Positions 1 through 64,000 of a DNA stretch of 64,000 nucleotides are shown here, piece by piece. This DNA comes from Candidatus Methylomirabilota bacterium (GTDB lineage Bacteria; Methylomirabilota; Methylomirabilia; Rokubacteriales; CSP1-6): positions 8,454 through 72,453 of the forward strand of contig JBKPAK010000024.1 in NCBI GenBank assembly GCA_046726415.1. Direction: 5' to 3'. The notes beneath the pieces are model-generated. The model had not been told where the DNA came from, did not search any database, and worked only from the letters and a program-made list of their open reading frames with translations. How positions within the stretch are numbered: the stretch's first letter is position 1; each line of letters begins with the position of its first letter. A program made the translations under genes and the position numbers.

Positions 1-140
1 CCAAAGCGCAGATGGATGAGGGAAATCTTCTCGTTGATGTGCTCGAGTGTGCAGCCGAGCACGTCCGTGTAAAAGCGCTGCGAGGCCTGCTGATCGCGGA
101 CGACCAGCACCACGTGATCGAGTCCGAGCGCGGTGAACAT
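1..140 (-). CDS. VOC/glyoxalase family protein (5' part, truncated by window edge)
   Basis: Manual translation MFTALGLDHVVLVVRDQQASQRFYTDVLG...; GAGGAGG RBS upstream; not in ORF track. Confidence 0.8.
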   Translation of the reverse strand, partial: MFTALGLDHVVLVVRDQQASQRFYTDVLGCTLEHINEKISLIHLRF

Positions 141-209
141 GTTCGACCTCCTCGCTCTTGCCGATGCTGCGGGAATCCGTCTCCGTCCCGCTCGTTCAGA
201 TGCGCCGCC

Positions 210-2201
210 TCACCGCTCCCCTGCTGCCGAGGGACGCGTCGCCGTACCGCTCCCCAGATGCCCGGCGAACCAGTCGAGGATGATCCGAAAGCGCTCCAGC
301 CGGTGCCGCGGCGTCCCCGACCGCGACAGCTCGTGGTTCTCGCCGGGAAAACGCACGAGCATCGCCTCCCGCCCGAGCTTCTTGAGGGCCACGAAGAGCT
401 GCTCGGCCTGCTCGATGGGACAGCGATAGTCCTCCTCCGCGTGAATGATGAGGAGCGGCGTGGTGATGCGCGAGGCGTAGGTCAGCGGCGAGCGCTCGAC
501 GTAGCGCGCGGGGTCCTCCCACGGCAGCACCCCGCCCAGTTCCGTCACGTTGAAGAGGTGGCCGATGTCGCTGGTGCCAAATATGGTCCGCTGATCGTTG
601 ACGGCGCGCTCCGAGCAGGCCGCGCGGAAGCGATCGGTGTGGCCGACGATCCAGCTCGTCATGAATCCGCCGTAGCTGCCCCCCATCACCCCCAGCCGCT
701 CGCCGTCGAGGAAGTCGAAGCGGCACAGGGCTTCGTCGAGGCCGGCCAGCACGTCCGCCACGTCGCCCCCGCCCCAGTCGCCCACCACGGCCCGCGCGAA
801 CTTCTCGCCGTAGCCACGGCTTCCGCGCGGGTTGGCGAAGACGACGGCGTACCCAGCGCCCGCGTAGACCTGGAACTCGTCGAAGAATCCCACGCCGTAC
901 TGCGCATGGGGGCCGCCGTGAATGTTGACGAGGACCGGATAGCGGCGGCCCTGCTCGGCGCCGTGGGGGCGCATCACCCAGGCGTCGACGGCCGCCCCGT
1001 CGCGCTCGTAGCTGAAGCGCTCGGGCACCGAGAGCGACACTTCCTCTCGCCACCCCCGGTTCAGATCGGTGAGCTGGCGCTCCGCGCTCCCGTCCGCAGC
1101 GGCGACGAAGACTTCGGCCGGCGCAGTGGCCGTGGACGCGGTGAAGGCCAGCATGCCGTTGCGCGCCAGCGAGAACCCACTCACCGCGCGCTCGCCCCTC
1201 GTCACGGGAACCGGTTCCATCCCGCCGGCGGGGCGCACGCGGTGAATGACCACGCGCCCGCCGTCCTCGACCGCGAAGATGACCCACTGCCCGTCGGCGG
1301 ACCACGCCGCCCACGCATCGCCCAGGGCCACCACGGAGCGATCGATCCGGGCGCTCAGATCACCGGGGGCGCCGCCGTCTATCGGGATGGTGACGAGGCG
1401 GTGGTTGTCGGCCACGGCATTCCGTCCGCGCCGCACCACGTAGGCCATCGCGCGCCCATCGGGTGACACGGTCGGCCCCGTGACCATGGCCGACGAGTCG
1501 GTGAGTCGCCGGAGCTCACCGCCATCCGCGGAGACCACGAACAGGTCTCGCGCGTCGTCGTGATCGCGCTCGGCATGGCGGGCCGACGTGAAGGCCAACC
1601 AGCGCCCGTCGGGCGACCAGGTCGGCTCGCCGTCGGCGCCCTCGCCGTCCGTGATCTGTCTGGGCGCACCGCCGTCGCGGTCCACCACGAAGACGTGAGG
1701 TACCCGGTCGTAGATGAAACCCTCGCCGTTGTAGCGGTACTTCAGGGTCGTGATGATTCGCGCGGGCTTCGACTTCTCCGCCCCCTCCGTAGGCGCCGGA
1801 CCCACGCGGGACACCACGGCCACCCGTGAGCTGTCCGGCCCCCACGCGGGGGCCGACACGCCATGGGGCAGATCGGTGATGCGGACGGGCTCCCCGCCCC
1901 CGGCCGGCATCACGTGAAGCTGCGGCTTGGCCTTCGGATCCCGCGCGGCGAGGAAGGCCAGCCACGCGCCGTCGGGCGACCAGCGCGGCGCCGTGTCCCG
2001 GCCAGCACCCGTCGTGAACCGCCGGGGCTCTCCTCCGGCGACGTCCACCACCCAGACGTTGGAGAGGTACTCGTCGCGCTCCTCGGAGAGCGTCGTCACC
2101 ACGAACGCCACTCGGCGACCGTCGGGCGAGATCTGCGGGTCGCTCACCCACTGAATACGGGTAACGTCGGCGGCCGTCATGGCGCGTCCATGCGTGGTCA
2201 T
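210..2201 (-). CDS. S9 family peptidase (acylaminoacyl/dipeptidyl aminopeptidase)
   Basis: Repeated WSPDG propeller motifs, IHGGP, GGSYGG nucleophile, EDYRCP, ENHEL. Confidence 0.92.
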   Translation of the reverse strand: MTTHGRAMTAADVTRIQWVSDPQISPDGRRVAFVVTTLSEERDEYLSNVWVVDVAGGEPRRFTTGAGRDTAPRWSPDGAWLAFLAARDPKAKPQLHVMPAGGGEPVRITDLPHGVSAPAWGPDSSRVAVVSRVGPAPTEGAEKSKPARIITTLKYRYNGEGFIYDRVPHVFVVDRDGGAPRQITDGEGADGEPTWSPDGRWLAFTSARHAERDHDDARDLFVVSADGGELRRLTDSSAMVTGPTVSPDGRAMAYVVRRGRNAVADNHRLVTIPIDGGAPGDLSARIDRSVVALGDAWAAWSADGQWVIFAVEDGGRVVIHRVRPAGGMEPVPVTRGERAVSGFSLARNGMLAFTASTATAPAEVFVAAADGSAERQLTDLNRGWREEVSLSVPERFSYERDGAAVDAWVMRPHGAEQGRRYPVLVNIHGGPHAQYGVGFFDEFQVYAGAGYAVVFANPRGSRGYGEKFARAVVGDWGGGDVADVLAGLDEALCRFDFLDGERLGVMGGSYGGFMTSWIVGHTDRFRAACSERAVNDQRTIFGTSDIGHLFNVTELGGVLPWEDPARYVERSPLTYASRITTPLLIIHAEEDYRCPIEQAEQLFVALKKLGREAMLVRFPGENHELSRSGTPRHRLERFRIILDWFAGHLGSGTATRPSAAGER

Positions 2202-2366
2202 GAGAAGGCTCCCCTGATGATACGTCCACGGAAGACTGGTCGCGAGGCGCTACGTCCCTCGATCGAATGACCTCGGGGCGACGTGGTCGAAGATGTCGGA
2301 AACTCTACGGAAAGCTCCGTCGCGCTTTCTCACCCGGGGCGGTGAGCGGGAAGCGGTACGGTCTCG

Positions 2367-3563
2367 CTAGACGATGCCGCGCGCGCGGAGGGCCGCGAGG
2401 TCGTCCTGCGTCAGGCCGAGGCGGCCGCAGTAGATGTCCTCGTTGTGCTCGCCCACCGCCACCGGGCCCGCATGATCGATGATCCCGGGCGTCAGGCTGA
2501 GCTTGGGCACGATGCCCACCATGTCGAGCAGACCCCCGAGTGGACTCGGCACCTTGACGATGTTCTCGCGCGCCTGGATCTGCCGATCGGCGAACAAATC
2601 GCGCGCGCTGTTGACCCGCGCGCACGGCACCTCGGCCGCGTCCAGCCGCGCCAGTGCCTCGGGGGCGTCGAACTTCTCCACCCACTCGCCTACGGTGCGG
2701 TCGAGGTCGCCGCGTCGGCGGATGCGCTCAGCCATGGTCGCGAATTCGGTGGCGAGCTGCGGTTGACCGATGGCGTGCGTCACCAGTCGCTCGAACATCC
2801 GATCGTTGGTGCAGGCGATGGCGATCCAGCTCCCGTCGCGCGTCCGGTAGTGGTTGTGGGGCACGACGTACTCGGTGCCGGATCCGATGCGGTCGCGCAC
2901 GTGACCCGTGGCGGCGAAGACGGGAATCAGCTCGTCCAGCATTCTCAGGATGGGCTCGTAGAGCGCCACGTCGACCACCTGCCCATCGCCCGTGCGCTGG
3001 CGATGCTGGAGGGCGACGAGCGCGCCCAACGCGCCCATCGCGCCGGCGAGGTAATCGGGAATGGTGGGCGTGCCCGGAGTGACCGGCGGACGGTCGGGGA
3101 ACCCGGAAAGGTAGCTCGCCCCGCTCACCGCGGCGGCGATGCGGCCAAAGCCGGGACGCTCGCGCGCAGGACCTGTCTGGCCGAAGGCGGAGATGCGCAC
3201 CATGACGAGCCCACGGTTGACGGCGCGCAGATCGTCCCACCCGAGATGCCAGCGCTCCATGGTGCCAGGGCGGAAGTTCTCGGCCAGGATGTCCGATTGC
3301 CCGGCGAGGCGCTTGATGAGCGCTTGCCCTTCCGGCTCGCGCAGATTGCACGTGATCGACTTCTTGTTGCGCGACTCCACCAGCCACATGTAGGTGGGCC
3401 CGCCGTCTGGACGGCGGCCGAGACGCCGGAGGTCATCGCCCAGCCCAGGCTGCTCCATCTTGATGACCTCGGCGCCGAACTCGCCGAGCAAGGTGCAGCA
3501 GAACGGCGCCGCGATGAACGTGGCCAGATCCAGCGCGCGGAGCCCTTCGAGTGCGCGAGTCAC
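2367..3563 (-). CDS. CoA-transferase family III (CaiB/BaiF)
   Basis: LGEFGAEVIKME, RNKKSI, ENFRPG, PDYLAG. Confidence 0.92.
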   Translation of the reverse strand: MTRALEGLRALDLATFIAAPFCCTLLGEFGAEVIKMEQPGLGDDLRRLGRRPDGGPTYMWLVESRNKKSITCNLREPEGQALIKRLAGQSDILAENFRPGTMERWHLGWDDLRAVNRGLVMVRISAFGQTGPARERPGFGRIAAAVSGASYLSGFPDRPPVTPGTPTIPDYLAGAMGALGALVALQHRQRTGDGQVVDVALYEPILRMLDELIPVFAATGHVRDRIGSGTEYVVPHNHYRTRDGSWIAIACTNDRMFERLVTHAIGQPQLATEFATMAERIRRRGDLDRTVGEWVEKFDAPEALARLDAAEVPCARVNSARDLFADRQIQARENIVKVPSPLGGLLDMVGIVPKLSLTPGIIDHAGPVAVGEHNEDIYCGRLGLTQDDLAALRARGIV

Positions 3564-3643
3564 GTGGTCTCCTCCGGAGTGCGGCGTCCATTGTGCAACG
3601 AACCGTGGCCATTGTGCACCGAGCGGTGTGAGGGCCGCCGCCC

Positions 3644-3678
3644 TGTTTCACACTGGAACAGTGTTTCGAGGGGAAACG
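3644..3678. promoter_or_regulatory. Tandem imperfect palindromes, candidate enhancer (UAS) for the sigma54 activator
   Basis: TGTTTCACACTGGAACA (3644-3660) and TGTTTCGAGGGGAAACG (3662-3678); same GTTTC-N5-GAAAC motif recurs at 6803-6839. Confidence 0.6.
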
Positions 3679-3719
3679 ACATTCCCGGCCCAATGGCGCG
3701 AAATCGCCGGGGCCGGCCA

Positions 3720-3735
3720 TGGCACGGCGTTTGAT
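3720..3735 (+). promoter_or_regulatory. Putative sigma54 (-24/-12) promoter
   Basis: TGGCACG-GCGT-TTGAT versus consensus TGGCACG-N4-TTGCW; upstream of kinase/bEBP operon. Confidence 0.65.
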
Positions 3736-3772
3736 GAACAGGTAGACTCATACGGAGAGGGCTTGTGCGCCG

Positions 3773-5437
3773 ATGCCTGTATCACTGCTCCTGACGTGTG
3801 TCTCCACCCTGGCCTTCACCATCCAGTTGCTGATCTTCGTGTATCTCTATCCGTCGCACCGCGTCCGCTTCTTCAACTACCTCGTCTGGGCCTGGGGCTT
3901 CTTCGTCCTGTCGAAGGGATTGAAGCTGATCGAAGCGATCCCGATCCTGCCGGCCTCCATCGACCTCGGCGGGCTCATGAGCGCCGCCTTCGTCATCGCG
4001 CAGTTTTTCATCGCCGCCGCCGCCCTCGCCTATCGGTACGACTATGCCATCGGGCCGCGGTATACCCTCCTCGGGACCCTGTCGGTCCTGGGCGCGGTCT
4101 GGACGGGCGATCTCTCGCAGGCCGCCCCCCTCGTCCGGGAGTCGATCGCCGTGGTGTTCGGGGCAGTGCAGTTCGCGGCCGGACTCGCGTTCTGGCCGCG
4201 CTCGGCCGTCGGCGTTCGGTATCGAGGCGCGCGGTTGCTGGCCGTCTCGTTCTGGCTCTGGGGCGTCCACATGGTGGTCTCGAAGTTCCTCAATGCCGCT
4301 CCCGGTACCACGACGCACTTCGTCGTCCACGCCACCTTCGTGTGCCTCTACTTCTCCTCTACCTTCGCCATCATCATCATGGTCCTGGACCGAGCGCGGA
4401 GCGAGATGCGCTCGCTGAAGGAGCTGAACGAGCGGCTCGTCGACGGCCTGGGCGAGGGTCTGGAATTGGTCGATGGGACCTTCGCCGTTCGCCACGCCAA
4501 CCGCTGGATGCTCGAGCACTTCGGCCCGGTGGGCGGGCGGCGTTGCTACGAGATCCTCACCGCCGATGGGCGCCCCTGTCGCGGTTGCCCGCTCGAGCGC
4601 CGGCAGGAGATCGCCGAGCCGGTATGGCTCGAAGTCGATGGGGTCGCCGGCCGCCGGTTCCAGCTGAGCTGTTCTCCCGTCCGCCAGCCCGACGGCCAGG
4701 TCTTTCTGCTCGAGCGGGTCGCCGACGTGACCGAGCAGGCCCGATTGCGGGCGCGGCTGAGCGAGGCCGAGCGCCTGGCCGCCGCCGGCGAGCTCGCGGC
4801 CGGGATGGCCCACGAGATCCGCAATCCGCTCGCCGCCATCGTGAACGCGACGACGTTGCTCGACGGTCCGCACCTGCTCACGTCGGATGAACGGATGAGC
4901 ACCCTGGATGCCGTGCGCAAGGAGGCCCGGCGCCTCAACCGAATCCTCTCCGATTTTCTGATCTTTGCCCGGCCCCGGGCGCCCAAGCTGCTGCCGGGGG
5001 ATATTCGCGAGGTCGTGGAGCACGTGGCCGCTCTGATTCGCGACGACCCCGTGCGCGCCCGCCTGGTCGAGCTGCGCACGCGGGTCGACGCGGCGGTGCC
5101 GTCCTTCGCCTTCGATCCGGACCAGCTCACGCAAGTGTTGCTGAACGTCGCCCTCAATGGGATCGAAGCCATGGGCGGCCGCGGCCGCCTGTCTCTTGAA
5201 GTGGGGCGAGTGAACGGCGAGGTCCTGATCGCCGTGGCCGACACCGGGCGCGGCATCGCGGCCGAGGATCGCGGACGGGTCTTCGAGCCCTTCTTCTCGA
5301 AGAAGCCGGGCGGCACCGGCCTCGGCCTCACCATCGCCCGGCGGATCGTCGACGCGCACGGCGGCCACATCGACCTCGACTCGACGCCCGGCCAGGGCAC
5401 GCGATTCACCATCGCGCTGCCCGTGGCGACCGCCTGA
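3773..5437 (+). CDS. Membrane sensor histidine kinase (about 7 TM, PAS-like, HisKA, HATPase)
   Basis: Hydrophobic N-terminus; AHEIRNPL H-box, LLNVALNG N-box, DTGRGI, FEPFFS, GTGLGL. Confidence 0.93.
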   Translation: MPVSLLLTCVSTLAFTIQLLIFVYLYPSHRVRFFNYLVWAWGFFVLSKGLKLIEAIPILPASIDLGGLMSAAFVIAQFFIAAAALAYRYDYAIGPRYTLLGTLSVLGAVWTGDLSQAAPLVRESIAVVFGAVQFAAGLAFWPRSAVGVRYRGARLLAVSFWLWGVHMVVSKFLNAAPGTTTHFVVHATFVCLYFSSTFAIIIMVLDRARSEMRSLKELNERLVDGLGEGLELVDGTFAVRHANRWMLEHFGPVGGRRCYEILTADGRPCRGCPLERRQEIAEPVWLEVDGVAGRRFQLSCSPVRQPDGQVFLLERVADVTEQARLRARLSEAERLAAAGELAAGMAHEIRNPLAAIVNATTLLDGPHLLTSDERMSTLDAVRKEARRLNRILSDFLIFARPRAPKLLPGDIREVVEHVAALIRDDPVRARLVELRTRVDAAVPSFAFDPDQLTQVLLNVALNGIEAMGGRGRLSLEVGRVNGEVLIAVADTGRGIAAEDRGRVFEPFFSKKPGGTGLGLTIARRIVDAHGGHIDLDSTPGQGTRFTIALPVATA

Positions 5438-5441
5438 CCGC

Positions 5442-6791
<1,350 letters not shown>

Positions 6792-6802
6792 CGGCAGCCC
6801 GC

Positions 6803-6839
6803 AGTTTCAGAGCGAAACGGAATGTTCGGCTCTGAAACA
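6803..6839. promoter_or_regulatory. Tandem palindromes, candidate UAS (could alternatively act as a hairpin)
   Basis: AGTTTCAGAGCGAAACG and TGTTCGGCTCTGAAACA; GTTTCAGAGC/GCTCTGAAAC is a perfect inverted pair. Confidence 0.55.
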
Positions 6840-6889
6840 CCTCCCCCACGCGACGGCCCGTGAAACCCGCGCCCCCCACGACCCCGGCC

Positions 6890-6905
6890 TGGCACGAGAT
6901 GTGAG
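6890..6905 (+). promoter_or_regulatory. Putative sigma54 promoter
   Basis: TGGCACG-AGAT-GTGAG; perfect -24 box, weak -12 box. Confidence 0.45.
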
Positions 6906-6919
6906 TCCCCACTGACGGC

Positions 6920-8227
6920 ATGGCGGCGATCCTCGTGGTGGACGACGAGCCTTCCCCGCGGACCACGATGGCGCTGCTCCTCAAGACGCGAGGCCATCGG
7001 GTGCGCGAAGCGGACGGGGTGGCCGCCGCCGTGCGCGTCCTCGCCAGCGATCCGCCCGATCTCGTGGTGACCGATTTGCGAATGCCGGATGGCGTCGGCC
7101 TCGACGTGCTCCGGGCGGCGAAGGCGCATTGCCCCGAGGCGGACGTCATCTTGCTCACCGCGTACGCCGGCTGGGAATCGGCCAAAGAAGCAATGAAGCT
7201 GGGGGCCGTCGACTACTTTGAGAAGGGAAACGACCCGGAGGGACTCCTGCGGCGCATCGAGCGCTGCCTCGAGGAGCAAGCCCGTCGGCGGAATCTGCTC
7301 ACCGCGCGCGCGGCTCTGGAGGGCGAACGGGCATTCCTCACCGTGCTCTTCGCCGATCTGCGCGGCTCGCTGGAGTTGCTGTCCGGCCGCGACCTCGAAG
7401 AGGCGCGGGCGATCCTCGACGGCGTGCTCGAGCGGATGATGGAAGCCGTCCATCACCACGGAGGCACCGTCAACCAGGTGATGGGTGACGGCATCATGGC
7501 GCTCTTCGGCGCCCCCCTGCCCTGTGCGGACCATGCCGTGCGCGGTTGTCTGGCCGCGGTGCGGATGCAGGCGGCGGTGCGTCGCTACGCCGCCGCGCTT
7601 CGGCGCGAGCGCGATATCGATGTCCAGATCAGGGTAGGGGTGAATTCGGGTGAGGTCATCGTGCGCGCGATCGACAGCGATCTCGGACACGACTATACCG
7701 CGGTGGGGCCGCCGACCCATGTTGCCGCCCGGATGGAACAGCTCGCGCAACCTGGGACCACGCTGATCACCGCCGACACCCTGCGCCTGGCCTCTCATGC
7801 CATCAGCGCGAGAGGCGTCGGGCGGGTGGCCGTGAAGGGGCTGGCCGACGAAGTCGAAGCCTTCGAGATCGTGGCGGGCCCTCGCAGGCGCCCGGACCCG
7901 GGCCTATCCTTGCCTGAGCACTGGCAAGGGCTTCTGGCCGAGGAGGCGGAAGGTGCCCAGGAAACCCACGGCGAGCGCCATGACGATGGTCAGGGAAACT
8001 CCCAGGAGGACGGCCTCGGGCTCGAACGTCCACGGCACATCGAGGACAAAGCGCAGCACGATCCACGACAGGACCACGGCGAGCGCGCTCCCCCCCAGGC
8101 CCGCCGCCGCTCCCAGGCACGCATACTCCACGGCGAAGATCCGCGCGATCACCAAGCGCGTGGCCCCGAGCGTCCGCCAGATCACCGACTCGCGCAACCG
8201 CGCGTAGCGAGTGGCGGTCAAGGCTGA
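6920..8227 (+). CDS. Response regulator receiver fused to class III adenylate/guanylate cyclase; last ~108 aa overlap the convergent gene
   Basis: REC (DDE, TDLRMP, FEK); cyclase motifs TVLFADLRGS, MGDGIMALFG, RVGVNSGEV, AARMEQ. Confidence 0.88.
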   Translation: MAAILVVDDEPSPRTTMALLLKTRGHRVREADGVAAAVRVLASDPPDLVVTDLRMPDGVGLDVLRAAKAHCPEADVILLTAYAGWESAKEAMKLGAVDYFEKGNDPEGLLRRIERCLEEQARRRNLLTARAALEGERAFLTVLFADLRGSLELLSGRDLEEARAILDGVLERMMEAVHHHGGTVNQVMGDGIMALFGAPLPCADHAVRGCLAAVRMQAAVRRYAAALRRERDIDVQIRVGVNSGEVIVRAIDSDLGHDYTAVGPPTHVAARMEQLAQPGTTLITADTLRLASHAISARGVGRVAVKGLADEVEAFEIVAGPRRRPDPGLSLPEHWQGLLAEEAEGAQETHGERHDDGQGNSQEDGLGLERPRHIEDKAQHDPRQDHGERAPPQARRRSQARILHGEDPRDHQARGPERPPDHRLAQPRVASGGQG

Positions 8228-10426
8228 GATCATGACGACGAGCCCGGCTCCGATACTAAAGAGCGCCATGGCGCGGATGGCCAGCGACATCTGGTCAAGC
8301 ACGCTCGCCACGCGCTCCATCACGTCGCGCACGGGAATGGCGGTGACGTTGGGAAAGGCCGTCACCACGGCGTTCTGAAGGCGCGACTCGGTGGTGGCCG
8401 CCACTCGGATGGTGGCGATCCACGTTCCCGGTGCGCCATCGAGCGCGCCCGGGGACAGGATCATGAAGAAGTTGGTGGACAACGCCTGCCAGTCGACCTT
8501 TCGGATGCTCGCCACCTCGGCTTCGATGGGCACCCCCTGCACGTCGAACGTCAGCCGATCGCCGATCCGGAGCCCGAGGTGCATGGCCGCCGCTTCCTCC
8601 ACCGACACCAGCGAGCGCGTCCAGTCCGTGGGGGTCCACCAGCGGCCCTGCACCAGGACGTTCGTGGCCGGCATCTCTGCCGCATACGTGAGGACGTACT
8701 CCCGCCTGAGATACCAGGCGGCGTCACCGTCCGGCCCGCCGCGCCGGCGCTGGACCATGGCGCGGGTCACCGCATGTCCGTTCACGGCGGCCAGGCGCGA
8801 CCGCACCACGGGCGTCAGCGCCGGCGAAGCCCCTGCCCCGGACTCGTTGACCACCCGCACGAAGTCGTCGCGCTGGTCGGGCTGGATGTCGATGAAGAAG
8901 AACGACGGCGCCTCCCGCCGCTTCTCATGGTCGATCTGGCGGCCCAAGCTGGCCTCCAGCAGCGCGATCGAGACGAGGAGCATGACGCCGACGCCGAGTG
9001 CGATGACCACGCCGGCGGTCTGCCCTCCGGGGCGCGCCAGGTTGGCCATGCCCTGGCGCCACGCGATCCCGCGAATGCGTGGCCGCCCCCGCGCCGCCAC
9101 CGTCACCGCTCGCGCCAGAACGAGCAGGAGCGCCAGGGCTCCCCCGGAGGCACCCACGAAGATTCCGCCGAGCTTCCAGGATCCCGCCTGCCACAGCGCG
9201 AGCGCCGCCAGACCGGTAGCCACTGGAAGTGCGGCCAGCCAGGGTCGCCGCCCGGGCACGGGCTCCACTTCGGCGCGCAACAGCAGTGACGGCCGGACCG
9301 TGCGGATGGCCAGTAACGGCCAGAGCGCGCAGAGCAACGCGGTGAGCAGCCCCATGACAAACGCACGGCCGAGGGTGCCAGGATCGGGGCGCGTCGAGAC
9401 CTCGATGGGGAGCGCCCCCGCCAGGAGCCGGACGATCAGCGGCTGCGTGACCATGCCGAGAGCCAGCCCGAGACCGCTCCCGGCAAGGGCAATCATCTGC
9501 GTCTGGAGCAGGTAGCTGACAAGCAACAGGCGAGAACTGGCGCCGAGGGTCTTGAGAATTGCGATGGTCGGACGCTGGCGCCGGACGAAGGTCGCCACGG
9601 CGGACGCTACCCCGATGCCGCCCACGAGCAGGCTGACCAGCCCGACCAGCCCGAGATACGCGGTCATCTGGGTGAAGAAGCGCCGGAGCCCCGGCTGGGC
9701 CTCGTTGAAAGGGGTGACGCGGATCGCCGGGTCCGCGAGGGTACGGGCGATGGCCTCGCTTCGCTCGCGGGCGGCCACGCCCTCGGGCAAGCGCAGCAAC
9801 GTGCGATGGCGGATCCGGCTGCCGAATCGCACGAGGCCCGTGGTCTCCAAGGTGTCCGCGCCGATGATGACGCGCGGCCCCAGTCCGAAGCCGACCGGGG
9901 CGTCGGGTTCTTTCTCGAGCACACCGCGGATGGTGACGGGCGCGGTGCCGATGATGATGCGGCCGCCGATCTTCACGCCCAGTCGCGTCAAGAGATCATC
10001 CTGCACGAGGGCGCCACCGGCCGCGAGGAGATCGGCAAGTGGGCGGGCAGGCTCAGCCTGGAGTCGGCCGTAGAGCGGATAGCCTGGTTCGACCGCCTTC
10101 AGCTCGACCAGCAGGGAGGCATCGCGCATGGGCTCTCGCGCCATGGCGACCAATTCCCGCACGCGGGTTGCCGTGGCGCCCTCGCGCACCACCTGCTCGA
10201 CCGCGCCGGTCTCCTCGTCGGTGAAGGGGCGCATGGCGCGCAGTTCGAGATCGCCCCCCATCAAGGTCCGCGCCTCCCGCGACAGGGCGCGGTCCACGTT
10301 GGCGGCCAGGGTGCCGACCGAGGTCAGCGCCGCCACGCCGAGCGCCACGCAGGCGAAGAAGCCCACGAAGTGACGCCAACCGCCGCGCGCTTCGCGCCAC
10401 GCCAGAGCGAGGGGAAATCGCCTCAC
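7904..10426 (-). CDS. ybbP: ABC transporter permease, YbbP/FtsX-like
   Basis: LAWREARG N-terminus, two FtsX-like halves, PSFFFIDIQPDQ; next to ybbA/tesA. Confidence 0.88.
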   Translation of the reverse strand: MRRFPLALAWREARGGWRHFVGFFACVALGVAALTSVGTLAANVDRALSREARTLMGGDLELRAMRPFTDEETGAVEQVVREGATATRVRELVAMAREPMRDASLLVELKAVEPGYPLYGRLQAEPARPLADLLAAGGALVQDDLLTRLGVKIGGRIIIGTAPVTIRGVLEKEPDAPVGFGLGPRVIIGADTLETTGLVRFGSRIRHRTLLRLPEGVAARERSEAIARTLADPAIRVTPFNEAQPGLRRFFTQMTAYLGLVGLVSLLVGGIGVASAVATFVRRQRPTIAILKTLGASSRLLLVSYLLQTQMIALAGSGLGLALGMVTQPLIVRLLAGALPIEVSTRPDPGTLGRAFVMGLLTALLCALWPLLAIRTVRPSLLLRAEVEPVPGRRPWLAALPVATGLAALALWQAGSWKLGGIFVGASGGALALLLVLARAVTVAARGRPRIRGIAWRQGMANLARPGGQTAGVVIALGVGVMLLVSIALLEASLGRQIDHEKRREAPSFFFIDIQPDQRDDFVRVVNESGAGASPALTPVVRSRLAAVNGHAVTRAMVQRRRGGPDGDAAWYLRREYVLTYAAEMPATNVLVQGRWWTPTDWTRSLVSVEEAAAMHLGLRIGDRLTFDVQGVPIEAEVASIRKVDWQALSTNFFMILSPGALDGAPGTWIATIRVAATTESRLQNAVVTAFPNVTAIPVRDVMERVASVLDQMSLAIRAMALFSIGAGLVVMISALTATRYARLRESVIWRTLGATRLVIARIFAVEYACLGAAAGLGGSALAVVLSWIVLRFVLDVPWTFEPEAVLLGVSLTIVMALAVGFLGTFRLLGQKPLPVLRQG

Positions 10427-11130
10427 CGGGTGTGGGCCGGGGCCGGATGGCCGTTGACGCCGTTGACGAGTCGGCCATCGAGGAGGTTCACGATGCGATC
10501 CGCGTGGGACGCCAGCGCTGGGTCATGCGTGACGAGGAGCAGCGTGCACCCCCGCTCCCGACGGAGCCTCAGCATCAACTCGATGATGGCGGCGCCGGTG
10601 GCGGAGTCGAGGTTGCCGGTCGGTTCGTCGGCGAGGAGCAGCGCCGGCCGGAGGGCGACGGCGCGGGCCAGCGCTACTCGTTGTTGCTCGCCCCCGGAGA
10701 GCTGGGCCGGATAGTGATGCGACCGGGCCCCGAGTCCGACGTCCGTGAGCAGCGCGCGCGCCTCACCCGCGGCATTGGCGTGGCCGGCCAGCTCCAAGGG
10801 CACCGCCACGTTTTCGGCCGCCGTCAAGGTGGGGATCAGATGGTACGCTTGGAAGACGTACCCGATGCGATCGCGCCGGAAGCCGGCCAGCGCGTCCTCC
10901 GCCAGACGGGTGACCTCCACGCCGTCCACCTCGATGGACCCGGCGGTGGGTTCATCCAGCCCGGCGATGAGCCCGAGCAGTGTGGACTTGCCGCTGCCCG
11001 AGGGCCCGGTGATGGCCACGAACTCGCCGGCCTGGACCTCGAGAGAAATGCCATCGAGAATCGTGATCGGACGGCCGCCGCTCGAGAGGCGCATGGAGAG
11101 GCCGCGCACGCGGATCATGTCGCATCCCAT
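10423..11130 (-). CDS. ybbA: ABC transporter ATP-binding protein (YbbA/LolD-like); start may be 11118
   Basis: GPSGSGKST, LSGGEQQRVA, ADEPTGNLD. Confidence 0.92.
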   Translation of the reverse strand: MGCDMIRVRGLSMRLSSGGRPITILDGISLEVQAGEFVAITGPSGSGKSTLLGLIAGLDEPTAGSIEVDGVEVTRLAEDALAGFRRDRIGYVFQAYHLIPTLTAAENVAVPLELAGHANAAGEARALLTDVGLGARSHHYPAQLSGGEQQRVALARAVALRPALLLADEPTGNLDSATGAAIIELMLRLRRERGCTLLLVTHDPALASHADRIVNLLDGRLVNGVNGHPAPAHTR

Positions 11131-11144
11131 ACTACACTCGGCTC

Positions 11145-11768
11145 ATGCACCACCGGCGTCCGGCCATCCTCGGGTTCGCTCTGCTGGCTTCGCTCGTCAC
11201 TGCCGCCGGGGCGCGCGCGGAGGAGACCATCGCCGTGCTCGGCGACAGCATCAGCGCGGGGTTCGGTGTGACCCCTGAAGAAGCGTATCCCGCCCGACTC
11301 CAGGAGCGGCTACGGCGCGAGGGCTATGACTATCGCGTGGTCAACGCCGGGGTCAGTGGCGACACCACCGCCGGGGGGCTTCGCCGCGTCGACTGGGTGC
11401 TCCGCGCGCGGCCGTCGATCGCCATCGTCGCCCTCGGGGGCAACGACGGATTGCGAGGTCTCAGCGTGGTCGCCATGCGCGCCAATCTCGAGCAGATCGT
11501 GGAGCGACTCCAGGCGGCGGGCGCCCAAGTCCTGCTCACCGGGATGCGGGTGCCTCCGAATTACGGAGACGCCTACGCGCGCGAGTTCGCCGCCGCCTTT
11601 CCCGCAGTGGCCGTCAAGACGGGCGCCGCGCTGATGCCCTTCCTCCTCGACGGCGTGGCCGCCGACACGCGACTCAACCAGCCCGACGGCATTCACCCCA
11701 CCGCCCGGGGGCAAGCGATTATCGCGGAGCGCCTGTGGCCATATCTCAAGCCGTTACTCAGGAAGTAG
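11145..11768 (+). CDS. tesA: Arylesterase/acyl-CoA thioesterase I (SGNH/GDSL) with signal peptide
   Basis: GDSIS, NAGVSGDTT, GGNDGLRG, DGIHP; divergent from ybbAP. Confidence 0.92.
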   Translation: MHHRRPAILGFALLASLVTAAGARAEETIAVLGDSISAGFGVTPEEAYPARLQERLRREGYDYRVVNAGVSGDTTAGGLRRVDWVLRARPSIAIVALGGNDGLRGLSVVAMRANLEQIVERLQAAGAQVLLTGMRVPPNYGDAYAREFAAAFPAVAVKTGAALMPFLLDGVAADTRLNQPDGIHPTARGQAIIAERLWPYLKPLLRK

Positions 11769-11794
11769 CGTTCCGCGTTTCCCGCTGTGGGACA

Positions 11795-12400
11795 TTATAG
11801 GTAGTCCTCGTCTGGCACCCATCTGACCTCCTCTGCCCACAGCGAGGCGGCTTCATAAATGATATGAAGGACCGGGTCCTTGAGGAAAAGATACCCGTCG
11901 ATGCTGTCCGGGAAGAGCTGGGACGCTCGGCGTTTCAGGAGTTCGTACTCGGCGCGAACGTCGTTCGATGCGCGAAGATAGTCGCGGGATAGGAGCGCAT
12001 ACCGCTGGTTGAACCGCCCAAGTTCTCGGACATGGATATGGGCTCGACGCTCACCCTCCGGCTCCCGCATGTAGAGCTTGCGCAACTCCGGATCTGTTTC
12101 GGGCTTGCGGTGAAAGAAATCGCACTCAAACGCAGTGCCCTGACGAAATCCCGCGGCGCGGAGGGGGTTCGTCAACCCGTCGGCGGCGTCCAAGTCGGCA
12201 ACGGTGATCTGGATATCGATGACATCCTTCGCGCCAAGGCCGGGAATGGCGGTAGAACCGATGTGATCGATCCGAATCGCCGCCTGCCCGACCACGTCGC
12301 GGATGTGTCTGGCCATCTCCGTGAACTCGTCCACCCAGTGGGGCTGATAGGCGGTCACCACCACCGGGCGGGACTTTCTCGTGAGGTCGAACTCCGGCAT
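11795..12400 (-). CDS. GrpB/UPF0157 family nucleotidyltransferase-fold protein
   Basis: From MPEFDL: IDHIGSTAIPGLGAKDVIDI, HIHV, RDYLR, YELLK; longer ORF in track overlaps the upstream gene. Confidence 0.85.
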   Translation of the reverse strand: MPEFDLTRKSRPVVVTAYQPHWVDEFTEMARHIRDVVGQAAIRIDHIGSTAIPGLGAKDVIDIQITVADLDAADGLTNPLRAAGFRQGTAFECDFFHRKPETDPELRKLYMREPEGERRAHIHVRELGRFNQRYALLSRDYLRASNDVRAEYELLKRRASQLFPDSIDGYLFLKDPVLHIIYEAASLWAEEVRWVPDEDYL

Positions 12401-12468
12401 CGCGCTTGCCGTAGCGTCCAACGCACCGCCGAGGGCGGTCGGCTGGTCGCCGGGCGTTCCGCGCAACC

Positions 12469-13674
12469 TCAGATCACGCCGTCGGCCTTGAGCCGCTCGA
12501 GGTCCTCCGGCCCGAGGGCCAGCCATTCCTTGTAGACCTCGGCGTTGTGCTGGCCGAGCAGGGGGGCGGGCTGGATCTCTGTCGGCGATCTCGAGAGCTG
12601 CACGGGGTTGCCGGGCATGGTGAACTCCCCCCAGCCCGGATGCTGAATCGTCGTCACCATGCCCCGCGCCTTGAGGTGCGGGTCGGACAGGATCTCGGTC
12701 GGCGTGAGGCAGGCGCCGGCGGGCACACCGGCGGCGCCCAGCTCGGCCATGACTTCGTGCTTGGTGTGGGTCATCGTCCAGCGCTCGACCAGCGCATTGA
12801 CCTCGTTCTTGTGAGCGCCACGCCAGCGGGGATCGGACCACTCCGGATGGCCGACGAGGTCTTCGCGGCCGATGGTGCGCAGCAACGCGTCCCACATGTG
12901 ATGGCGCACCGGCTGCGGATAGATGTAGGCGTAGTCGTCGGGGCCGCCCGGCTTGCACCGGTAGATGCCCGAGGGCGCGGTATTGGCGATTTCGTTGCCA
13001 CGGCGAGGCTCGAAGTCACCCCCGGCGTAGGCCAGCCGCATCGCGATGCGACAGAGGTTCACCACGGCGTCCTGCATGGACAGCTCGACCCGCTGGCCCC
13101 GACCCGAGGCCTGCCGCTGCCACAGCGCAGCCATCACGCCGAAGGCCGCGTGCACGCCCGTGCCGGAGTCGCCGATGGTCGGCCCGGGCTTGAGCGGTGG
13201 GGAGCCGGGGAAACCCGTCAGGGTCATGGCGCCCCCGGTAGCCTGGGCGATCATGTCGAAGCTCTTGTAGTCGCTGTACGGACCGTACGTGCCGAAACCC
13301 TTGACCGACAGGTAAATCAGCCGCGGGTTGATGACGGCGAGCGCGTCGTAGCCGAGGCCGCTCTTCTCCAGCGCCCCCGGCGCCTGGTTCTCGGCGAGGA
13401 CGTCCGCCTGCTTGACCATCTCGAGGAACATGGACTTGCCTTGCGGATGCTTGAGGTTGAGCGTGATGCTTCGTTTGTTGGCGTTGAGCGTGAGAAAGTA
13501 ACTGCTGTCCACGCCAGGCTTCTCGGCGCGGCCGTAGCGGCCGGGGTCGCCCTTGGTGGGCTCCTCCACCTTGATGACATCGGCGCCCAGCCACGCGAGG
13601 AGCTGGGTGCACGACGTCCCCGCCTCGAACTGGGTCAAATCCAGGATGCGAATGCCATTGAGCGCGTAACTCAT
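12469..13674 (-). CDS. CoA-transferase family III, formyl-CoA transferase-like
   Basis: [40 protein letters not shown]. Confidence 0.92.
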
Positions 13675-13801
13675 CGTTCGGGCTCCTCACGGATGGAGTC
13701 GGCTCTTCCGGCATGATCCGCCGGCAGCCTGCGGCATGATACCCGCGCACCGCAGCGCCGGGCAATGCCTTGCGCCGAGGACCGAGGCTTCAGCGGCGTG
13801 A

Positions 13802-16453
13802 TCAGCGGTTGCCGTAGATGCGGCGGTACTCGTCCCAGGAGAGCATGACGCGCTTGACGTAGTGGCGCGTCTCGTCGAACGGAATTTGCTCGACGAAGAC
13901 TTCGAGGTCGTCGCTGCGCCGAGCCTGCCACCACTGCCGCGCCCGCCGGGGCCCGGCATTGTAGGCGGCGAGGGCCAGCCGTGGATCGCCGAAGCCTCGG
14001 AGAAGCCCCGCCAGGAAGTTCACTCCGAGTTCGATGTTGGCCTCGGGCTCGTCGAGGAGATCGCCGCCGCGGAACGACCATCCGCGCAGCGCTGCCATGG
14101 GTTGCGCTGTTCCCGGCATGAGCTGCATGAGGCCACGGGCCCCCGCGCGGGAGACGGCGCGGGGGTAGTAGCTCGACTCCTCGCGCACAACCGCGGCCAC
14201 GAGGAATGGGTCCACGCCAACCCGTTGGGCGGCGTCGGTCACCTCGGCGCGCCAGGCGAAGGGATACAGCATCTCCCAGAAGGCGCGTGGAATCGAGGGA
14301 TGACCGCTCGAGGCGAGTCCCGCGAAGTTCCGGCGCATGATCCGGAGCGCGAGATGGTAGCGCTCGTCCTCCACGTAGGCGCTGGTCAGTCCGTAGAGGC
14401 GCACGGAATCGCCGGCCGAGCGCTGGACGACATCGTCCAGCGCGACGAGGGAGAGGTCGATCAATCCGAGGCGCCGCAGCAAATCGATCCGTTCGAAGCC
14501 AGGGTCATTGGCGAGCGCCTCCCGCGGATCGGCCGGCAGGCGAATCGCCGGATCGGCGGGATCGCGAGCCGGCTCATGCGGTGTGTCCAGCCGGCGCCCG
14601 GCGAGCGCGCCGTAGTAGCTGCGGGGCGCCTCGGCGACGAGGCGCCGGTAGAGGCGCTGGGCGGCGTCGTGGGCGCCCTGTCGGTCCTGGGCTCGCCCCG
14701 ACCAGTAGAGAGCTGCCAGGCGGTGCGCGCCACCTCCGGCAGCTTCTGGCAGGCGCGACCAGCTCTGCTCGGCCGCCCGGATCTCGCCGCGGAGGTAGGC
14801 AAGCCACCCGAGACGCCACAGAGCCGAGCCGGCCACGTCGCGGGTGGGAAAGCGGGTGGCCAGTGAGCGGTATGTCTCCTCGGCGTCGACATCGCGGCGA
14901 AGATCCTCCAGGAGCCGCGCCCGCAGATACATCGCCTCGGAGGAATCGGCGTCGCCGCCCCGGGCGCCCACTGCCGCGAGAATCGCCAGCACCCGCTCCT
15001 TGCCGTCCTTGGCATCCTTGCCGTCCTTCTGCGGCCCGCGCAGGAGAAGTCGGGCCTGCTCGAGCTGGAGACCTGGCTTCCGGTCAGCAGGCGCTCGCGC
15101 CACGGCCAGCTCAATGGCTCGCGCGGCCATGTCATAGCGCCCCAGGCGCTGCGATGCGTCGGCCACCACTCGCAGCGCGCGCACCGCAATCCCGACGTCC
15201 TGGGCATCCGAGGCGATCCGCTCGGCCTCGTCGGCCGCGATCTGCGGCACGCCGCCCCGCAGGAGACGCTCGGCGCGGTCGATCCGCTGCTGAAGGGAGA
15301 GAGGTGCCATGCGCACGCCCGAGCTCGCCAGCCCCGCCAGGCGGTCACCGGCTCCCGACGCATATCCCGTGCTTGGTGCCACCAGGGTCAGCTCTCGATA
15401 GGTCGCGGCCGCCGCCTCCGGATTTCCGAGGGCCTCGGCGGTCATACCGAGCAGATAGAGCGCCTCGGGAAGTTCTGCGGCGTCAGGGTAGTCGGCGATC
15501 AGCCGCGTCAGTAGCTCCTGGGCTCTAGCCTCTTCTCCGGCCCGTGAGGCGGCCCACGCCGCGACGACGAGCGCGCGGGGGGCGAGACGGCTCTGGCGAT
15601 GGTGGTCGGCCACGCTGGCGGCCATGTCGCGCGCCGCGAGCCAATCACCTCGACGCGCGAGGGCATCGGCGAGGAGCCAGCGCGCGTAGTCGGCGATGGG
15701 GCTCGAGAGAGCGGCGGGCGTGTTCATCGCGTCCAGGAGCGGCCCGGGGTCGCCGCGCTGGTAGGCGGCTACGGCCTGCGCCCACGTTCGCTCCACGGAG
15801 GGCGACACTGCGGGTTCGGCCGTGGCCGCAAGTGGCGTCAGCGCCAACGCCGCCACGATCGCGCCGCGCAGCAGGGTGGCGTCACGGGTGGCCCGCCAGG
15901 TGAAGACGATCCGCTGGAGCGCCGTGAGGTTGGCGAGAACCGCCAGCACCCACATCGCGGACTCCAGGAGATCGAAGAGGGCTCCGGCGATGAGACAGAT
16001 CATGCGCTCGGGGCGCTCCATGAACCCGATCGTACACTCGACGCCGATGGACGCCGCGCGAGCCTTGGTGTAGCTCACCATCACCGTGCCCACCAAGCCG
16101 GCCATGGCCACCAGGGCGCCCCGGGTGTGGGGCGTGCGCGCGAACAGGACCACGATGGCGAGCAGGATCACGATATCCGAGTAGCGGTCGATCACGGAAT
16201 CGAGAAACGCGCCGAACGGGGTCACCATCCCCGAGGCGCGGGCCAAGGCGCCGTCGAAAAAATCGCACAGACCGGCGAGGACGAGCAGCGCCCCACCCGC
16301 CCGAAGGTGCCCGGTCACGAAGGCCGCCGCCGCCACCAGGCTGATGCCCAGACCGATGAGGGTCAGATGGTTGGGGCGCAGCCGAAGGCGAAAAAGCCCA
16401 CGGCCGATGGGTTCCGACCACACGCGGGCGGTCTCGCGATAGCGACTGATCAC
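13802..16453 (-). CDS. Fusion: CDP-alcohol phosphatidyltransferase (PIP-synthase-like) + TPR repeats + soluble lytic transglycosylase
   Basis: N-term DFFDGALAR...GAFLDSVIDRYSD, SYTKARA, GFMERPER; C-term VREES, GARGLMQL, AAYNAG, IPFDETRHYV. Confidence 0.88.
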   Translation of the reverse strand: MISRYRETARVWSEPIGRGLFRLRLRPNHLTLIGLGISLVAAAAFVTGHLRAGGALLVLAGLCDFFDGALARASGMVTPFGAFLDSVIDRYSDIVILLAIVVLFARTPHTRGALVAMAGLVGTVMVSYTKARAASIGVECTIGFMERPERMICLIAGALFDLLESAMWVLAVLANLTALQRIVFTWRATRDATLLRGAIVAALALTPLAATAEPAVSPSVERTWAQAVAAYQRGDPGPLLDAMNTPAALSSPIADYARWLLADALARRGDWLAARDMAASVADHHRQSRLAPRALVVAAWAASRAGEEARAQELLTRLIADYPDAAELPEALYLLGMTAEALGNPEAAAATYRELTLVAPSTGYASGAGDRLAGLASSGVRMAPLSLQQRIDRAERLLRGGVPQIAADEAERIASDAQDVGIAVRALRVVADASQRLGRYDMAARAIELAVARAPADRKPGLQLEQARLLLRGPQKDGKDAKDGKERVLAILAAVGARGGDADSSEAMYLRARLLEDLRRDVDAEETYRSLATRFPTRDVAGSALWRLGWLAYLRGEIRAAEQSWSRLPEAAGGGAHRLAALYWSGRAQDRQGAHDAAQRLYRRLVAEAPRSYYGALAGRRLDTPHEPARDPADPAIRLPADPREALANDPGFERIDLLRRLGLIDLSLVALDDVVQRSAGDSVRLYGLTSAYVEDERYHLALRIMRRNFAGLASSGHPSIPRAFWEMLYPFAWRAEVTDAAQRVGVDPFLVAAVVREESSYYPRAVSRAGARGLMQLMPGTAQPMAALRGWSFRGGDLLDEPEANIELGVNFLAGLLRGFGDPRLALAAYNAGPRRARQWWQARRSDDLEVFVEQIPFDETRHYVKRVMLSWDEYRRIYGNR

Positions 16454-16456
16454 GGC

Positions 16457-19123
16457 TCAGAGGGGGCGCGTGAGCGCGTCGCGCAGGGCACCGTGGATGC
16501 GCTCGATCCCGTCGGGGTCTTCGACCTTCTGTCCCTTTCCGTCATGGACGTAGAAGGTGTCGAGGGCCTTGTCGATCTCGGTGGCGATGCGGGCGCTGGC
16601 GATGTCGAGGCCGAGCGAGGCCAAGGTGGCGGTGATCAGGTAGAGCAGGCCGACGCGGTCGGGACACTTCACCTCGACGAGGGTGTAGTCGTCGGAGAGC
16701 TGATTGTCTATGACGACCTTGGGGGGCGTCAAGGACGCCTGGTTACCCGATCGCTGCCGGCTGGCCAGCAAGGCCGCCACGTCCTGCTTCCCCGCGATCA
16801 CCGCCCGCAGCACGTCGAGCGTACGCGACCATTGCACGACGGAGGTCACGGCCTCCCCGGTGGGATCGTTCACCTGCAGCGTGTCGATGGCGATGCCATC
16901 GGCCCGGGTGTGGATCTGGGCGGAGGCGATGTTGATCCGGTGCGCCGCCAGCGTGCCGGCGATGAGGGAGAAGAGGCCGGGCACGTCACGGGCCACCACC
17001 ACGAGGTCAGACGTGCCGAGATCGGGATGATGGAAGAGCTGGGTCACCACGGGTTCGTGGTCCAGCCGCCGCAGCATCCCCAGGTGTTCAGCCATGCGCT
17101 GGACGCTGGTCGTGGCCAGATACCGATCCGACACCATCGCCACGTGGGCCCGCGCGGCCTGTCGCGGCACTTCGTCACCGGCGTGCGCGGCGAGGCGCTC
17201 CACGAGCTGGGCCCGCGGGGGGCGCACCGCGCGGCCGTCAGTCAAGTGTCGAAGGGTGCGGCCGTACAGTTCGTGCAGGATCTTGGCCTGCCAGGGCGTG
17301 AGGACCCCCGGGCCAACTGCGCGCATGTCGGCGTACGTGAGGAGATAGAGCATGCGCAGGCGTTGGGGGGTCCCGACCACACCCGCGAAGTTGGAGATCG
17401 TGCGCGGATCGTCGATGTCGCGCCGCTGGGCCACGTGGGACATCGTGACGTGATGGGCGACCAGGAACTCGACCAGGGCCGCGTCGGCGGCCGGCAGCCC
17501 GAGACGCGCCGTCAGCGCGCGAGCCATGGGGATGCCCTTGGCCACGTGCCCGTGTCCCTTGGCCTTGCCAATGTCGTGCAGGAGCATGCCGAGCATGAGC
17601 AGCTCGGGCTTCTCCACCTCGTGGAAGACGAGGGCCGCGCCCTCTGATTCCGCCGACTGACCCGGAGCCAGCGCCTCGAGATGCTGCACGGCGAGGAGCG
17701 AATGTTGATCGACCGAGAACTTGTGGTAGACGTCGTACTGCACGAGGCAGGTCAACGCGGCGAACTCCGGCAGGTAGCGTCCGAGCACCCCCAGCTCGTG
17801 CATCTCCGAAAGCGTTTCGCCCACGCGGCCCCAGCGCCGGCAGATGTCGAGGAAGACGTCGCGCTCGGCTGGGTCGCGCTGCATTCGCTCGTCGATGACG
17901 TCCAGGGCCTCTTCCAGGCTGCGCTCCAGGTCGACCGACAGCGTGCAGCCCAGCCGATGCATGTGCCAGAAGACCTTCATGATGCGACCGGGTTCCCTGC
18001 GCAGCGCGGCGGGGTCGCGGTCGGCGAGATGCAGCGTCCCATCCAGGAGGACGAGGCCGTCGGCCAGCGCCTGCTGGCGCTGCCGCCGCTCGGCGGCGCC
18101 GCGGCGCGAGAGCGTCTCCTGGCAACGGGCGATGAGGCGCCGCGACAGGCGGTGTATGGCCCGCGCATGGAAGTAGTAATCGCGCATGAAGCGCTCGACG
18201 CCGAGGCTCTGCTCGCCGTCCTCGTAGCCGAAGGCCTTGGCGATCTGCGGCTGGACATCGCGCGAGAGCACGTCGTTTTTGTGGCCAGCCAGAAAATGCA
18301 GCTCGTTGCGCACGCGCCACAGGAAGGTCAGCGCGGCATCGGTGACCGCCTGCTCGCGGAGCGTGATCAGCCCCTTGTCGGTCAGCTCCCGCAAGGTCCG
18401 GGCGCCGAACTTGGCCGCGCTGAGCCACATGGCGGTGTGCATGTCCCGCAGGCCACCGGCCGATTCCTTGACGTTGGGCTCGCCGATGTACGGCGAGGCG
18501 CCGTACTTGCGATAGCGCTGGTCGCGCTCGCCCAGGGTGGTGGCGAGGAACTGGCCGAAGTCGCGCCGGAAGACGTTGTCGCGGAGGACCCGGCGGAAAC
18601 GCGCGAAGAGTCGCCGATCCGCGGTGACGAAGCGGGCCGCCTGCATCGAAGTCAGGCTCGGGAAGTCCGTGCGGGCGATGGCCACGCAGTCGTCGAGAGA
18701 GCGCACGCTGTGACCGATTTGCAGGCCGAGATCCCAGAGGGTGTAGAGCAGCTCCTGGGTGACCCGCTGCACGAAGGGCGTTCGCTCCCCTTCGTAGACC
18801 ACCATCAGGTCGATGTCGGACGACGGGTGCAGCTCGGCGCGGCCATACCCGCCCAGGGCGACCACCACGAAGGGCGCCGGGGCCAACGCTGTCGCGTTGG
18901 CGACGATCAGACGGACGAGGGCGCGGATCAGATCATCGACCAGCTCCGCGTGGGCGCGCACCGACTCCCCTCCCGACGCACCCTCCGCATGCTTGAGCTT
19001 GAGGGAGTCGAGTCCCTCGGCGAGTGCGGCGCGGAAGAATTCGAGTCGCAGGCGCCGCCGGTCCTCGATGCGCTCGGCCTTCGCCTCCGCGCGTCGGGCC
19101 CGGCGATACAACTCGGGCGACAT
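16457..19123 (-). CDS. glnD: [Protein-PII] uridylyltransferase
   Basis: ALGGYGRAELHPSSDIDL, EPNVKESAGGLRD, HD domain (YHKFSVDQH, LLHDIGK), two ACT domains. Confidence 0.96.
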   Translation of the reverse strand: MSPELYRRARRAEAKAERIEDRRRLRLEFFRAALAEGLDSLKLKHAEGASGGESVRAHAELVDDLIRALVRLIVANATALAPAPFVVVALGGYGRAELHPSSDIDLMVVYEGERTPFVQRVTQELLYTLWDLGLQIGHSVRSLDDCVAIARTDFPSLTSMQAARFVTADRRLFARFRRVLRDNVFRRDFGQFLATTLGERDQRYRKYGASPYIGEPNVKESAGGLRDMHTAMWLSAAKFGARTLRELTDKGLITLREQAVTDAALTFLWRVRNELHFLAGHKNDVLSRDVQPQIAKAFGYEDGEQSLGVERFMRDYYFHARAIHRLSRRLIARCQETLSRRGAAERRQRQQALADGLVLLDGTLHLADRDPAALRREPGRIMKVFWHMHRLGCTLSVDLERSLEEALDVIDERMQRDPAERDVFLDICRRWGRVGETLSEMHELGVLGRYLPEFAALTCLVQYDVYHKFSVDQHSLLAVQHLEALAPGQSAESEGAALVFHEVEKPELLMLGMLLHDIGKAKGHGHVAKGIPMARALTARLGLPAADAALVEFLVAHHVTMSHVAQRRDIDDPRTISNFAGVVGTPQRLRMLYLLTYADMRAVGPGVLTPWQAKILHELYGRTLRHLTDGRAVRPPRAQLVERLAAHAGDEVPRQAARAHVAMVSDRYLATTSVQRMAEHLGMLRRLDHEPVVTQLFHHPDLGTSDLVVVARDVPGLFSLIAGTLAAHRINIASAQIHTRADGIAIDTLQVNDPTGEAVTSVVQWSRTLDVLRAVIAGKQDVAALLASRQRSGNQASLTPPKVVIDNQLSDDYTLVEVKCPDRVGLLYLITATLASLGLDIASARIATEIDKALDTFYVHDGKGQKVEDPDGIERIHGALRDALTRPL

Positions 19124-19133
19124 GTCGGGGTGA

Positions 19134-19186
19134 AGGGTAGCAGTGGCCGACGAACACTGTCAAACCCAGGGCCAACTTACTAGAAT
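19134..19186. promoter_or_regulatory. Divergent sigma70-type promoters of glnD and hisC
   Basis: Minus strand TTGACA (19158-19163), 18 nt, TACCCT (19134-19139); plus strand TAGAAT (19181-19186) 6 nt before hisC ATG. Confidence 0.5.
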
Positions 19187-19192
19187 TCAGAC

Positions 19193-20281
19193 ATGCGAGA
19201 CATCTGGCGGCCCGTCCTCGGCAGCATCACGCCGTACCAGCCGGACAAATCCCTGGAGGCCCTGGCCAGCCAGCTGGCGCTCCCGGAGTTGATCCGACTG
19301 TCGGCGAACGAGAACCCCCTCGGCCCCTCGCCACGCGTGGTGGCCACCATCGCGCGCGAGGCCAGCCGCGTCCATCTCTACCCGGACGGCGGCAGCACCG
19401 CCCTGCGCAAGGCCCTGGGCCATCGCCTAGGCCTCTCGCCCGAGCAGATCCTCGTGGGCAACGGCGCCGACGAGCTGCTCACCTTGCTGGGGCTTGCCGC
19501 CCTCGAACAGGGCGACGAGGTGCTGCTACCCCTTCCCTCCTTCGAGGCCTACGCGACTATCGCGCTGCTCGGCGGCGCTCGCCCGGTGGCCAGCCCCCTG
19601 ATCGGCTACGACACCGACCTCGACGACATGCGGCGCCGCATCACCCCGCGGACGAAGATAGTCTTCGTGTGCTCGCCCCACAATCCGGCGGGCACGATCG
19701 TCTCCCGCAGGGCGCTGACGGCGTTCCTCGAGTCACTCGCCGACGATCCGCCCCTGATCGTGCTCGACGAGGCATACCGGGACTTCTGTGACGACCCCGA
19801 GTACCCGGATGGCGTGGCCCTGCTGGCTCGATATCCGCGCCTGCTCGTTCTGCGCACGTTCTCGAAGATCGCCGGTCTGGCCGGCCTGCGGGTGGGATAC
19901 GTGCTGGCCAGCCCCCAGGCCATCGATCGGCTCGACCGGGTGCGCGCGCCTTACAACGTGAACCGGCTGGGCCAGGTCGCCGCCGTGGCCGCCCTCGAGG
20001 ACGAGGATCACTGGCACAAGAGCCGACAGCTGGTCATCGAGGAACGCGCGTTCCTCTCCCAAGAGCTGGTTCGCCGCGGCTTCCGCTTTCCGCCATCCCA
20101 AGCCAACTTCATGCTCGTGAAGGTGCCGGACGGCGCCCTCGCCCGCGAGCGGCTTCTGCGAGCCGGCCTCGTCGTCCGCGACGGCGCGGCCCTGGGCTTT
20201 GCCAACCACCTCCGCATCTCGATCGGTCTGCGCGAGACCAACGAGCGCCTGCTCGCCGTCCTCGACTCCCTCCCCCGATGA
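19193..20281 (+). CDS. hisC: Histidinol-phosphate aminotransferase
   Basis: LSANENPLGPS, YPDG, GNGADE, DEAY, RTFSKIAGLAGLRVGY. Confidence 0.94.
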   Translation: MRDIWRPVLGSITPYQPDKSLEALASQLALPELIRLSANENPLGPSPRVVATIAREASRVHLYPDGGSTALRKALGHRLGLSPEQILVGNGADELLTLLGLAALEQGDEVLLPLPSFEAYATIALLGGARPVASPLIGYDTDLDDMRRRITPRTKIVFVCSPHNPAGTIVSRRALTAFLESLADDPPLIVLDEAYRDFCDDPEYPDGVALLARYPRLLVLRTFSKIAGLAGLRVGYVLASPQAIDRLDRVRAPYNVNRLGQVAAVAALEDEDHWHKSRQLVIEERAFLSQELVRRGFRFPPSQANFMLVKVPDGALARERLLRAGLVVRDGAALGFANHLRISIGLRETNERLLAVLDSLPR

Positions 20282-20405
20282 GATGGGGGGCCTCGACAGG
20301 GCCCCCAAGCCCCCCGACGCTCGGGACGCCTCAGCGGAGCTGCGGCGCCCCTCGATGCCCCCCGGACGTCCGGCGCACACCGGCAAAGCCGGGGCCTCCT
20401 CGATT
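20280..20405 (+). repeat. REP-like two-hairpin repeat (full unit plus 3' half unit)
   Basis: GAGATGGGGGGCCTCGACAGGGCCCCCAAGCCCCCCGACGCTCGG...CCCCTCGAT; close copy inverted at 23742-23820. Confidence 0.8.
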
Positions 20406-20456
20406 CCCCCGCGCTCCTGCCGCCATCGCGCCGAAGTTACCGCGCGCCGCGCTCGG

Positions 20457-22499
20457 TCATCCCAGACCCGGAATGAACTCTCGCCCGGCTCTGAACTCGA
20501 CGGTCGAGCCCGCGAAGTCGTCCCCCACTGGCTCGTGGCGCCCGCCGAGGTGCTGCGCGAGGAACGCCTCGGCGACCGCGGTGAACGACCGGCGATTCTC
20601 GGGACGACGGAACCCGTGGCCCTCGTCGGTGTAGTAGACGTAGGTCACCGGGATGCCGCGCTGCTTCATGGCGGCCACGATCTGGTCCGACTCCGACGGT
20701 TTGACACGTACGTCGTTCGCGCCCTGCGCGATCAGCAGCGGGCGGACGATCCGATCCACGCGGTTGAGCGGAGAGCGATCCTGCAGGAAGAGCTGGCCGG
20801 CCTCCGTCGTGTAGTCCCCCATCCGGGCCTTCCAGATGGTCTGCCACGGCTTCCAGTACGGGGGAATGGTGTTCATGAGCGTGATGAGATTCGAGATTCC
20901 GAAGATATCGACGGCGCAGGCGAACTTTTGAGGCGTGAAGGTCACACCGACCAGCGCCGAGTACCCCCCGTAGCTGGCGCCGTAGATCGCGATCCGCTTC
21001 GGATCGGCGATCCGTCGGGCGATGGCCCAGTCGACCCCGTCGATCAGATCGTCGTGCATCTTCCCCGCCCACTCCAGATTCGCGGCGTTGACGAAGGCCT
21101 TGCCGAATCCCGTCGAGCCCCGGAAGTTGACGCTCAGAACAGCGTAGCCGCGGTTGGCCAGCCACTGGTGGGTAGACGACAGCCCCCAAACGTCTCGCCC
21201 CCAGGGGCCGCCGTGCACCAGGAGTACCATCGGTCCCGGGCCGCCGCGCTCGGCGCCTCGCGGGCGCGATAGGTAGCAGACAAGTGGCAGTCCGTCGCGT
21301 GCCCGCAGCTCGACTGGCTGCATCGGCACGAGCGGAGCCTTTTCCAGGGCGGGGCGCGCCGTGAACAGGAATCGCGCCTTCCTCGTGGGGCGGTTGTAGT
21401 GGAAATACTGTCCGGGGGCGGCATCGCGCTCGTAGTAGACGACCCAGTTCTGCCGGTCGTCCGATAGCCTGACACCGGTGAGGTCGCCGGTCGAGACGCG
21501 GCCGAGGTAGGCATAGTCGGCGGCGTATGCGGGATCGATCACCCGCCAGCGCCGGCGCGTGAACATCGTCATCGCCGCGAACGGACGGTAGGTCGACGGG
21601 TCGAGCGCCAGCTCCACGAAGTCGGCCTTCGCATCCTGGGCCAGGACCCGCACCGCGCCGGTGGCGAGGTTCTGCGCGACGACCGCCGCCGTGTCACGAC
21701 CACGGGTGTCGAGCCAGAAGAGCTCGGTGCCGTCGTCGGAGGACCCGACGGCGCGCGTGGTCATGGCGTCTGCCATCGGAGTGTGGGTGAACAGTTCCCA
21801 GTCGCCGCCTGCTCCGCGCTGCAGATACTCGATGCCACCGTCGTCGGTGAAACGGGCGGCGAAGCGGACGCGGAACCGGGGATCGGTGACGTGAAACGCG
21901 AACCCCTCGTTTTCCTGGAGAAGCGTCGCGTGTCCGGTCGCCACGTTGACGCGGAAGACGTCGAAGTAGCGCTGATCGCGCTGGTTGTGGGCGATCAGCA
22001 GCTCGCCTGGGAAGTGGCGGGAGGTCTGTTGGACGTAGGATTTGACGCCCGGACCGGGGGTGAGCGGCAGGACGTCCCCCGTCTCGAGATCGACCCGATG
22101 GGTCTGCCAGTTCTCGTCGCCGCCCTGCTCGCGGAAGAACACGACGTGCCGGTTGTCGTGGAGCCAGACCAGCCAGGGCCCGAGATTCCGGTCGGTCACG
22201 CGAGTGAACGGGCGCGCCTTCGTCACGTCCCCGATCGGACCGACCCACAGGTTCAGCACGCCGGCAAGGGGAGCCAGAAATGCCAGGCGCAGTCCGTCCG
22301 GACTGATGCGGACGACCGACCGGTCGGCATCGGCGAACAGGAGCAGGCGGGGCAGCAGCGGCACCGCCGTCTCTGCTGTCGCAGACACCGGAGTGCCGGT
22401 CGACTGCGCGCGGGGTAGTCGGACGCCACCCCCCAGCACCACCGCACCGGCCGAGGCCGCGAGGAGGAGGTGACGACGATTGAGCTCGTGGCGATTCAT
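20457..22499 (-). CDS. S9 family peptidase with Tat-like signal peptide
   Basis: MNRHELNRRHLLLA twin-Arg leader; VHGGPW, GASYGGY, NDVRV, DEGHGF. Confidence 0.92.
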   Translation of the reverse strand: MNRHELNRRHLLLAASAGAVVLGGGVRLPRAQSTGTPVSATAETAVPLLPRLLLFADADRSVVRISPDGLRLAFLAPLAGVLNLWVGPIGDVTKARPFTRVTDRNLGPWLVWLHDNRHVVFFREQGGDENWQTHRVDLETGDVLPLTPGPGVKSYVQQTSRHFPGELLIAHNQRDQRYFDVFRVNVATGHATLLQENEGFAFHVTDPRFRVRFAARFTDDGGIEYLQRGAGGDWELFTHTPMADAMTTRAVGSSDDGTELFWLDTRGRDTAAVVAQNLATGAVRVLAQDAKADFVELALDPSTYRPFAAMTMFTRRRWRVIDPAYAADYAYLGRVSTGDLTGVRLSDDRQNWVVYYERDAAPGQYFHYNRPTRKARFLFTARPALEKAPLVPMQPVELRARDGLPLVCYLSRPRGAERGGPGPMVLLVHGGPWGRDVWGLSSTHQWLANRGYAVLSVNFRGSTGFGKAFVNAANLEWAGKMHDDLIDGVDWAIARRIADPKRIAIYGASYGGYSALVGVTFTPQKFACAVDIFGISNLITLMNTIPPYWKPWQTIWKARMGDYTTEAGQLFLQDRSPLNRVDRIVRPLLIAQGANDVRVKPSESDQIVAAMKQRGIPVTYVYYTDEGHGFRRPENRRSFTAVAEAFLAQHLGGRHEPVGDDFAGSTVEFRAGREFIPGLG

Positions 22500-22771
22500 C
22501 GGTCGGGCCTCCCTCGACGCGATTCCGCGTGATCGGCGCTCGCCATGGGCCGGGACGCGTCGCGATACCGTGACCAGCCCGGGACGTCGAGCCCGGTCCG
22601 CCCGATCATCCGTCCCAGCATCATTGCTGAGGCGCTGCGCGCCGACAAGTGCCACAAAACGGGATTCCGCCTTTGCGTGGAGCGATAGCCGGCGCGATCG
22701 AGGACATCGGCCGCCAGCCCGCGAGGGAAGGGCCGTGCGCATGCCTTCGTCGCCGCGGGGGGACGATGAGC

Positions 22772-23098
22772 TTAGCGCGCGGGAGCAGGAGGGCCTGGAA
22801 CGGTGGGGGTGGTCCGCTGCCGTTCCAGCGCTTCCAGGCGGCGGGCGAGCTCATCGCGCTCGGCCCGCAGGGTGTGGACCTGCTGCTCGCGCTGGGCCAG
22901 GCGCTGCTCCAGCTGCGCCAGCCGGTTGTGAAGCTGGGCCTCCTGCGCATACAGCGCTCGCAGCTCCTCTTCCAGGCGCATCGCGCGCTGCCGCGCCGGC
23001 AGGAGCCCGGCGAAGAGAACGTAGACGGTGAGGACGGCGAACAGCACGCTCGCCGCCACGAGAAACCACGGGACCGCGGCGCGAACGCGATCCGCCAC
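22772..23098 (-). CDS. Hypothetical membrane-anchored coiled-coil protein
   Basis: N-terminal TM helix followed by Leu/Glu/Gln heptads. Confidence 0.7.
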   Translation of the reverse strand: MADRVRAAVPWFLVAASVLFAVLTVYVLFAGLLPARQRAMRLEEELRALYAQEAQLHNRLAQLEQRLAQREQQVHTLRAERDELARRLEALERQRTTPTVPGPPAPAR

Positions 23099-23171
23099 GA
23101 GCGGGAATTCTAGCAGAATCCCCCGAGGCTCTCGGTGACTGGAGTGCTATCATCGGCCTTGAGAGGAACTC

Positions 23172-23684
23172 GTGGAGCTGCGACGCTTCTTCGATCGGGC
23201 GGTGCGCGCCAGCTTCGCTGACCTGGCCCATCGAGATGATCCCGTGGCGCCGTACCTGGTCGACCTCCTCACCCGCTTCGCCCGCACGGAAAACCTCTTT
23301 CCGCCGGGGAGCACCGTGCCGCGCCTGGAGACCGTGGCCGACATGCTCATCGAGATCCAGGGGCTCTGGGACGACCGGATGCCGTCGTTCCAGCCCCAGC
23401 GCGAAGTATCGGTGCGACGCCACATAGGCGATTTCACCCTGTTCATGACGGGAATCTTCCGCGAGCGCGTCGAGCGCGCGGCCTCCGCCGGGTACTACAT
23501 CGTCGAGGGCAAGCGAGCCTATCGCTTCGTCTCCGAACATGCCCGCGCGCGGGCCGAGGTCGACGCGCCCTATCGTTGGCTGGCCGAGCGGTTCGAGAGC
23601 TATGCGCGCGTGCTGGACTACACGCGCCGCGTGCACTTCTACGATTACCCGCCGCACACCTTCTTCCGTCTGCACTTCGAATGA
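23172..23684 (+). CDS. Conserved-looking hypothetical protein
   Basis: GAGG RBS; YLVDLLTRF, RHIGDFTLFMTGIFRE, YYIVEGKRAY; typical codon usage. Confidence 0.8.
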   Translation: MELRRFFDRAVRASFADLAHRDDPVAPYLVDLLTRFARTENLFPPGSTVPRLETVADMLIEIQGLWDDRMPSFQPQREVSVRRHIGDFTLFMTGIFRERVERAASAGYYIVEGKRAYRFVSEHARARAEVDAPYRWLAERFESYARVLDYTRRVHFYDYPPHTFFRLHFE

Positions 23685-23704
23685 CGCCCGGAGCCAGTCG
23701 AAGT

Positions 23705-23820
23705 ATCGAGGAGCTCCCCCGAGCGCGACGAGCGCGGGGAGCATGGAGGGAAGCCCTGGCTCCGCTGGGGTGTCCCGAGCGTCGGTGGGTTTGGCGGGCC
23801 CTGTCGAGGCCTCCCATCTC
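23705..23820 (-). repeat. REP-like repeat (full unit plus half unit)
   Basis: Reverse complement GAGATGGGAGGCCTCGACAGGGCCCGCCAAACCCACCGACGCTCGG... aligns to 20280-20357. Confidence 0.8.
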
Positions 23821-23844
23821 CCTCGCCCGGCCGAGGTCGCGCTC

Positions 23845-24990
23845 ATGACCTCGCCCACCGCGGAGGCCGTAGCCGAGTGCCGCCGCAGGCTCGACGCCAC
23901 ACTTCACAGCCCTGGCGACATCGAACCGTCGGCCCTCGCTGTGTTCGCGCGCCTACCCGCCAAGGACCTGGACGCGCTGCTGCGCGGATTTGCCGCCGAG
24001 CACGGCGCCGCCGCGCTCCCCGCCCTGACTGCGCTGGCCTCGGATCCAGCCGACCGGACGCTCCGGCGCGCGGCCAGGCTCGCGCTGTACCGCCTGGCCC
24101 AGCGCGGGGTCGCCGCGCCGCGGCCGGCCCCGCCGCGACCTGTCGTGGAACAAGAGTCCGAACGCGCGAGGCGGGCGTGGGTCTCAGGCATCGACGGCAG
24201 TGGCTCGCGGGCAATGTGGATCGTCTTCGAGGGGAGCTTCGGTGGCGGCGCGCTGTGCTCGGTGATCGTCAATGACGTGGCCGGCATCCTCGAGGCGGCG
24301 GGCGGCGACATCACCAGGAAGCGGCTGGAGCGCGAGCTGGCCGCCCTGCGCGCCTCGCAAAAGCTGCCGTGGGTCGAGACCGATCCCGCGCGCGCGGTGG
24401 CGCTCGTCCGCGAAGCCCTCGCGCTTCACGCCGCGCTAGGAACGGCGCCACCCGCCGCTTTTGGCCGCTGGCAGCGCTTCTTCGAGGAGGGCACTCCCGC
24501 ACCAGCGCCCACCGTGTCGCCCGCGTCCACGGACCACGCGGAGTCCTCAGCGCTCGATCGCTCAACCGAGCTGCTCGACTTGCCCGACTTCGCCGGTTGG
24601 TTTCTCGATCCCGAGGCGTTGCAGAGCGATGCCGTCGCGCTCCTTCAGACCCGCGAAAGCCGGCTCGTCGTCTCCGATCAGATCAAGGCCGAACGCGAGG
24701 CGGCCATCGTCGATGCTGTGATGGCGCGCGAGTTCACGCCAGAGGGCCGGCGCCGATGGGCGCGCCGCCTGGAGGAGATGGCGCTCATCCTCGCCGCTAC
24801 CGACCGGGCGGAGGCGTCGATGTTGGCGACGACCGCCGCCGCCGCGTTGCGCGACCAGACGCGCGAGGCTCGACGCCACCCGTTAGCCCTGGCATTGGCT
24901 CGGCGCGGGCTGGAGGTCGCGAGCGAGGTCGCTCTGGGCCGAGTCAAGCTCGCCGACGTCAGCCGCAAGCCCGGCGCCGCCGGGACGTGA
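23845..24990 (+). CDS. Hypothetical helical protein (HEAT-like N-terminal part)
   Basis: ATG after GAGGT; stop overlaps GTG of next gene; upstream ORF extension crosses the repeat. Confidence 0.72.
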   Translation: MTSPTAEAVAECRRRLDATLHSPGDIEPSALAVFARLPAKDLDALLRGFAAEHGAAALPALTALASDPADRTLRRAARLALYRLAQRGVAAPRPAPPRPVVEQESERARRAWVSGIDGSGSRAMWIVFEGSFGGGALCSVIVNDVAGILEAAGGDITRKRLERELAALRASQKLPWVETDPARAVALVREALALHAALGTAPPAAFGRWQRFFEEGTPAPAPTVSPASTDHAESSALDRSTELLDLPDFAGWFLDPEALQSDAVALLQTRESRLVVSDQIKAEREAAIVDAVMAREFTPEGRRRWARRLEEMALILAATDRAEASMLATTAAAALRDQTREARRHPLALALARRGLEVASEVALGRVKLADVSRKPGAAGT

Positions 24991-25952
24991 TCACTCGCGT
25001 TCCCGGCATCCGCGTCGGGCATGAGACGGACGCGCGCGCCTGCACCGGGGTGACCGTGGTCCTCTGCGACCGGCCGGCCGTGGCCGGGGTCGAGCTGCGC
25101 GGGGGAGCGAACGACGTCGTGGGGCTGGACTATCTCGATCCCCGCCACCTGGTGAGCACGGTCAACGGCGTCGTGCTGGCAGGCGGGAGCCGCTTCGGTG
25201 GCGAATCCATCTGGGGCGTCATGCGCTACCTGGAGGAGCGCGGGGTCGGCTTCGCGGCCGGCCCCACAATCGTGCCTCACGTACCCGGCGCGTTTCTGTT
25301 CGATCTCAACGTGGGCGATGGCCGGGTTCGCCCCACGCGCGAGATGGGTTACGCGGCCGCGGCGGCGGCCACCTCCGGCGCGTTTGCGGAGGGCAGCGTG
25401 GGCGCGGGCACAGGTGCCAGCGTGGGCAAGGTCCTCGGCATCGCCCGGGCCATGCGGGGGGGAATTGGCACCGCGAGCACGGCGCTGGGTGACGCGGTGG
25501 TGGGGGCCATCGTGGCGGTCAACGCCCTGGGCGACGTGCGCGATCCTGTCACAGGTGCGCTCATTGCGGGAACCCGCGAGGGGACCGATCGCCTCGAGCT
25601 CTCCGACTCGGAAGCGCTTCTCAGGTCGACCACTCCGCTCACCCGCTTCGGGACGCCGGCCCACACCACGATCGGGGTGGTGGCTACCAACGCGCGGCTC
25701 GCCAAGCCGGACGCAGCGAAAGTCGCCGCGCTGGGGCTCATCGGCTTTGCCCGCGCGCTGTCCCCTCCGCACACCGCCTTCGACGGCGACACGCTGTTCG
25801 TCCTGTCCGTCGGGGACGTGCCGGCCGACCTCACGCGTCTCGGGCTCGCCGCCGCCGACGTGGTCGCCCACGCCATCGCGCGAGGCGTGCGCGCCGCCGC
25901 TTCCCTGCCTGGCCTCCCGGCGGCGCGAGACGTGACGAAAGCCCCAGCCTGA
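24987..25952 (+). CDS. P1/S58 family peptidase (DmpA-like)
   Basis: ITRVPGIRVGH, TGVTV, GSVGAGTG, VAVNALGD, HTTIGVVATN, HTAFDGD. Confidence 0.9.
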   Translation: MITRVPGIRVGHETDARACTGVTVVLCDRPAVAGVELRGGANDVVGLDYLDPRHLVSTVNGVVLAGGSRFGGESIWGVMRYLEERGVGFAAGPTIVPHVPGAFLFDLNVGDGRVRPTREMGYAAAAAATSGAFAEGSVGAGTGASVGKVLGIARAMRGGIGTASTALGDAVVGAIVAVNALGDVRDPVTGALIAGTREGTDRLELSDSEALLRSTTPLTRFGTPAHTTIGVVATNARLAKPDAAKVAALGLIGFARALSPPHTAFDGDTLFVLSVGDVPADLTRLGLAAADVVAHAIARGVRAAASLPGLPAARDVTKAPA

Positions 25953-26015
25953 AAGGGGGGCGCAGAATCGAGCGGCCCGGGTTCCCCCGCGCCGCGGCCG
26001 CCGAGACCAGCGGGC

Positions 26016-26364
26016 CTAATCGGGGAGCGGCTGCCCACGCGCCTCGGGACCGGCGAAGGGCGTCGCCACGAGTCCCAGCACATAGACGGCGCTCAGCAAG
26101 GCGGCGGCTGGGGCGGAGCCTCCCAGCGAGTCCACGACCCACCCCGCGACCAGAGGCCCGAAGGCCGCCAGGTAACGAGCGCTGTTGAAGCCGATCGCGG
26201 CCCCTGTGCTGCGGACCGCAGTGGGATAGACCTCGGGAGGGTAGACCCCTGATGGCCACGGCGCCGACGAGGATCAGCGCATACGTCTCGTACCCGTCGA
26301 AGAGCCAGCGGCCGGCCGACGCGACGAGGGCCCGCCGGGCTGCCGGGTCGGGTGGCCTGCTCAC
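26016..26364 (-). pseudogene. MFS transporter remnant with large internal deletion and frameshift
   Basis: TM1 ...WLFDGYETYALILV joined out of frame to C-terminal PEVYPTAVRSTGAAIGFNSARYLAAFGP...PEARGQPLPD*. Confidence 0.8.
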
Positions 26365-26426
26365 GCGATCGGGAATCAGACGAGGCGGGGCCACCAGATT
26401 GCCGCCGATCGGTTTAGACTGAGCGC

Positions 26427-26723
26427 ATGCCGAGACGCGGCAAGGTCATTCCGCTCCCCAGTGCGCGGCGGACGCCCCGGCCAGCCGGGAGCGAGCGCGA
26501 GTTCGCCGAGGTGCATCGCTGTGACCAGGCCGAGGCGCTCGTGGTGAAGGGACTCTTCGAAAGCGAGGGCATCCCGACCCTGCTCCGCTCCCATCTCGTC
26601 GCCTCGGTGCACCCCTTCAGCGTGGGCGACCAGGGCGAGGTCGTCGTCCTCGTTCCCAAGGATCAGCTCCCGCGGTGCCGGCCGCTGTTGATCAGATTGG
26701 TCCGCCGGCCCTTGCCCTCCTGA
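26427..26723 (+). CDS. DUF2007-like putative signal transducing protein
   Basis: EALVVKGLFESEGIP motif, VVVLVP. Confidence 0.75.
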   Translation: MPRRGKVIPLPSARRTPRPAGSEREFAEVHRCDQAEALVVKGLFESEGIPTLLRSHLVASVHPFSVGDQGEVVVLVPKDQLPRCRPLLIRLVRRPLPS

Positions 26724-26744
26724 ACGGTCGGAAGCGGATCCTCG

Positions 26745-27677
26745 TCACTCCATCGCCGCCACGACGGCTTCCAGCGCTCCCCCGATGAGAGCGAGCGCGG
26801 TCGGTTGGATGGTGGAGCCGGCATCGCGGGGGGTGTGATAGGTGTCAAAGGGCGGCGGCCGACGCACCAGGTGCATGAGCACCCCCCGAGCCGGCTTCAG
26901 CGCGAACTGGCGCAGGGCGTCCGCATGGGCGAGCGGCATGACGCTGAGCCCGTAGGCGGGAATCCCGGCGGCGGCGAAGGCGCGGTGGTCGCTGCCAAAG
27001 ACGGGGATACGCCCCACTTGATGGTACGTCGCGTCCCGGGTCAGCCCGTATGCCTCGAAGCCGGCGCGGACGGCGCCGAGAAATGGCGTCTCCGTGGTGG
27101 CATCCCAGACGGCAAGGCAATCCCCGATCCCGCACAGCTCGAGACTCAGCGCGCCGACGACGTCGCGGAGCGGCACCTCGCGGACGTAGGCGCGAGCGCC
27201 GAGATAGCCCAGCTCCTCGGCCGCCGTAAAGAGCAAGCGGACCCGCACGTGGGGCGGGACCAGGCGCGGCAACCGCTCGAGCAGCGATAGGAGAACGGCC
27301 ACGGCCCCCGCGTTGTCGTTGGCCCCCGGGCTCCCAGGCACCGCGTCGTGATGGGCGATGAGAACGAGCGTGCGTGAGCCGTCTCCGATATCGACGCTGA
27401 AGTTCTCTCCAGTCCCCTCGAACGTGGCGAACCGGTGGCGGCCTATCTCGACCCTCCGCGCCTCAAGACAGCGGAGCACGGCGGCCTCGCGCTCTTCGTT
27501 CGACCGCCCTTCGAGCAGGGCGAGCAGCGCGGCGGGCGAGCGCGCGTCGCGGATCACGTCGCCCACCGGCGGCGGGGTGATGCCGTGAGGCCGCTGGCCG
27601 GCGTTGACGAGCCCACTCACGTGGCTGTTGAGCTTGCCGCGCAGGTAGTACCCGACGTCGCGCAGACCGATGGCCGT
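26745..27677 (-). CDS. M28 family metallopeptidase (start uncertain: 27677 ACG or 27620 GTG)
   Basis: IAHHDAV, GANDNAGAV, AEELGYLGA, SDHRAF, YHTPRD. Confidence 0.85.
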   Translation of the reverse strand, partial: TAIGLRDVGYYLRGKLNSHVSGLVNAGQRPHGITPPPVGDVIRDARSPAALLALLEGRSNEEREAAVLRCLEARRVEIGRHRFATFEGTGENFSVDIGDGSRTLVLIAHHDAVPGSPGANDNAGAVAVLLSLLERLPRLVPPHVRVRLLFTAAEELGYLGARAYVREVPLRDVVGALSLELCGIGDCLAVWDATTETPFLGAVRAGFEAYGLTRDATYHQVGRIPVFGSDHRAFAAAGIPAYGLSVMPLAHADALRQFALKPARGVLMHLVRRPPPFDTYHTPRDAGSTIQPTALALIGGALEAVVAAME

Positions 27678-27681
27678 TCCC

Positions 27682-28461
27682 CTACGCGAGACGGAAGAGG
27701 GCGCGGGCGTTTGCCGAGGTCCCGGCGGCGAATCGCTCCAGCGGCTCGCCGCGCAGCGCCGCCACGCGAGCGGCGGTGATCGCGAGGTACGCCGGTTCGT
27801 TCCGCTTACCCCGGTAGCCTTCCGGAGGGAGGAAAGGGCAGTCGGTCTCGAGGACGAGGCGATCGGCCGGGACGAAGCGGGCGACGTCGGGAAGGGCCCG
27901 CGCATTCTTGTACGTGACGGGCCCGGCAAGGGAGATCAGCAGCCCGAGGTCCAGGCAGCGCCTCGCCACCGCCACATCGCCGGAGAAGCAGTGCATGACC
28001 CCGCCGATCTCGCCGACCCTGGTCTCGGCGAGGATAGCCAGGGTCTCGCGATGGGCGTCGCGACAGTGGATCACGACCGGCTTGGCCACGCGGTGGGCCA
28101 GTTCGAGCTGCCGGCGGAAGACATCCACCTGCACCTCGCGCGGCGAGAGATCGCGGAAGAAATCGAGCCCGATCTCCCCCACCGCCACCACGCGCGGCGT
28201 CAGGGCCATGCGCTCGATCTCCGCCAGGACCGATGCCTCGGCGCTGGCGGCATCATGAGGATGCACCCCGACGGTGGCCCATACGTCGGGCTCTTGTCCA
28301 GTGAGCGCGATGGCTGCTTGCGACGTCGAAAGGTCGGTGCCGATGGTGACCAGGCCCCGGACGCCTGCGGCACGCGCGCGCCCGATCACGCCGTCGCGAT
28401 CGTCGTCGTACTCGGGGACGTGCAAGTGTGCGTGCGTGTCAAACAGCTCGGGCAGGCTCAC
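27682..28461 (-). CDS. tatD: TatD family hydrolase
   Basis: DTHAHL, GVHPH, GEIGLD, IHCRDA, HCFSG, ETDCPFL. Confidence 0.95.
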   Translation of the reverse strand: MSLPELFDTHAHLHVPEYDDDRDGVIGRARAAGVRGLVTIGTDLSTSQAAIALTGQEPDVWATVGVHPHDAASAEASVLAEIERMALTPRVVAVGEIGLDFFRDLSPREVQVDVFRRQLELAHRVAKPVVIHCRDAHRETLAILAETRVGEIGGVMHCFSGDVAVARRCLDLGLLISLAGPVTYKNARALPDVARFVPADRLVLETDCPFLPPEGYRGKRNEPAYLAITAARVAALRGEPLERFAAGTSANARALFRLA

Positions 28462-29780
28462 TGAAGGATCTCCTCGATGACGCGGCCCTCGACGGCAGGC
28501 GCGGCGATGCCGAGCAGCCGCGCCGCGGTGGGGGCGATGTCGATCAGGCGGATCCGCTCCACGGCCCCCCCCGCGCGCACGCCTGGGCCCGCCGCCAGGA
28601 AGCCCGTGGCCATGCTGGGGCGGAATGGCAGAAACCCGTGCGTCCCACGACGCGCGAGGAGGGCCGGTGCCTCGATCGGCCCGCAGGCGCCGACCAGATC
28701 GAAGCCCGCCGCCGCCTCGATGGCAAAGGCCGCTCCGGGCATCGCTCCGAGCGCGTCGAGTTCCCGCCGGCTCACGATGGTCAGGCGGCCGGAGGCGGCC
28801 TGACGCAGCGCCGTCTCCGCGCTGAGGGCAATGGCCGCGTCGTCCGCGGGGTTCACAAAGACGGCCGCCGCACCGCCGGCGAGGTGCGCGGTGGCCCGCC
28901 ATCCATGGCCGGCCCGCGGACACTCGCGCAGGCCGGCGTCCGCCAGGATTTGATTCGGAGAGAGCGTTCGCTCCACGTTCTGAAATCCGTGGTCGCCGGT
29001 CACGATGATCGCCGTGCGCTCGGCGAGGCCTGCCTCGGTGAGGGCGCGACGCAGCGTTCCGAGGTGCGCGTCGATGCGCGTGAGGGCCGGCTTGACGTCC
29101 GCTCCCTCGCGTCCACCCCGGTGCTGGAAGTAGTCGAGCTGCACCAGGTGCAGGAGCACGAGATGCGGGCGCGCGTCGCGGATCATAGCGGCCGCCGAAG
29201 CGGTGAGAAAACCGTCCCACTCGACCACGTTGCGGAAAATCTCCTCGCGCGGCGATAGGCCGAGCCGTTCGAAAAGCCCGGGCGTCACCGCCGCCCGCAA
29301 CGCCTCCAGCGCGTCGCGCCTGGCGTAATAATCGCGCTCGGGCAGGAGCAGGTCGATGCGGGCGCCGAGCGTCGACGGCCATGACACGCCGGCCGTGCGC
29401 CGGCCCGCCGCGCGGGCCCACTCCCAGAGCGCCGTGGCGCGCAGGTCGGCGGCTTCCTCGTACCAGCGGCCGCGCTCGCCGATTGGCTCGAAGAGCACGT
29501 TGAAGCTGATCCCGTGGCGCGCGGGCCTCACGCCGGTGGCGATCGACGCGTGACTCGGATACGTCACCGTCGGGAAAACGCCCTCCGCCACCCGCGCGTG
29601 GCTGCCTGCGCGGAGCAGGGCCCGAAGCTCCGGAGCGGCGTACGCCTCGTCGAGGTAGAACTCGGGGCGGAGGCCATCGAGCGAGATCAGAAGCAGGTGT
29701 CGGCTGGCCTCCTGGGCGCGTGCGCCCGAGCCGGCGCCGAGCAGGGCGACCGCGAGGAGCAACCGCCACCAGCGGCTCAT
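28458..29780 (-). CDS. Nucleotide pyrophosphatase/phosphodiesterase (alkaline phosphatase superfamily), exported
   Basis: Signal peptide MSRWWRLLLA; ISLDGLR, FPTVTYPSH, TGDHGF, GTHG. Confidence 0.9.
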   Translation of the reverse strand: MSRWWRLLLAVALLGAGSGARAQEASRHLLLISLDGLRPEFYLDEAYAAPELRALLRAGSHARVAEGVFPTVTYPSHASIATGVRPARHGISFNVLFEPIGERGRWYEEAADLRATALWEWARAAGRRTAGVSWPSTLGARIDLLLPERDYYARRDALEALRAAVTPGLFERLGLSPREEIFRNVVEWDGFLTASAAAMIRDARPHLVLLHLVQLDYFQHRGGREGADVKPALTRIDAHLGTLRRALTEAGLAERTAIIVTGDHGFQNVERTLSPNQILADAGLRECPRAGHGWRATAHLAGGAAAVFVNPADDAAIALSAETALRQAASGRLTIVSRRELDALGAMPGAAFAIEAAAGFDLVGACGPIEAPALLARRGTHGFLPFRPSMATGFLAAGPGVRAGGAVERIRLIDIAPTAARLLGIAAPAVEGRVIEEILQ

Positions 29781-30847
29781 GGCACCACCTGAAAGCGCAG
29801 GCGCCCGATGAGCTGCCCGGACGTCGTCACGACGTCGACCGACCAGCCGCCCACCGGATTGGGTGGAAAGCTCTCCTTGCGCGAGTACGTGCGGAACCCC
29901 TCCCGGCGGCCCCCGAGCACGGGCGAGAGCCGAACCACCGCGAGCGGGCGCCCATCGAGGCGCCACACGTGCTCGATGGGTTGACTGAGACCGGCCGGCG
30001 CATAGATGGCAGTGTACGCGACGAGACTTCCCCATTCGCGAAGTTGGGTGACGGTAATGGGACCCCTCACGCGGTCGATGGGTTCCCAGTCCGCCATGCT
30101 CCGCGCCAGCGTGGCACCGGCAAGGGCCAGCGGGGCCGGCGGGATGGCGGTCCGGCCCAAGGTCGCCACGGTCGCGGCCACCACCGCCGCGGCCAGGGTC
30201 ACCCGCAGCGCGCGCGGCCACGACATCGACCACGCGCGCCGGATCATCGGCGTGAGGGAGAGCACGGAGACGGCTGCGCTCGCGATGAGGGCATGCAAGG
30301 GCGGAACCCGCACGAGCGGCAATGCCACGTTTAGGGCGGCGAACACGGCGACGAGGAGGACGGCGTAACGCGCCCACGTGCGAGGCTGCACCAGGGCGTC
30401 GAACCAGGGGTCGAACGTGGCGAGCAGGGCGAGCAGGACCAGCAGGCCGAGGAAGCTCGCGTTGAGCGATGTCAGTGTGGTGCTGGCGTAGTAAGCGGGC
30501 AGGATGAACAGAAGCACGCCGTGCAGCAGCGTCTGCACCGCGTAGTCGGCGCCACGCAGCGGGCGGCGCCAGCCCCTGGCCTCCAGCCCCTCGCGGAAGA
30601 CGGCGAGCATGACCACGAGCAGCCACATGAGGAGCAAGTAGCCGATGATCCACCCCACGTGCGGAAGCCCGCGCCGGAAGACGAACAGGGTGACGAGCCC
30701 GCCGGCCAGGGACGCGAGCGAGACACCCCAGTGACGGACGAAGTCCGCGATCCGAGCCAGAGCCCATGGACGAACCGAGGAGCGCCCCCGGTCCCCCAGG
30801 GTGCGGCGAGCGTCAGGGGAGCTTGGGGGGCGCCCCGAGCCCCCCAT
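29777..30847 (-). CDS. Membrane protein with C-terminal DUF2914-like domain (start uncertain)
   Basis: About 7 TM helices; AYTAIYAPAGL...HVW...GGRREGFRTYSRK...WSVDV...GQLIGR. Confidence 0.78.
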   Translation of the reverse strand: MGGSGRPPSSPDARRTLGDRGRSSVRPWALARIADFVRHWGVSLASLAGGLVTLFVFRRGLPHVGWIIGYLLLMWLLVVMLAVFREGLEARGWRRPLRGADYAVQTLLHGVLLFILPAYYASTTLTSLNASFLGLLVLLALLATFDPWFDALVQPRTWARYAVLLVAVFAALNVALPLVRVPPLHALIASAAVSVLSLTPMIRRAWSMSWPRALRVTLAAAVVAATVATLGRTAIPPAPLALAGATLARSMADWEPIDRVRGPITVTQLREWGSLVAYTAIYAPAGLSQPIEHVWRLDGRPLAVVRLSPVLGGRREGFRTYSRKESFPPNPVGGWSVDVVTTSGQLIGRLRFQVVP

Positions 30848-30940
30848 GTAATCACGCGCGCGCGGAATCGAGGAGCGATCCGGGTCCCCCGGGGCGCGAC
30901 GAGCGTCGGGGGGTTTGGGGGGCGCCCGGAGTCCCCCATG
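30773..30940 (-). repeat. Two tandem REP-like units (30773-30848, 30866-30940)
   Basis: Each reads ATGGGGG...GCGCCCCCCAA...GACGCTCG...CGCTCCTCG on the minus strand. Confidence 0.82.
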
Positions 30941-30943
30941 CAA

Positions 30944-31174
30944 TCATCCGGGCGGGCCGAGTCGCTCGGCGAGCTGGCGGGCGAAATCGTCGCGGCGGAG
31001 CGCCTCGATGCATTCGTGCACGTCGCGCGGGACGCGGTGGCCCAGGTGGGCGCTCACGAGATCGAGCGCGCCCCCTCGCGCGGCGCCATCGAGGGCACAG
31101 ATCTCGCGGAGCGCTCGGGCAATCGACTCGTCGCGCTCGCCCACCTGGACGATGACGTCTACGGCGAACTGCAT
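30944..31174 (-). CDS. Small hypothetical protein
   Basis: 76 aa ORF starting 4 nt after the metG stop, same strand. Confidence 0.6.
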   Translation of the reverse strand: MQFAVDVIVQVGERDESIARALREICALDGAARGGALDLVSAHLGHRVPRDVHECIEALRRDDFARQLAERLGPPG

Positions 31175-31178
31175 GAAC

Positions 31179-33089
31179 TTACTTTACCCTGGCCCCCAGC
31201 GGAAGGTCGCGATCCGGGGTGATGAGGGCGAGGGCGCCGTCGCGCTCTCCCGCCAGCACCATCCCTTCGGACTGCACGCCCATCAGCGTGGCGGGCTGCA
31301 GGTTGGCCACGACCACCACCTTGCGGCCGATGAGATCGGCCGGGGCGTAGTGCTCGGCGATCCCGGCCAGCACGGTGCGGCTCTCGGCGCCCAGCGAGAT
31401 GGTGAGCTTGAGCAGTTTCTTCGACTTCGGCATGGCCTCCGCGGCCAGCACCTCGGCCACACGCAGATCGACCCGCGAGAAGTCATCGATGCGGATGCGC
31501 TCGGGGCGAGCCGCCTCCCCCGACACCCTGGCCGCCTGTCCCGCGATTCCCCCGGAGACGGCATCGTTGGCGGGGACCACCCGCGGGAAGAGGCCCGAGA
31601 GCTTTCGGACGGGCGTGCCGGCCTGGAGGCCTCCCCACTTCGCGTCGACCAGCATCACCGCCCCGCGCAAGCCCAGCGCCTCGCGGATCTTCCCCGCCGC
31701 CAAGGGCAGGAAGGGGTCGAGCACGATACCGAGGCAGCGCAGCGACTCGCCCAGCGTGTAGAGCACAGTGTCCAGCCGCGGGCGCCGAGCCGGGTCTTTG
31801 ACCAGCGTCCACGGCTGCTCCGCGTCGACATACCGGTTGAGCAGGCCCAACCATTCCCAGATCGCGGCCAGGGCGCGGCTGAAGGCGAACTCCTCCATGG
31901 CCGCGTCCACCTCGGCCAGCATCTTCTGGGAGGCCCACTGCACGGCGTCGTCAGCGGCCGTTGACGCGCCGGGCGCTGGCACCGTCCCTCGGCCGGCCAG
32001 CAAGGTCGTGACGCGCGAGGCAAAGTTGCCGAGGTCGTTGGCGAGGTCGGCGTTGAGCCGGCTCACCAGGGCGTCCTCGGAGAAGTCCGCGTCCAGTCCG
32101 AACACGGCCTCGCGCATGACGAAGTATCGGAAGGCGTCGTGGCCGTAGGTGTCGGTCAGGGCCAGGGCTTCGACAATGTTGCCGATGGACTTCGACATCT
32201 TGCCACCGCCCAGACGCCAATAGCCGTGGACGTTGAGGCGAGTGTAAACGGGGAGACCCGCCGCCTTGAGCATGCAGGGCCAGTACACGCCGTGGGGCTT
32301 GAGGATGTCCTTGCCGATGAGGTGCTGCACGTGAGGCCAGAACGTGGTGTACGGCTCTCCACCGATCTCGCCGAGGGCCGAGACGTAGTTAATGAGGGCG
32401 TCGAACCACACGTAGGTCACGAACCGCTCGTCGAAGGGCAGCGGGATCCCCCACTCGAGACGGGTGCGCGGGCGGCTGATGCTGAGGTCTTGCAGGGGCT
32501 CGCGCAGGAAGCCGAGAATCTCGTTGCGATAGCGCTCGGGCCGGATGAGGCCGGGGTTCGACGTGATGTAGTTCACCAACCAGTCCTGGTAGGCCGACAT
32601 CCGGAAGAAGTAGTTCTCCTCCTCGATCCACGTGAGGGGAGTGTCGTGGTCGGGGCACTTGCCGTCCACGATCTCCTTGTCGGTGTAGAACCGCTCGCAG
32701 CCGTAGCAGTAGGAGCCGCCGTACTTGCCGAAGTAGATCTCACCGGCCTCCCACAGCCTCTGGAGGATCTGCTGGACGATGCGGGCATGCCGGGGCTCAG
32801 TGGTGCGGATGAAGTCGTCGTTGGTGATGCCCAGCCGCACCCAGGTCTCGCGGAAGGCCGCGGAGTTGGCGTCGGCGAGGGCTTGGGGCGATACCCCGGC
32901 CTTGGCCGCGACCTGGGCGATCCGTTCCCCGTGCTCGTCGGTGCCGGTAAGGAACCACACGCGGTCGCCGCGCAGGCGCCGGTAGCGGGCCATGGCGTCG
33001 GCGATGATCGTGGTATACGCGTGGCCCAGGTGCGGGCGTGCGTTGATGTAGTAGATGGGCGTGGTGAGGTAGAGAATCGATCCCCTCAC
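31179..33089 (-). CDS. metG: Methionyl-tRNA synthetase
   Basis: TTPIYY, HLGH, TGTDEHG, YVWFDAL, KMSKS, C-terminal tRNA-binding domain. Confidence 0.97.
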   Translation of the reverse strand: MRGSILYLTTPIYYINARPHLGHAYTTIIADAMARYRRLRGDRVWFLTGTDEHGERIAQVAAKAGVSPQALADANSAAFRETWVRLGITNDDFIRTTEPRHARIVQQILQRLWEAGEIYFGKYGGSYCYGCERFYTDKEIVDGKCPDHDTPLTWIEEENYFFRMSAYQDWLVNYITSNPGLIRPERYRNEILGFLREPLQDLSISRPRTRLEWGIPLPFDERFVTYVWFDALINYVSALGEIGGEPYTTFWPHVQHLIGKDILKPHGVYWPCMLKAAGLPVYTRLNVHGYWRLGGGKMSKSIGNIVEALALTDTYGHDAFRYFVMREAVFGLDADFSEDALVSRLNADLANDLGNFASRVTTLLAGRGTVPAPGASTAADDAVQWASQKMLAEVDAAMEEFAFSRALAAIWEWLGLLNRYVDAEQPWTLVKDPARRPRLDTVLYTLGESLRCLGIVLDPFLPLAAGKIREALGLRGAVMLVDAKWGGLQAGTPVRKLSGLFPRVVPANDAVSGGIAGQAARVSGEAARPERIRIDDFSRVDLRVAEVLAAEAMPKSKKLLKLTISLGAESRTVLAGIAEHYAPADLIGRKVVVVANLQPATLMGVQSEGMVLAGERDGALALITPDRDLPLGARVK

Positions 33090-33958
33090 GCACCGCTCCG
33101 CGGAGCAGGACGGTCGAGCTCGAAGGTGATGTGCGAGCGCCCCTCCCAGGTGATGGCCGACATCGGGACCTCGGCCTCGGTGCCGTCCGGGAAGCCGACG
33201 ACCACGGATTCCTTGAGCACGCGGAGCGACTTCACTTTGCCCGACATGCACCCACCACCCCCGCACGAGGCCTGGCACGGCGTGTTCACCTTGGGCAGCC
33301 GGCTCCGCAGGGCCTCATACGTGGAGAACTCGTAGAGCAGGCAGCACTTGAGGCGCCCGCAGTTGCCCAGCAACCGGCTGTCGGTCAGCGGCACATCCTG
33401 CACCTTCGCCATCCTGACGGCCACCGGGTCGAACTTCCGGAGATAGGACGAGCAGCAGAGCTGCCGGCCGCAGGGCCCAATGCCGTCCATGACCTTGGTG
33501 GTGTCGCGGGCGCCGATCTGGCGCATCTCGATGCGCGCCCGGAACTCCCGCGCGAGGTCGCGCACGAGGTCCCGAAAGTCCACCCGATCCTCGGCGTTGA
33601 AGGACACCAGCACCCGCCGCTCGCGCGCCGCGATCTCGACGTCCACGATCTTCATGCGCAGTCCCCGCGTGCGCGCGAACTGCTGCACGGTGGCGATGGC
33701 GGCCCGCTCCCGGTCGACATGAGCGCGATGGTCGTGGGCTTCGCTCTTCGTGGCCATGCGCAGCACACGGCGGTAGAGGGCATCGCGCTTGGCCTCCGGC
33801 ACCGGCCGCCGCGGGCGGCGGACTTCGCCTACGGCCGGCTCGGCCGCCGCTTCGACCACGCAGAAGTCGCCGACGTGAAGGTCGAGGTCTCCGGGGACGC
33901 GATAGTCGTCGGTGTTCTGGCCAGCTCGCAGGCGCACCCCGATCAGAAAATCATCCAT
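33086..33958 (-). CDS. ricT: PSP1/RicT (YaaT) family protein
   Basis: RVDFRDLV, RIEMRQIGARD, GPCGRQLCC, CGRLKCCLLYE. Confidence 0.92.
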   Translation of the reverse strand: MDDFLIGVRLRAGQNTDDYRVPGDLDLHVGDFCVVEAAAEPAVGEVRRPRRPVPEAKRDALYRRVLRMATKSEAHDHRAHVDRERAAIATVQQFARTRGLRMKIVDVEIAARERRVLVSFNAEDRVDFRDLVRDLAREFRARIEMRQIGARDTTKVMDGIGPCGRQLCCSSYLRKFDPVAVRMAKVQDVPLTDSRLLGNCGRLKCCLLYEFSTYEALRSRLPKVNTPCQASCGGGGCMSGKVKSLRVLKESVVVGFPDGTEAEVPMSAITWEGRSHITFELDRPAPRSGA

Positions 33959-33973
33959 GACTGGCGTTGCTCC

Positions 33974-34867
33974 TCACGCCGCCCGCAGGGCGAGGCGGCT
34001 CAACAAGACTTCCACGGTGAGCCGTGGCGACACATTGGTTTCCAGCGCGAGCCGCGCGGCCCGACAACCGCCCAGCTCGCCGAGCAGCTCGTCCATGGAC
34101 CAGCGGGTAGATTCTCGAGCGATCTCTGCGGCCGTCCCGCCGTTCACGAGCAAGGATTCCGGAGCGCCGCTGCCCGCCAGGAGCAGGTCGCGGCAGAGCA
34201 ACCAGTAGGCGTCGATGAGGCGCTCAGCGGCATCCCGGTCGATGGACTGGAGCTTCCCGAGCAGCGCATCAGCACCTTGGGCGCGGACCTCAGCGAAGAG
34301 AGCAAGCGCGTCGGCCCGCGCGGCCTCGGCCTGTGAATCGGGGCGGGGCGCAAAGCGCACGATCTGGCAGCGCGACAGCACAGTCGCCGGAAGGGCGCGG
34401 ACGCTTCGGAGGACGAGGATGATCACCGTCCGGTCGGGCGGCTCCTCGAGCGTCTTGAGGAACGCGTGCGGCGTGTCGTCCGTCATGCGATCGGCGTCGT
34501 CCACGATGAAGATCTTGCGCGCGGCCATGGCCGGTCGCAGCCCCGCCTGGCGCTCCAGAGCCCGGATGTCGCCGATGCGGATGGCCCTCGGCCCCTTCGG
34601 GTTGCGCTCCGGCGGCGTGGGCGCGATCACGTGCAGGTCCGGATGCTGGCGGCGGCCGACCAGGGCGCACGCTCGGCAGCAACCGCATCCGCCCTCCGCA
34701 GAGGGGCGCTCGCACAGCAGTGCCTTGGCAAAGATCAGCGCCGCGGTGCTCCGTCCGGAACGGGGCGGGCCCAAGAACGCGTAAGCGTGGGCCACGCGCC
34801 CGCCCACGAGGGCCCGGCTCAGAATCGCCGCCACGCGGGGTTGACCGTCGAGGGCGCTAAACGGCAC
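33974..34867 (-). CDS. holB: DNA polymerase III subunit delta'
   Basis: AHAYAFLG, CGCCRAC zinc site, HPDLH, FLKTLEEPP, SRC; tmk-holB-ricT-metG synteny. Confidence 0.92.
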   Translation of the reverse strand: MPFSALDGQPRVAAILSRALVGGRVAHAYAFLGPPRSGRSTAALIFAKALLCERPSAEGGCGCCRACALVGRRQHPDLHVIAPTPPERNPKGPRAIRIGDIRALERQAGLRPAMAARKIFIVDDADRMTDDTPHAFLKTLEEPPDRTVIILVLRSVRALPATVLSRCQIVRFAPRPDSQAEAARADALALFAEVRAQGADALLGKLQSIDRDAAERLIDAYWLLCRDLLLAGSGAPESLLVNGGTAAEIARESTRWSMDELLGELGGCRAARLALETNVSPRLTVEVLLSRLALRAA

Positions 34868-35477
34868 GGAGGAACTCCTCGACCACCCCGATCACCTGCG
34901 CCGTCACCGCTTCCGGCGCCCGCGCGGCCTGGATCAGCCGAACCCGCTTTGGCTCCGACCGCATGATCTCGAGGTAGCCTCGGCGCACGCGGCGGTGGAA
35001 CGCGAGGGCCTGCCGCTCGAAGTGATCGAGTTTCCGCCCCCGAATGCGGCGAAAACCCGACTCCGGCGAGATATCGAAGAGCAGGGTGAGGTCGGGAAGC
35101 ACTCCGCCGGTGGCGCGCACGTTCAACTCGCGGATCCAGTCGCGATCGACTCCGAACCCGTATCCTTGATAGGCGATGGTGGCATCGGTATAGCGATCGC
35201 ACAACACGATCCGCCCGCGCCGGAGCCACGGCTCGATATTGTCGGCGACCTGCTGCCGGCGGGCGGCGAGCAGGAGGAAGACCTGCGTCAGTGGCTGCGG
35301 ATCGATGTCGGTCCGCCCGAAGAGGCGCCGGACGGCGAGACCCACCGCCGTGCCACCCGGCTCCGCCGTCCGCTCCACTCGGTAGCCCTGAACCTTGAGC
35401 CAGTGCTCAAGCCGGGGCATCTGGGTCGACTTGCCCGACCCCTCGACCCCCTCGAACGTGATGAGCACTCCCCGCAC
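34857..35477 (-). CDS. tmk: Thymidylate kinase
   Basis: ITFEGVEGSGKSTQ, CDRY, AYQGYG, PDLT. Confidence 0.95.
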   Translation of the reverse strand: MRGVLITFEGVEGSGKSTQMPRLEHWLKVQGYRVERTAEPGGTAVGLAVRRLFGRTDIDPQPLTQVFLLLAARRQQVADNIEPWLRRGRIVLCDRYTDATIAYQGYGFGVDRDWIRELNVRATGGVLPDLTLLFDISPESGFRRIRGRKLDHFERQALAFHRRVRRGYLEIMRSEPKRVRLIQAARAPEAVTAQVIGVVEEFLRAV

Positions 35478-35632
35478 TCGCGAGACCCCCTGGCGTCGCA
35501 GTGTGTCACTCTAGCATGCCCTAACCGCAATCGACACGCCGCCCCAGCGGATTCGGATGCGGGCTCGCTCCGTCTCATGGCGGGCCAAGGCGGGCTTGGA
35601 GGGTCTCTCGCCCTCCAACTTCAAGGGCCTGG

Positions 35633-36766
35633 CTACAGCCGGTGAGTCGGGAAGATCAGGCGGCGGACGGCTTCGACCTGCCGGTCAGCGTAAGCTCGCA
35701 CCGGCTCCTCGAGGTGCGCGGGGATCGGGGCGGGAGGGTCCCACAGATCGCGCGAGGGAAAGCCGAACCGCTCGAGATCCGGGTCGAAGGCCGCGGGCAT
35801 TTCCGACTTCAGCTCGAGGTCGTTCATGATCGCCCACGCCACCGTCCACGCCCGCGCCACGTTGCGCAGGTCGTAGCCACCGCCTCCCAGCGCCACGAGC
35901 CGCGGGGCCAGGCCGACCACGCGGCGGACGGCCGCCGCGAAGCCCTGCACGTCGAGGGCGAGGTGGGTGAGGGGATCGGTCCGGTGGGCGTCGATGCCGA
36001 GCTGCAGCACGACCGCGTCCGGCCGGAACGTCTCCAGCAGAGGCGGCACCACCGCCTCGAACGCCGGCAGATACGTGTCGCGATCGGTGAACGCTTCAAG
36101 CGGAAGGTTGACGGAGTAGCCCGTGCCCTTGCCCTCTCCCACCTCCTCGACGAACCCCGTACCGGGAAAGAGACGATCACCGCGCTCGTGCGTCGAGATG
36201 GTGAGCACGCTGGCATCCGCGTAGAACGCTTGCTGCACGCCGTCGCCGTGATGGGCGTCGATGTCCACGTAGGCCACGCGCATGCCGTGGGCCCGCAGGC
36301 GCAGGATGGCCAGCACGGCGTCGTTGACGTAGCAGAAGCCCGACGCCCGGGCCGGCATGGCGTGATGCAGGCCGCCTGCGAAGTGGAATGCGCGGTCGAC
36401 GACACCACGGGCCACGAGATCGGCGGCGTCCAATGACCCACCTGCGGCCAGTCGAGCCACCTGCCACAGGCCGGCAAAGACGGGATTGTCGCCGGGGCCG
36501 AGGCCGAACAGGGCCGCGCGCGATGGTGCCTGGCCGCTGTCGGCCGCCTTGAGGACTTCCAGGTAGGCGCGGCTGTGGAACTCCTCCATCCGAGCCTCAT
36601 CGGCCGCCTCCGGCTCGCGCACGATCGCACCGGGCAAGGTGGTCAGGCCGTAGGCCTGCATCAGACGCCAGGTGAGGCCCAGCCGCTCCATGCGCAACGG
36701 GTGCTCGGGGCCGTAGTCGAAGCGCGTGTAGTCGTCGGAGTAGAGAAGCGCGGTCTTGGTGGTCAC
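35633..36766 (-). CDS. acuC: AcuC/histone deacetylase family protein deacetylase
   Basis: [37 protein letters not shown]. Confidence 0.92.
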
Positions 36767-37266
36767 GTGCGCGTCCAATATCCGGACTTGCCGCCGGATT
36801 TCTCGAGGAGCTGGATCTCGCCGATGGTGACGCCGCGCTCCACCGCCTTGATCATGTCGTACACGGTCAGCGCGGCCACGCTCACTGCGGTGAGGGCTTC
36901 CATCTCGACGCCGGTCTTGTCGACCGTCCGCACATGGGCCTCGATGATCAACTCTCCCCGGTGCGGCTCTTCGTGGAATGCCACGTCCACCCCCGTGATT
37001 CGGAGTGGATGGCACATGGGAATGAGATCCGGCGTTCGCTTCGCCGCGAGAATGCCGGCCGTGCGCGCGACCCCCAGAACGTCGCCTTTGGGAGCGTTCC
37101 CCTCGCGGATGGTGGTGAGCGTGGCCGGCGCCATGCGGAGGACCGCGCGCGCCACGGCTTCGCGCGCGGTCTCCGGCTTGCTGGAAACGTCCACCATGCG
37201 GGCATCGCCTTCCGGCGTGAGGTGAGTCAGGCCGCGGAAGGAATCGTGGGGACGGCTCCGCGGCAT
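36763..37266 (-). CDS. moaC: Cyclic pyranopterin monophosphate synthase
   Basis: [39 protein letters not shown]. Confidence 0.96.
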
Positions 37267-37288
37267 GAGCGCATCTAGGCGTGGGCCG

Positions 37289-37516
37289 TCAGGCGCCGAC
37301 GCCGGCGCGGGTCTGCCGCGCAATGGCCTCCATCCGGTCCTTGGCCATCAGCTTCAATTTCTTCAACTCGCTGATTCTCCAGTGCTGGTCCGCCGAGAGC
37401 GAGGGGACGGCCTTCAGTGTCTCGAGTTCGTGTTCGTAACCTTGGTGCTCGGCGCGAAGGCGGCGGAACTCCTCGTTCTCGGCCATGAGTCGCGCGGTGA
37501 GGTCGTCCTGAGTCAT
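37289..37516 (-). CDS. DUF465/YdcH family small coiled-coil protein
   Basis: [10 protein letters not shown]...[12 protein letters not shown]; GGAGG RBS. Confidence 0.82.
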
Positions 37517-37645
37517 GCATTCGCCTCCCCTGGAAACACGGAAAGCCAGCACCGTGAGAGGTCGCTGGCCTTTCGGACTGCTCTGTCCACCTGGAGCCCC
37601 GTTCATGCGCTCCCGAGTTACGAGGGATCGGCACCGGGTGAGTTC

Positions 37646-37675
37646 CTTATACGCCCCGGCGCGCGCGAGTGTCAA
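37646..37675 (-). promoter_or_regulatory. Sigma70 promoter for DUF465-moaC-acuC
   Basis: TTGACA, 18 nt, TATAAG. Confidence 0.7.
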
Positions 37676-37685
37676 GCGAAGCTCA

Positions 37686-38780
37686 TCAGATGAGCAGATG
37701 TGGCGCGCTCGCGGGGAAGACGGCAACGATCCGTTCGCCGGGAACGAGCCCCAGCTCCTCGGCTGAACGAGGCGTGACGGCGGCCACCAGTGGAAACCCG
37801 CAATCCATGACCACGTGGACGGCGGCGCCAGCGCGGTTGACCCGGGTCACTGCCCCGGCCAGGCGGTTGCAGTCGCGGCCCGGTGTCCACGCCACGTCGA
37901 ATCGGCCGACGGCGACGTCCTCGGGACGCAGGCATACACGCACCCGCTCCCCGGGCTTCACGTCCCCCACGACCTTCAGTCGCCGTCCGGCCACCTCGAT
38001 GAGCGCGACCTCGCCGTCCCCACTGACCACGAGACCGGGCGCAATCGTCTCGACGCCGACGAAGCGGGCCACCTCCTCGGACGCCGGCGCGTTGAACACG
38101 CGGGCGACACGGTCGACCTGCTGGAGGCTCCCGCGCAGGACGACGGCCACGCGATCGGCCAGCGCCTGAGCCTCATCGCGGTCGTGGGTCACCAGGACAG
38201 TGGCCACTCGCTCCTCGCGCAGGATGGCGTGGAGGTCGCTGATGAGCGCCGCCCGCGAGGGCGGATCGAGCGCGGCAAACGGCTCGTCGAGCAGCAGGAG
38301 CTCAGGCTCCAGCGCGAGCGCGCGGGCCAGCGCGACGCGTTGCGCCTCTCCGCCGGACAGGGAGTGCGCCCGACGAGCGTGAAGATGGGCGACGCCAAGG
38401 CGCTCGAGCCAGCGGCGCGCGCGCGCGCGCGCCACCGCGCTCGGAATGCCCCGGAAGCGAAGCCCGAGGACGGCATTCGCCATCACGCTCGTGTCCGCGA
38501 GCAACGGCTGCTGGAACACCATGGCCTGCCGGCGCCGGACCGCCAGGGCCTGATCGGCGCGCACCGCGCGTCCCCGGAACAACACCTCTCCCGCGGAGGG
38601 CACCTGGAGCAGGCCGAGGACCCGCAACAGCGTGGATTTGCCGCTGCCGTTGGGTCCGATGACGGCCAAGGTCTCGGCCTCGGCGACATCGAGCGCCACA
38701 ACGGCCAGCACCTCGACCGCGCCATACCGGACCGACACCTCGCACAGGGACGCGACGGGGACGTGGGTGGTCGCTCTCAT
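37686..38780 (-). CDS. tupC: Tungstate ABC transporter ATPase with C-terminal TOBE domain
   Basis: GPNGSGKSTLLRVLGLL, LSGGEAQRVALARA, LVAAVTPRSAEELGL. Confidence 0.82.
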   Translation of the reverse strand: MRATTHVPVASLCEVSVRYGAVEVLAVVALDVAEAETLAVIGPNGSGKSTLLRVLGLLQVPSAGEVLFRGRAVRADQALAVRRRQAMVFQQPLLADTSVMANAVLGLRFRGIPSAVARARARRWLERLGVAHLHARRAHSLSGGEAQRVALARALALEPELLLLDEPFAALDPPSRAALISDLHAILREERVATVLVTHDRDEAQALADRVAVVLRGSLQQVDRVARVFNAPASEEVARFVGVETIAPGLVVSGDGEVALIEVAGRRLKVVGDVKPGERVRVCLRPEDVAVGRFDVAWTPGRDCNRLAGAVTRVNRAGAAVHVVMDCGFPLVAAVTPRSAEELGLVPGERIVAVFPASAPHLLI

Positions 38781-39916
38781 GACGGCAGCACGTGGATGGC
38801 ACCGCGGTGGAGGGAGAACTCCCAGTGACGGTCGGCCTTGATGTCGAGGATCTCGTACACGAGGCTCGGGACCTCGACCTCGAGGTCGTGGTCGCCCTGG
38901 GCGGGCGGGCCCGGCTCGTCGAGCCGCACCCGCAGGGCCCATGTGGTGCCCTGGTCGGTGTCTCCCACCACCCGTCCCCGCATCATGTTCATGTGGTGCG
39001 CCACGTCGGGGGCCAGGCGATCTTTCCGAATCAGGCGCACGTACTCCGGCCGAATGAAGAATGCGAGCGGGCTCCCGGCGGGCGGCAGGTAGGCATGGGT
39101 GGGCGAATTGACGGCTTCCAGCAGCTGTCCACGCCACGCGAACTGGATGCGGTCGGGTGACGCCTTCACCACCGTGCCGTGCAGCAGGTTGCGGATGCCG
39201 ATCAGCCGCGCCACCCGCCCCGAGTTCGGCTGCCAGAGAAACTCCGTCTTCGAGGAGGCCTGGATGACGCGGCCCTGGTCGTAGACGATCACGCGGTCGG
39301 CGAGCTGGTAAGCCTCCGAGAGGTCGTGGGTGACGATCACCGCCGGCGTGTCCCAGTCGCGCAGCGTTCGCTCGAGATCGTCGCGAAGCTGGCGCCGGAG
39401 GGGCGCGTCGAGCGCCGAGAGCGGCTCGTCGAGCAGGAGCAGATCAGGGTCGACGGCGAGCGCCCGCCCCAGGGCAACGCGTTGCTGCTGGCCGCCCGAC
39501 AGCTCTCGCGGCGCGCGACGCTCCAGGCCCGACAGGCCGAGTCGCTCGATCACGTCCGCCGTCCGGCGCGCCCGCATGGCCCGCGGGCGATCCCGCAGAC
39601 CGAAGGCTACGTTGTCCCACACACTCAGGTGGGGAAAGAGAGCGTATCCCTGGAACACGTAGCCGATGCGCCGCCGTTGGGGCGGCAGGTCGATGCCCGC
39701 GGTGGAGTCGAAGAAGATATGGCCGTTAACGGTGATCCGCCCCGAATCCGGACGCTCGAGCCCGGCCAGGCATCGGAGGGTCAGACTCTTGCCCGCCCCC
39801 GAGGGCCCGAAGAGCACAGCCACTCCTCCGCCCGCCGTCCAGGACACGTCCAGCGTGAAGGCGGCCAGGTGCTTGACGAGCGAGAGCTCGACGCAACTCG
39901 AAGCGGTGGGCGCCAC
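38777..39916 (-). CDS. modC: Molybdate ABC transporter ATPase
   Basis: LFGPSGAGKS, DLPPQRRRIGYVFQGYALFPHL, LSGGQQQR. Confidence 0.85.
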   Translation of the reverse strand: MAPTASSCVELSLVKHLAAFTLDVSWTAGGGVAVLFGPSGAGKSLTLRCLAGLERPDSGRITVNGHIFFDSTAGIDLPPQRRRIGYVFQGYALFPHLSVWDNVAFGLRDRPRAMRARRTADVIERLGLSGLERRAPRELSGGQQQRVALGRALAVDPDLLLLDEPLSALDAPLRRQLRDDLERTLRDWDTPAVIVTHDLSEAYQLADRVIVYDQGRVIQASSKTEFLWQPNSGRVARLIGIRNLLHGTVVKASPDRIQFAWRGQLLEAVNSPTHAYLPPAGSPLAFFIRPEYVRLIRKDRLAPDVAHHMNMMRGRVVGDTDQGTTWALRVRLDEPGPPAQGDHDLEVEVPSLVYEILDIKADRHWEFSLHRGAIHVLPS

Positions 39917-39957
39917 GGTCCCCTACTATGCCACTGCCCGCTCGCGAGACAACGGGC

Positions 39958-40653
39958 TCAGCGGGCTCCGCGCTGCTGGATGGTCGTGAGGGCCCAGTTC
40001 ACGAGGTAGACGAGCACGAGCAGGAGGACGGCCAGCGCGATGGCCACGTCGAAGTTGCCCTTGCTCGTCTCGAGGACCATGGCGGTAGTGAGCGTCCGGG
40101 TGTGTCCCTTGATGTTGCCGCCGACCATCATCGAGGCGCCGATCTCGGAGATGATCCCGCCGAATCCGGCCATAACCGCGGCCAGCATCGGCAGGCGCGC
40201 TTCCCGCAGCACGACCCACACCACCTGCACGCGTGAGGCACCCAGCCCCAGGAGCTGGAGGCGAAAGGTCTCGGGGACGCTCTGGACTGCGGCCAGAGTA
40301 ATGCCTGTCACGATGGGACTGGCGATGATGGCCTGCGCGAGCACGATGGCCGCCGGGGTGTACAGGATCTCGAGCCCGCCCAGCGGGCCGCTGCGCCAGA
40401 GGAATAGGGTCACGAAGAGGCCGACCACGACGGGCGGGAGACCCATGCCGGTGTTCACCGCGGCGACCACCAACCGACGGCCGGGGAAGCGCAACAGGGC
40501 GAGCGCAGAGCCGGCAGGAACGCCCACGAGCAGCGAGACGATCGTGCCCAGGCTGGATACCTGAAGCGACAACCACAGGACCGACCAGATCTCCGGGTCG
40601 CCATCGACGAGCAGGCGCACCGCCTTCCGGAGACCCTCGAAAAGCAGGTCCAC
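39958..40653 (-). CDS. tupB: Tungstate ABC transporter permease
   Basis: NTGMGLPPVVVGL, RSGPLG, SEIGASMMVGGNI, TRTLTTA. Confidence 0.92.
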   Translation of the reverse strand: MDLLFEGLRKAVRLLVDGDPEIWSVLWLSLQVSSLGTIVSLLVGVPAGSALALLRFPGRRLVVAAVNTGMGLPPVVVGLFVTLFLWRSGPLGGLEILYTPAAIVLAQAIIASPIVTGITLAAVQSVPETFRLQLLGLGASRVQVVWVVLREARLPMLAAVMAGFGGIISEIGASMMVGGNIKGHTRTLTTAMVLETSKGNFDVAIALAVLLLVLVYLVNWALTTIQQRGAR

Positions 40654-40656
40654 CGC

Positions 40657-41532
40657 CTACAGCTCCTCCTCCTTCCTGCCGGCGATGGGAACGAAGAGCG
40701 GCTGGCCGTACTTGTCGACCCCGAAGGTCTTGATGAGCTGCTGGACCAAGGGCGAGACCATGAAGTCGGCGAAGGCCTTCCCGCCCATCGCGTTGACGCG
40801 CGGGCCGTTCGCCGGATTCACCTCCATGACGGAATAGACGTTCAGCAAGGACCGGTCGCCCTCGACCATGATCTTGAGGGCCACGCGCTTGCTGAAGGCC
40901 AGCAAGGTTCCGCGATCGGTGAGGGTGTAGGCCTTGCGGTCGTCGGCGAGACCGAGGGTGGCCCCCATGCCCTGCCCCGACTCGATGTACCACGGCGGCC
41001 CCGGCGCAATCTCCGCTTCCTTCCACAGCTTCAGCTCGAGGGTATGGGTGCCGGACTTGTCACCGCGGGAGACGAACCGGGAGCCGGCGGCAGCGATCCG
41101 CTTCAGCGCCTCCACGGCGCTATTGTCGCCGCGAATGCGCGCGGGATCGTCCTCGGGGCCGACCATGACGAAGTCGTTGTACATGACGAGCAGGCGGTTC
41201 TGCAGTTTGCCCTCCGCCACGTACTTCTTCTCGACGGCGGGGGCATGGGCCAAGGTCACGTCGCTCTCGCCCCGGGCCGCCAGGGCAAGGGCCTGGCCGG
41301 TGCCGACGGAGATGGTCTTGACCGTGTGGCCCGTCTGGCGCTCGAACATGGGCACGAGAACGTCGAGCAGACCCGAGTCCTGGGTGCTGGTGGTCGTCGA
41401 CAGGATGACCGTGCGGGAGGCCGGAGCCTGAGCGCGCGCACTGACCGCGCCCACAGGGGCCATGAGCAGGGCCACCCCGAGCGCCAGGCCGCCCCGTGAC
41501 CTGCGCCAGCCGACCGATCCACGCGTCATCAT
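40657..41532 (-). CDS. tupA: Tungstate ABC transporter substrate-binding protein
   Basis: TTTSTQDSGLL signature, GTGQAL, FVSRGDKSGTH, GQGMGATL. Confidence 0.94.
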   Translation of the reverse strand: MMTRGSVGWRRSRGGLALGVALLMAPVGAVSARAQAPASRTVILSTTTSTQDSGLLDVLVPMFERQTGHTVKTISVGTGQALALAARGESDVTLAHAPAVEKKYVAEGKLQNRLLVMYNDFVMVGPEDDPARIRGDNSAVEALKRIAAAGSRFVSRGDKSGTHTLELKLWKEAEIAPGPPWYIESGQGMGATLGLADDRKAYTLTDRGTLLAFSKRVALKIMVEGDRSLLNVYSVMEVNPANGPRVNAMGGKAFADFMVSPLVQQLIKTFGVDKYGQPLFVPIAGRKEEEL

Positions 41533-41552
41533 CGCCTCCTGGGATGGGTGTT

Positions 41553-41572
41553 ATATGCTGCCGCCAGCATAT
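41553..41572. promoter_or_regulatory. Palindromic operator candidate upstream of tupA
   Basis: ATATGCTG-CCGC-CAGCATAT in an AT-rich patch. Confidence 0.6.
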
Positions 41573-41695
41573 TAAGCAAGCGGTCGGCGGAGGTCCAGAC
41601 GGAAACCTGAGGGCGGTGTTTTCGCGCGGCTCGGAGTTGTGCGGACGTGATCCGGGAGCGGCCAGGCGGCCGCCCCGTCCGGCACGGCACCTAAT

Positions 41696-42154
41696 TCATC
41701 GTTCGGGCTTCACCTTCTCGAACAGCGGCGCGTATGTCCCGTAGCCGGCCTCCTGCAGCTTCGCGGCCGGAATGAACCGGAGCGCTGCCGAGTTGATGCA
41801 GTAGCGGAGACCGGTGGTGCCGGGGCCGTCGGGAAACACGTGGCCAAGATGGGTGTCGCCTTGCGCGGAACGCACCTCGATGCGGAGCATCCCGTGGGAA
41901 GTGTCGGTGTGCTGTGTCACATTCTCGGCCTCGAGCGGCCGAGTGAAGCTCGGCCAGCCCGTGCCGGAATCGAACTTGTCGAGGGACGAAAACAAGGGCT
42001 CACCGGACACGATGTCGACATAGATGCCCGGCTCGTGATGGTTCCAGAACTCGTTTCGGAAGGGCGGTTCGGTGGCGCTGCACTGGGTGACGTCGTACTG
42101 GATGGGGTTGAGCTTCGCCTTCATCTCCGCGTCGGTCGGTCTCTTGTCGGTCAC
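41696..42154 (-). CDS. msrB: Peptide-methionine (R)-S-oxide reductase
   Basis: [30 protein letters not shown]. Confidence 0.96.
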
Positions 42155-42259
42155 GATCCCGTTCTCCCATGGCGTCGGTGGAAGACCTTCTCCGTGGCGA
42201 TAGGCAGAGTATACGTGCCGCCGCGCGGTTCGAGCGTACTCCGGCCACGCGGCGGGCCC

Positions 42260-42715
42260 TCACTCGCCCCCCGGCCTGCGCGATCGATCTCCACGCCCAC
42301 GCGGTCCACTCGCCCCTTGCGGCGTCGTGCCTCTGGACTGCGGTCCCGACTCGGTGACCTGGCGCCCACGGGCCTTGGGCGGATCCCCTTCGAACGCGCG
42401 GGCGAACCGACGCTCAGCCATCGCCTCCAGGCTGCGCTGGAACTTCCAGTAGCCGGCGAGAAAGGCCTTCCCGCGGGGAGTCAGGCGCATGCCGCTCCGC
42501 GGATGACCTGACGGCGCACGCTCCAGGAATCTGAAGCCCGCGGCCCTTTCGAGCTCTTGCAGGTAGCCCCAGGCATTCCGGTACGACATGTCGAGCTCGG
42601 CGGCGGCTTGGCGGAGCGATCCCCGCTCATCGATGAGTTCGAGGAGCCGGGCCCGTCCATCGCCGAACTTGAGGTCCCTCCCGAACATCACCCAGACCCT
42701 GAGCTTGGGCCTCAT
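42260..42715 (-). CDS. ModE N-terminal-type winged-helix regulator (no TOBE domains)
   Basis: FGDGRARLLELIDERGSLRQAAAELDMSYRNAWGYL. Confidence 0.88.
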   Translation of the reverse strand: MRPKLRVWVMFGRDLKFGDGRARLLELIDERGSLRQAAAELDMSYRNAWGYLQELERAAGFRFLERAPSGHPRSGMRLTPRGKAFLAGYWKFQRSLEAMAERRFARAFEGDPPKARGRQVTESGPQSRGTTPQGASGPRGRGDRSRRPGGE

Positions 42716-42804
42716 GAGAGGAAAATCTACTACGAAGCGTCAGGCGAGGCGCCACCGCCTAGTCACCGACACGGCACGTGGTAACGTCCGTCGGCGGAGC
42801 ACGG

Positions 42805-43014
42805 CTACTCCTTGGCCACCATCACGTCGGAGGCCTTGATGACGGCCCACGCCGCATCGCCAACCGTCAACCGGAGGTCGTCCACCGCCTCGTTTGTGAT
42901 GGAGGCGACCACGGCGAGGCCATGGCCGAGATCGATTCTGACATGGGCCGTGGTCGCGCCTTTCCGCACCTCGACGATGCGGCCCTTGAGTTGATTGCGC
43001 GCGCTGAGCTTCAT
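42805..43014 (-). CDS. mop: Molbindin / Mop (TOBE) protein
   Basis: MKLSARNQLKG, ASITNEAV, IKASDVMV; GAGGAGG RBS. Confidence 0.93.
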   Translation of the reverse strand: MKLSARNQLKGRIVEVRKGATTAHVRIDLGHGLAVVASITNEAVDDLRLTVGDAAWAVIKASDVMVAKE

Positions 43015-43029
43015 GGGACGTCCTCCTCG

Positions 43030-43372
43030 GTGCAGCTCCTCCAGGTGTCCGGACCAGCAATTGTCGCGGGTTCGCCGGTGCATGTGCACGTCGGCATCGT
43101 GCGGCGTGAAGATCCAGAAAGCACGCCTTGACGTGAGGGTCAGTCTCGATCGTCACGGCTCCGACGACGATGCGAGGGACGACGGGCACACCATCGACAA
43201 CCGAGACTTCGCCGGTCAGGCCTTCTCGCGGACCGACGGCGTAGAGGTGTGGGAGCGACCGCAGCTGGCCCAGCGCGATCCGCCCCTGGATGTCGCCGTG
43301 CAGCACGTCGCGCTGCGCTCCGACCCAGCGCACGAGGGCTCGCGAAGCCACGGAGGAGCGCCGCAGTCTCAC
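43030..43372 (-). pseudogene. Remnant resembling an acetolactate decarboxylase-like protein, middle deleted
   Basis: N-term LYAVGPREGLTGEVSVVDG...ACFL joined out of frame to IFTPHDADVHMH...SGHLEEL (HxH...GH metal motif). Confidence 0.6.
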
Positions 43373-44034
43373 ACTGCGCGAGCGCCCAGCCGCCCCGAGA
43401 GCACCAGCACTGCGCAGGAGAGCGCCGTGAGCACCACCACCAAGGTCAGCGCTTCTCCCGTCTCGCCGGTCTGCACGGCTGTGTAGATGGCAAGCGGCAC
43501 GGTAGCCGTCTTACCGGGGATGTTGCCGGCTAGCATGAGCGTCGCTCCGAACTCGCCGAGGGCGCGCGCGAAGGCCAGGACGAGCCCGGCCAGGATCCCG
43601 TTCCGGGCCAGCGGCAAGGTGACCCGCAGCGCCGTCCGCCACTCGGAGTATCCGAGGGTAAAGGCGGCCTTCTCGAGATCGGGATCGACGGATTCGATGG
43701 CCGCCCGCGCGGTGCGAACGAGGAGCGGGAAGGCCATCACCGTCGCGGCGATCACGGCGGCGTACCACGTGAAGGCCACGGTCCAGCCCGTCCACCCGTA
43801 GAGGGGTGCGCCGAGCCAGCCTCGCCTCCCCAGCACGACGATCAGATAGTAGCCGGTCACGGTGGGAGGCAGGACAAGCGGCAGGGTGACGACCACGTCG
43901 ACCACCGAGCGCCCCCAGAAGCGTCGTCTGGCCAGCAGGTACGCGAGCGGAATACCCAGCACGGCGTTCATCGCGGTCGCCAGCACCGCGACCTGCACCG
44001 AGAGGCGGACGGCGCTCAGTATCTCGGAGCTCAC
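43369..44034 (-). CDS. modB: Molybdate ABC transporter permease
   Basis: LPLVLPPTVTGYYL, FARALGEFGATLMLAGNIPGKT. Confidence 0.95.
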   Translation of the reverse strand: MSSEILSAVRLSVQVAVLATAMNAVLGIPLAYLLARRRFWGRSVVDVVVTLPLVLPPTVTGYYLIVVLGRRGWLGAPLYGWTGWTVAFTWYAAVIAATVMAFPLLVRTARAAIESVDPDLEKAAFTLGYSEWRTALRVTLPLARNGILAGLVLAFARALGEFGATLMLAGNIPGKTATVPLAIYTAVQTGETGEALTLVVVLTALSCAVLVLSGRLGARAV

Positions 44035-44807
44035 CGCGCTCCCGGCGGAGGCGGCTGGAACCCGAGCCGGGCAAGCACGGCCTGCCCCTCCCGGCCGGTG
44101 AGCAGGTCGATGAAGGCCTGGGCCAACGCCGATTGCTTCGAGGCGGCGATCACGGCGACCGGGTAGACGACGGGTCGGTACGTGTCCTCGGCGGGCCGAA
44201 AGGCTTCGACGACGTGGATGCGCCGCACCGCCGCGTCCGTCGTGTATACGAAGCCGGCCTCGACCTCGCCCCGCGCGACGTAGTCGAGGGCCTGGCGCAC
44301 GTTTTCGGCCAGGACGAGCTTCGGCTGCACGCGATCCCATAGCCCCAGCGCCTTCAGGCTCTCCTCGGAATACTGCCCGACCGGCACCGTTCTGGGGTTG
44401 CCGATGACGATCTTGCTGACCCGGCCCTCGAGCAGATCGCTCGGCTTGGCGATGTCGAGCTTTGAATCGGCGGGCTTGATCACCGTGAGCACGTTGCGCG
44501 CGAAGCTCCGCCGGCTCGCCGCGACGATGAGGTTCTTCTGCTGAAGCTCGTCCATCTGCCGCTGGGCCGCCGAGATAAACAGATCCACCGGCGCGCCGGC
44601 CTCGATCTGCTTCTGCAATTCACCCGAGGATCCGAAGTTGTAGCGCAGCACCACGCCCGGCCGGCGGGCCATGAACCCGCGGCCAAGTTCCTCCACCGCC
44701 TCCTTCATGCTGATGGCCACCGAGCACACCACGTCCTGCGCGTGCGCCGGGGCGCTGCTCAGCAGCACCGACAGAAGGGCGACCCCGAGGTGTCGCATGC
44801 GCCTCAT
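44031..44807 (-). CDS. modA: Molybdate ABC transporter substrate-binding protein
   Basis: NFGSSGELQKQIEAGAPVDLFISA, VPVGQY, NVRQAL, FVYTTDA. Confidence 0.94.
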   Translation of the reverse strand: MRRMRHLGVALLSVLLSSAPAHAQDVVCSVAISMKEAVEELGRGFMARRPGVVLRYNFGSSGELQKQIEAGAPVDLFISAAQRQMDELQQKNLIVAASRRSFARNVLTVIKPADSKLDIAKPSDLLEGRVSKIVIGNPRTVPVGQYSEESLKALGLWDRVQPKLVLAENVRQALDYVARGEVEAGFVYTTDAAVRRIHVVEAFRPAEDTYRPVVYPVAVIAASKQSALAQAFIDLLTGREGQAVLARLGFQPPPPGAR

Positions 44808-44895
44808 CTCAACCTCTCTTCGTCTGTGATAGGGTCAAAGCACCCTACGGTGTCGAGGGCGGAGGGCCGAGACCCATCCGCAGAAGGGAGCGGCC

Positions 44896-45378
44896 ATGCC
44901 TTCGAGGAAGGCGCCGGTAGCCGGGCTCGTCGAACTGAAGCCTACAAGCAACGCCACGGGGTATCAAAGTGTCCGGCGCAACATAATTGCCGCGCGCCTG
45001 CGGACCAAGACCTGGCTGGAGCTCGACGGCCAGTTCGTCATCGGTGACGGCGGCCTCAAGCTGTTGCTGGCGATCATCGAGCGCGGGTCCCTGCTCGCCG
45101 CCGCGCGCGACATCGGCTGGTCGTATCGACACGCGTGGGGTTATCTGCGGCAGGCGGAGGCGGTGCTCGGCGCGTCCCTGACCGTCTCCCGGCCGGGACG
45201 GGGACCGGCCCGCGGAACGCTGCTCACGGAGGCCGGCCGGCTGGTGCTCGAGAAGCTCCTGGCGATTCGCAACCGACTCGACGACGCGCTCGGCCCGACC
45301 GGGCCCACCTCGCATGAGGTCGCCGCAAAGGGCACGGCGACTCGCCCAACGAGAAACCCCAGACAAGGAGGCTTGTAA
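44896..45378 (+). CDS. Second ModE N-terminal-type regulator (true start probably downstream)
   Basis: IGDGGLKLLLAIIERGSLLAAARDIGWSYRHAWGYL; stop overlaps tpx ATG. Confidence 0.82.
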   Translation: MPSRKAPVAGLVELKPTSNATGYQSVRRNIIAARLRTKTWLELDGQFVIGDGGLKLLLAIIERGSLLAAARDIGWSYRHAWGYLRQAEAVLGASLTVSRPGRGPARGTLLTEAGRLVLEKLLAIRNRLDDALGPTGPTSHEVAAKGTATRPTRNPRQGGL

Positions 45379-45899
45379 TGGCCGATAGAACTGTGACCTT
45401 GCGCGGCAATCCCCTGAATCTCGGAGGCTCTGAGGTCAAGGCGGGGCAGCCGGCCCCCGACTTCACCGCCGTGGACAACAGCCTGCAGGCGGTCCGCCTC
45501 AGCGAGGCCAAGGGCAAGGTCGTCATCCTCAGCTCGGTACCGTCGCTCGACACGCCCGTGTGCGACACCGAGACGCGGAAGTTCAACCAGGAGGCGGCCG
45601 GCCTCGGCAGCGGGGTCGAGATCTGGACGATCAGCATGGATCTGCCCTTCGCCCAGAAGCGCTGGTGCGGGGCAGCGGGGGTCACCGCGGTGAAGACGCT
45701 CTCCGATTTTCGCGAGCGGGCGTTCGGCCAGAAGTACGGCGTGGCCATCACGAGCGGACCGCTGGCCGGCGTGAACGCGCGCGCGGTCTTCGTGGTGGGC
45801 AAGGACGGCACCCTCAAGCACGTGGAGTACGTGCCGGAGATCGCCAGCGAGCCGAACTACGCAGCGGCGCTTGGCGCAGCTCGCGCCGCCGCCGGTTAG
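45378..45899 (+). CDS. tpx: Thiol peroxidase (atypical 2-Cys peroxiredoxin)
   Basis: VPSLDTPVC, SMDLPFAQKRWCG, EPNY. Confidence 0.96.
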   Translation: MADRTVTLRGNPLNLGGSEVKAGQPAPDFTAVDNSLQAVRLSEAKGKVVILSSVPSLDTPVCDTETRKFNQEAAGLGSGVEIWTISMDLPFAQKRWCGAAGVTAVKTLSDFRERAFGQKYGVAITSGPLAGVNARAVFVVGKDGTLKHVEYVPEIASEPNYAAALGAARAAAG

Positions 45900-45902
45900 T
45901 GA

Positions 45903-45930
45903 AATGGGGGGCCCGAAAGGGCCCCCCATT
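45903..45930. terminator. GC hairpin between convergent genes; 5' arm of the REP-like family
   Basis: AATGGGGGGCCC-GAAA-GGGCCCCCCATT perfect stem. Confidence 0.7.
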
Positions 45931-45944
45931 GCCCCTACGCGCGC

Positions 45945-46448
45945 CTAACCCTTCCGAAGGATCGCCGCCGCCTGCGTGACGAGGCCAAGCATGGCCTCGG
46001 CTGCGGGGGCAGACGCCACGGGATTGTCAGCGAAGGTGGCGAAGCCGCAGTCCGGGGTGAGGAGCACTCGTTCCGCCCCGAAGACGTCGACCGCCCGCCG
46101 GGCGCGAGCGAGCACCTCAGCGGCGCTCTCCACCGGATCGCGTTTCTGATTGACCACCCCCACGCCGATGCGGAGGTGACTCGGCAGAGCTTTCAGCACG
46201 TCGATCTCGCCCGCGCGCGGGGTGGCGAGTTCGAGGAATAGCGTGCCGACCTCGATGTCGGCCAGCAGGCCGAGCAGAGGCCGATAGTCGCCGGCCAGCG
46301 CCACCGCTTCGTCGGGCGTCCAGTTTCCGCGGCACACGTGCAAGGCCATGTGCTGGCGAATCAGCAACAAGAGCCCGTTGCCGCAGTCGAGGTCGCCGCC
46401 GTCGAAGCCGGCGTCCGCCTCCAACCGGTGCGCGGGAACGGGATCCAT
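45945..46448 (-). pseudogene. Chimeric remnant: TusA-like N-terminus fused to C-terminal half of a cobalamin-independent methionine synthase-like protein
   Basis: FDGGDLDCGNGLLLLIRQH then ALHVCRGNW...LELATPRAG...LTPDCGFATF. Confidence 0.72.
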
Positions 46449-46458
46449 CAGGTCGCGA

Positions 46459-46821
46459 TCAGTAGCTGACGCACGGGCTTCCCTCGGAGAGAAACTCGAC
46501 CAGCTTCGCTCCGCCCACGACGGCCGCGGCCGCCACCAGGTTGTTCTCGTCGAGCTTCCGCTTCTTGAAGCACGGCGCGCAGACGTAGATGGTGCCGCCG
46601 CCCTTAGCGAAGTTGTCCATCAGCTCGCGCAGGGGAGCGAATCCCTCTTCGTGGATGGCATCGGCATAGCCCTTCTGGGACAGGCGCACGCCCTCGACGC
46701 TCAGGAAGACGAGCGTCTCCTTGCCCGAGCCGAGGGCGGCGTTGGCAACGACGAAGGCGACCGTGGACTTGTCCGGGTTGTCCTGAGCGTGAGTCAAACT
46801 GACGCAGAACCGATTGGCCAT
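46459..46821 (-). CDS. DsrE family protein
   Basis: DKSTVAFVVANAA, FLSVEGV, VCAPCF; AGGGAG RBS. Confidence 0.88.
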   Translation of the reverse strand: MANRFCVSLTHAQDNPDKSTVAFVVANAALGSGKETLVFLSVEGVRLSQKGYADAIHEEGFAPLRELMDNFAKGGGTIYVCAPCFKKRKLDENNLVAAAAVVGGAKLVEFLSEGSPCVSY

Positions 46822-46823
46822 GG

Positions 46824-47057
46824 CTAGCTCCCTTTCCTGATGTGGTAGACGGGAGGGGCCTCGCAAAGCAGCGTGTTGCCGGTCATCCGGCACCAGGCGG
46901 GGATGTCGGCCGGTGCGCCGCGATCGCGCGTGATCAGCTCCAGCACGGCGCCCGCCGGCATCGAGGCCAGCCGCATCCGCAGCTCCAGCACCAGCTCACC
47001 GCATCCCCGATCGCCGGCGTCCCACACTTCATGGGCGACGATGGTCATGGCCGCCAT
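46824..47057 (-). CDS. Sulfurtransferase TusA family protein
   Basis: WDAGDRGCGELV, DRGAPADIPAWCRMTGN. Confidence 0.85.
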   Translation of the reverse strand: MAAMTIVAHEVWDAGDRGCGELVLELRMRLASMPAGAVLELITRDRGAPADIPAWCRMTGNTLLCEAPPVYHIRKGS

Positions 47058-47338
47058 GGTGAGGACCCAGGCACGCCGACGACGAACACGGCGACGATCA
47101 ATCGGGCCTCCTCGCAGAACACATTGTATCGACAGCAGTTGAGCTTCGGCATTGATCTTTCCTATCGAGCAACCCTCATCCATAGGCCCGAAAGGGACCC
47201 CGGGGCGCCCAGCGGGACACGCGAATGCGCGACTCGATCCGTTGATTATGCCTTTGGGGTATCGTCCAGTCGGTCAACTGTCGTCTCCGGTCGGTGTATC
47301 ATTCGATTTTCATCACCAGCTCTTCGAGGAGAGTTCGC

Positions 47339-48202
47339 GTGCGACGATTCGAGCTCGCCCTGCCGCGCAGCGTCGCCGACTGCCTGAAGGTCCTCGCCCA
47401 GCGCGGGCCCGAGACAAAGGTGGTAGCGGGAGGGACCGATCTCCTGCCCCAGCTCAAGAACGGGCTGCTCAAACCTCCGTGGGTGGTCGACCTGTCCGGA
47501 GTTGCTGCGCTACGCATCCTCAAGCGCGACAAGCGCGGCCTTCGCGTCGGCGCCATGGTGACCGCGAGAGAACTCGAACTCGACCCCCAGGTCCGGGCCA
47601 GCTATCTGGCGGTGGCCGAAAGCGGAGCCGTGGTGGGCTCCGTCCAGGTGCGCCACCTCGCCACCGTGGGCGGCAACCTCTGCAATGCGGCGCCGTCCGC
47701 CGACATGGTGCCCCCCTTCCTGGCCCTGGACGCCGAGGCGGTCATCGCCGGACCGGAGGGAAGGCGCCGCGTTCCGCTGGCGTCCTTCTTCCTCGGCGTC
47801 CGACGCACCGTGCTGGCGCCGGGTGAGCTGCTCCTCGAGCTTGTCGTCCCCGCACCGGGCCCTCGGAGCGGGGGGAACTATCTGCGTCACACCCCGCGCC
47901 GCGAGCTGGATATCGCGGTGGTCGGCGTGGCGTCCCAGGTCACCTTGTCGAATGGCACGTGTGCGAAGGCTCGCATCGCCCTGGCCGCGGTGGCGCCGAC
48001 CCCCATCCGGGCGACTGCCGCCGAGCAAGCCCTGGAGGGACAGCCAATCACCCCGGAGGGGATCGACCGCGCGGCAGAGCTGGCCGTCGCGGCGGCCCGG
48101 CCCATCAGCGACCAGCGCGGTTCGGCCGAGTTCCGGAGCCACCTGGTCCGCGTCTTGACCCGCCGCACGCTCATGACCGCGCTCGAGCGCGCGCGATCTT
48201 GA
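47339..48202 (+). CDS. Xanthine dehydrogenase family FAD-binding (medium) subunit
   Basis: AGGTDL, ATVGGNLCNAAPSAD, PISDQRGSAEFR; GTG start after GAGGAG. Confidence 0.93.
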   Translation: MRRFELALPRSVADCLKVLAQRGPETKVVAGGTDLLPQLKNGLLKPPWVVDLSGVAALRILKRDKRGLRVGAMVTARELELDPQVRASYLAVAESGAVVGSVQVRHLATVGGNLCNAAPSADMVPPFLALDAEAVIAGPEGRRRVPLASFFLGVRRTVLAPGELLLELVVPAPGPRSGGNYLRHTPRRELDIAVVGVASQVTLSNGTCAKARIALAAVAPTPIRATAAEQALEGQPITPEGIDRAAELAVAAARPISDQRGSAEFRSHLVRVLTRRTLMTALERARS

Positions 48203-48222
48203 GCCCGAGGAGGAATCGGCAC

Positions 48223-48705
48223 GTGGCAAGACTGGTTCTGAGCTGCACGGTGAACGACGAGCCGGTCGAGGTGCTCGTCCAGCCCTACGAAACCCTGCTC
48301 GACGCGCTCCGGGAGGACCTTGGCCTGACCGGCCCGAAGGAAGGATGCGGCACCGGCGACTGCGGCGCCTGTACCGTCCACGTCGACGGCAAACCGATCG
48401 CCAGCTGTCTCGTGCTAGCCATGCAGGCGCGCGGTCGCTCGGTGCGGACGATCGAGGGCCTGGCGAAGGCCGACGCCTTGCACCCACTCCAGGAGGCGTT
48501 CGTCCGCCTCGGTGTGCCCCAGTGCGGGTTCTGCATTCCCGGCGTGCTCATGGCTGCCGCCGCCTTGCTCGAAGAGAACCCGCGTCCTACCGAATCTGAG
48601 ATCCGCTACGGCATCGCCGGAAACCTCTGCCGGTGCACCGGCTACACGAAAATGCTGACGGCCATTTCGGAAGCGGCCGCCGCCATGCCCGCTCGGGAGG
48701 ACTGA
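48223..48705 (+). CDS. Xanthine dehydrogenase family [2Fe-2S] (small) subunit
   Basis: KEGCGTGDCGACTV, QCGFCIPG, GNLCRCTGY. Confidence 0.95.
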   Translation: MARLVLSCTVNDEPVEVLVQPYETLLDALREDLGLTGPKEGCGTGDCGACTVHVDGKPIASCLVLAMQARGRSVRTIEGLAKADALHPLQEAFVRLGVPQCGFCIPGVLMAAAALLEENPRPTESEIRYGIAGNLCRCTGYTKMLTAISEAAAAMPARED

Positions 48706-48707
48706 CC

Positions 48708-51035
48708 ATGGCCATCGTCATGAAGACCACGCGCGAGGTCAAAGGAATCGGGCTCGCCATCCCGCGCCCGGATGGCCCGGAGAAGGTCACGGGCAAGGTC
48801 CAGTACGTGGCCGACCTCAGACCACGCGGTCTGCTGCACGCGAAGCTGCTCCGCAGTCCCCATGCCCACGCCCGCATCGTGCGCATCGACACGAGCAAGG
48901 CACGGGCCCTCCCCGGGGTGCGAGCCGTCCTGACGGCGGCCGACATTCCCACCCTGAAGCGGCAGGCCCCGACCCGCGCGCACGCCGTCCTGGCCATCGA
49001 CCGCGTGGTCTTCGCCGGCCAGCCGGTCGCGGCGGTGGCGGCCGACGAGGCAGCCATCGCCGAGGAGGCCCTCGACCTCATCGAGATCGAATACGACGTG
49101 CTGCCCGCGGCCGTCGATCCGCTCCAGGCCATGAAGCCTGGGGCGCCGCCGGTGGCCGATGCCGGCACCGAGGCGGATACCAGCGAGGCGCTGGCCCACG
49201 CGGCGGTGGCCGTGGCGAAAAGCGACGCGGAACCGGCCAAGGCCGTCAACGTGTCCCAGCAGTCGCGCCTGCATCGCGGCGATGTGGGCAAGGGCTTCGC
49301 CGAATCCGACGTGGTGATCGAGAAGACGTACCGCGTGCCGATGGTCCACCAGGGATATCTCGAGCCACATGCGGTGCTGGCCGAGTGGGACCGCTCGGGA
49401 ATCCTCACCCTGTGGGCAAGCACCCAGGGCTCGTTCAACACCCGCTCCGAAGTGGCGGACGTGCTCGGGCTATCCGAGAACGACATCCGCGTCATCCCGG
49501 TGGAGTGTGGCGGTGGCTTTGGCGGGAAGATCCGGGCGCTGTGCGAACCCATCACGGCGGTCCTGGCCAAAGTGACGAACCGGCCGGTGCGCTATGTGAT
49601 GACCCGGCGCGAGGAGCTGGAAGCGGGAATGCCCGCACCCCAAGTGATCATCTGGCTCAAGACCGGGGTGAAGCGCGACGGCACGCTGATGGCCCTGCAA
49701 GCGGAGACCGTCCTCGAGTCCGGTGCCTTCTCCGGCACGGTGCTCGCCGTGAGCGCGGTCTTCCTCGGCAGCCTGTACAAATGGCCCGCCTTCGACATCA
49801 AAGGCTGCGAGGTCCTCACGCACAAGCCGAGCGTGGCGGCCTATCGCGCACCAGTTGCCCCGCAGACGATCTTTGCCATCGACTCTCACATGCAGCACGT
49901 GGCGCGCACGCTGGGGCTCGACCCCGTCGAGTTCCGGTCCCGTCATCTGATGCGCGAGGGCGACCCGATGGCCAACAACCAGCCCTGGCAAAACAATGGC
50001 GCTCACGAGGTGCTGCGCCGGGTCGCCGACCATCCGCTCTGGAAAAGCCGTGCGGAGTGGGCGGCCAGCGGGGGCAAGGATGGGCATGGCCAGCGGGGGA
50101 CCGGCTTCGCGCTCGGCGGATGGCTGGGCGGGCTGCAGCCCACCGGGGCCACCGTGCGCCTCAATCCCGACGGCTCACTCAGCGTGCTCACCGGCCAGGT
50201 CGACATCGCCGGCACCAACATTGCGCTGGCCCAGATCGCCGCCTCCGCCTACGGCGTCGACATCGACCAGGTGAAGATCACCACCGGCGACACCGATGTC
50301 GCACCGGTCACCGGGCTCAGCGCCGGAAGCAAGACGGTCTATACGGTCGGTGTGGCCGTGCTGGAGGCCGCCAAGGACGCCCGCCAACAGACGTTCGATA
50401 TTGCCGCCAAGGAGCTGGAGGCCTCGACCCACGATCTCGAGATGGAAGACGGTCGCGTGTTCGTCAAGGGCTTCCCGGACAAAGCGATCACCCTCGCCCA
50501 GATCGGCAAGAAGGGTAATCTCTACATGTCGAAGACGCCTCCCGTGCTCGGGGTGAGCCGCCCGGCCTTCTCCCAGCAGGCGCCGGCCTTCGCGGCCCAG
50601 CTGGCGCGCATCGAGATCGACTCCGATACCGGAGAGCTGACCTTGCACGACTTCATGGTTGTGCAGGATGTCGGTCGGGCCATCAATCCCCTCGGGGTGG
50701 AAGGCCAGATGCAGGGCGGCGCCGTGCAGAGTCTCGGCATGGCACTCACCGAGGCTTTGACCTACGACGAGAACGGCAGGCTCACAAACCCGAGTCTGCT
50801 CGACTATCGCAAGCTGACCGCGGCCGATCTCCCGAATATCGAAACCATCATCGTCGAGGTACCGTCACCGGCCGGTCCGTTTGGCGCGCGCGGCGTGGGC
50901 GAGCCGCCGATTGTCCCGGCGCCGGCGGCCATCGCCAACGCGATCGAGGACGCCACCGGGCTCCGGATCACCGAGCTGCCCCTCACGCCAGAGCGGATCG
51001 CGCTGGAGCTCGCGCACCGACAGCAGCCCGGCTGA
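48708..51035 (+). CDS. Xanthine dehydrogenase family molybdopterin-binding (large) subunit
   Basis: LRSPHAHA, GGGFGGK, EGQMQGG, ARGVGEPP. Confidence 0.94.
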   Translation: MAIVMKTTREVKGIGLAIPRPDGPEKVTGKVQYVADLRPRGLLHAKLLRSPHAHARIVRIDTSKARALPGVRAVLTAADIPTLKRQAPTRAHAVLAIDRVVFAGQPVAAVAADEAAIAEEALDLIEIEYDVLPAAVDPLQAMKPGAPPVADAGTEADTSEALAHAAVAVAKSDAEPAKAVNVSQQSRLHRGDVGKGFAESDVVIEKTYRVPMVHQGYLEPHAVLAEWDRSGILTLWASTQGSFNTRSEVADVLGLSENDIRVIPVECGGGFGGKIRALCEPITAVLAKVTNRPVRYVMTRREELEAGMPAPQVIIWLKTGVKRDGTLMALQAETVLESGAFSGTVLAVSAVFLGSLYKWPAFDIKGCEVLTHKPSVAAYRAPVAPQTIFAIDSHMQHVARTLGLDPVEFRSRHLMREGDPMANNQPWQNNGAHEVLRRVADHPLWKSRAEWAASGGKDGHGQRGTGFALGGWLGGLQPTGATVRLNPDGSLSVLTGQVDIAGTNIALAQIAASAYGVDIDQVKITTGDTDVAPVTGLSAGSKTVYTVGVAVLEAAKDARQQTFDIAAKELEASTHDLEMEDGRVFVKGFPDKAITLAQIGKKGNLYMSKTPPVLGVSRPAFSQQAPAFAAQLARIEIDSDTGELTLHDFMVVQDVGRAINPLGVEGQMQGGAVQSLGMALTEALTYDENGRLTNPSLLDYRKLTAADLPNIETIIVEVPSPAGPFGARGVGEPPIVPAPAAIANAIEDATGLRITELPLTPERIALELAHRQQPG

Positions 51036-51069
51036 ACCCTTCATCCTGGCGAGCTGGGCGCTGGGCGCG

Positions 51070-52881
51070 TCAGACGCGGAGGGCGTCCTCCTCGATCTCC
51101 AGGGCCCGGATGGTCTCCGCCGTGGGCACTCCCGTGTCGGAATCCCAGCCCTGCTCGACGTAGTACTCGGTAACGATCGCCGCCTGCTGGGCCTCCGTGA
51201 GCCCCACGTGCTTGGGCAGCGGATCGGAAAAGCGCTTCGGCAGCCGGTCGTCGGCCCGGGTGAAGCCCTCGCGTTGATTGAAGAGTCGCGCCAAGGTGAG
51301 TCCCCGGCGGGCCGTAGTGGCCATCTCCTCCGGCGTCGCCCCCCAGCCAGTCACCGCGTTCAGGATATCGAGGGATTGGGCGTCGTCGTAGGCCAGGAAG
51401 TGACAGATCCCGACCTGGTTGCGCAGCCCATTGCGCGCCCCGCTCTGCCGCATGTGATCGCCCCCGGTGGGCGCCAGGAGATACGACGCCCGCATCACCG
51501 GCATGTGACGGGGATCGTGCATGGCCATCTCCATGCCCTTCACCGTGGTGAGGAACGCCTCCGAGCCGCGCCCGATCCGCTGCGCCGCCCGCTGAGATCC
51601 CTCGGCGAGGAGATCGCCGACCCCTCGCCGATAGGCGATCATCTCGATGAGCTTCACCACGCCGTCGGCGTCGTGGAAGTGCAGCGGGAAGCCGTCCGTG
51701 TCGTCGAGGGTGAGGAGGCCGTGCTCGAAGCACTCCATGGCCCAGGCGATGGTGGCGCCCATCGAGACGGTGTCGAGACCGAGGTAGTTCGACATCTCGT
51801 TGGACTTGCAGACGGCGATGAGATCGTCGAGCCCGAGATTGACACCGAGCGCGGCCAGCGATTCGTACTCGGGGCCGCCGTACTTCGGATCCACCCGGTA
51901 GCGTCCCTTGGGGTCGAAGGCCACCCGCACCTTCCCGCCATACAGGCTCTCGGCCTGGCGCGCCACCTCCTCCTTTTCCTCGATGTGCACGACCTTCTTG
52001 CAGCGCACCGAGCAGGCGTAGCAGGCCTTCATCTGCACCCGCACCTGGTCCCGCACGGCAATGGCGTCGATCTTGGCCACGTGCTCGAACGCGCCCTGGC
52101 GATAGTTCAGGGTGGGCATGCCGCCCTCGAGATTCTTGCCCTGCATGGCCGCCCCGGTGCCGAACTCGTGGAAGGCCCGGTGGTTCTGGTCCATGGTGGA
52201 CGAGACCCATTTGGCCACGGCGGTGAGTCCCTTGGGGTCGGCGATCTTCACCGGGATCTTGCCCCGCACGGCGATGGCCTTGAGCCGCTTCGACCCCATG
52301 ACCGCGCCGAGGCCCGTACGGCCGGCCACCTCATTCAGGTCGTTGGCGATGCAGGCGAAGCGCACGAGGTTCTCGCCGCCCGGGCCGATCTGGGCGACCC
52401 GGATGCGGGGATCGCCCAGTTCCTCGATGATCGCTTCCTCCACCTCGCCGGTGATGCGCCCCCAGAGATGCGCGGCGTCGCGGATCTCCACCGCGCCGTC
52501 GCTGATCCAGAGGTATACCGGCGTTGGCGACACGCCGTGGACGACGATGCCATCCCAGCCCGCGCGCTTCAGCTCGGCGCCCCAGAAGCCGCCGGACTCC
52601 GATTCGCCGAAGCCGCCGGTGAGGGGCGACTTGGCCCCCACGCTGTGACGTCCGGCCCCCGGCACAGGAGCGCCCGTCAGCACGCCTGCGGCAAAGATCA
52701 GAATGCTGTCCGGGCCGAGCGGGTCGGCGCCCTTGGGGACGTACTTCAGCAGATAGTGGGCGATCGTACCTCGCCCCCCTCCGTAGCGGCGAAAGAAGGC
52801 GTCGCCCGGCTCCTCGATCCACGTGGTCTGGTCGGACAGGTTCACGTGCAGCATCTTGTTCCAGTACCCGAATCGATCCAT
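51070..52881 (-). CDS. aor: Tungsten-containing aldehyde:ferredoxin oxidoreductase family
   Basis: KSPLTGG, IGPGGENLVRFA, AGRTGLGAVMGSKRLKA, CYACSVRC, PEYES, HDPR, GIC. Confidence 0.93.
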   Translation of the reverse strand: MDRFGYWNKMLHVNLSDQTTWIEEPGDAFFRRYGGGRGTIAHYLLKYVPKGADPLGPDSILIFAAGVLTGAPVPGAGRHSVGAKSPLTGGFGESESGGFWGAELKRAGWDGIVVHGVSPTPVYLWISDGAVEIRDAAHLWGRITGEVEEAIIEELGDPRIRVAQIGPGGENLVRFACIANDLNEVAGRTGLGAVMGSKRLKAIAVRGKIPVKIADPKGLTAVAKWVSSTMDQNHRAFHEFGTGAAMQGKNLEGGMPTLNYRQGAFEHVAKIDAIAVRDQVRVQMKACYACSVRCKKVVHIEEKEEVARQAESLYGGKVRVAFDPKGRYRVDPKYGGPEYESLAALGVNLGLDDLIAVCKSNEMSNYLGLDTVSMGATIAWAMECFEHGLLTLDDTDGFPLHFHDADGVVKLIEMIAYRRGVGDLLAEGSQRAAQRIGRGSEAFLTTVKGMEMAMHDPRHMPVMRASYLLAPTGGDHMRQSGARNGLRNQVGICHFLAYDDAQSLDILNAVTGWGATPEEMATTARRGLTLARLFNQREGFTRADDRLPKRFSDPLPKHVGLTEAQQAAIVTEYYVEQGWDSDTGVPTAETIRALEIEEDALRV

Positions 52882-52897
52882 AGGTCCTCCCGGAGGA

Positions 52898-53167
52898 TCC
52901 GCCTTCCATGGGACTGAGGAGCATCACGTCAGCGCCGTCGCGAAGCACGTCGCCGCGGTCGGCCAGCTCTCCGTTGACCCCCACGGTGACGTCATAGGCC
53001 GCCTCGACGCCGATGGTGTCGAGGAGATCGCCCACGGTCGAGCCGGGGGGCAGGGTGTAGCGCTGCGGGCCATCGGCGCCGCGCGGGAGAAACCGGCGCA
53101 GGTCGGCAAACAGCGTCACGCTCACGGTGATGGACGAAGCCTGGGTCCGGGGCGTCGGAGTCGGCAT
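52898..53167 (-). CDS. MoaD/ThiS family sulfur carrier; no stop after C-terminal GG (frame runs on to 52331)
   Basis: VTLFADLRR, TVGDLL, VNGE, LLSPMEGG. Confidence 0.8.
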
Positions 53168-53267
53168 GTCGTGGACTCGTCGCGTGGTAGGCATCTTACT
53201 CGACTTCATCCCACCGAGCGACCTGCCCTAGAATCGAGCGGCGGTTCATCACTCGCGGAGGATCTTC

Positions 53268-53849
53268 ATGGCGCCACCTGTCGACCCCAACGTGCTGCTC
53301 ATGACCGGCGAGAACTCCTTCATCCGTCTGAGCAAAGACGGCGGGAAGACCCCGTCCGACCGCTTCAGCCACTGGCGCGTGCTCTGGTGCCCGGCCGGAC
53401 CGGGGCACACGCTCTTCGTCCAGAGCGAGCTGTCCGGCGGCCAGGTGCGCATCTACGCCGACAACGCCGCGGTGGCGCGCTGGCTGCAGAGTGCCATCGA
53501 GACGCTGCTCCATCCGCCATTTGCGGACGCGAGCCTGCCCATCATCGACGCCACCTTCGAGCGGGCCGGCGATCCACGCTCGGCGGCCACCGAACGCGTG
53601 GTGTCAGCGGACGCCGACATTCTGCTGACCTGGTACGACTTCATCGAGGGCTTCGTCCTCAACGCACCACCCGGTTTCAACAACCGGCCCATCGGCGTCT
53701 TCTCGACGTTCTTTCCCGCGCGCTCGGCCCAGGTCTGCCTGAACGGCCGGTTTGCCGAAGGCAAGCCGTGGCTGGAGATGCGAGGCGACCGGCAGGGCTC
53801 GAGCGCCTGCCTCGCCTGGTCGGAGACGTGGGTGAAGCCGCGCGGGTAG
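53268..53849 (+). CDS. Hypothetical protein
   Basis: GGAGG RBS, upstream TAGAAT, typical codon usage. Confidence 0.8.
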   Translation: MAPPVDPNVLLMTGENSFIRLSKDGGKTPSDRFSHWRVLWCPAGPGHTLFVQSELSGGQVRIYADNAAVARWLQSAIETLLHPPFADASLPIIDATFERAGDPRSAATERVVSADADILLTWYDFIEGFVLNAPPGFNNRPIGVFSTFFPARSAQVCLNGRFAEGKPWLEMRGDRQGSSACLAWSETWVKPRG

Positions 53850-53881
53850 GGCGCGGCTCAGGCGACACGCGGGCGCTGCGC

Positions 53882-53910
53882 TTGACGCGTCCGCCAAGCT
53901 CATCTAACTT
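53882..53910 (+). promoter_or_regulatory. Sigma70 promoter candidate for ilvE
   Basis: TTGACG, 17 nt, TAACTT; strong AGGAGGAGG RBS downstream. Confidence 0.5.
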
Positions 53911-53942
53911 CGCCCCCGAGCGGTAAGGAGGAGGCCAAACCC

Positions 53943-54869
53943 ATGGCAGAGCTGAAGATCTGGATGGACGGAAAGCTGGTGCCTCAGGCGCAGGCGGTGT
54001 TGCCCGTGAACACGGCCGCCGTCTTCTACGCCAGTAACGTGTTCGAGGGCCTGCGCGCCTACTGGAACGAGGCCGACGAGGAGTTGTACTGCTTCCGTCT
54101 GGACGAGCACTTCGCGCGGCTGCGCGAATCCATGAAGATGATGCGCTTCACCGTGCCGTACAGCGACACCGACCTGCACGCGGCCGTCCACGAGGTGCTG
54201 GCTGGCAACCAGGTGCGCGAGGACATCCACATGCACATGGTCGCCTACGTCCTGGGAGCTGGCCTGGAAGCCACCTCCCCGACTGGGCTCTACATCAACC
54301 CGCGGCGGCGCGGGCGTCTGACCGAGGGCAGCGGGCTGCACTGCTGCGTCAGCTCGTGGGCACGCACCAACGACAACGCCATCCCCATCCGCCTCAAATG
54401 CGGCGCCAACTACCAGAACGGCCGGCTCGCCATCCTGCAGGCCAAGGCCGACGGCTACGACGCCCCCATCTTGCTGAATCAGCAGGGCAAGGTGGCCGAG
54501 GGAACGGGCGCGACGTTCTTCATGGTGCGCAAGGGCAAGCTGGTCACCCCACCCATCACCAGCGACATCCTGGAATCGATCACGCGCACCACCCTCATCG
54601 AATCCATCTGCCCGGATATGCTGGGCATGGAGGTCGTGGAGCGCGAGATCGACCGGACCGAGCTGTATGTCGCCGAAGAAGCGTTCCTCTGCGGCAGTGG
54701 CTACGAGATCACGCCGATCCTCTCGATCGACCGCTTTGCGATGAGCGCTGGCCAGGGGGTGGGACCGATCACCCAGAAGCTCCTCACCGCGTACATGAAC
54801 ATCGTCCGCGGAGCGGATAAGCGCTACTCGGAGTGGCGCACGCCGGTCTATCGGAAAGCGAACCGATAA
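53943..54869 (+). CDS. ilvE: Branched-chain amino acid aminotransferase (class IV)
   Basis: VFEGLRAY, FRLDEHFARL, KCGANY, ILESITR, EEAFLCGS. Confidence 0.88.
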   Translation: MAELKIWMDGKLVPQAQAVLPVNTAAVFYASNVFEGLRAYWNEADEELYCFRLDEHFARLRESMKMMRFTVPYSDTDLHAAVHEVLAGNQVREDIHMHMVAYVLGAGLEATSPTGLYINPRRRGRLTEGSGLHCCVSSWARTNDNAIPIRLKCGANYQNGRLAILQAKADGYDAPILLNQQGKVAEGTGATFFMVRKGKLVTPPITSDILESITRTTLIESICPDMLGMEVVEREIDRTELYVAEEAFLCGSGYEITPILSIDRFAMSAGQGVGPITQKLLTAYMNIVRGADKRYSEWRTPVYRKANR

Positions 54870-54913
54870 CGACGGCGGGCCGGTCCATAAGACCGGCCCC
54901 ATCGGGTGTTCCC

Positions 54914-56515
54914 TCAGGCGGGCGTGAGGAGGCGGCCGGTTGCGGCGGCGTGCATGCGCCCGCCGTCCACCACGACAGTGCCATTGACCACCACGTACGG
55001 AATGCCAGTCGGGTAGCAATGCGGATCCGCGTAGGTCGACTCGTCCTTCACGGTGGCCGGATCGAACACCGCGATGTCAGCGGCATAGCCAGGCCGTAGC
55101 AGCCCGCGCTCCCTGAACCGCAGCCGCTGGGCGGGCATGCCCGTCATCTTGTGGATGGCCGTTTCCAGTGAGAAGAGACCGCGCTCGCGCGCGTACTCCC
55201 CCAGCACCCGAGGGAATGTCCCGTACATGCGTGGGTGGGGCTTGCCGGGGCGCGGCCCCTCGCCCTCCGAGAGGCCAATGGAGTCGGAGCCGATCATGAT
55301 GGCGGGATGCGCGAGGACCTTGGCCACGTTTTCGAGATTTTGCGAGAACGACACCATGCCCACGGTCGCCTTCTGGTCGAGCAGCAGGTCCATCAGGGCC
55401 TCGGCCGGTGTCCCGCCGGTCAGCCGGGCGAGGGCGGCCAGGGTGAGGCCCTCCAGCTCGTGGCGACGGCAGGTGGCGATCTGGATCTCATCGAAACCGA
55501 CGGCCCCCTGCGAGAGGGTCCCCCAGCGCTCGCCGTCGACCAGACACTCCTCCACGATGCGCCGCCGCGTGGCCCGGTCGGCCAGCCGCTCCAGCAGCTT
55601 TGGGATACCGCCGTCGTGAACCCACGCGGGCATCAGGTTGTCCATCTTGGTGCTGCCGGCGTGATACGGATACACGTCGCCCGTCACGTCGACCCCACGC
55701 GCGCGGGCCTCGTCGATGAGCCGCAGGACGCGGTCCATCTTGCCCCAGTTCTCGCGCCCGCCCACCTTGACGTGCGCGATTTGCACGCCGACGTCGCTCT
55801 CCTCTCCGATGCGGATGGCCTCGCGAATCGAGTCCTCCACCATGCCACTCTCTCCGCGCACGTGGGAGAAGTAGAGGCCGCCGCGCCGGGCCATGGAGCG
55901 GGCGAGGGCGACCAGTTCCGGCGTTGCGCTGTACCCACTCGGCGGATACACGAGCCCCGTGGAATACCCGTAGGCCCCAGCGTCCATGGCCTCGGCCAGC
56001 AGCCGCTCCATGGCGCGAAGGTCGTCCCCGGTGACCGGCCGGTTTTCCGCTCCAACGGTGGCGAGCCGGAGGGCCCCGTGCCCCACGAACTGCGCGATGT
56101 TGATCGACGGCGCTCGGGCCCGAAGGGCATCGAGATACTCGGGAAACGCCTCCCAGCGGAAGTCGACGGACGCCCCGATGCCCCCGGCCCAGCTGCGCAC
56201 CATGTCTGCGCGCCCGGGGGCGATCGGCGCTGGCGAGAAGGAGCACATCCCGACCACTTCGGTGGTGCAGCCCTGGCGGATCTTCGACTCCGCTGACGGG
56301 CAGCCGAAATAAAAAAGGTCGGAGTGCGAGTGGGCGTCGATGAAGCCGGGCGCCACCACATGGCCCGTGGCATCGATGGTGCGGGTGGCCAGGCCGTCCA
56401 GACCCCGGCCGATGGCGACGATCCGGTCGCCCTCGACCGCCACGTCGGCCCGCTCCCGCGGGGCGCCGCTGCCATCGATGACGGTGCCACCGCGGATCAA
56501 GAGCGACCAGGCCAT
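54914..56515 (-). CDS. N-acyl-D-amino-acid deacylase (D-aminoacylase)
   Basis: PGFIDAHSHSD, STGLVYPP, DVYPY, GSDS, HPRMYGTFPRVLG. Confidence 0.93.
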   Translation of the reverse strand: MAWSLLIRGGTVIDGSGAPRERADVAVEGDRIVAIGRGLDGLATRTIDATGHVVAPGFIDAHSHSDLFYFGCPSAESKIRQGCTTEVVGMCSFSPAPIAPGRADMVRSWAGGIGASVDFRWEAFPEYLDALRARAPSINIAQFVGHGALRLATVGAENRPVTGDDLRAMERLLAEAMDAGAYGYSTGLVYPPSGYSATPELVALARSMARRGGLYFSHVRGESGMVEDSIREAIRIGEESDVGVQIAHVKVGGRENWGKMDRVLRLIDEARARGVDVTGDVYPYHAGSTKMDNLMPAWVHDGGIPKLLERLADRATRRRIVEECLVDGERWGTLSQGAVGFDEIQIATCRRHELEGLTLAALARLTGGTPAEALMDLLLDQKATVGMVSFSQNLENVAKVLAHPAIMIGSDSIGLSEGEGPRPGKPHPRMYGTFPRVLGEYARERGLFSLETAIHKMTGMPAQRLRFRERGLLRPGYAADIAVFDPATVKDESTYADPHCYPTGIPYVVVNGTVVVDGGRMHAAATGRLLTPA

Positions 56516-56517
56516 GA

Positions 56518-56952
56518 CTACTCCTCGGCGATGGCGACCGTGACCATGCGGTCTCCCTGCTTGATGCGATCCACGTGTTCCATACCGCTGGTGACCTGAC
56601 CAAATACGGTGTACTGGCCGTCCAGGTGCGGCGTGGAACCGTAGCAGATGTAGAACTGGCTCCCCGCCGAATCGGGATGCTGGCTGCGGGCCATGGCCAC
56701 CGAACCGCGAACGTGCTTCTGTTTGTTGAACTCCGCCGGGATGGTGTAGCCCGGGCCCCCGGTGCCATTGCCTTTGGGATCGCCCCCCTGCACGACGAAG
56801 TCCGGCACGACGCGGTGAAAGGTCAGGCCGTCGTAGAAGCCCTTCTTGGCCAGGGTGATGAAGTTCTCCACCGTCTTGGGGGCGTCGGCCGGAAAGAACT
56901 GCATCCGGATCTCCCCGCCCTTCTGGAGCGTGATGACCGCTGTCTGCTTCAC
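56518..56952 (-). CDS. Cyclophilin-type peptidylprolyl isomerase (cytoplasmic)
   Basis: [36 protein letters not shown]. Confidence 0.95.
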   Translation of the reverse strand: MKQTAVITLQKGGEIRMQFFPADAPKTVENFITLAKKGFYDGLTFHRVVPDFVVQGGDPKGNGTGGPGYTIPAEFNKQKHVRGSVAMARSQHPDSAGSQFYICYGSTPHLDGQYTVFGQVTSGMEHVDRIKQGDRMVTVAIAEE

Positions 56953-57040
56953 CCGGTTCTCCTCGCGTAGGAGCGATGGCGCCTACGCCTCGTGTCGTGA
57001 ATGATGCCCATTCGGCGCTTCGCCGGCTCGGTAGGCCGGC

Positions 57041-57589
57041 CTACTTGATGATCTTGACGGACGCGATGCGGTCGCCCACTTTGATGGAATCGAGGGCGCT
57101 CATGCCGCTCACGACCTTGCCGAACACGGTGTACTTGCCATCCAAGAAATTGGCGGGGGCCAGCGTGATGTAGAACTGGCTTCCCGCCGAGTCGGGATCC
57201 TGCGTCCGGGCCATGGCAATGACCCCGCGTTCGTGCGGCCGCTTGTTGAACTCCGCTTTGATCTTGTAGCCCGGCCCGCCCGTGCCGAGGCCGGGGTCGC
57301 CGGGTTTGAGGGTCTTCGACTGCGGATCGCCCGCCTGCACCACGAACCCCGGCTCGACGCGGTGAAAGAACTGGCCGTCGTAGAAGCCCTGACTTGCGAG
57401 CTTCACGAAGTTCTCGACGGTCTTGGGCGCGTCGTCGGAGAAGAATTCGAGCTGGATCTCGCCGCCCTTCTGCAGGGTGATCACCGCCCCCTTGGCCTTC
57501 TCCTGGGACCCTACGGCGCCCGCGAGCACGAGATTCACCGCCAGCCCCAGGCTCAACAGCACTGCGAATCCCATCACGCGATGACGCAT
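57041..57589 (-). CDS. Cyclophilin-type peptidylprolyl isomerase with signal peptide
   Basis: [17 protein letters not shown] leader; [23 protein letters not shown]. Confidence 0.94.
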
Positions 57590-57792
57590 GGGCGTCCTCC
57601 TCAATGGCGACCATTCTATCGCGGTCCTCTCCCCCTTTCGGCACAAGGGCCTCCACGTGCACCGGGAGTGCGAGCCCGAGGTCGAACGACCGACACAACA
57701 GGTCCCTGCTGCTGGCCGCCAAGGTGACGAAACTGCGACGGAAGGTCGACGAACCTGCCGAACCGGCGGAACCCGCGTGGTACGATGAATCG

Positions 57793-59592
57793 ATGCAGCA
57801 GCGCGAGAATATTCGAAACATCGCCATCATCGCCCACGTCGATCACGGGAAGACCACCTTGGTCGACGCCATGCTGTGGCAGTCGGGGCTCTTCCGCGAG
57901 AACCAGTCCGTGGCCGAACGGGTCATGGACTCCATGGACCTGGAGCGCGAGAAGGGCATCACCATCATGGCCAAGAACACGGCCATCACCTACCGGGGCG
58001 TCCACGTCAACATCGTGGACACCCCCGGTCACGCCGACTTCGGCTCCGAGGTCGAGCGCACGCTCACCCTCGTCGACGGCGTGCTCCTGCTGGTGGACGC
58101 CGCCGAGGGGCCTCTGCCGCAAACGCGCTTCGTCCTCAAGAAGGCGCTGGAGGCGGGCCTTCCGCCCATCGTGGTCGTCAACAAGATCGACCGCAGCGAC
58201 GCCCGCCCCGCCGAGGTCCTGGACGAGATCTACGACCTCTTCATCGATCTCGACGCCACCGAGGAGCAGCTCGACTTTCCCGTGCTCTATACAAACGCGC
58301 GCGCGGGCACCGCCACTCGCGATCTGAAGGTGTCCGGCACGACCTTGGAACCGCTGTTCGAGACCATTCTGGCCACCGTCCCGCCCCCGCACTTCGATCC
58401 GGCCATCGGCCTCCAGTTCCGCGCGGCCATGCTCGATTGGGACGACTACGTGGGCCGCCTCGTCATCGGCCGCATCGTGAACGGCCACGCGCGTCAGGCC
58501 GATCGAGTGTCGGTGGTGCATCACGACGGATCGGTGGAGCCGGCCAAGGTGACCGTCCTCTACGGCTACGAGGGCCTCAAGCGCATCGAGATTCTGGAGG
58601 CAAGCGCGGGGGACCTGGTGGCCATGGCCGGCATCGAGACGATCGAGATCGGCGAGACGATAGCCGACCTGGAGAGCCCGCTGGCCCTGCCCCCGATTCG
58701 CGTGGACGAGCCGACGGTGTCGATGCTGTTCTCGTCGAGCGTCTCGCCGTTCGCCGGCCGGGAGGGCAAGTACGTGACCTCCACCCAGCTCCGCGAGCGC
58801 CTGGGGAAGGAGCGGCGGGTCAACGTGGGCATCCGCGTGGAGGAGACGGATTCGCCCGACACCTTCCGGGTCTCGGGACGCGGCGAGCTACAGCTCGCCA
58901 TTCTGATCGAGATGATGCGGCGCGAGGGCTTCGAGGTCGAGGTCGGAAAGCCGGAGATCATCACCCGCCAGGAGCAGGGTCGATCGCTCGAGCCGATGGA
59001 GCACCTGGTGATCGACATCCCGGAGGAGTACATCGGCGCAGTCACCCAGAAGATCGGGCCCCGGCGGGGGGTCATGACCAAGATGGTCAATCACGGCACC
59101 GGTCGCGTGCGCCTCGAATATCGCATCCCCGCCCGTGGGCTCATCGGCTACCGCACGGAATTCCTCACCGACACGCGGGGCACCGGACTCCTCAATCACC
59201 TCTTCGACGGCTGGGACGAATGGCAGGGCGACATCGCGCATCGCCAGAACGGCGCGCTGGTGGCCGACCGGCTTGGACGCACCACGTCCTACGCCATCGA
59301 CCACCTCCAGGAGCGCGGGGTGATGTTCGTGGGGCCTGGCGAACAGGTCTACGAGGGGCAGATCGTCGGCGAGAACGCGCGCGACAACGACATGGACGTC
59401 AACATCACCAAGGAGAAGAAGCTCACCAACATGCGCTCCTCCACCGCGGAGGAAGGGGTGAAGCTCACGCCCCCCCACAGCATGAACCTCGAGCAGTGCC
59501 TGGAGTGGATCCGAGAAGACGAGCTGCTCGAAGTGACGCCGAAGTCGCTGCGCCTGCGCAAGCGCGCCCTCAGCGGCCGCCGCCGCTTCTGA
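57793..59592 (+). CDS. typA: Translational GTPase TypA/BipA
   Basis: [42 protein letters not shown]. Confidence 0.97.
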
Positions 59593-59640
59593 GCTCCCGG
59601 GGGTTGCCAGCCATCGCGGGCCGCACCGTAGGAGGTGCCG

Positions 59641-62085
59641 ATGGCAGCGGGCCTGCCCTCCCACGCGCGAGTCGTGGTGATCGGTGGCGGCATCGTCGGC
59701 TGCAGTGTGGCGTATCACCTGACCAAGCTCGGCTGGACCGACGTCGTGCTGCTCGAGCGACGGGATCTCTCGTGTGGGACGACGTGGCACGCGGCCGGAC
59801 TCGTGGGCCAGCTTCGCGCGACCCACAACCTGACCCGCCTCGCCAAGTACGGCGCCGATCTCTACGAGCGCCTCGAGGCAGAGACCGGGCAGGCGACGGG
59901 GTTCCGGCGCCCGGGGAGCGTCAGCGTGGCCCGCACGCCGGAGCGGATGCACGAGCTGAAGCGGGGAGCATCCATGGCACGCTGCTTCGGCGTCGATGTC
60001 GACGTCATCACCCCCAGGGAGGCCGGGCGCCGCTGGCCCTTGATGCGGACGGATGATCTGGTGGGGGCATTGTGGCTTCCGCGAGACGGACGCACGAATC
60101 CCATCGACACGACCCGCGCCCTCGCGCGAGGGGCCCAGCAGAACGGCGCGACCATCCACGAGGACACCGCGGTCATTGGCATCCACCGGCGCAACGGCGC
60201 GGTGACCGGCGTCGCCACCACCAAGGGAGCTGTGAGCTGCGAGGCCATCGTGAACTGTGCGGGAATGTGGGCGCGCCGAGTGGGGCAGATGGCCGGCGTG
60301 GCCGTCCCCCTGCACGCCTCGGAGCACTTCTACATCGTCACCGATCCACTCCCCGGCGTGATCCCTGACTTGCCGGTCCTCCGCGACACCGACGGCTACA
60401 TCTACGTGCGAGAGGAAGTGGGCGGCCTTCTGATGGGCGGCTTCGAGCCGGTGGCCAAGCCCTGGGGCATGGCCGGAATCCCCGACGATTTTGCCTTCTC
60501 GCTGCTCCCCGAAGACTGGGATCACTTCCAGGTTCTGATGGAGCAGGCGCTGGTGAGAATCCCGGCCCTCGCCTCGGCGCCCGTCCGCCGACACGTGAAT
60601 GGGCCCGAGAGCTTCACTCCGGACGGGCGCTACATGCTCGGGGAGGCGCCCGAGTGCCGTAATTTCTTCGTCGCCGCCGGTTTCAACTCGATCGGCATCG
60701 CCTCCGCCGCCGGGGCCGGCCAGGCGGTGGCCGAGTGGATCGTGGGCGGCGAACCGCCCATGGATCTGTGGGACGTGGACATTCGTCGCTTCGCGCCCTT
60801 CCAGGCCAACCCGCGTTACCTGCGCGATCGAACCGTGGAGATGGTGGGCGCGCTCTACGCCATGCATTGGCCCTTCCGCCAGCCGGAGACCGCGCGGGGC
60901 ATGCGCCATAGCCCGCTCCACGATCGGCTGGCCGGTCGGGGCGCGTGTTTCGGCGTGGTCATGGGCTGGGAACGCCCGAACTGGTACGCGCCGGCCGGGA
61001 GCGAGCCGGCCTACCGCTACAGTTACGCACGGCAGAATTGGTTCCCCTGCGCGGCCGAGGAACATCGAGCCGTACGCGAGGCCGTCGGCCTCTTCGATCA
61101 GTCGTCCTTCGCGAAGTTCAGGCTCGAGGGGCCCGACGCGACGGCGGTCCTCCAGACCCTCTGCGCCAACGACGTGGACGTCCCCCCCGGCCGGATCGTC
61201 TATACGGCAATGCTGAACCGGCGAGGGGGCATCGAGGGCGATCTCACGGTCACGCGGATCGCCGAGGACGCCTACCTGATCGTCACTGCGGCGGCCGCTT
61301 CGACCCACAACGCCGACTGGATCCGCCGGCATCTGGGTGACGCGCGGGTCGCCCTCACCGACGTGACGTCGGCCTACGCGGTGCTGGGGGTGATGGGCCC
61401 GCGCGCTCGCGCTATCCTGGCGCGCCTGACGGATGCCGATCTCTCCAACTCCGCGTTCCCCTTTGGCGCCTCGCGGGAGATTTGGGTCGTCTCGGCGCCG
61501 ATCCGGGCGACGCGCATCACCTATGTCGGCGAGCTCGGCTGGGAGCTCTACATCCCCGCTGAGTTCTCACCCGGTGTCTACGACGCGATCGTGGCCGCCG
61601 GAGAGGCCTTCGGGCTTCGCCACGCGGGGTATCACGCCATGGATTCTCTGCGCATGGAGAAGGCATACCGGTCGTGGGGTCACGACCTCGGCTGCGAGGA
61701 CACGCCGCTGGAGGCCGGGCTTGATTTCGCGGTGCGCTGGGACAAGAAGGTCGCGTTCATCGGCCGCGAGTCGCTCCTGGCCCAACGCGAGTCGCCGCGG
61801 CGCCGCCGTCTGGTCGTCTTCACGCTCGACAATCCCGAACCGCTTCTCTACCACGACGAGCCGATCTGGCGGGACGGCGAGCTGGTGGGCCGTATTACCT
61901 CCGCCGCCTATGGCCACACGCTCGGGCGCGCGGTCGGGCTGGGGTACGTCGCCCATCCGGTCGGCGTCGACGACCGTTTCGTCGAGACCGGACGCTGGGA
62001 GCTGGAAATCGCCGGCGAGCGCCATGGTGCTCGCGCCGGGCTCGCGCCACCATATGACCCGAAGGCCCTGCGCGTTCGCGGCTAG
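59641..62085 (+). CDS. GcvT-family FAD dehydrogenase (dimethylglycine/sarcosine dehydrogenase-like)
   Basis: IGGGIVG, GTTWHAAG, NGPESFTPD, GWERP, YVGELGWE, SLRMEK. Confidence 0.93.
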   Translation: MAAGLPSHARVVVIGGGIVGCSVAYHLTKLGWTDVVLLERRDLSCGTTWHAAGLVGQLRATHNLTRLAKYGADLYERLEAETGQATGFRRPGSVSVARTPERMHELKRGASMARCFGVDVDVITPREAGRRWPLMRTDDLVGALWLPRDGRTNPIDTTRALARGAQQNGATIHEDTAVIGIHRRNGAVTGVATTKGAVSCEAIVNCAGMWARRVGQMAGVAVPLHASEHFYIVTDPLPGVIPDLPVLRDTDGYIYVREEVGGLLMGGFEPVAKPWGMAGIPDDFAFSLLPEDWDHFQVLMEQALVRIPALASAPVRRHVNGPESFTPDGRYMLGEAPECRNFFVAAGFNSIGIASAAGAGQAVAEWIVGGEPPMDLWDVDIRRFAPFQANPRYLRDRTVEMVGALYAMHWPFRQPETARGMRHSPLHDRLAGRGACFGVVMGWERPNWYAPAGSEPAYRYSYARQNWFPCAAEEHRAVREAVGLFDQSSFAKFRLEGPDATAVLQTLCANDVDVPPGRIVYTAMLNRRGGIEGDLTVTRIAEDAYLIVTAAAASTHNADWIRRHLGDARVALTDVTSAYAVLGVMGPRARAILARLTDADLSNSAFPFGASREIWVVSAPIRATRITYVGELGWELYIPAEFSPGVYDAIVAAGEAFGLRHAGYHAMDSLRMEKAYRSWGHDLGCEDTPLEAGLDFAVRWDKKVAFIGRESLLAQRESPRRRRLVVFTLDNPEPLLYHDEPIWRDGELVGRITSAAYGHTLGRAVGLGYVAHPVGVDDRFVETGRWELEIAGERHGARAGLAPPYDPKALRVRG

Positions 62086-62404
62086 CCATCTCGCTGCCGC
62101 GTTGAGACCTCCGTCCCGTTCGGCTGCCGACCGCGATGCCCTCGTGACAGTGCCCTGCTTATTTCCTGCGCAGCGCGGCGATGGATGCGTCTGCAGCGCA
62201 GTCCCTGCCCGGAATATCTGCGCAAAGGCCCTGAATCCAGGGGACACATGAGCATGGAGAAATTGGTGCCGAGGCCTGCCCTCCCGAGGCGGTCGCGCGC
62301 GTCCGGCCGGGCAGCGCGCCCGGTCACTCCGAGTTGCGGCCAGCGGAGTCGTTAGGGTAAAAGCCACATAGAGGTTGTTGACCACGCGTGGATCCTTTGG
62401 CGCC

Positions 62405-63199
62405 ATGACCAACCCAATCGAGGCCTCGGCCGCGGAGCGGCTGTCGGTTGGAGGACTGCCGCTGGAGGTGGTTCGCCGAGGCGCGGGTCGGCCACTGCTG
62501 CTCCTGCACGGCCTGCAGAACGTCGACCCCGGGGGGCGCTTTCTCGATCTGCTCGGCCGGCACGCCGAAATCATCGCCCCGTCGCATCCCGGCTTTGGCT
62601 TCTCGGCGCGCCCCGCGGATTTCGAGACCGTGTACGACCTCGTGCATCTCTATCTGGAGCTGCTCGAGGCCCTGCCCTACGCGAAGGTGACGCTGGTGGG
62701 ATTGTCCTTCGGCGGTTGGCTTGCCGCGGAGGTCGCGGCGAAGTGCAGTCACCGCCTGGATCGACTCGTTCTCGTCGACGCGCTCGGCATCAAGATCAGC
62801 GATCGCGAGACTCCGGACATCCTGGACATCTTCAACACATCACCCGCGGAGGTACAGCGGCGGAGCTGGCACGATCCCGGACAGTGGGCGCCGGACTTCA
62901 ACGCGATGTCCGACCATGAGCTGGTGGTCCGCGCCCGGAACTGGGAAGCCCTGTGCCTGTATGGCTGGCATCCCTACATGTACAATCCTCAGCTGAAGCG
63001 CTGGCTTCGCCGGATCACCGCGCCGACCCTCGTGCTCTGGGGTGCCAGTGACGGGATCGTCAAGCCCTCGTACGGACGGGCCTACAGCGCGTTGATCCCC
63101 CGTTCGCGCTTCGAGCTCATCGAGCAGGCGGGACACCACCCGGAGATCGAGCAGCCCGAGGCGTTCGTCGATCGCATCGCAGCGTTCCTCAACGAATAG
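62405..63199 (+). CDS. Alpha/beta fold hydrolase
   Basis: LLLHG, HPGFG, GLSFGGW, WGASD, AGH. Confidence 0.9.
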   Translation: MTNPIEASAAERLSVGGLPLEVVRRGAGRPLLLLHGLQNVDPGGRFLDLLGRHAEIIAPSHPGFGFSARPADFETVYDLVHLYLELLEALPYAKVTLVGLSFGGWLAAEVAAKCSHRLDRLVLVDALGIKISDRETPDILDIFNTSPAEVQRRSWHDPGQWAPDFNAMSDHELVVRARNWEALCLYGWHPYMYNPQLKRWLRRITAPTLVLWGASDGIVKPSYGRAYSALIPRSRFELIEQAGHHPEIEQPEAFVDRIAAFLNE

Positions 63200-63211
63200 G
63201 AAGACGCCGGC

Positions 63212-64000
63212 ATGGACGTGTGGTTTCACAACGAGAACCCGTACCCCTTCGTGCCACAGGAAATCCTCGACCGTGCGGACTCGGTCCGGGCCAGCCTGCC
63301 GAACAAGTACTGCGATCCGAAGATCGCGGCGGACCTGTTCGAGGAGGTCCTCGACGAGTTCATGCTCTGCGATGATCTGGGGCTGAACGTCGTGGCCATC
63401 GAGCATCACGCCGGAATCAACTCGCTGTTTGGAGCCAACCCCCTGATTCTTGGCATCCTGGCTCGTCAGATGCGAAAGGCGCGGATTCTGAGCCTCGGAA
63501 CGCTCATCTCCCTGCGGCCGGACCCGGTGCGAGTCGCCGAGGAGTACGCCACGGCGGACGTCATCTGCCGCGGCCGGCTGGAGATCGGCTTCGTCAAGTC
63601 GGGCGGCAGCGAGATGGCCTCCAACAACGCCAATCCCGTCAACAACATCGAGCGATACTGGGAGGCGATCGACCTGGTCACCAAGGCCCTCACGCACCAG
63701 CAGGGGCCGTTCAGCTGGGAAGGCAAGCACTACGCGCACCGGCACGTCAACATCTGGCCCCGCCCGTGGCAGCAGCCGCATCCGCGGATGTGGGCCGCCA
63801 CCGGCGATCCGGACACGGCCAATGAGGTCGGCCGGCGCGGCATGGTCAACGTCCTGGTCCTGCGCGGCCCGGAGGGGACGAAGCGCGCGTGGGCCGCGTA
63901 TCGCCAGGCGCGCGTGGAGGCCGGTCTTCCCGCGGTCAGCTCCGACCACTTCGGATATGCGGCCCTCCTCTATGTCGGCGACACGCACGAGGAAGGCGTC
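63212..64000 (+). CDS. Luciferase-like (LLM) flavin-dependent monooxygenase, truncated by window end
   Basis: Manual translation MDVWFHNENPYP...IEHHAG...PVRVAEEYATADVICRGRLEIGFV...WPRPWQQPHP; open to end. Confidence 0.9.
   Translation, partial: MDVWFHNENPYPFVPQEILDRADSVRASLPNKYCDPKIAADLFEEVLDEFMLCDDLGLNVVAIEHHAGINSLFGANPLILGILARQMRKARILSLGTLISLRPDPVRVAEEYATADVICRGRLEIGFVKSGGSEMASNNANPVNNIERYWEAIDLVTKALTHQQGPFSWEGKHYAHRHVNIWPRPWQQPHPRMWAATGDPDTANEVGRRGMVNVLVLRGPEGTKRAWAAYRQARVEAGLPAVSSDHFGYAALLYVGDTHEEGV

Follow-up and report, generated by a model that had tools for sequence, protein, structure and literature searches.

Can a phospholipid synthase of the inner membrane and a peptidoglycan-cleaving enzyme of the periplasm be encoded as one protein, and if so, how did the two come together? 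This question is raised by a single open reading frame in the window, the whole stretch of 64,000 nucleotides of Candidatus Methylomirabilota DNA that was analysed. A preliminary description of the locus had read this frame as a complete CDP-alcohol phosphotransferase (aa 1-190) continuing through a signal-peptide-like linker into TPR repeats and an Slt70-like domain, and had placed it 3 nt downstream of glnD. Both named domains are indeed present in the translation: in the 883-aa ORF, Pfam assigned aa 26-172 to CDP-OH_P_transf (E 1.6e-15) and aa 740-848 to SLT (E 7.6e-27), and it matched TPR families within aa 267-612 (Table 1).

Table 1 Features of the fused gene and of its upstream neighbour (positions in the window)
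Feature	Position	Strand	Basis
Whole fused ORF	13802..16453	minus	883 aa, GTG start, stop 13802-13804
PIP-synthase-like CDP-alcohol phosphotransferase domain (predicted), aa 1-190	15884..16453	minus	PF01066, NCBIfam, PDB matches, AF2
CDP-alcohol signature D64xxD67G68xxAR72...G81xxxD85xxxD89	16187..16264	minus	Alignment of homologues
Junction, putative former Sec signal of the SLT gene, aa 187-212	15818..15895	minus	Alignment, hydropathy, AF2
Pro-rich linker with the TPR-like superhelix, aa 213-~700	14354..15817	minus	Pfam, AF2, PDB alignment
SLT catalytic domain, aa 740-848	13910..14236	minus	PF01464 (E 7.6e-27), PDB matches
Codon of predicted catalytic Glu759 (E-S motif)	14177..14179	minus	Invariant in 67/67
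glnD (PII uridylyltransferase)	16457..19123	minus	Pfam GlnD_UR_UTase, HD, ACT

Reality and domain content of the fused frame

A homologue search with the fused ORF as query returned 1697 matches (E<=1e-3, 485-1546 aa band). PF01066 and PF01464 were both present in all of the best 120 of these 1697 homologues, which share 55-99% identity with the query, and 115 of the 120 covered the query completely. In addition, 74 genome matches to the fused gene had open frames of at least 802 aa. Independent contigs from two other soil runs crossed the junction at 15800-15900 without an indel, and over the wider range of 15500-16500 they showed one (X3) and four (X5) differences and zero indels; run X6 tiles the stretch. 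Visible frameshifts in some family entries (P0121, P0123, P0189, P0214, P0246, P0265) would fit two genes being merged at the junction through a sequencing error or a wrong gene call, but an open junction shared by the best 120 homologues from many sources, the 74 long genome frames and the indel-free contigs leave this explanation with a negligible probability. Close relatives that all carry two separate genes, which would have counted against the preliminary description, were not what we observed: the gene is fused in the closest relatives and split only in more distant ones. The fused ORF is a genuine gene and not an assembly artefact.

The N-terminal domain scored 58.2 bits against PF01066 (cut-off 22). 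Motif conservation was scored on 67 aligned fused homologues with 62-82% identity to the query, in all of which D64, D67, G68, A71, R72, G81, D85 and D89 were invariant; the signature, worded D1xxD2G1xxAR...G2xxxD3xxxD4 in PMC6506517, was also kept in 13 of 13 split relatives. With its full signature, the phosphotransferase is as complete as had been claimed. The AF2 model contains an N-terminal helix (aa 2-22) and TM helices at aa 27-46, 50-74, 79-106, 110-135, 147-159 and 163-189, and hydropathy peaks match the latter six. PMC6506517 describes PIP synthase as having six TM helices and a cytoplasmically open cavity into which a C-terminal loop extends. Mycobacterial PIP synthase (6h53/6h5a) was the closest PDB structure (E 3e-23), with PgsA reaching only 1.5e-4, and the SYxKARA and GFxERPER stretches, earlier recognized as the PIP-synthase-like motifs SYxxARA and GxxERxER, align to 6h53. 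For the inositol-phosphate pocket of PgsA1, proposed in PMC6506517 to comprise R94, S132, Y133, K135, R137, R152, R155 and R195, the equivalents in the fused protein are R90, S127, Y128, K130, R132, R147, R150 and R181, all eight of which were invariant or at least 90% conserved among homologues. Scores against the NCBIfam models NF040950 (AIP synthase, 165.6 bits) and NF045883 (bacterial PIP synthase, 129.3 bits) stayed under the curated cut-offs of 180 and 170, respectively, and the substrate specificity of the domain is therefore only predicted.

The same genome encodes an inositol-3-phosphate synthase (C8:91948-93078; PF01658, 126.7 bits), which scored 517.5 bits on TIGR03450, under the mycothiol-specific cut-off of 638. 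Inositol-phosphate synthase was found in 150 of the 158 genomes of the window's family. PF07994, also tried as a marker, missed the genome's own enzyme that PF01658 detects and is therefore a poor marker for this synthase type. In the sister family f2, the PIPS-like gene occurs in 19 of 21 genomes and all pocket residues are present in the two loci checked (L029 and L030); inositol-phosphate synthase was detected in one of 21 f2 genomes by PF01658 and in none of five by PF07994, a scarcity that weakens the inositol link. An IPCT/DIPPS-like gene is also found in the window's genome, and its product could consume inositol phosphate instead.

These data bear on two other readings of the N-domain. 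A CDP-alcohol phosphotransferase with a different acceptor or donor, either AIP-synthase-like or forming a novel head group, would account for archaeal AIP synthase being the top NCBIfam model, for both inositol models remaining under cut-off and for family f2 retaining the gene mostly without a detectable inositol-phosphate synthase. We nevertheless consider it rather unlikely, given the conservation of all eight pocket residues proposed for PgsA1, nearest solved structures that are all inositol-phosphate-using enzymes, and the presence of inositol-phosphate synthase in this genome and nearly all of its family. That the synthase domain is catalytically inactive and does no more than anchor the transglycosylase in the membrane is very improbable: a polytopic anchor role would suffice to keep the ORF open and nothing specific favours it, while in 67 homologues with 62-82% identity to the query the signature residues are invariant and the pocket residues invariant or at least 90% conserved, and of seven PF01066 matches in the genome the fused gene is the sole close PIPS-type homologue. 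Judged from its sequence, the N-domain is most likely a PIP synthase, with CDP-diacylglycerol and inositol phosphate as substrates and phosphatidylinositol phosphate as product.

The region that follows matched TPR_6, TPR_2, TPR_8 and YfiO in Pfam, was all-helical in the AF2 model from aa 213 to ~700 (pLDDT mostly >90), and from aa ~580 on aligned to the non-catalytic part of Neisseria and Pseudomonas Slt structures. The SLT domain scored 93.7 bits against PF01464 (cut-off 21.3), with PDB matches to Slt (5ohu/6fbt, E 1.2e-26) and Slt70 (1qsa, E 1.9e-23). E759 and S760 ('REES'), G774-L-M-Q777, A829 and Y831-N-A-G834 were invariant in 67 of 67 homologues, and A830 was conserved in at least 90%, in line with the catalytic glutamate and the order of TPR repeats and Slt70-like domain first described. 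In family-1 lytic transglycosylases, the glutamate of the E-S motif is the catalytic residue, which predicts this role for Glu759, and GLMQ and AYNAG are further motifs of SLT-domain lytic transglycosylases. On NF008631, the E. coli Slt70 equivalog, the protein reached 107.9 bits against a cut-off of 536; by sequence, the SLT part is homologous to Slt70, yet not an Slt70 equivalog.

Gene neighbourhood and origin of the fusion

Only 3 nt separate the TGA stop codon of glnD (16457-16459) from the GTG start of the fused gene, in agreement with the spacing noted before. We compared 12 loci (L009-L020): that of the window itself, those of 10 fused relatives, and L019, truncated by a contig end. In all 12, glnD was located upstream, with 2-5 nt between its stop and the start of the fused gene, and it was likewise upstream of the PIPS-like gene in 13 of 13 split loci. 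Open frames of 1780-2150 aa suggested a triple fusion with glnD, which was rejected: because glnD has its own stop in 12 of 12 loci, these are chance-open alternative frames in DNA of 70% GC. A consensus scan of 12300-19600 revealed no promoter-like site between glnD and the fused gene; one promoter-like site, a consensus match only, was present between the fused gene and the downstream CoA-transferase gene. Terminator-like sites in 12300-19600 numbered two, compared to a chance mean of 2.0. From the tight spacing, co-transcription of glnD and the fused gene is plausible; a functional link to nitrogen sensing, also hinted at earlier, is speculation.

For the split set, we retrieved 13 loci in which the ~200-aa homologue stands alone; they come from sister lineages of the same family and order. 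glnD, the PIPS-like gene and the TPR+SLT gene had the same order and strand in 12 of these 13. The gap between the PIPS-like and SLT genes in the 12 loci was 3-109 nt (3, 9, 9, 19 and 19 nt in five of them), and in six of the 12 the two genes were in the same frame. In split genome G228, the SLT orthologue is on a different contig, and adjacency of the two genes is therefore not obligatory. The downstream proteins of the split loci start with ordinary Sec signals. When standalone SLT orthologues (659-709 aa, 42-49% identity) are aligned to the query, the match begins in their signal peptide, at query aa ~201-210. Because the same genes adjoin downstream of glnD in split relatives, the linker very probably derives from the SLT gene's own Sec signal, and separate adjacent genes in sister lineages indicate that the fusion is a merger of two neighbours.

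Phylogenetic analysis of the N-domain placed 67 of 67 fused sequences in one clade (SH-aLRT 96) and 11 of 11 genome-verified split rows outside; L032 and L033, missed by the motif pattern, were left out of this tree. Nine short metagenome proteins, labelled as split by their length, fell inside the fused clade. Seven of them end within or before the hydrophobic segment and are therefore truncated. P0142 diverges within this segment, which suggests a frameshift, and P0195, the only short protein in the fused clade with a standalone-type tail, is possibly a secondary split or a tree error. Fusions outside this clade were sought among the best 150 matches of a search in 1.84 billion representatives, where P0241 was the only full-length one and P0242 a partial fused form; P0246 and P0265 were frameshifted, and all others begin at or after the signal segment.

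Altogether, the locus very probably reflects a lineage-specific fusion of neighbours from a conserved glnD / PIP-synthase-like / TPR+SLT array, fixed in one clade of the Methylomirabilota family (Rokubacteria, uncultured soil bacteria) to which this soil genome belongs. The two genes would already have been close and often in frame, so that losing the stop and a few codons would have been enough to fuse them, and the fusion itself was probably near-neutral. Its product is a new domain architecture made of known parts.

The junction segment as cleaved signal or tether

The junction sequence (FTWRATRDATLLRGAIVAALALTPLAATA followed by EP, with A212 ending at nt 15818) carries basic R187, R190 and R196, a short hydrophobic core, P207, A210-T-A212 and E213-P214. 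In the 120 homologues, the median net charge was +3 before and -1 after the core, and the Pro-free core had a median length of 11 aa (IQR 10-15), with at least 18 aa in 11 of the 120. The h-region of a typical Sec signal has about 7-15 residues, and the hydrophobic core of three standalone SLT signals is 11-13 aa long. The entire uncharged run of the junction (median 20 aa, KD19 1.94) has a length that would suffice to span the membrane thinly. Small-x-small close to where the core ends was found in 81 of 120 homologues compared to 1268 of 2400 background windows, a weak enrichment in Ala-rich proteins; in the window's own protein, the small residues A210 and A212 occupy -3/-1 of the predicted site. 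Across the 120 homologues, the junction sequence is poorly conserved and the signal-like pattern is kept. In the AF2 model, pLDDT was <50 at aa 189-213, with no long helix and no packed seventh helix. The segment is internal and not N-terminal, starting at ~aa 187 after six TM helices. With its basic n-region, short core and charge change, the linker is signal-peptide-like as proposed at the outset, and the junction by its sequence keeps signal-peptide geometry. Hydropathy and small-x-small counts were not decisive as a test of cleavage versus anchoring.

In the proposed mechanism, the six-helix N-domain, with all metal-binding and inositol-phosphate-pocket residues of mycobacterial PgsA1 retained, would carry out PIP synthesis at the cytoplasmic face and end with its C-terminus in the cytoplasm. 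The signal relic would now draw its positive charges from the synthase tail, followed by the ~11-residue core, small-x-small and an acidic Pro-rich stretch. Inserted N-in/C-out, the segment would direct the superhelical TPR region together with the Slt-type transglycosylase into the periplasm, where the exported enzyme (Glu759) would, judging from homology, cleave peptidoglycan glycan strands. We lean slightly towards signal peptidase I cutting the segment after export, which would give the same two proteins as in the split relatives; quite conceivably, the segment stays as a thin seventh span that tethers the transglycosylase.

A more demanding form of tethering, with the transglycosylase held at the inner membrane by an active PIP synthase through an uncleaved seventh span and the arrangement selected for lipid-wall coupling, appears unlikely to us. 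It is compatible with the length and hydropathy of the uncharged run, with long Pro-rich spacers after the segment in some fused members (P0242, P0066, P0093), with the persistence of the fusion in many genera (55-99% identity, neither active site lost), and with gene adjacency across the order (12 of 13 split loci). However, the core is as short as that of a signal peptide (at least 18 aa in only 11 of 120), the segment is unconserved in sequence and is not packed on the six-helix bundle in AF2, a soluble signal-peptide-bearing enzyme suffices in split relatives, and the G228 arrangement makes adjacency dispensable. Coupling of lipid synthesis to wall cleavage has no support beyond the conserved adjacency.

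Implications and comparison with known systems

The locus clearly illustrates how, in nature, an enzyme of the membrane that faces the cytoplasm can be merged with an exported one without topological conflict: the signal peptide of the downstream gene has turned into an internal export segment. Since split and fused states are both extant in close relatives, the individual steps of the event can be retraced. If cleaved, the protein would be a second bacterial membrane/periplasmic polyprotein processed at an internal signal; without cleavage, it would represent an unusual case of a lytic transglycosylase on a tether. The latter case holds a small chance that wall cleavage is sited where inositol phospholipid is made, with activities at 1:1, a physical link not described before.

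In public records, these proteins bear only the names 'transglycosylase SLT domain-containing protein' or 'soluble lytic murein transglycosylase'. Such names conceal what is probably the sole PIP synthase in these genomes and, with it, the likely inositol phospholipid capacity of Rokubacteria. Inositol phospholipids are relatively rare in bacteria according to PMC9246714. Open-access literature on Rokubacteria and phosphatidylinositol contained nothing relevant by title or abstract start, and for lytic transglycosylase with CDP-alcohol, PMC12419801 in its accessible part does not concern this fusion.

With actinobacterial PIP synthases (PgsA1 6h53, 6h5a and 6wm5; Renibacterium 5d91/5d92), the fused protein shares the six-TM fold and the full motif, and with the PgsA1 type also the pocket equivalents (aligned range aa 10-188). 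Unlike these ~200-aa stand-alone enzymes, it has a 690-aa periplasmic extension, comes from another phylum and scores below the NF045883 cut-off. Slt70-type enzymes (E. coli 1qsa; P. aeruginosa 5ohu/6fbt; Neisseria LtgA 5o1j/5mpq) likewise combine helical repeats with a C-terminal SLT domain and share E-S, GLMQ and AYNAG (E 1e-26 to 2e-23), and the split orthologues of the SLT part are, like them, ordinary signal-peptide-bearing periplasmic proteins. In contrast, the fused SLT part is synthesized as the C-terminal portion of a polytopic membrane protein, and its N-terminal repeats are TPR-like.

Cytochromes b and c1 are fused in Bradyrhizobiaceae (FbcH) according to PMC4986455. As in the fused gene, one ORF encodes a polytopic membrane protein and then a periplasmic protein, whose own signal peptide marks the junction. 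Thony-Meyer and colleagues are said to have reported that the FbcH precursor is cleaved at this internal signal; we found no open-access paper stating such cleavage. The proteins themselves are unrelated, and the products of FbcH are subunits of one complex, whereas no partnership is known for the two parts of the fused gene. IPCT-DIPPS and AF2299 (4mnd, 4o6m) are CDP-alcohol phosphotransferases fused to another domain, both using inositol phosphate, and show that fusions are tolerated in this family. The domain added to them is N-terminal and cytoplasmic and belongs to the same pathway, whereas that of the fused gene is C-terminal, periplasmic and of an unrelated pathway.

Fused ORF and its conservation

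The preliminary description of a phospholipid synthase fused in frame to a lytic transglycosylase was confirmed by a single, uninterrupted ORF starting with GTG, by Pfam domains of both halves and by contigs from other runs across the junction. The junction reads FTWRATRDATLLRGAIVAALALTPLAATA followed by EPAVSP, and the last nucleotide of the A212 codon is 15818, as first described. Contigs of two other soil metagenome runs spanned 15500-16500 whole with no letters inserted or deleted, differing from the window by one (X3) and four (X5) substitutions, and thereby crossed 15800-15900, where the junction was to be checked, in one piece and without an indel; contigs of a further run, X6, tiled the window stretch in short pieces. 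An assembly artefact is excluded as the source of the fusion.

Fused ORF, its domains and its neighbours
Feature	Position	Strand	Remark
Fused ORF	13802-16453	-	883 aa
CDP-alcohol phosphatidyltransferase domain	aa 26-172		Pfam, above gathering cut-off
TPR-type repeats	between aa 267 and 612		Pfam, above gathering cut-off
SLT lytic transglycosylase domain	aa 740-848		Pfam, above gathering cut-off
glnD	upstream neighbour of fused ORF		TGA 3 nt ahead of the GTG of the fused ORF
Family III CoA-transferase	12469-13674	-	downstream neighbour of fusion gene; PF02515, E 3.5e-114
Promoter-like site	13765-13736	-	between fusion and CoA-transferase genes; consensus match only

Searching a 5.8-billion-protein collection for fused homologues (485-1546 aa, E<=1e-3) gave 1697 matches. 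The best 120 all combined PF01066 with PF01464 and were 55-99% identical to the query, with 100% query coverage in 115; those with named sources came from Candidatus Rokubacteria, Rokuibacteriota or Methylomirabilota, and their database names were only 'transglycosylase SLT domain-containing protein' or 'soluble lytic murein transglycosylase'. The parts of the protein are known, the architecture is without a name in these records, and no paper on it was found in the open-access literature. When the window protein was aligned to 66 fused homologues (62-82% identity), all eight phosphotransferase signature residues (D64, D67, G68, A71, R72, G81, D85, D89) and the transglycosylase residues E759, S760, G771-Q777 and Y831-G834 were invariant, so that both halves are under purifying selection. 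In L010, a locus of the same genus (genome G164), the TPR region of the fusion gene (~2134-3581) appeared as three tblastn pieces in three different frames, suggesting frameshifts by assembly error or decay, although the six-frame search gave a 955-aa open frame around the N-domain.

Co-transcription with glnD, also proposed at the outset, is plausible: at 12 loci, the window's own and 11 related ones, the genes lie 2-5 nt apart and glnD has its own stop, and no terminator-like site above chance was found between the two genes. Gene order is all that speaks for the proposed functional link with nitrogen sensing, or for lipid synthesis being coupled to wall cleavage.

Fused and split forms across the phylum

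Many matches of the aa 1-200 query to shorter proteins were contig-end fragments; others were genuine ~195-210-aa proteins (55-69% identity) ending directly past an FTxRxxR motif. A six-frame search (E<=1e-20) detected the N-domain in 168 of 251 genomes of the phylum, including two unpublished ones (G216, G217). It gave 150 listed and 23 further matches; the frame figures rest on the 150 listed, and the frames run from stop to stop, so that chance may lengthen them upstream. Among the 150, 81 had at least 69% identity to the query; 74 of these 81 lay in open frames of at least 802 aa and seven in frames of 254-577 aa, that of genome G190 at a contig end. At identities up to 66%, most listed matches lay in ~194-331-aa frames, with four exceptions (520-852 aa).

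Thirteen loci were fetched for their short N-domain frame. By tblastn, glnD, the PIP-synthase-like (PIPS-like) gene and the TPR+SLT gene had the same order and strand in 12 of them; in the thirteenth (genome G228) the SLT orthologue is on another contig. The distance from the PIPS-like stop to the first possible SLT start was 3, 9, 9, 19 and 19 nt in five split loci, and in six of 12 both genes are in the same frame. At their N-terminus, the SLT proteins of split loci have ordinary Sec signals, such as M-R-R, then a hydrophobic stretch, then V-R-A and A-G-P. Standalone SLT orthologues from a 1.84-billion-representative library (659-709 aa, 42-49% identity) align from residues ~24-28 onward to query ~201-210, so that the internal segment of the fused protein corresponds to their signal peptide.

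A quick maximum-likelihood tree built from 118 N-domains grouped all 67 fused rows in a single clade (SH-aLRT 96), with each of the 11 genome-verified split rows outside it; split rows L032 and L033 had been dropped by the motif filter. Among the top 150 representatives of the library, no fused form was found outside this clade. The simplest history is that two closely spaced neighbouring genes lost, in one event, the stop and the intergenic codons that separated them. Nine short metagenome proteins, labelled split from length alone, were placed inside the fused clade. For seven of them this label was rejected, as they are truncated fused genes that end within or before the hydrophobic segment; P0142 diverges within the segment, suggesting a frameshift, and P0195 alone has a standalone-type tail.

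Predicted activities of the two halves

The closest solved structures of the N-terminal half are inositol-phosphate-using enzymes throughout, namely mycobacterial PIP synthase (6h53/6h5a, E 3e-23 over aa 10-188), 6wm5, Renibacterium PIPS, AF2299 and IPCT-DIPPS, with a weak PgsA match by comparison (E 1.5e-4). In M. tuberculosis PgsA1, a proposed inositol-phosphate pocket is lined by R94, R152, R155, R195, K135 and R137, a conserved sulfate is held by S132, R155 and R195, and Y133 was probed by mutation (PMC6506517). In the structure-match alignment, R94, R152, R155, R195, K135, R137, S132 and Y133 correspond to R90, R147, R150, R181, K130, R132, S127 and Y128. In the fused family each of these is either invariant or conserved to at least 90%; the 13 split relatives have all of them, apart from R in place of K130 in four. 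The N-terminal half would therefore be said to work like a PIP synthase and is not filed as an equivalog, because both NCBIfam scores lie below the curated cut-offs (AIP synthase, 165.6 vs 180; PIP synthase, 129.3 vs 170). PF01066 had seven matches in the window's genome (98% complete): two PgsA-like, two PssA-like, two weak DIPPS-like and the fused gene, which is therefore the only close PIPS-type homologue there.

Inositol-3-phosphate synthase is encoded in the window's genome and in 150 of 158 genomes of its family. In the sister family f2, 19 of 21 genomes have the PIPS-like gene and only one of 21 the synthase by PF01658 (none of five by PF07994), a mismatch that weighs against inositol-phosphate use by the N-terminal half. 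The PIPS-like genes of two f2 loci, L029 (G228) and L030 (G240), have all catalytic and inositol-phosphate pocket residues. Another contig of the window's genome (C311, ~1-2214, locus L007) holds an open frame, at least 679 aa long, whose C-terminal CDP-alcohol phosphotransferase domain weakly resembles bifunctional IPCT/DIPPS (69.5 bits vs a cut-off of 580); this gene could be a second inositol phosphate consumer.

The best solved relatives of the C-terminal half are periplasmic Slt enzymes (E 1e-26 to 2e-23), including P. aeruginosa 5ohu/6fbt, Neisseria LtgA (5o1j and others) and E. coli Slt70 (1qsa), and the AF2 model is helical throughout from aa 220 onward, with pLDDT mostly >90. Its score falls far short of the Slt70 equivalog cut-off, so this half is classified as an Slt-like family-1 lytic transglycosylase and not as Slt70. 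Three further genes of the genome have an SLT domain. Proteins P0337 and P0340 (1040 and 1056 aa) carry an N-terminal MiaA-type IPP transferase (PF01715, E ~1e-83) ahead of TPR repeats and an SLT domain, apparently another fusion of a cytoplasmic enzyme with a periplasmic transglycosylase, real or artefactual.

The internal segment and a known precedent

PgsA1 has six TM helices, a cavity open to the cytoplasm and a C-terminal loop reaching into it (PMC6506517). By analogy, the synthase ends in the cytoplasm, and one further membrane passage is needed, and is enough, to bring its SLT extension to the outside. In 120 fused homologues the segment varies widely in sequence and is fixed in pattern: the 14 residues ahead of the core have a net charge of +3, the Pro-free hydrophobic core has a median of 11 residues (IQR 10-15; at least 18 in only 11 of 120), Pro often lies a few residues ahead of a small-x-small triplet, and the net charge past the core is -1, frequently with a Pro-rich spacer. 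In AF2, aa 189-213 had pLDDT <50 and a helix of only four residues, so the segment was modelled as part of neither fold. P0242, P0066 and P0093, all fused, have a 60-100-residue Pro/Ala/Ser/Thr-rich spacer directly past the segment; the window protein has a short spacer only.

Export of the C-terminal part by this segment is well supported. We lean slightly towards signal peptidase I cleavage after A212, which is favoured by the short core (the cores of three standalone SLT signals have 11-13 residues) and by the segment's ancestry as a former SLT signal. Instead, the segment may stay uncut as a thin membrane span, for which the uncharged run (median 20 aa, KD19 1.94) would be enough; the small-x-small triplet, moreover, is only weakly enriched (81/120 vs 1268/2400 in the background) in these Ala-rich proteins. 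Processing at an internal signal is how the cytochrome b/c1 precursor matures. The cytochrome b/c1 fusion of Bradyrhizobiaceae (PMC4986455) likewise encodes a polytopic protein and then an exported protein in one ORF.
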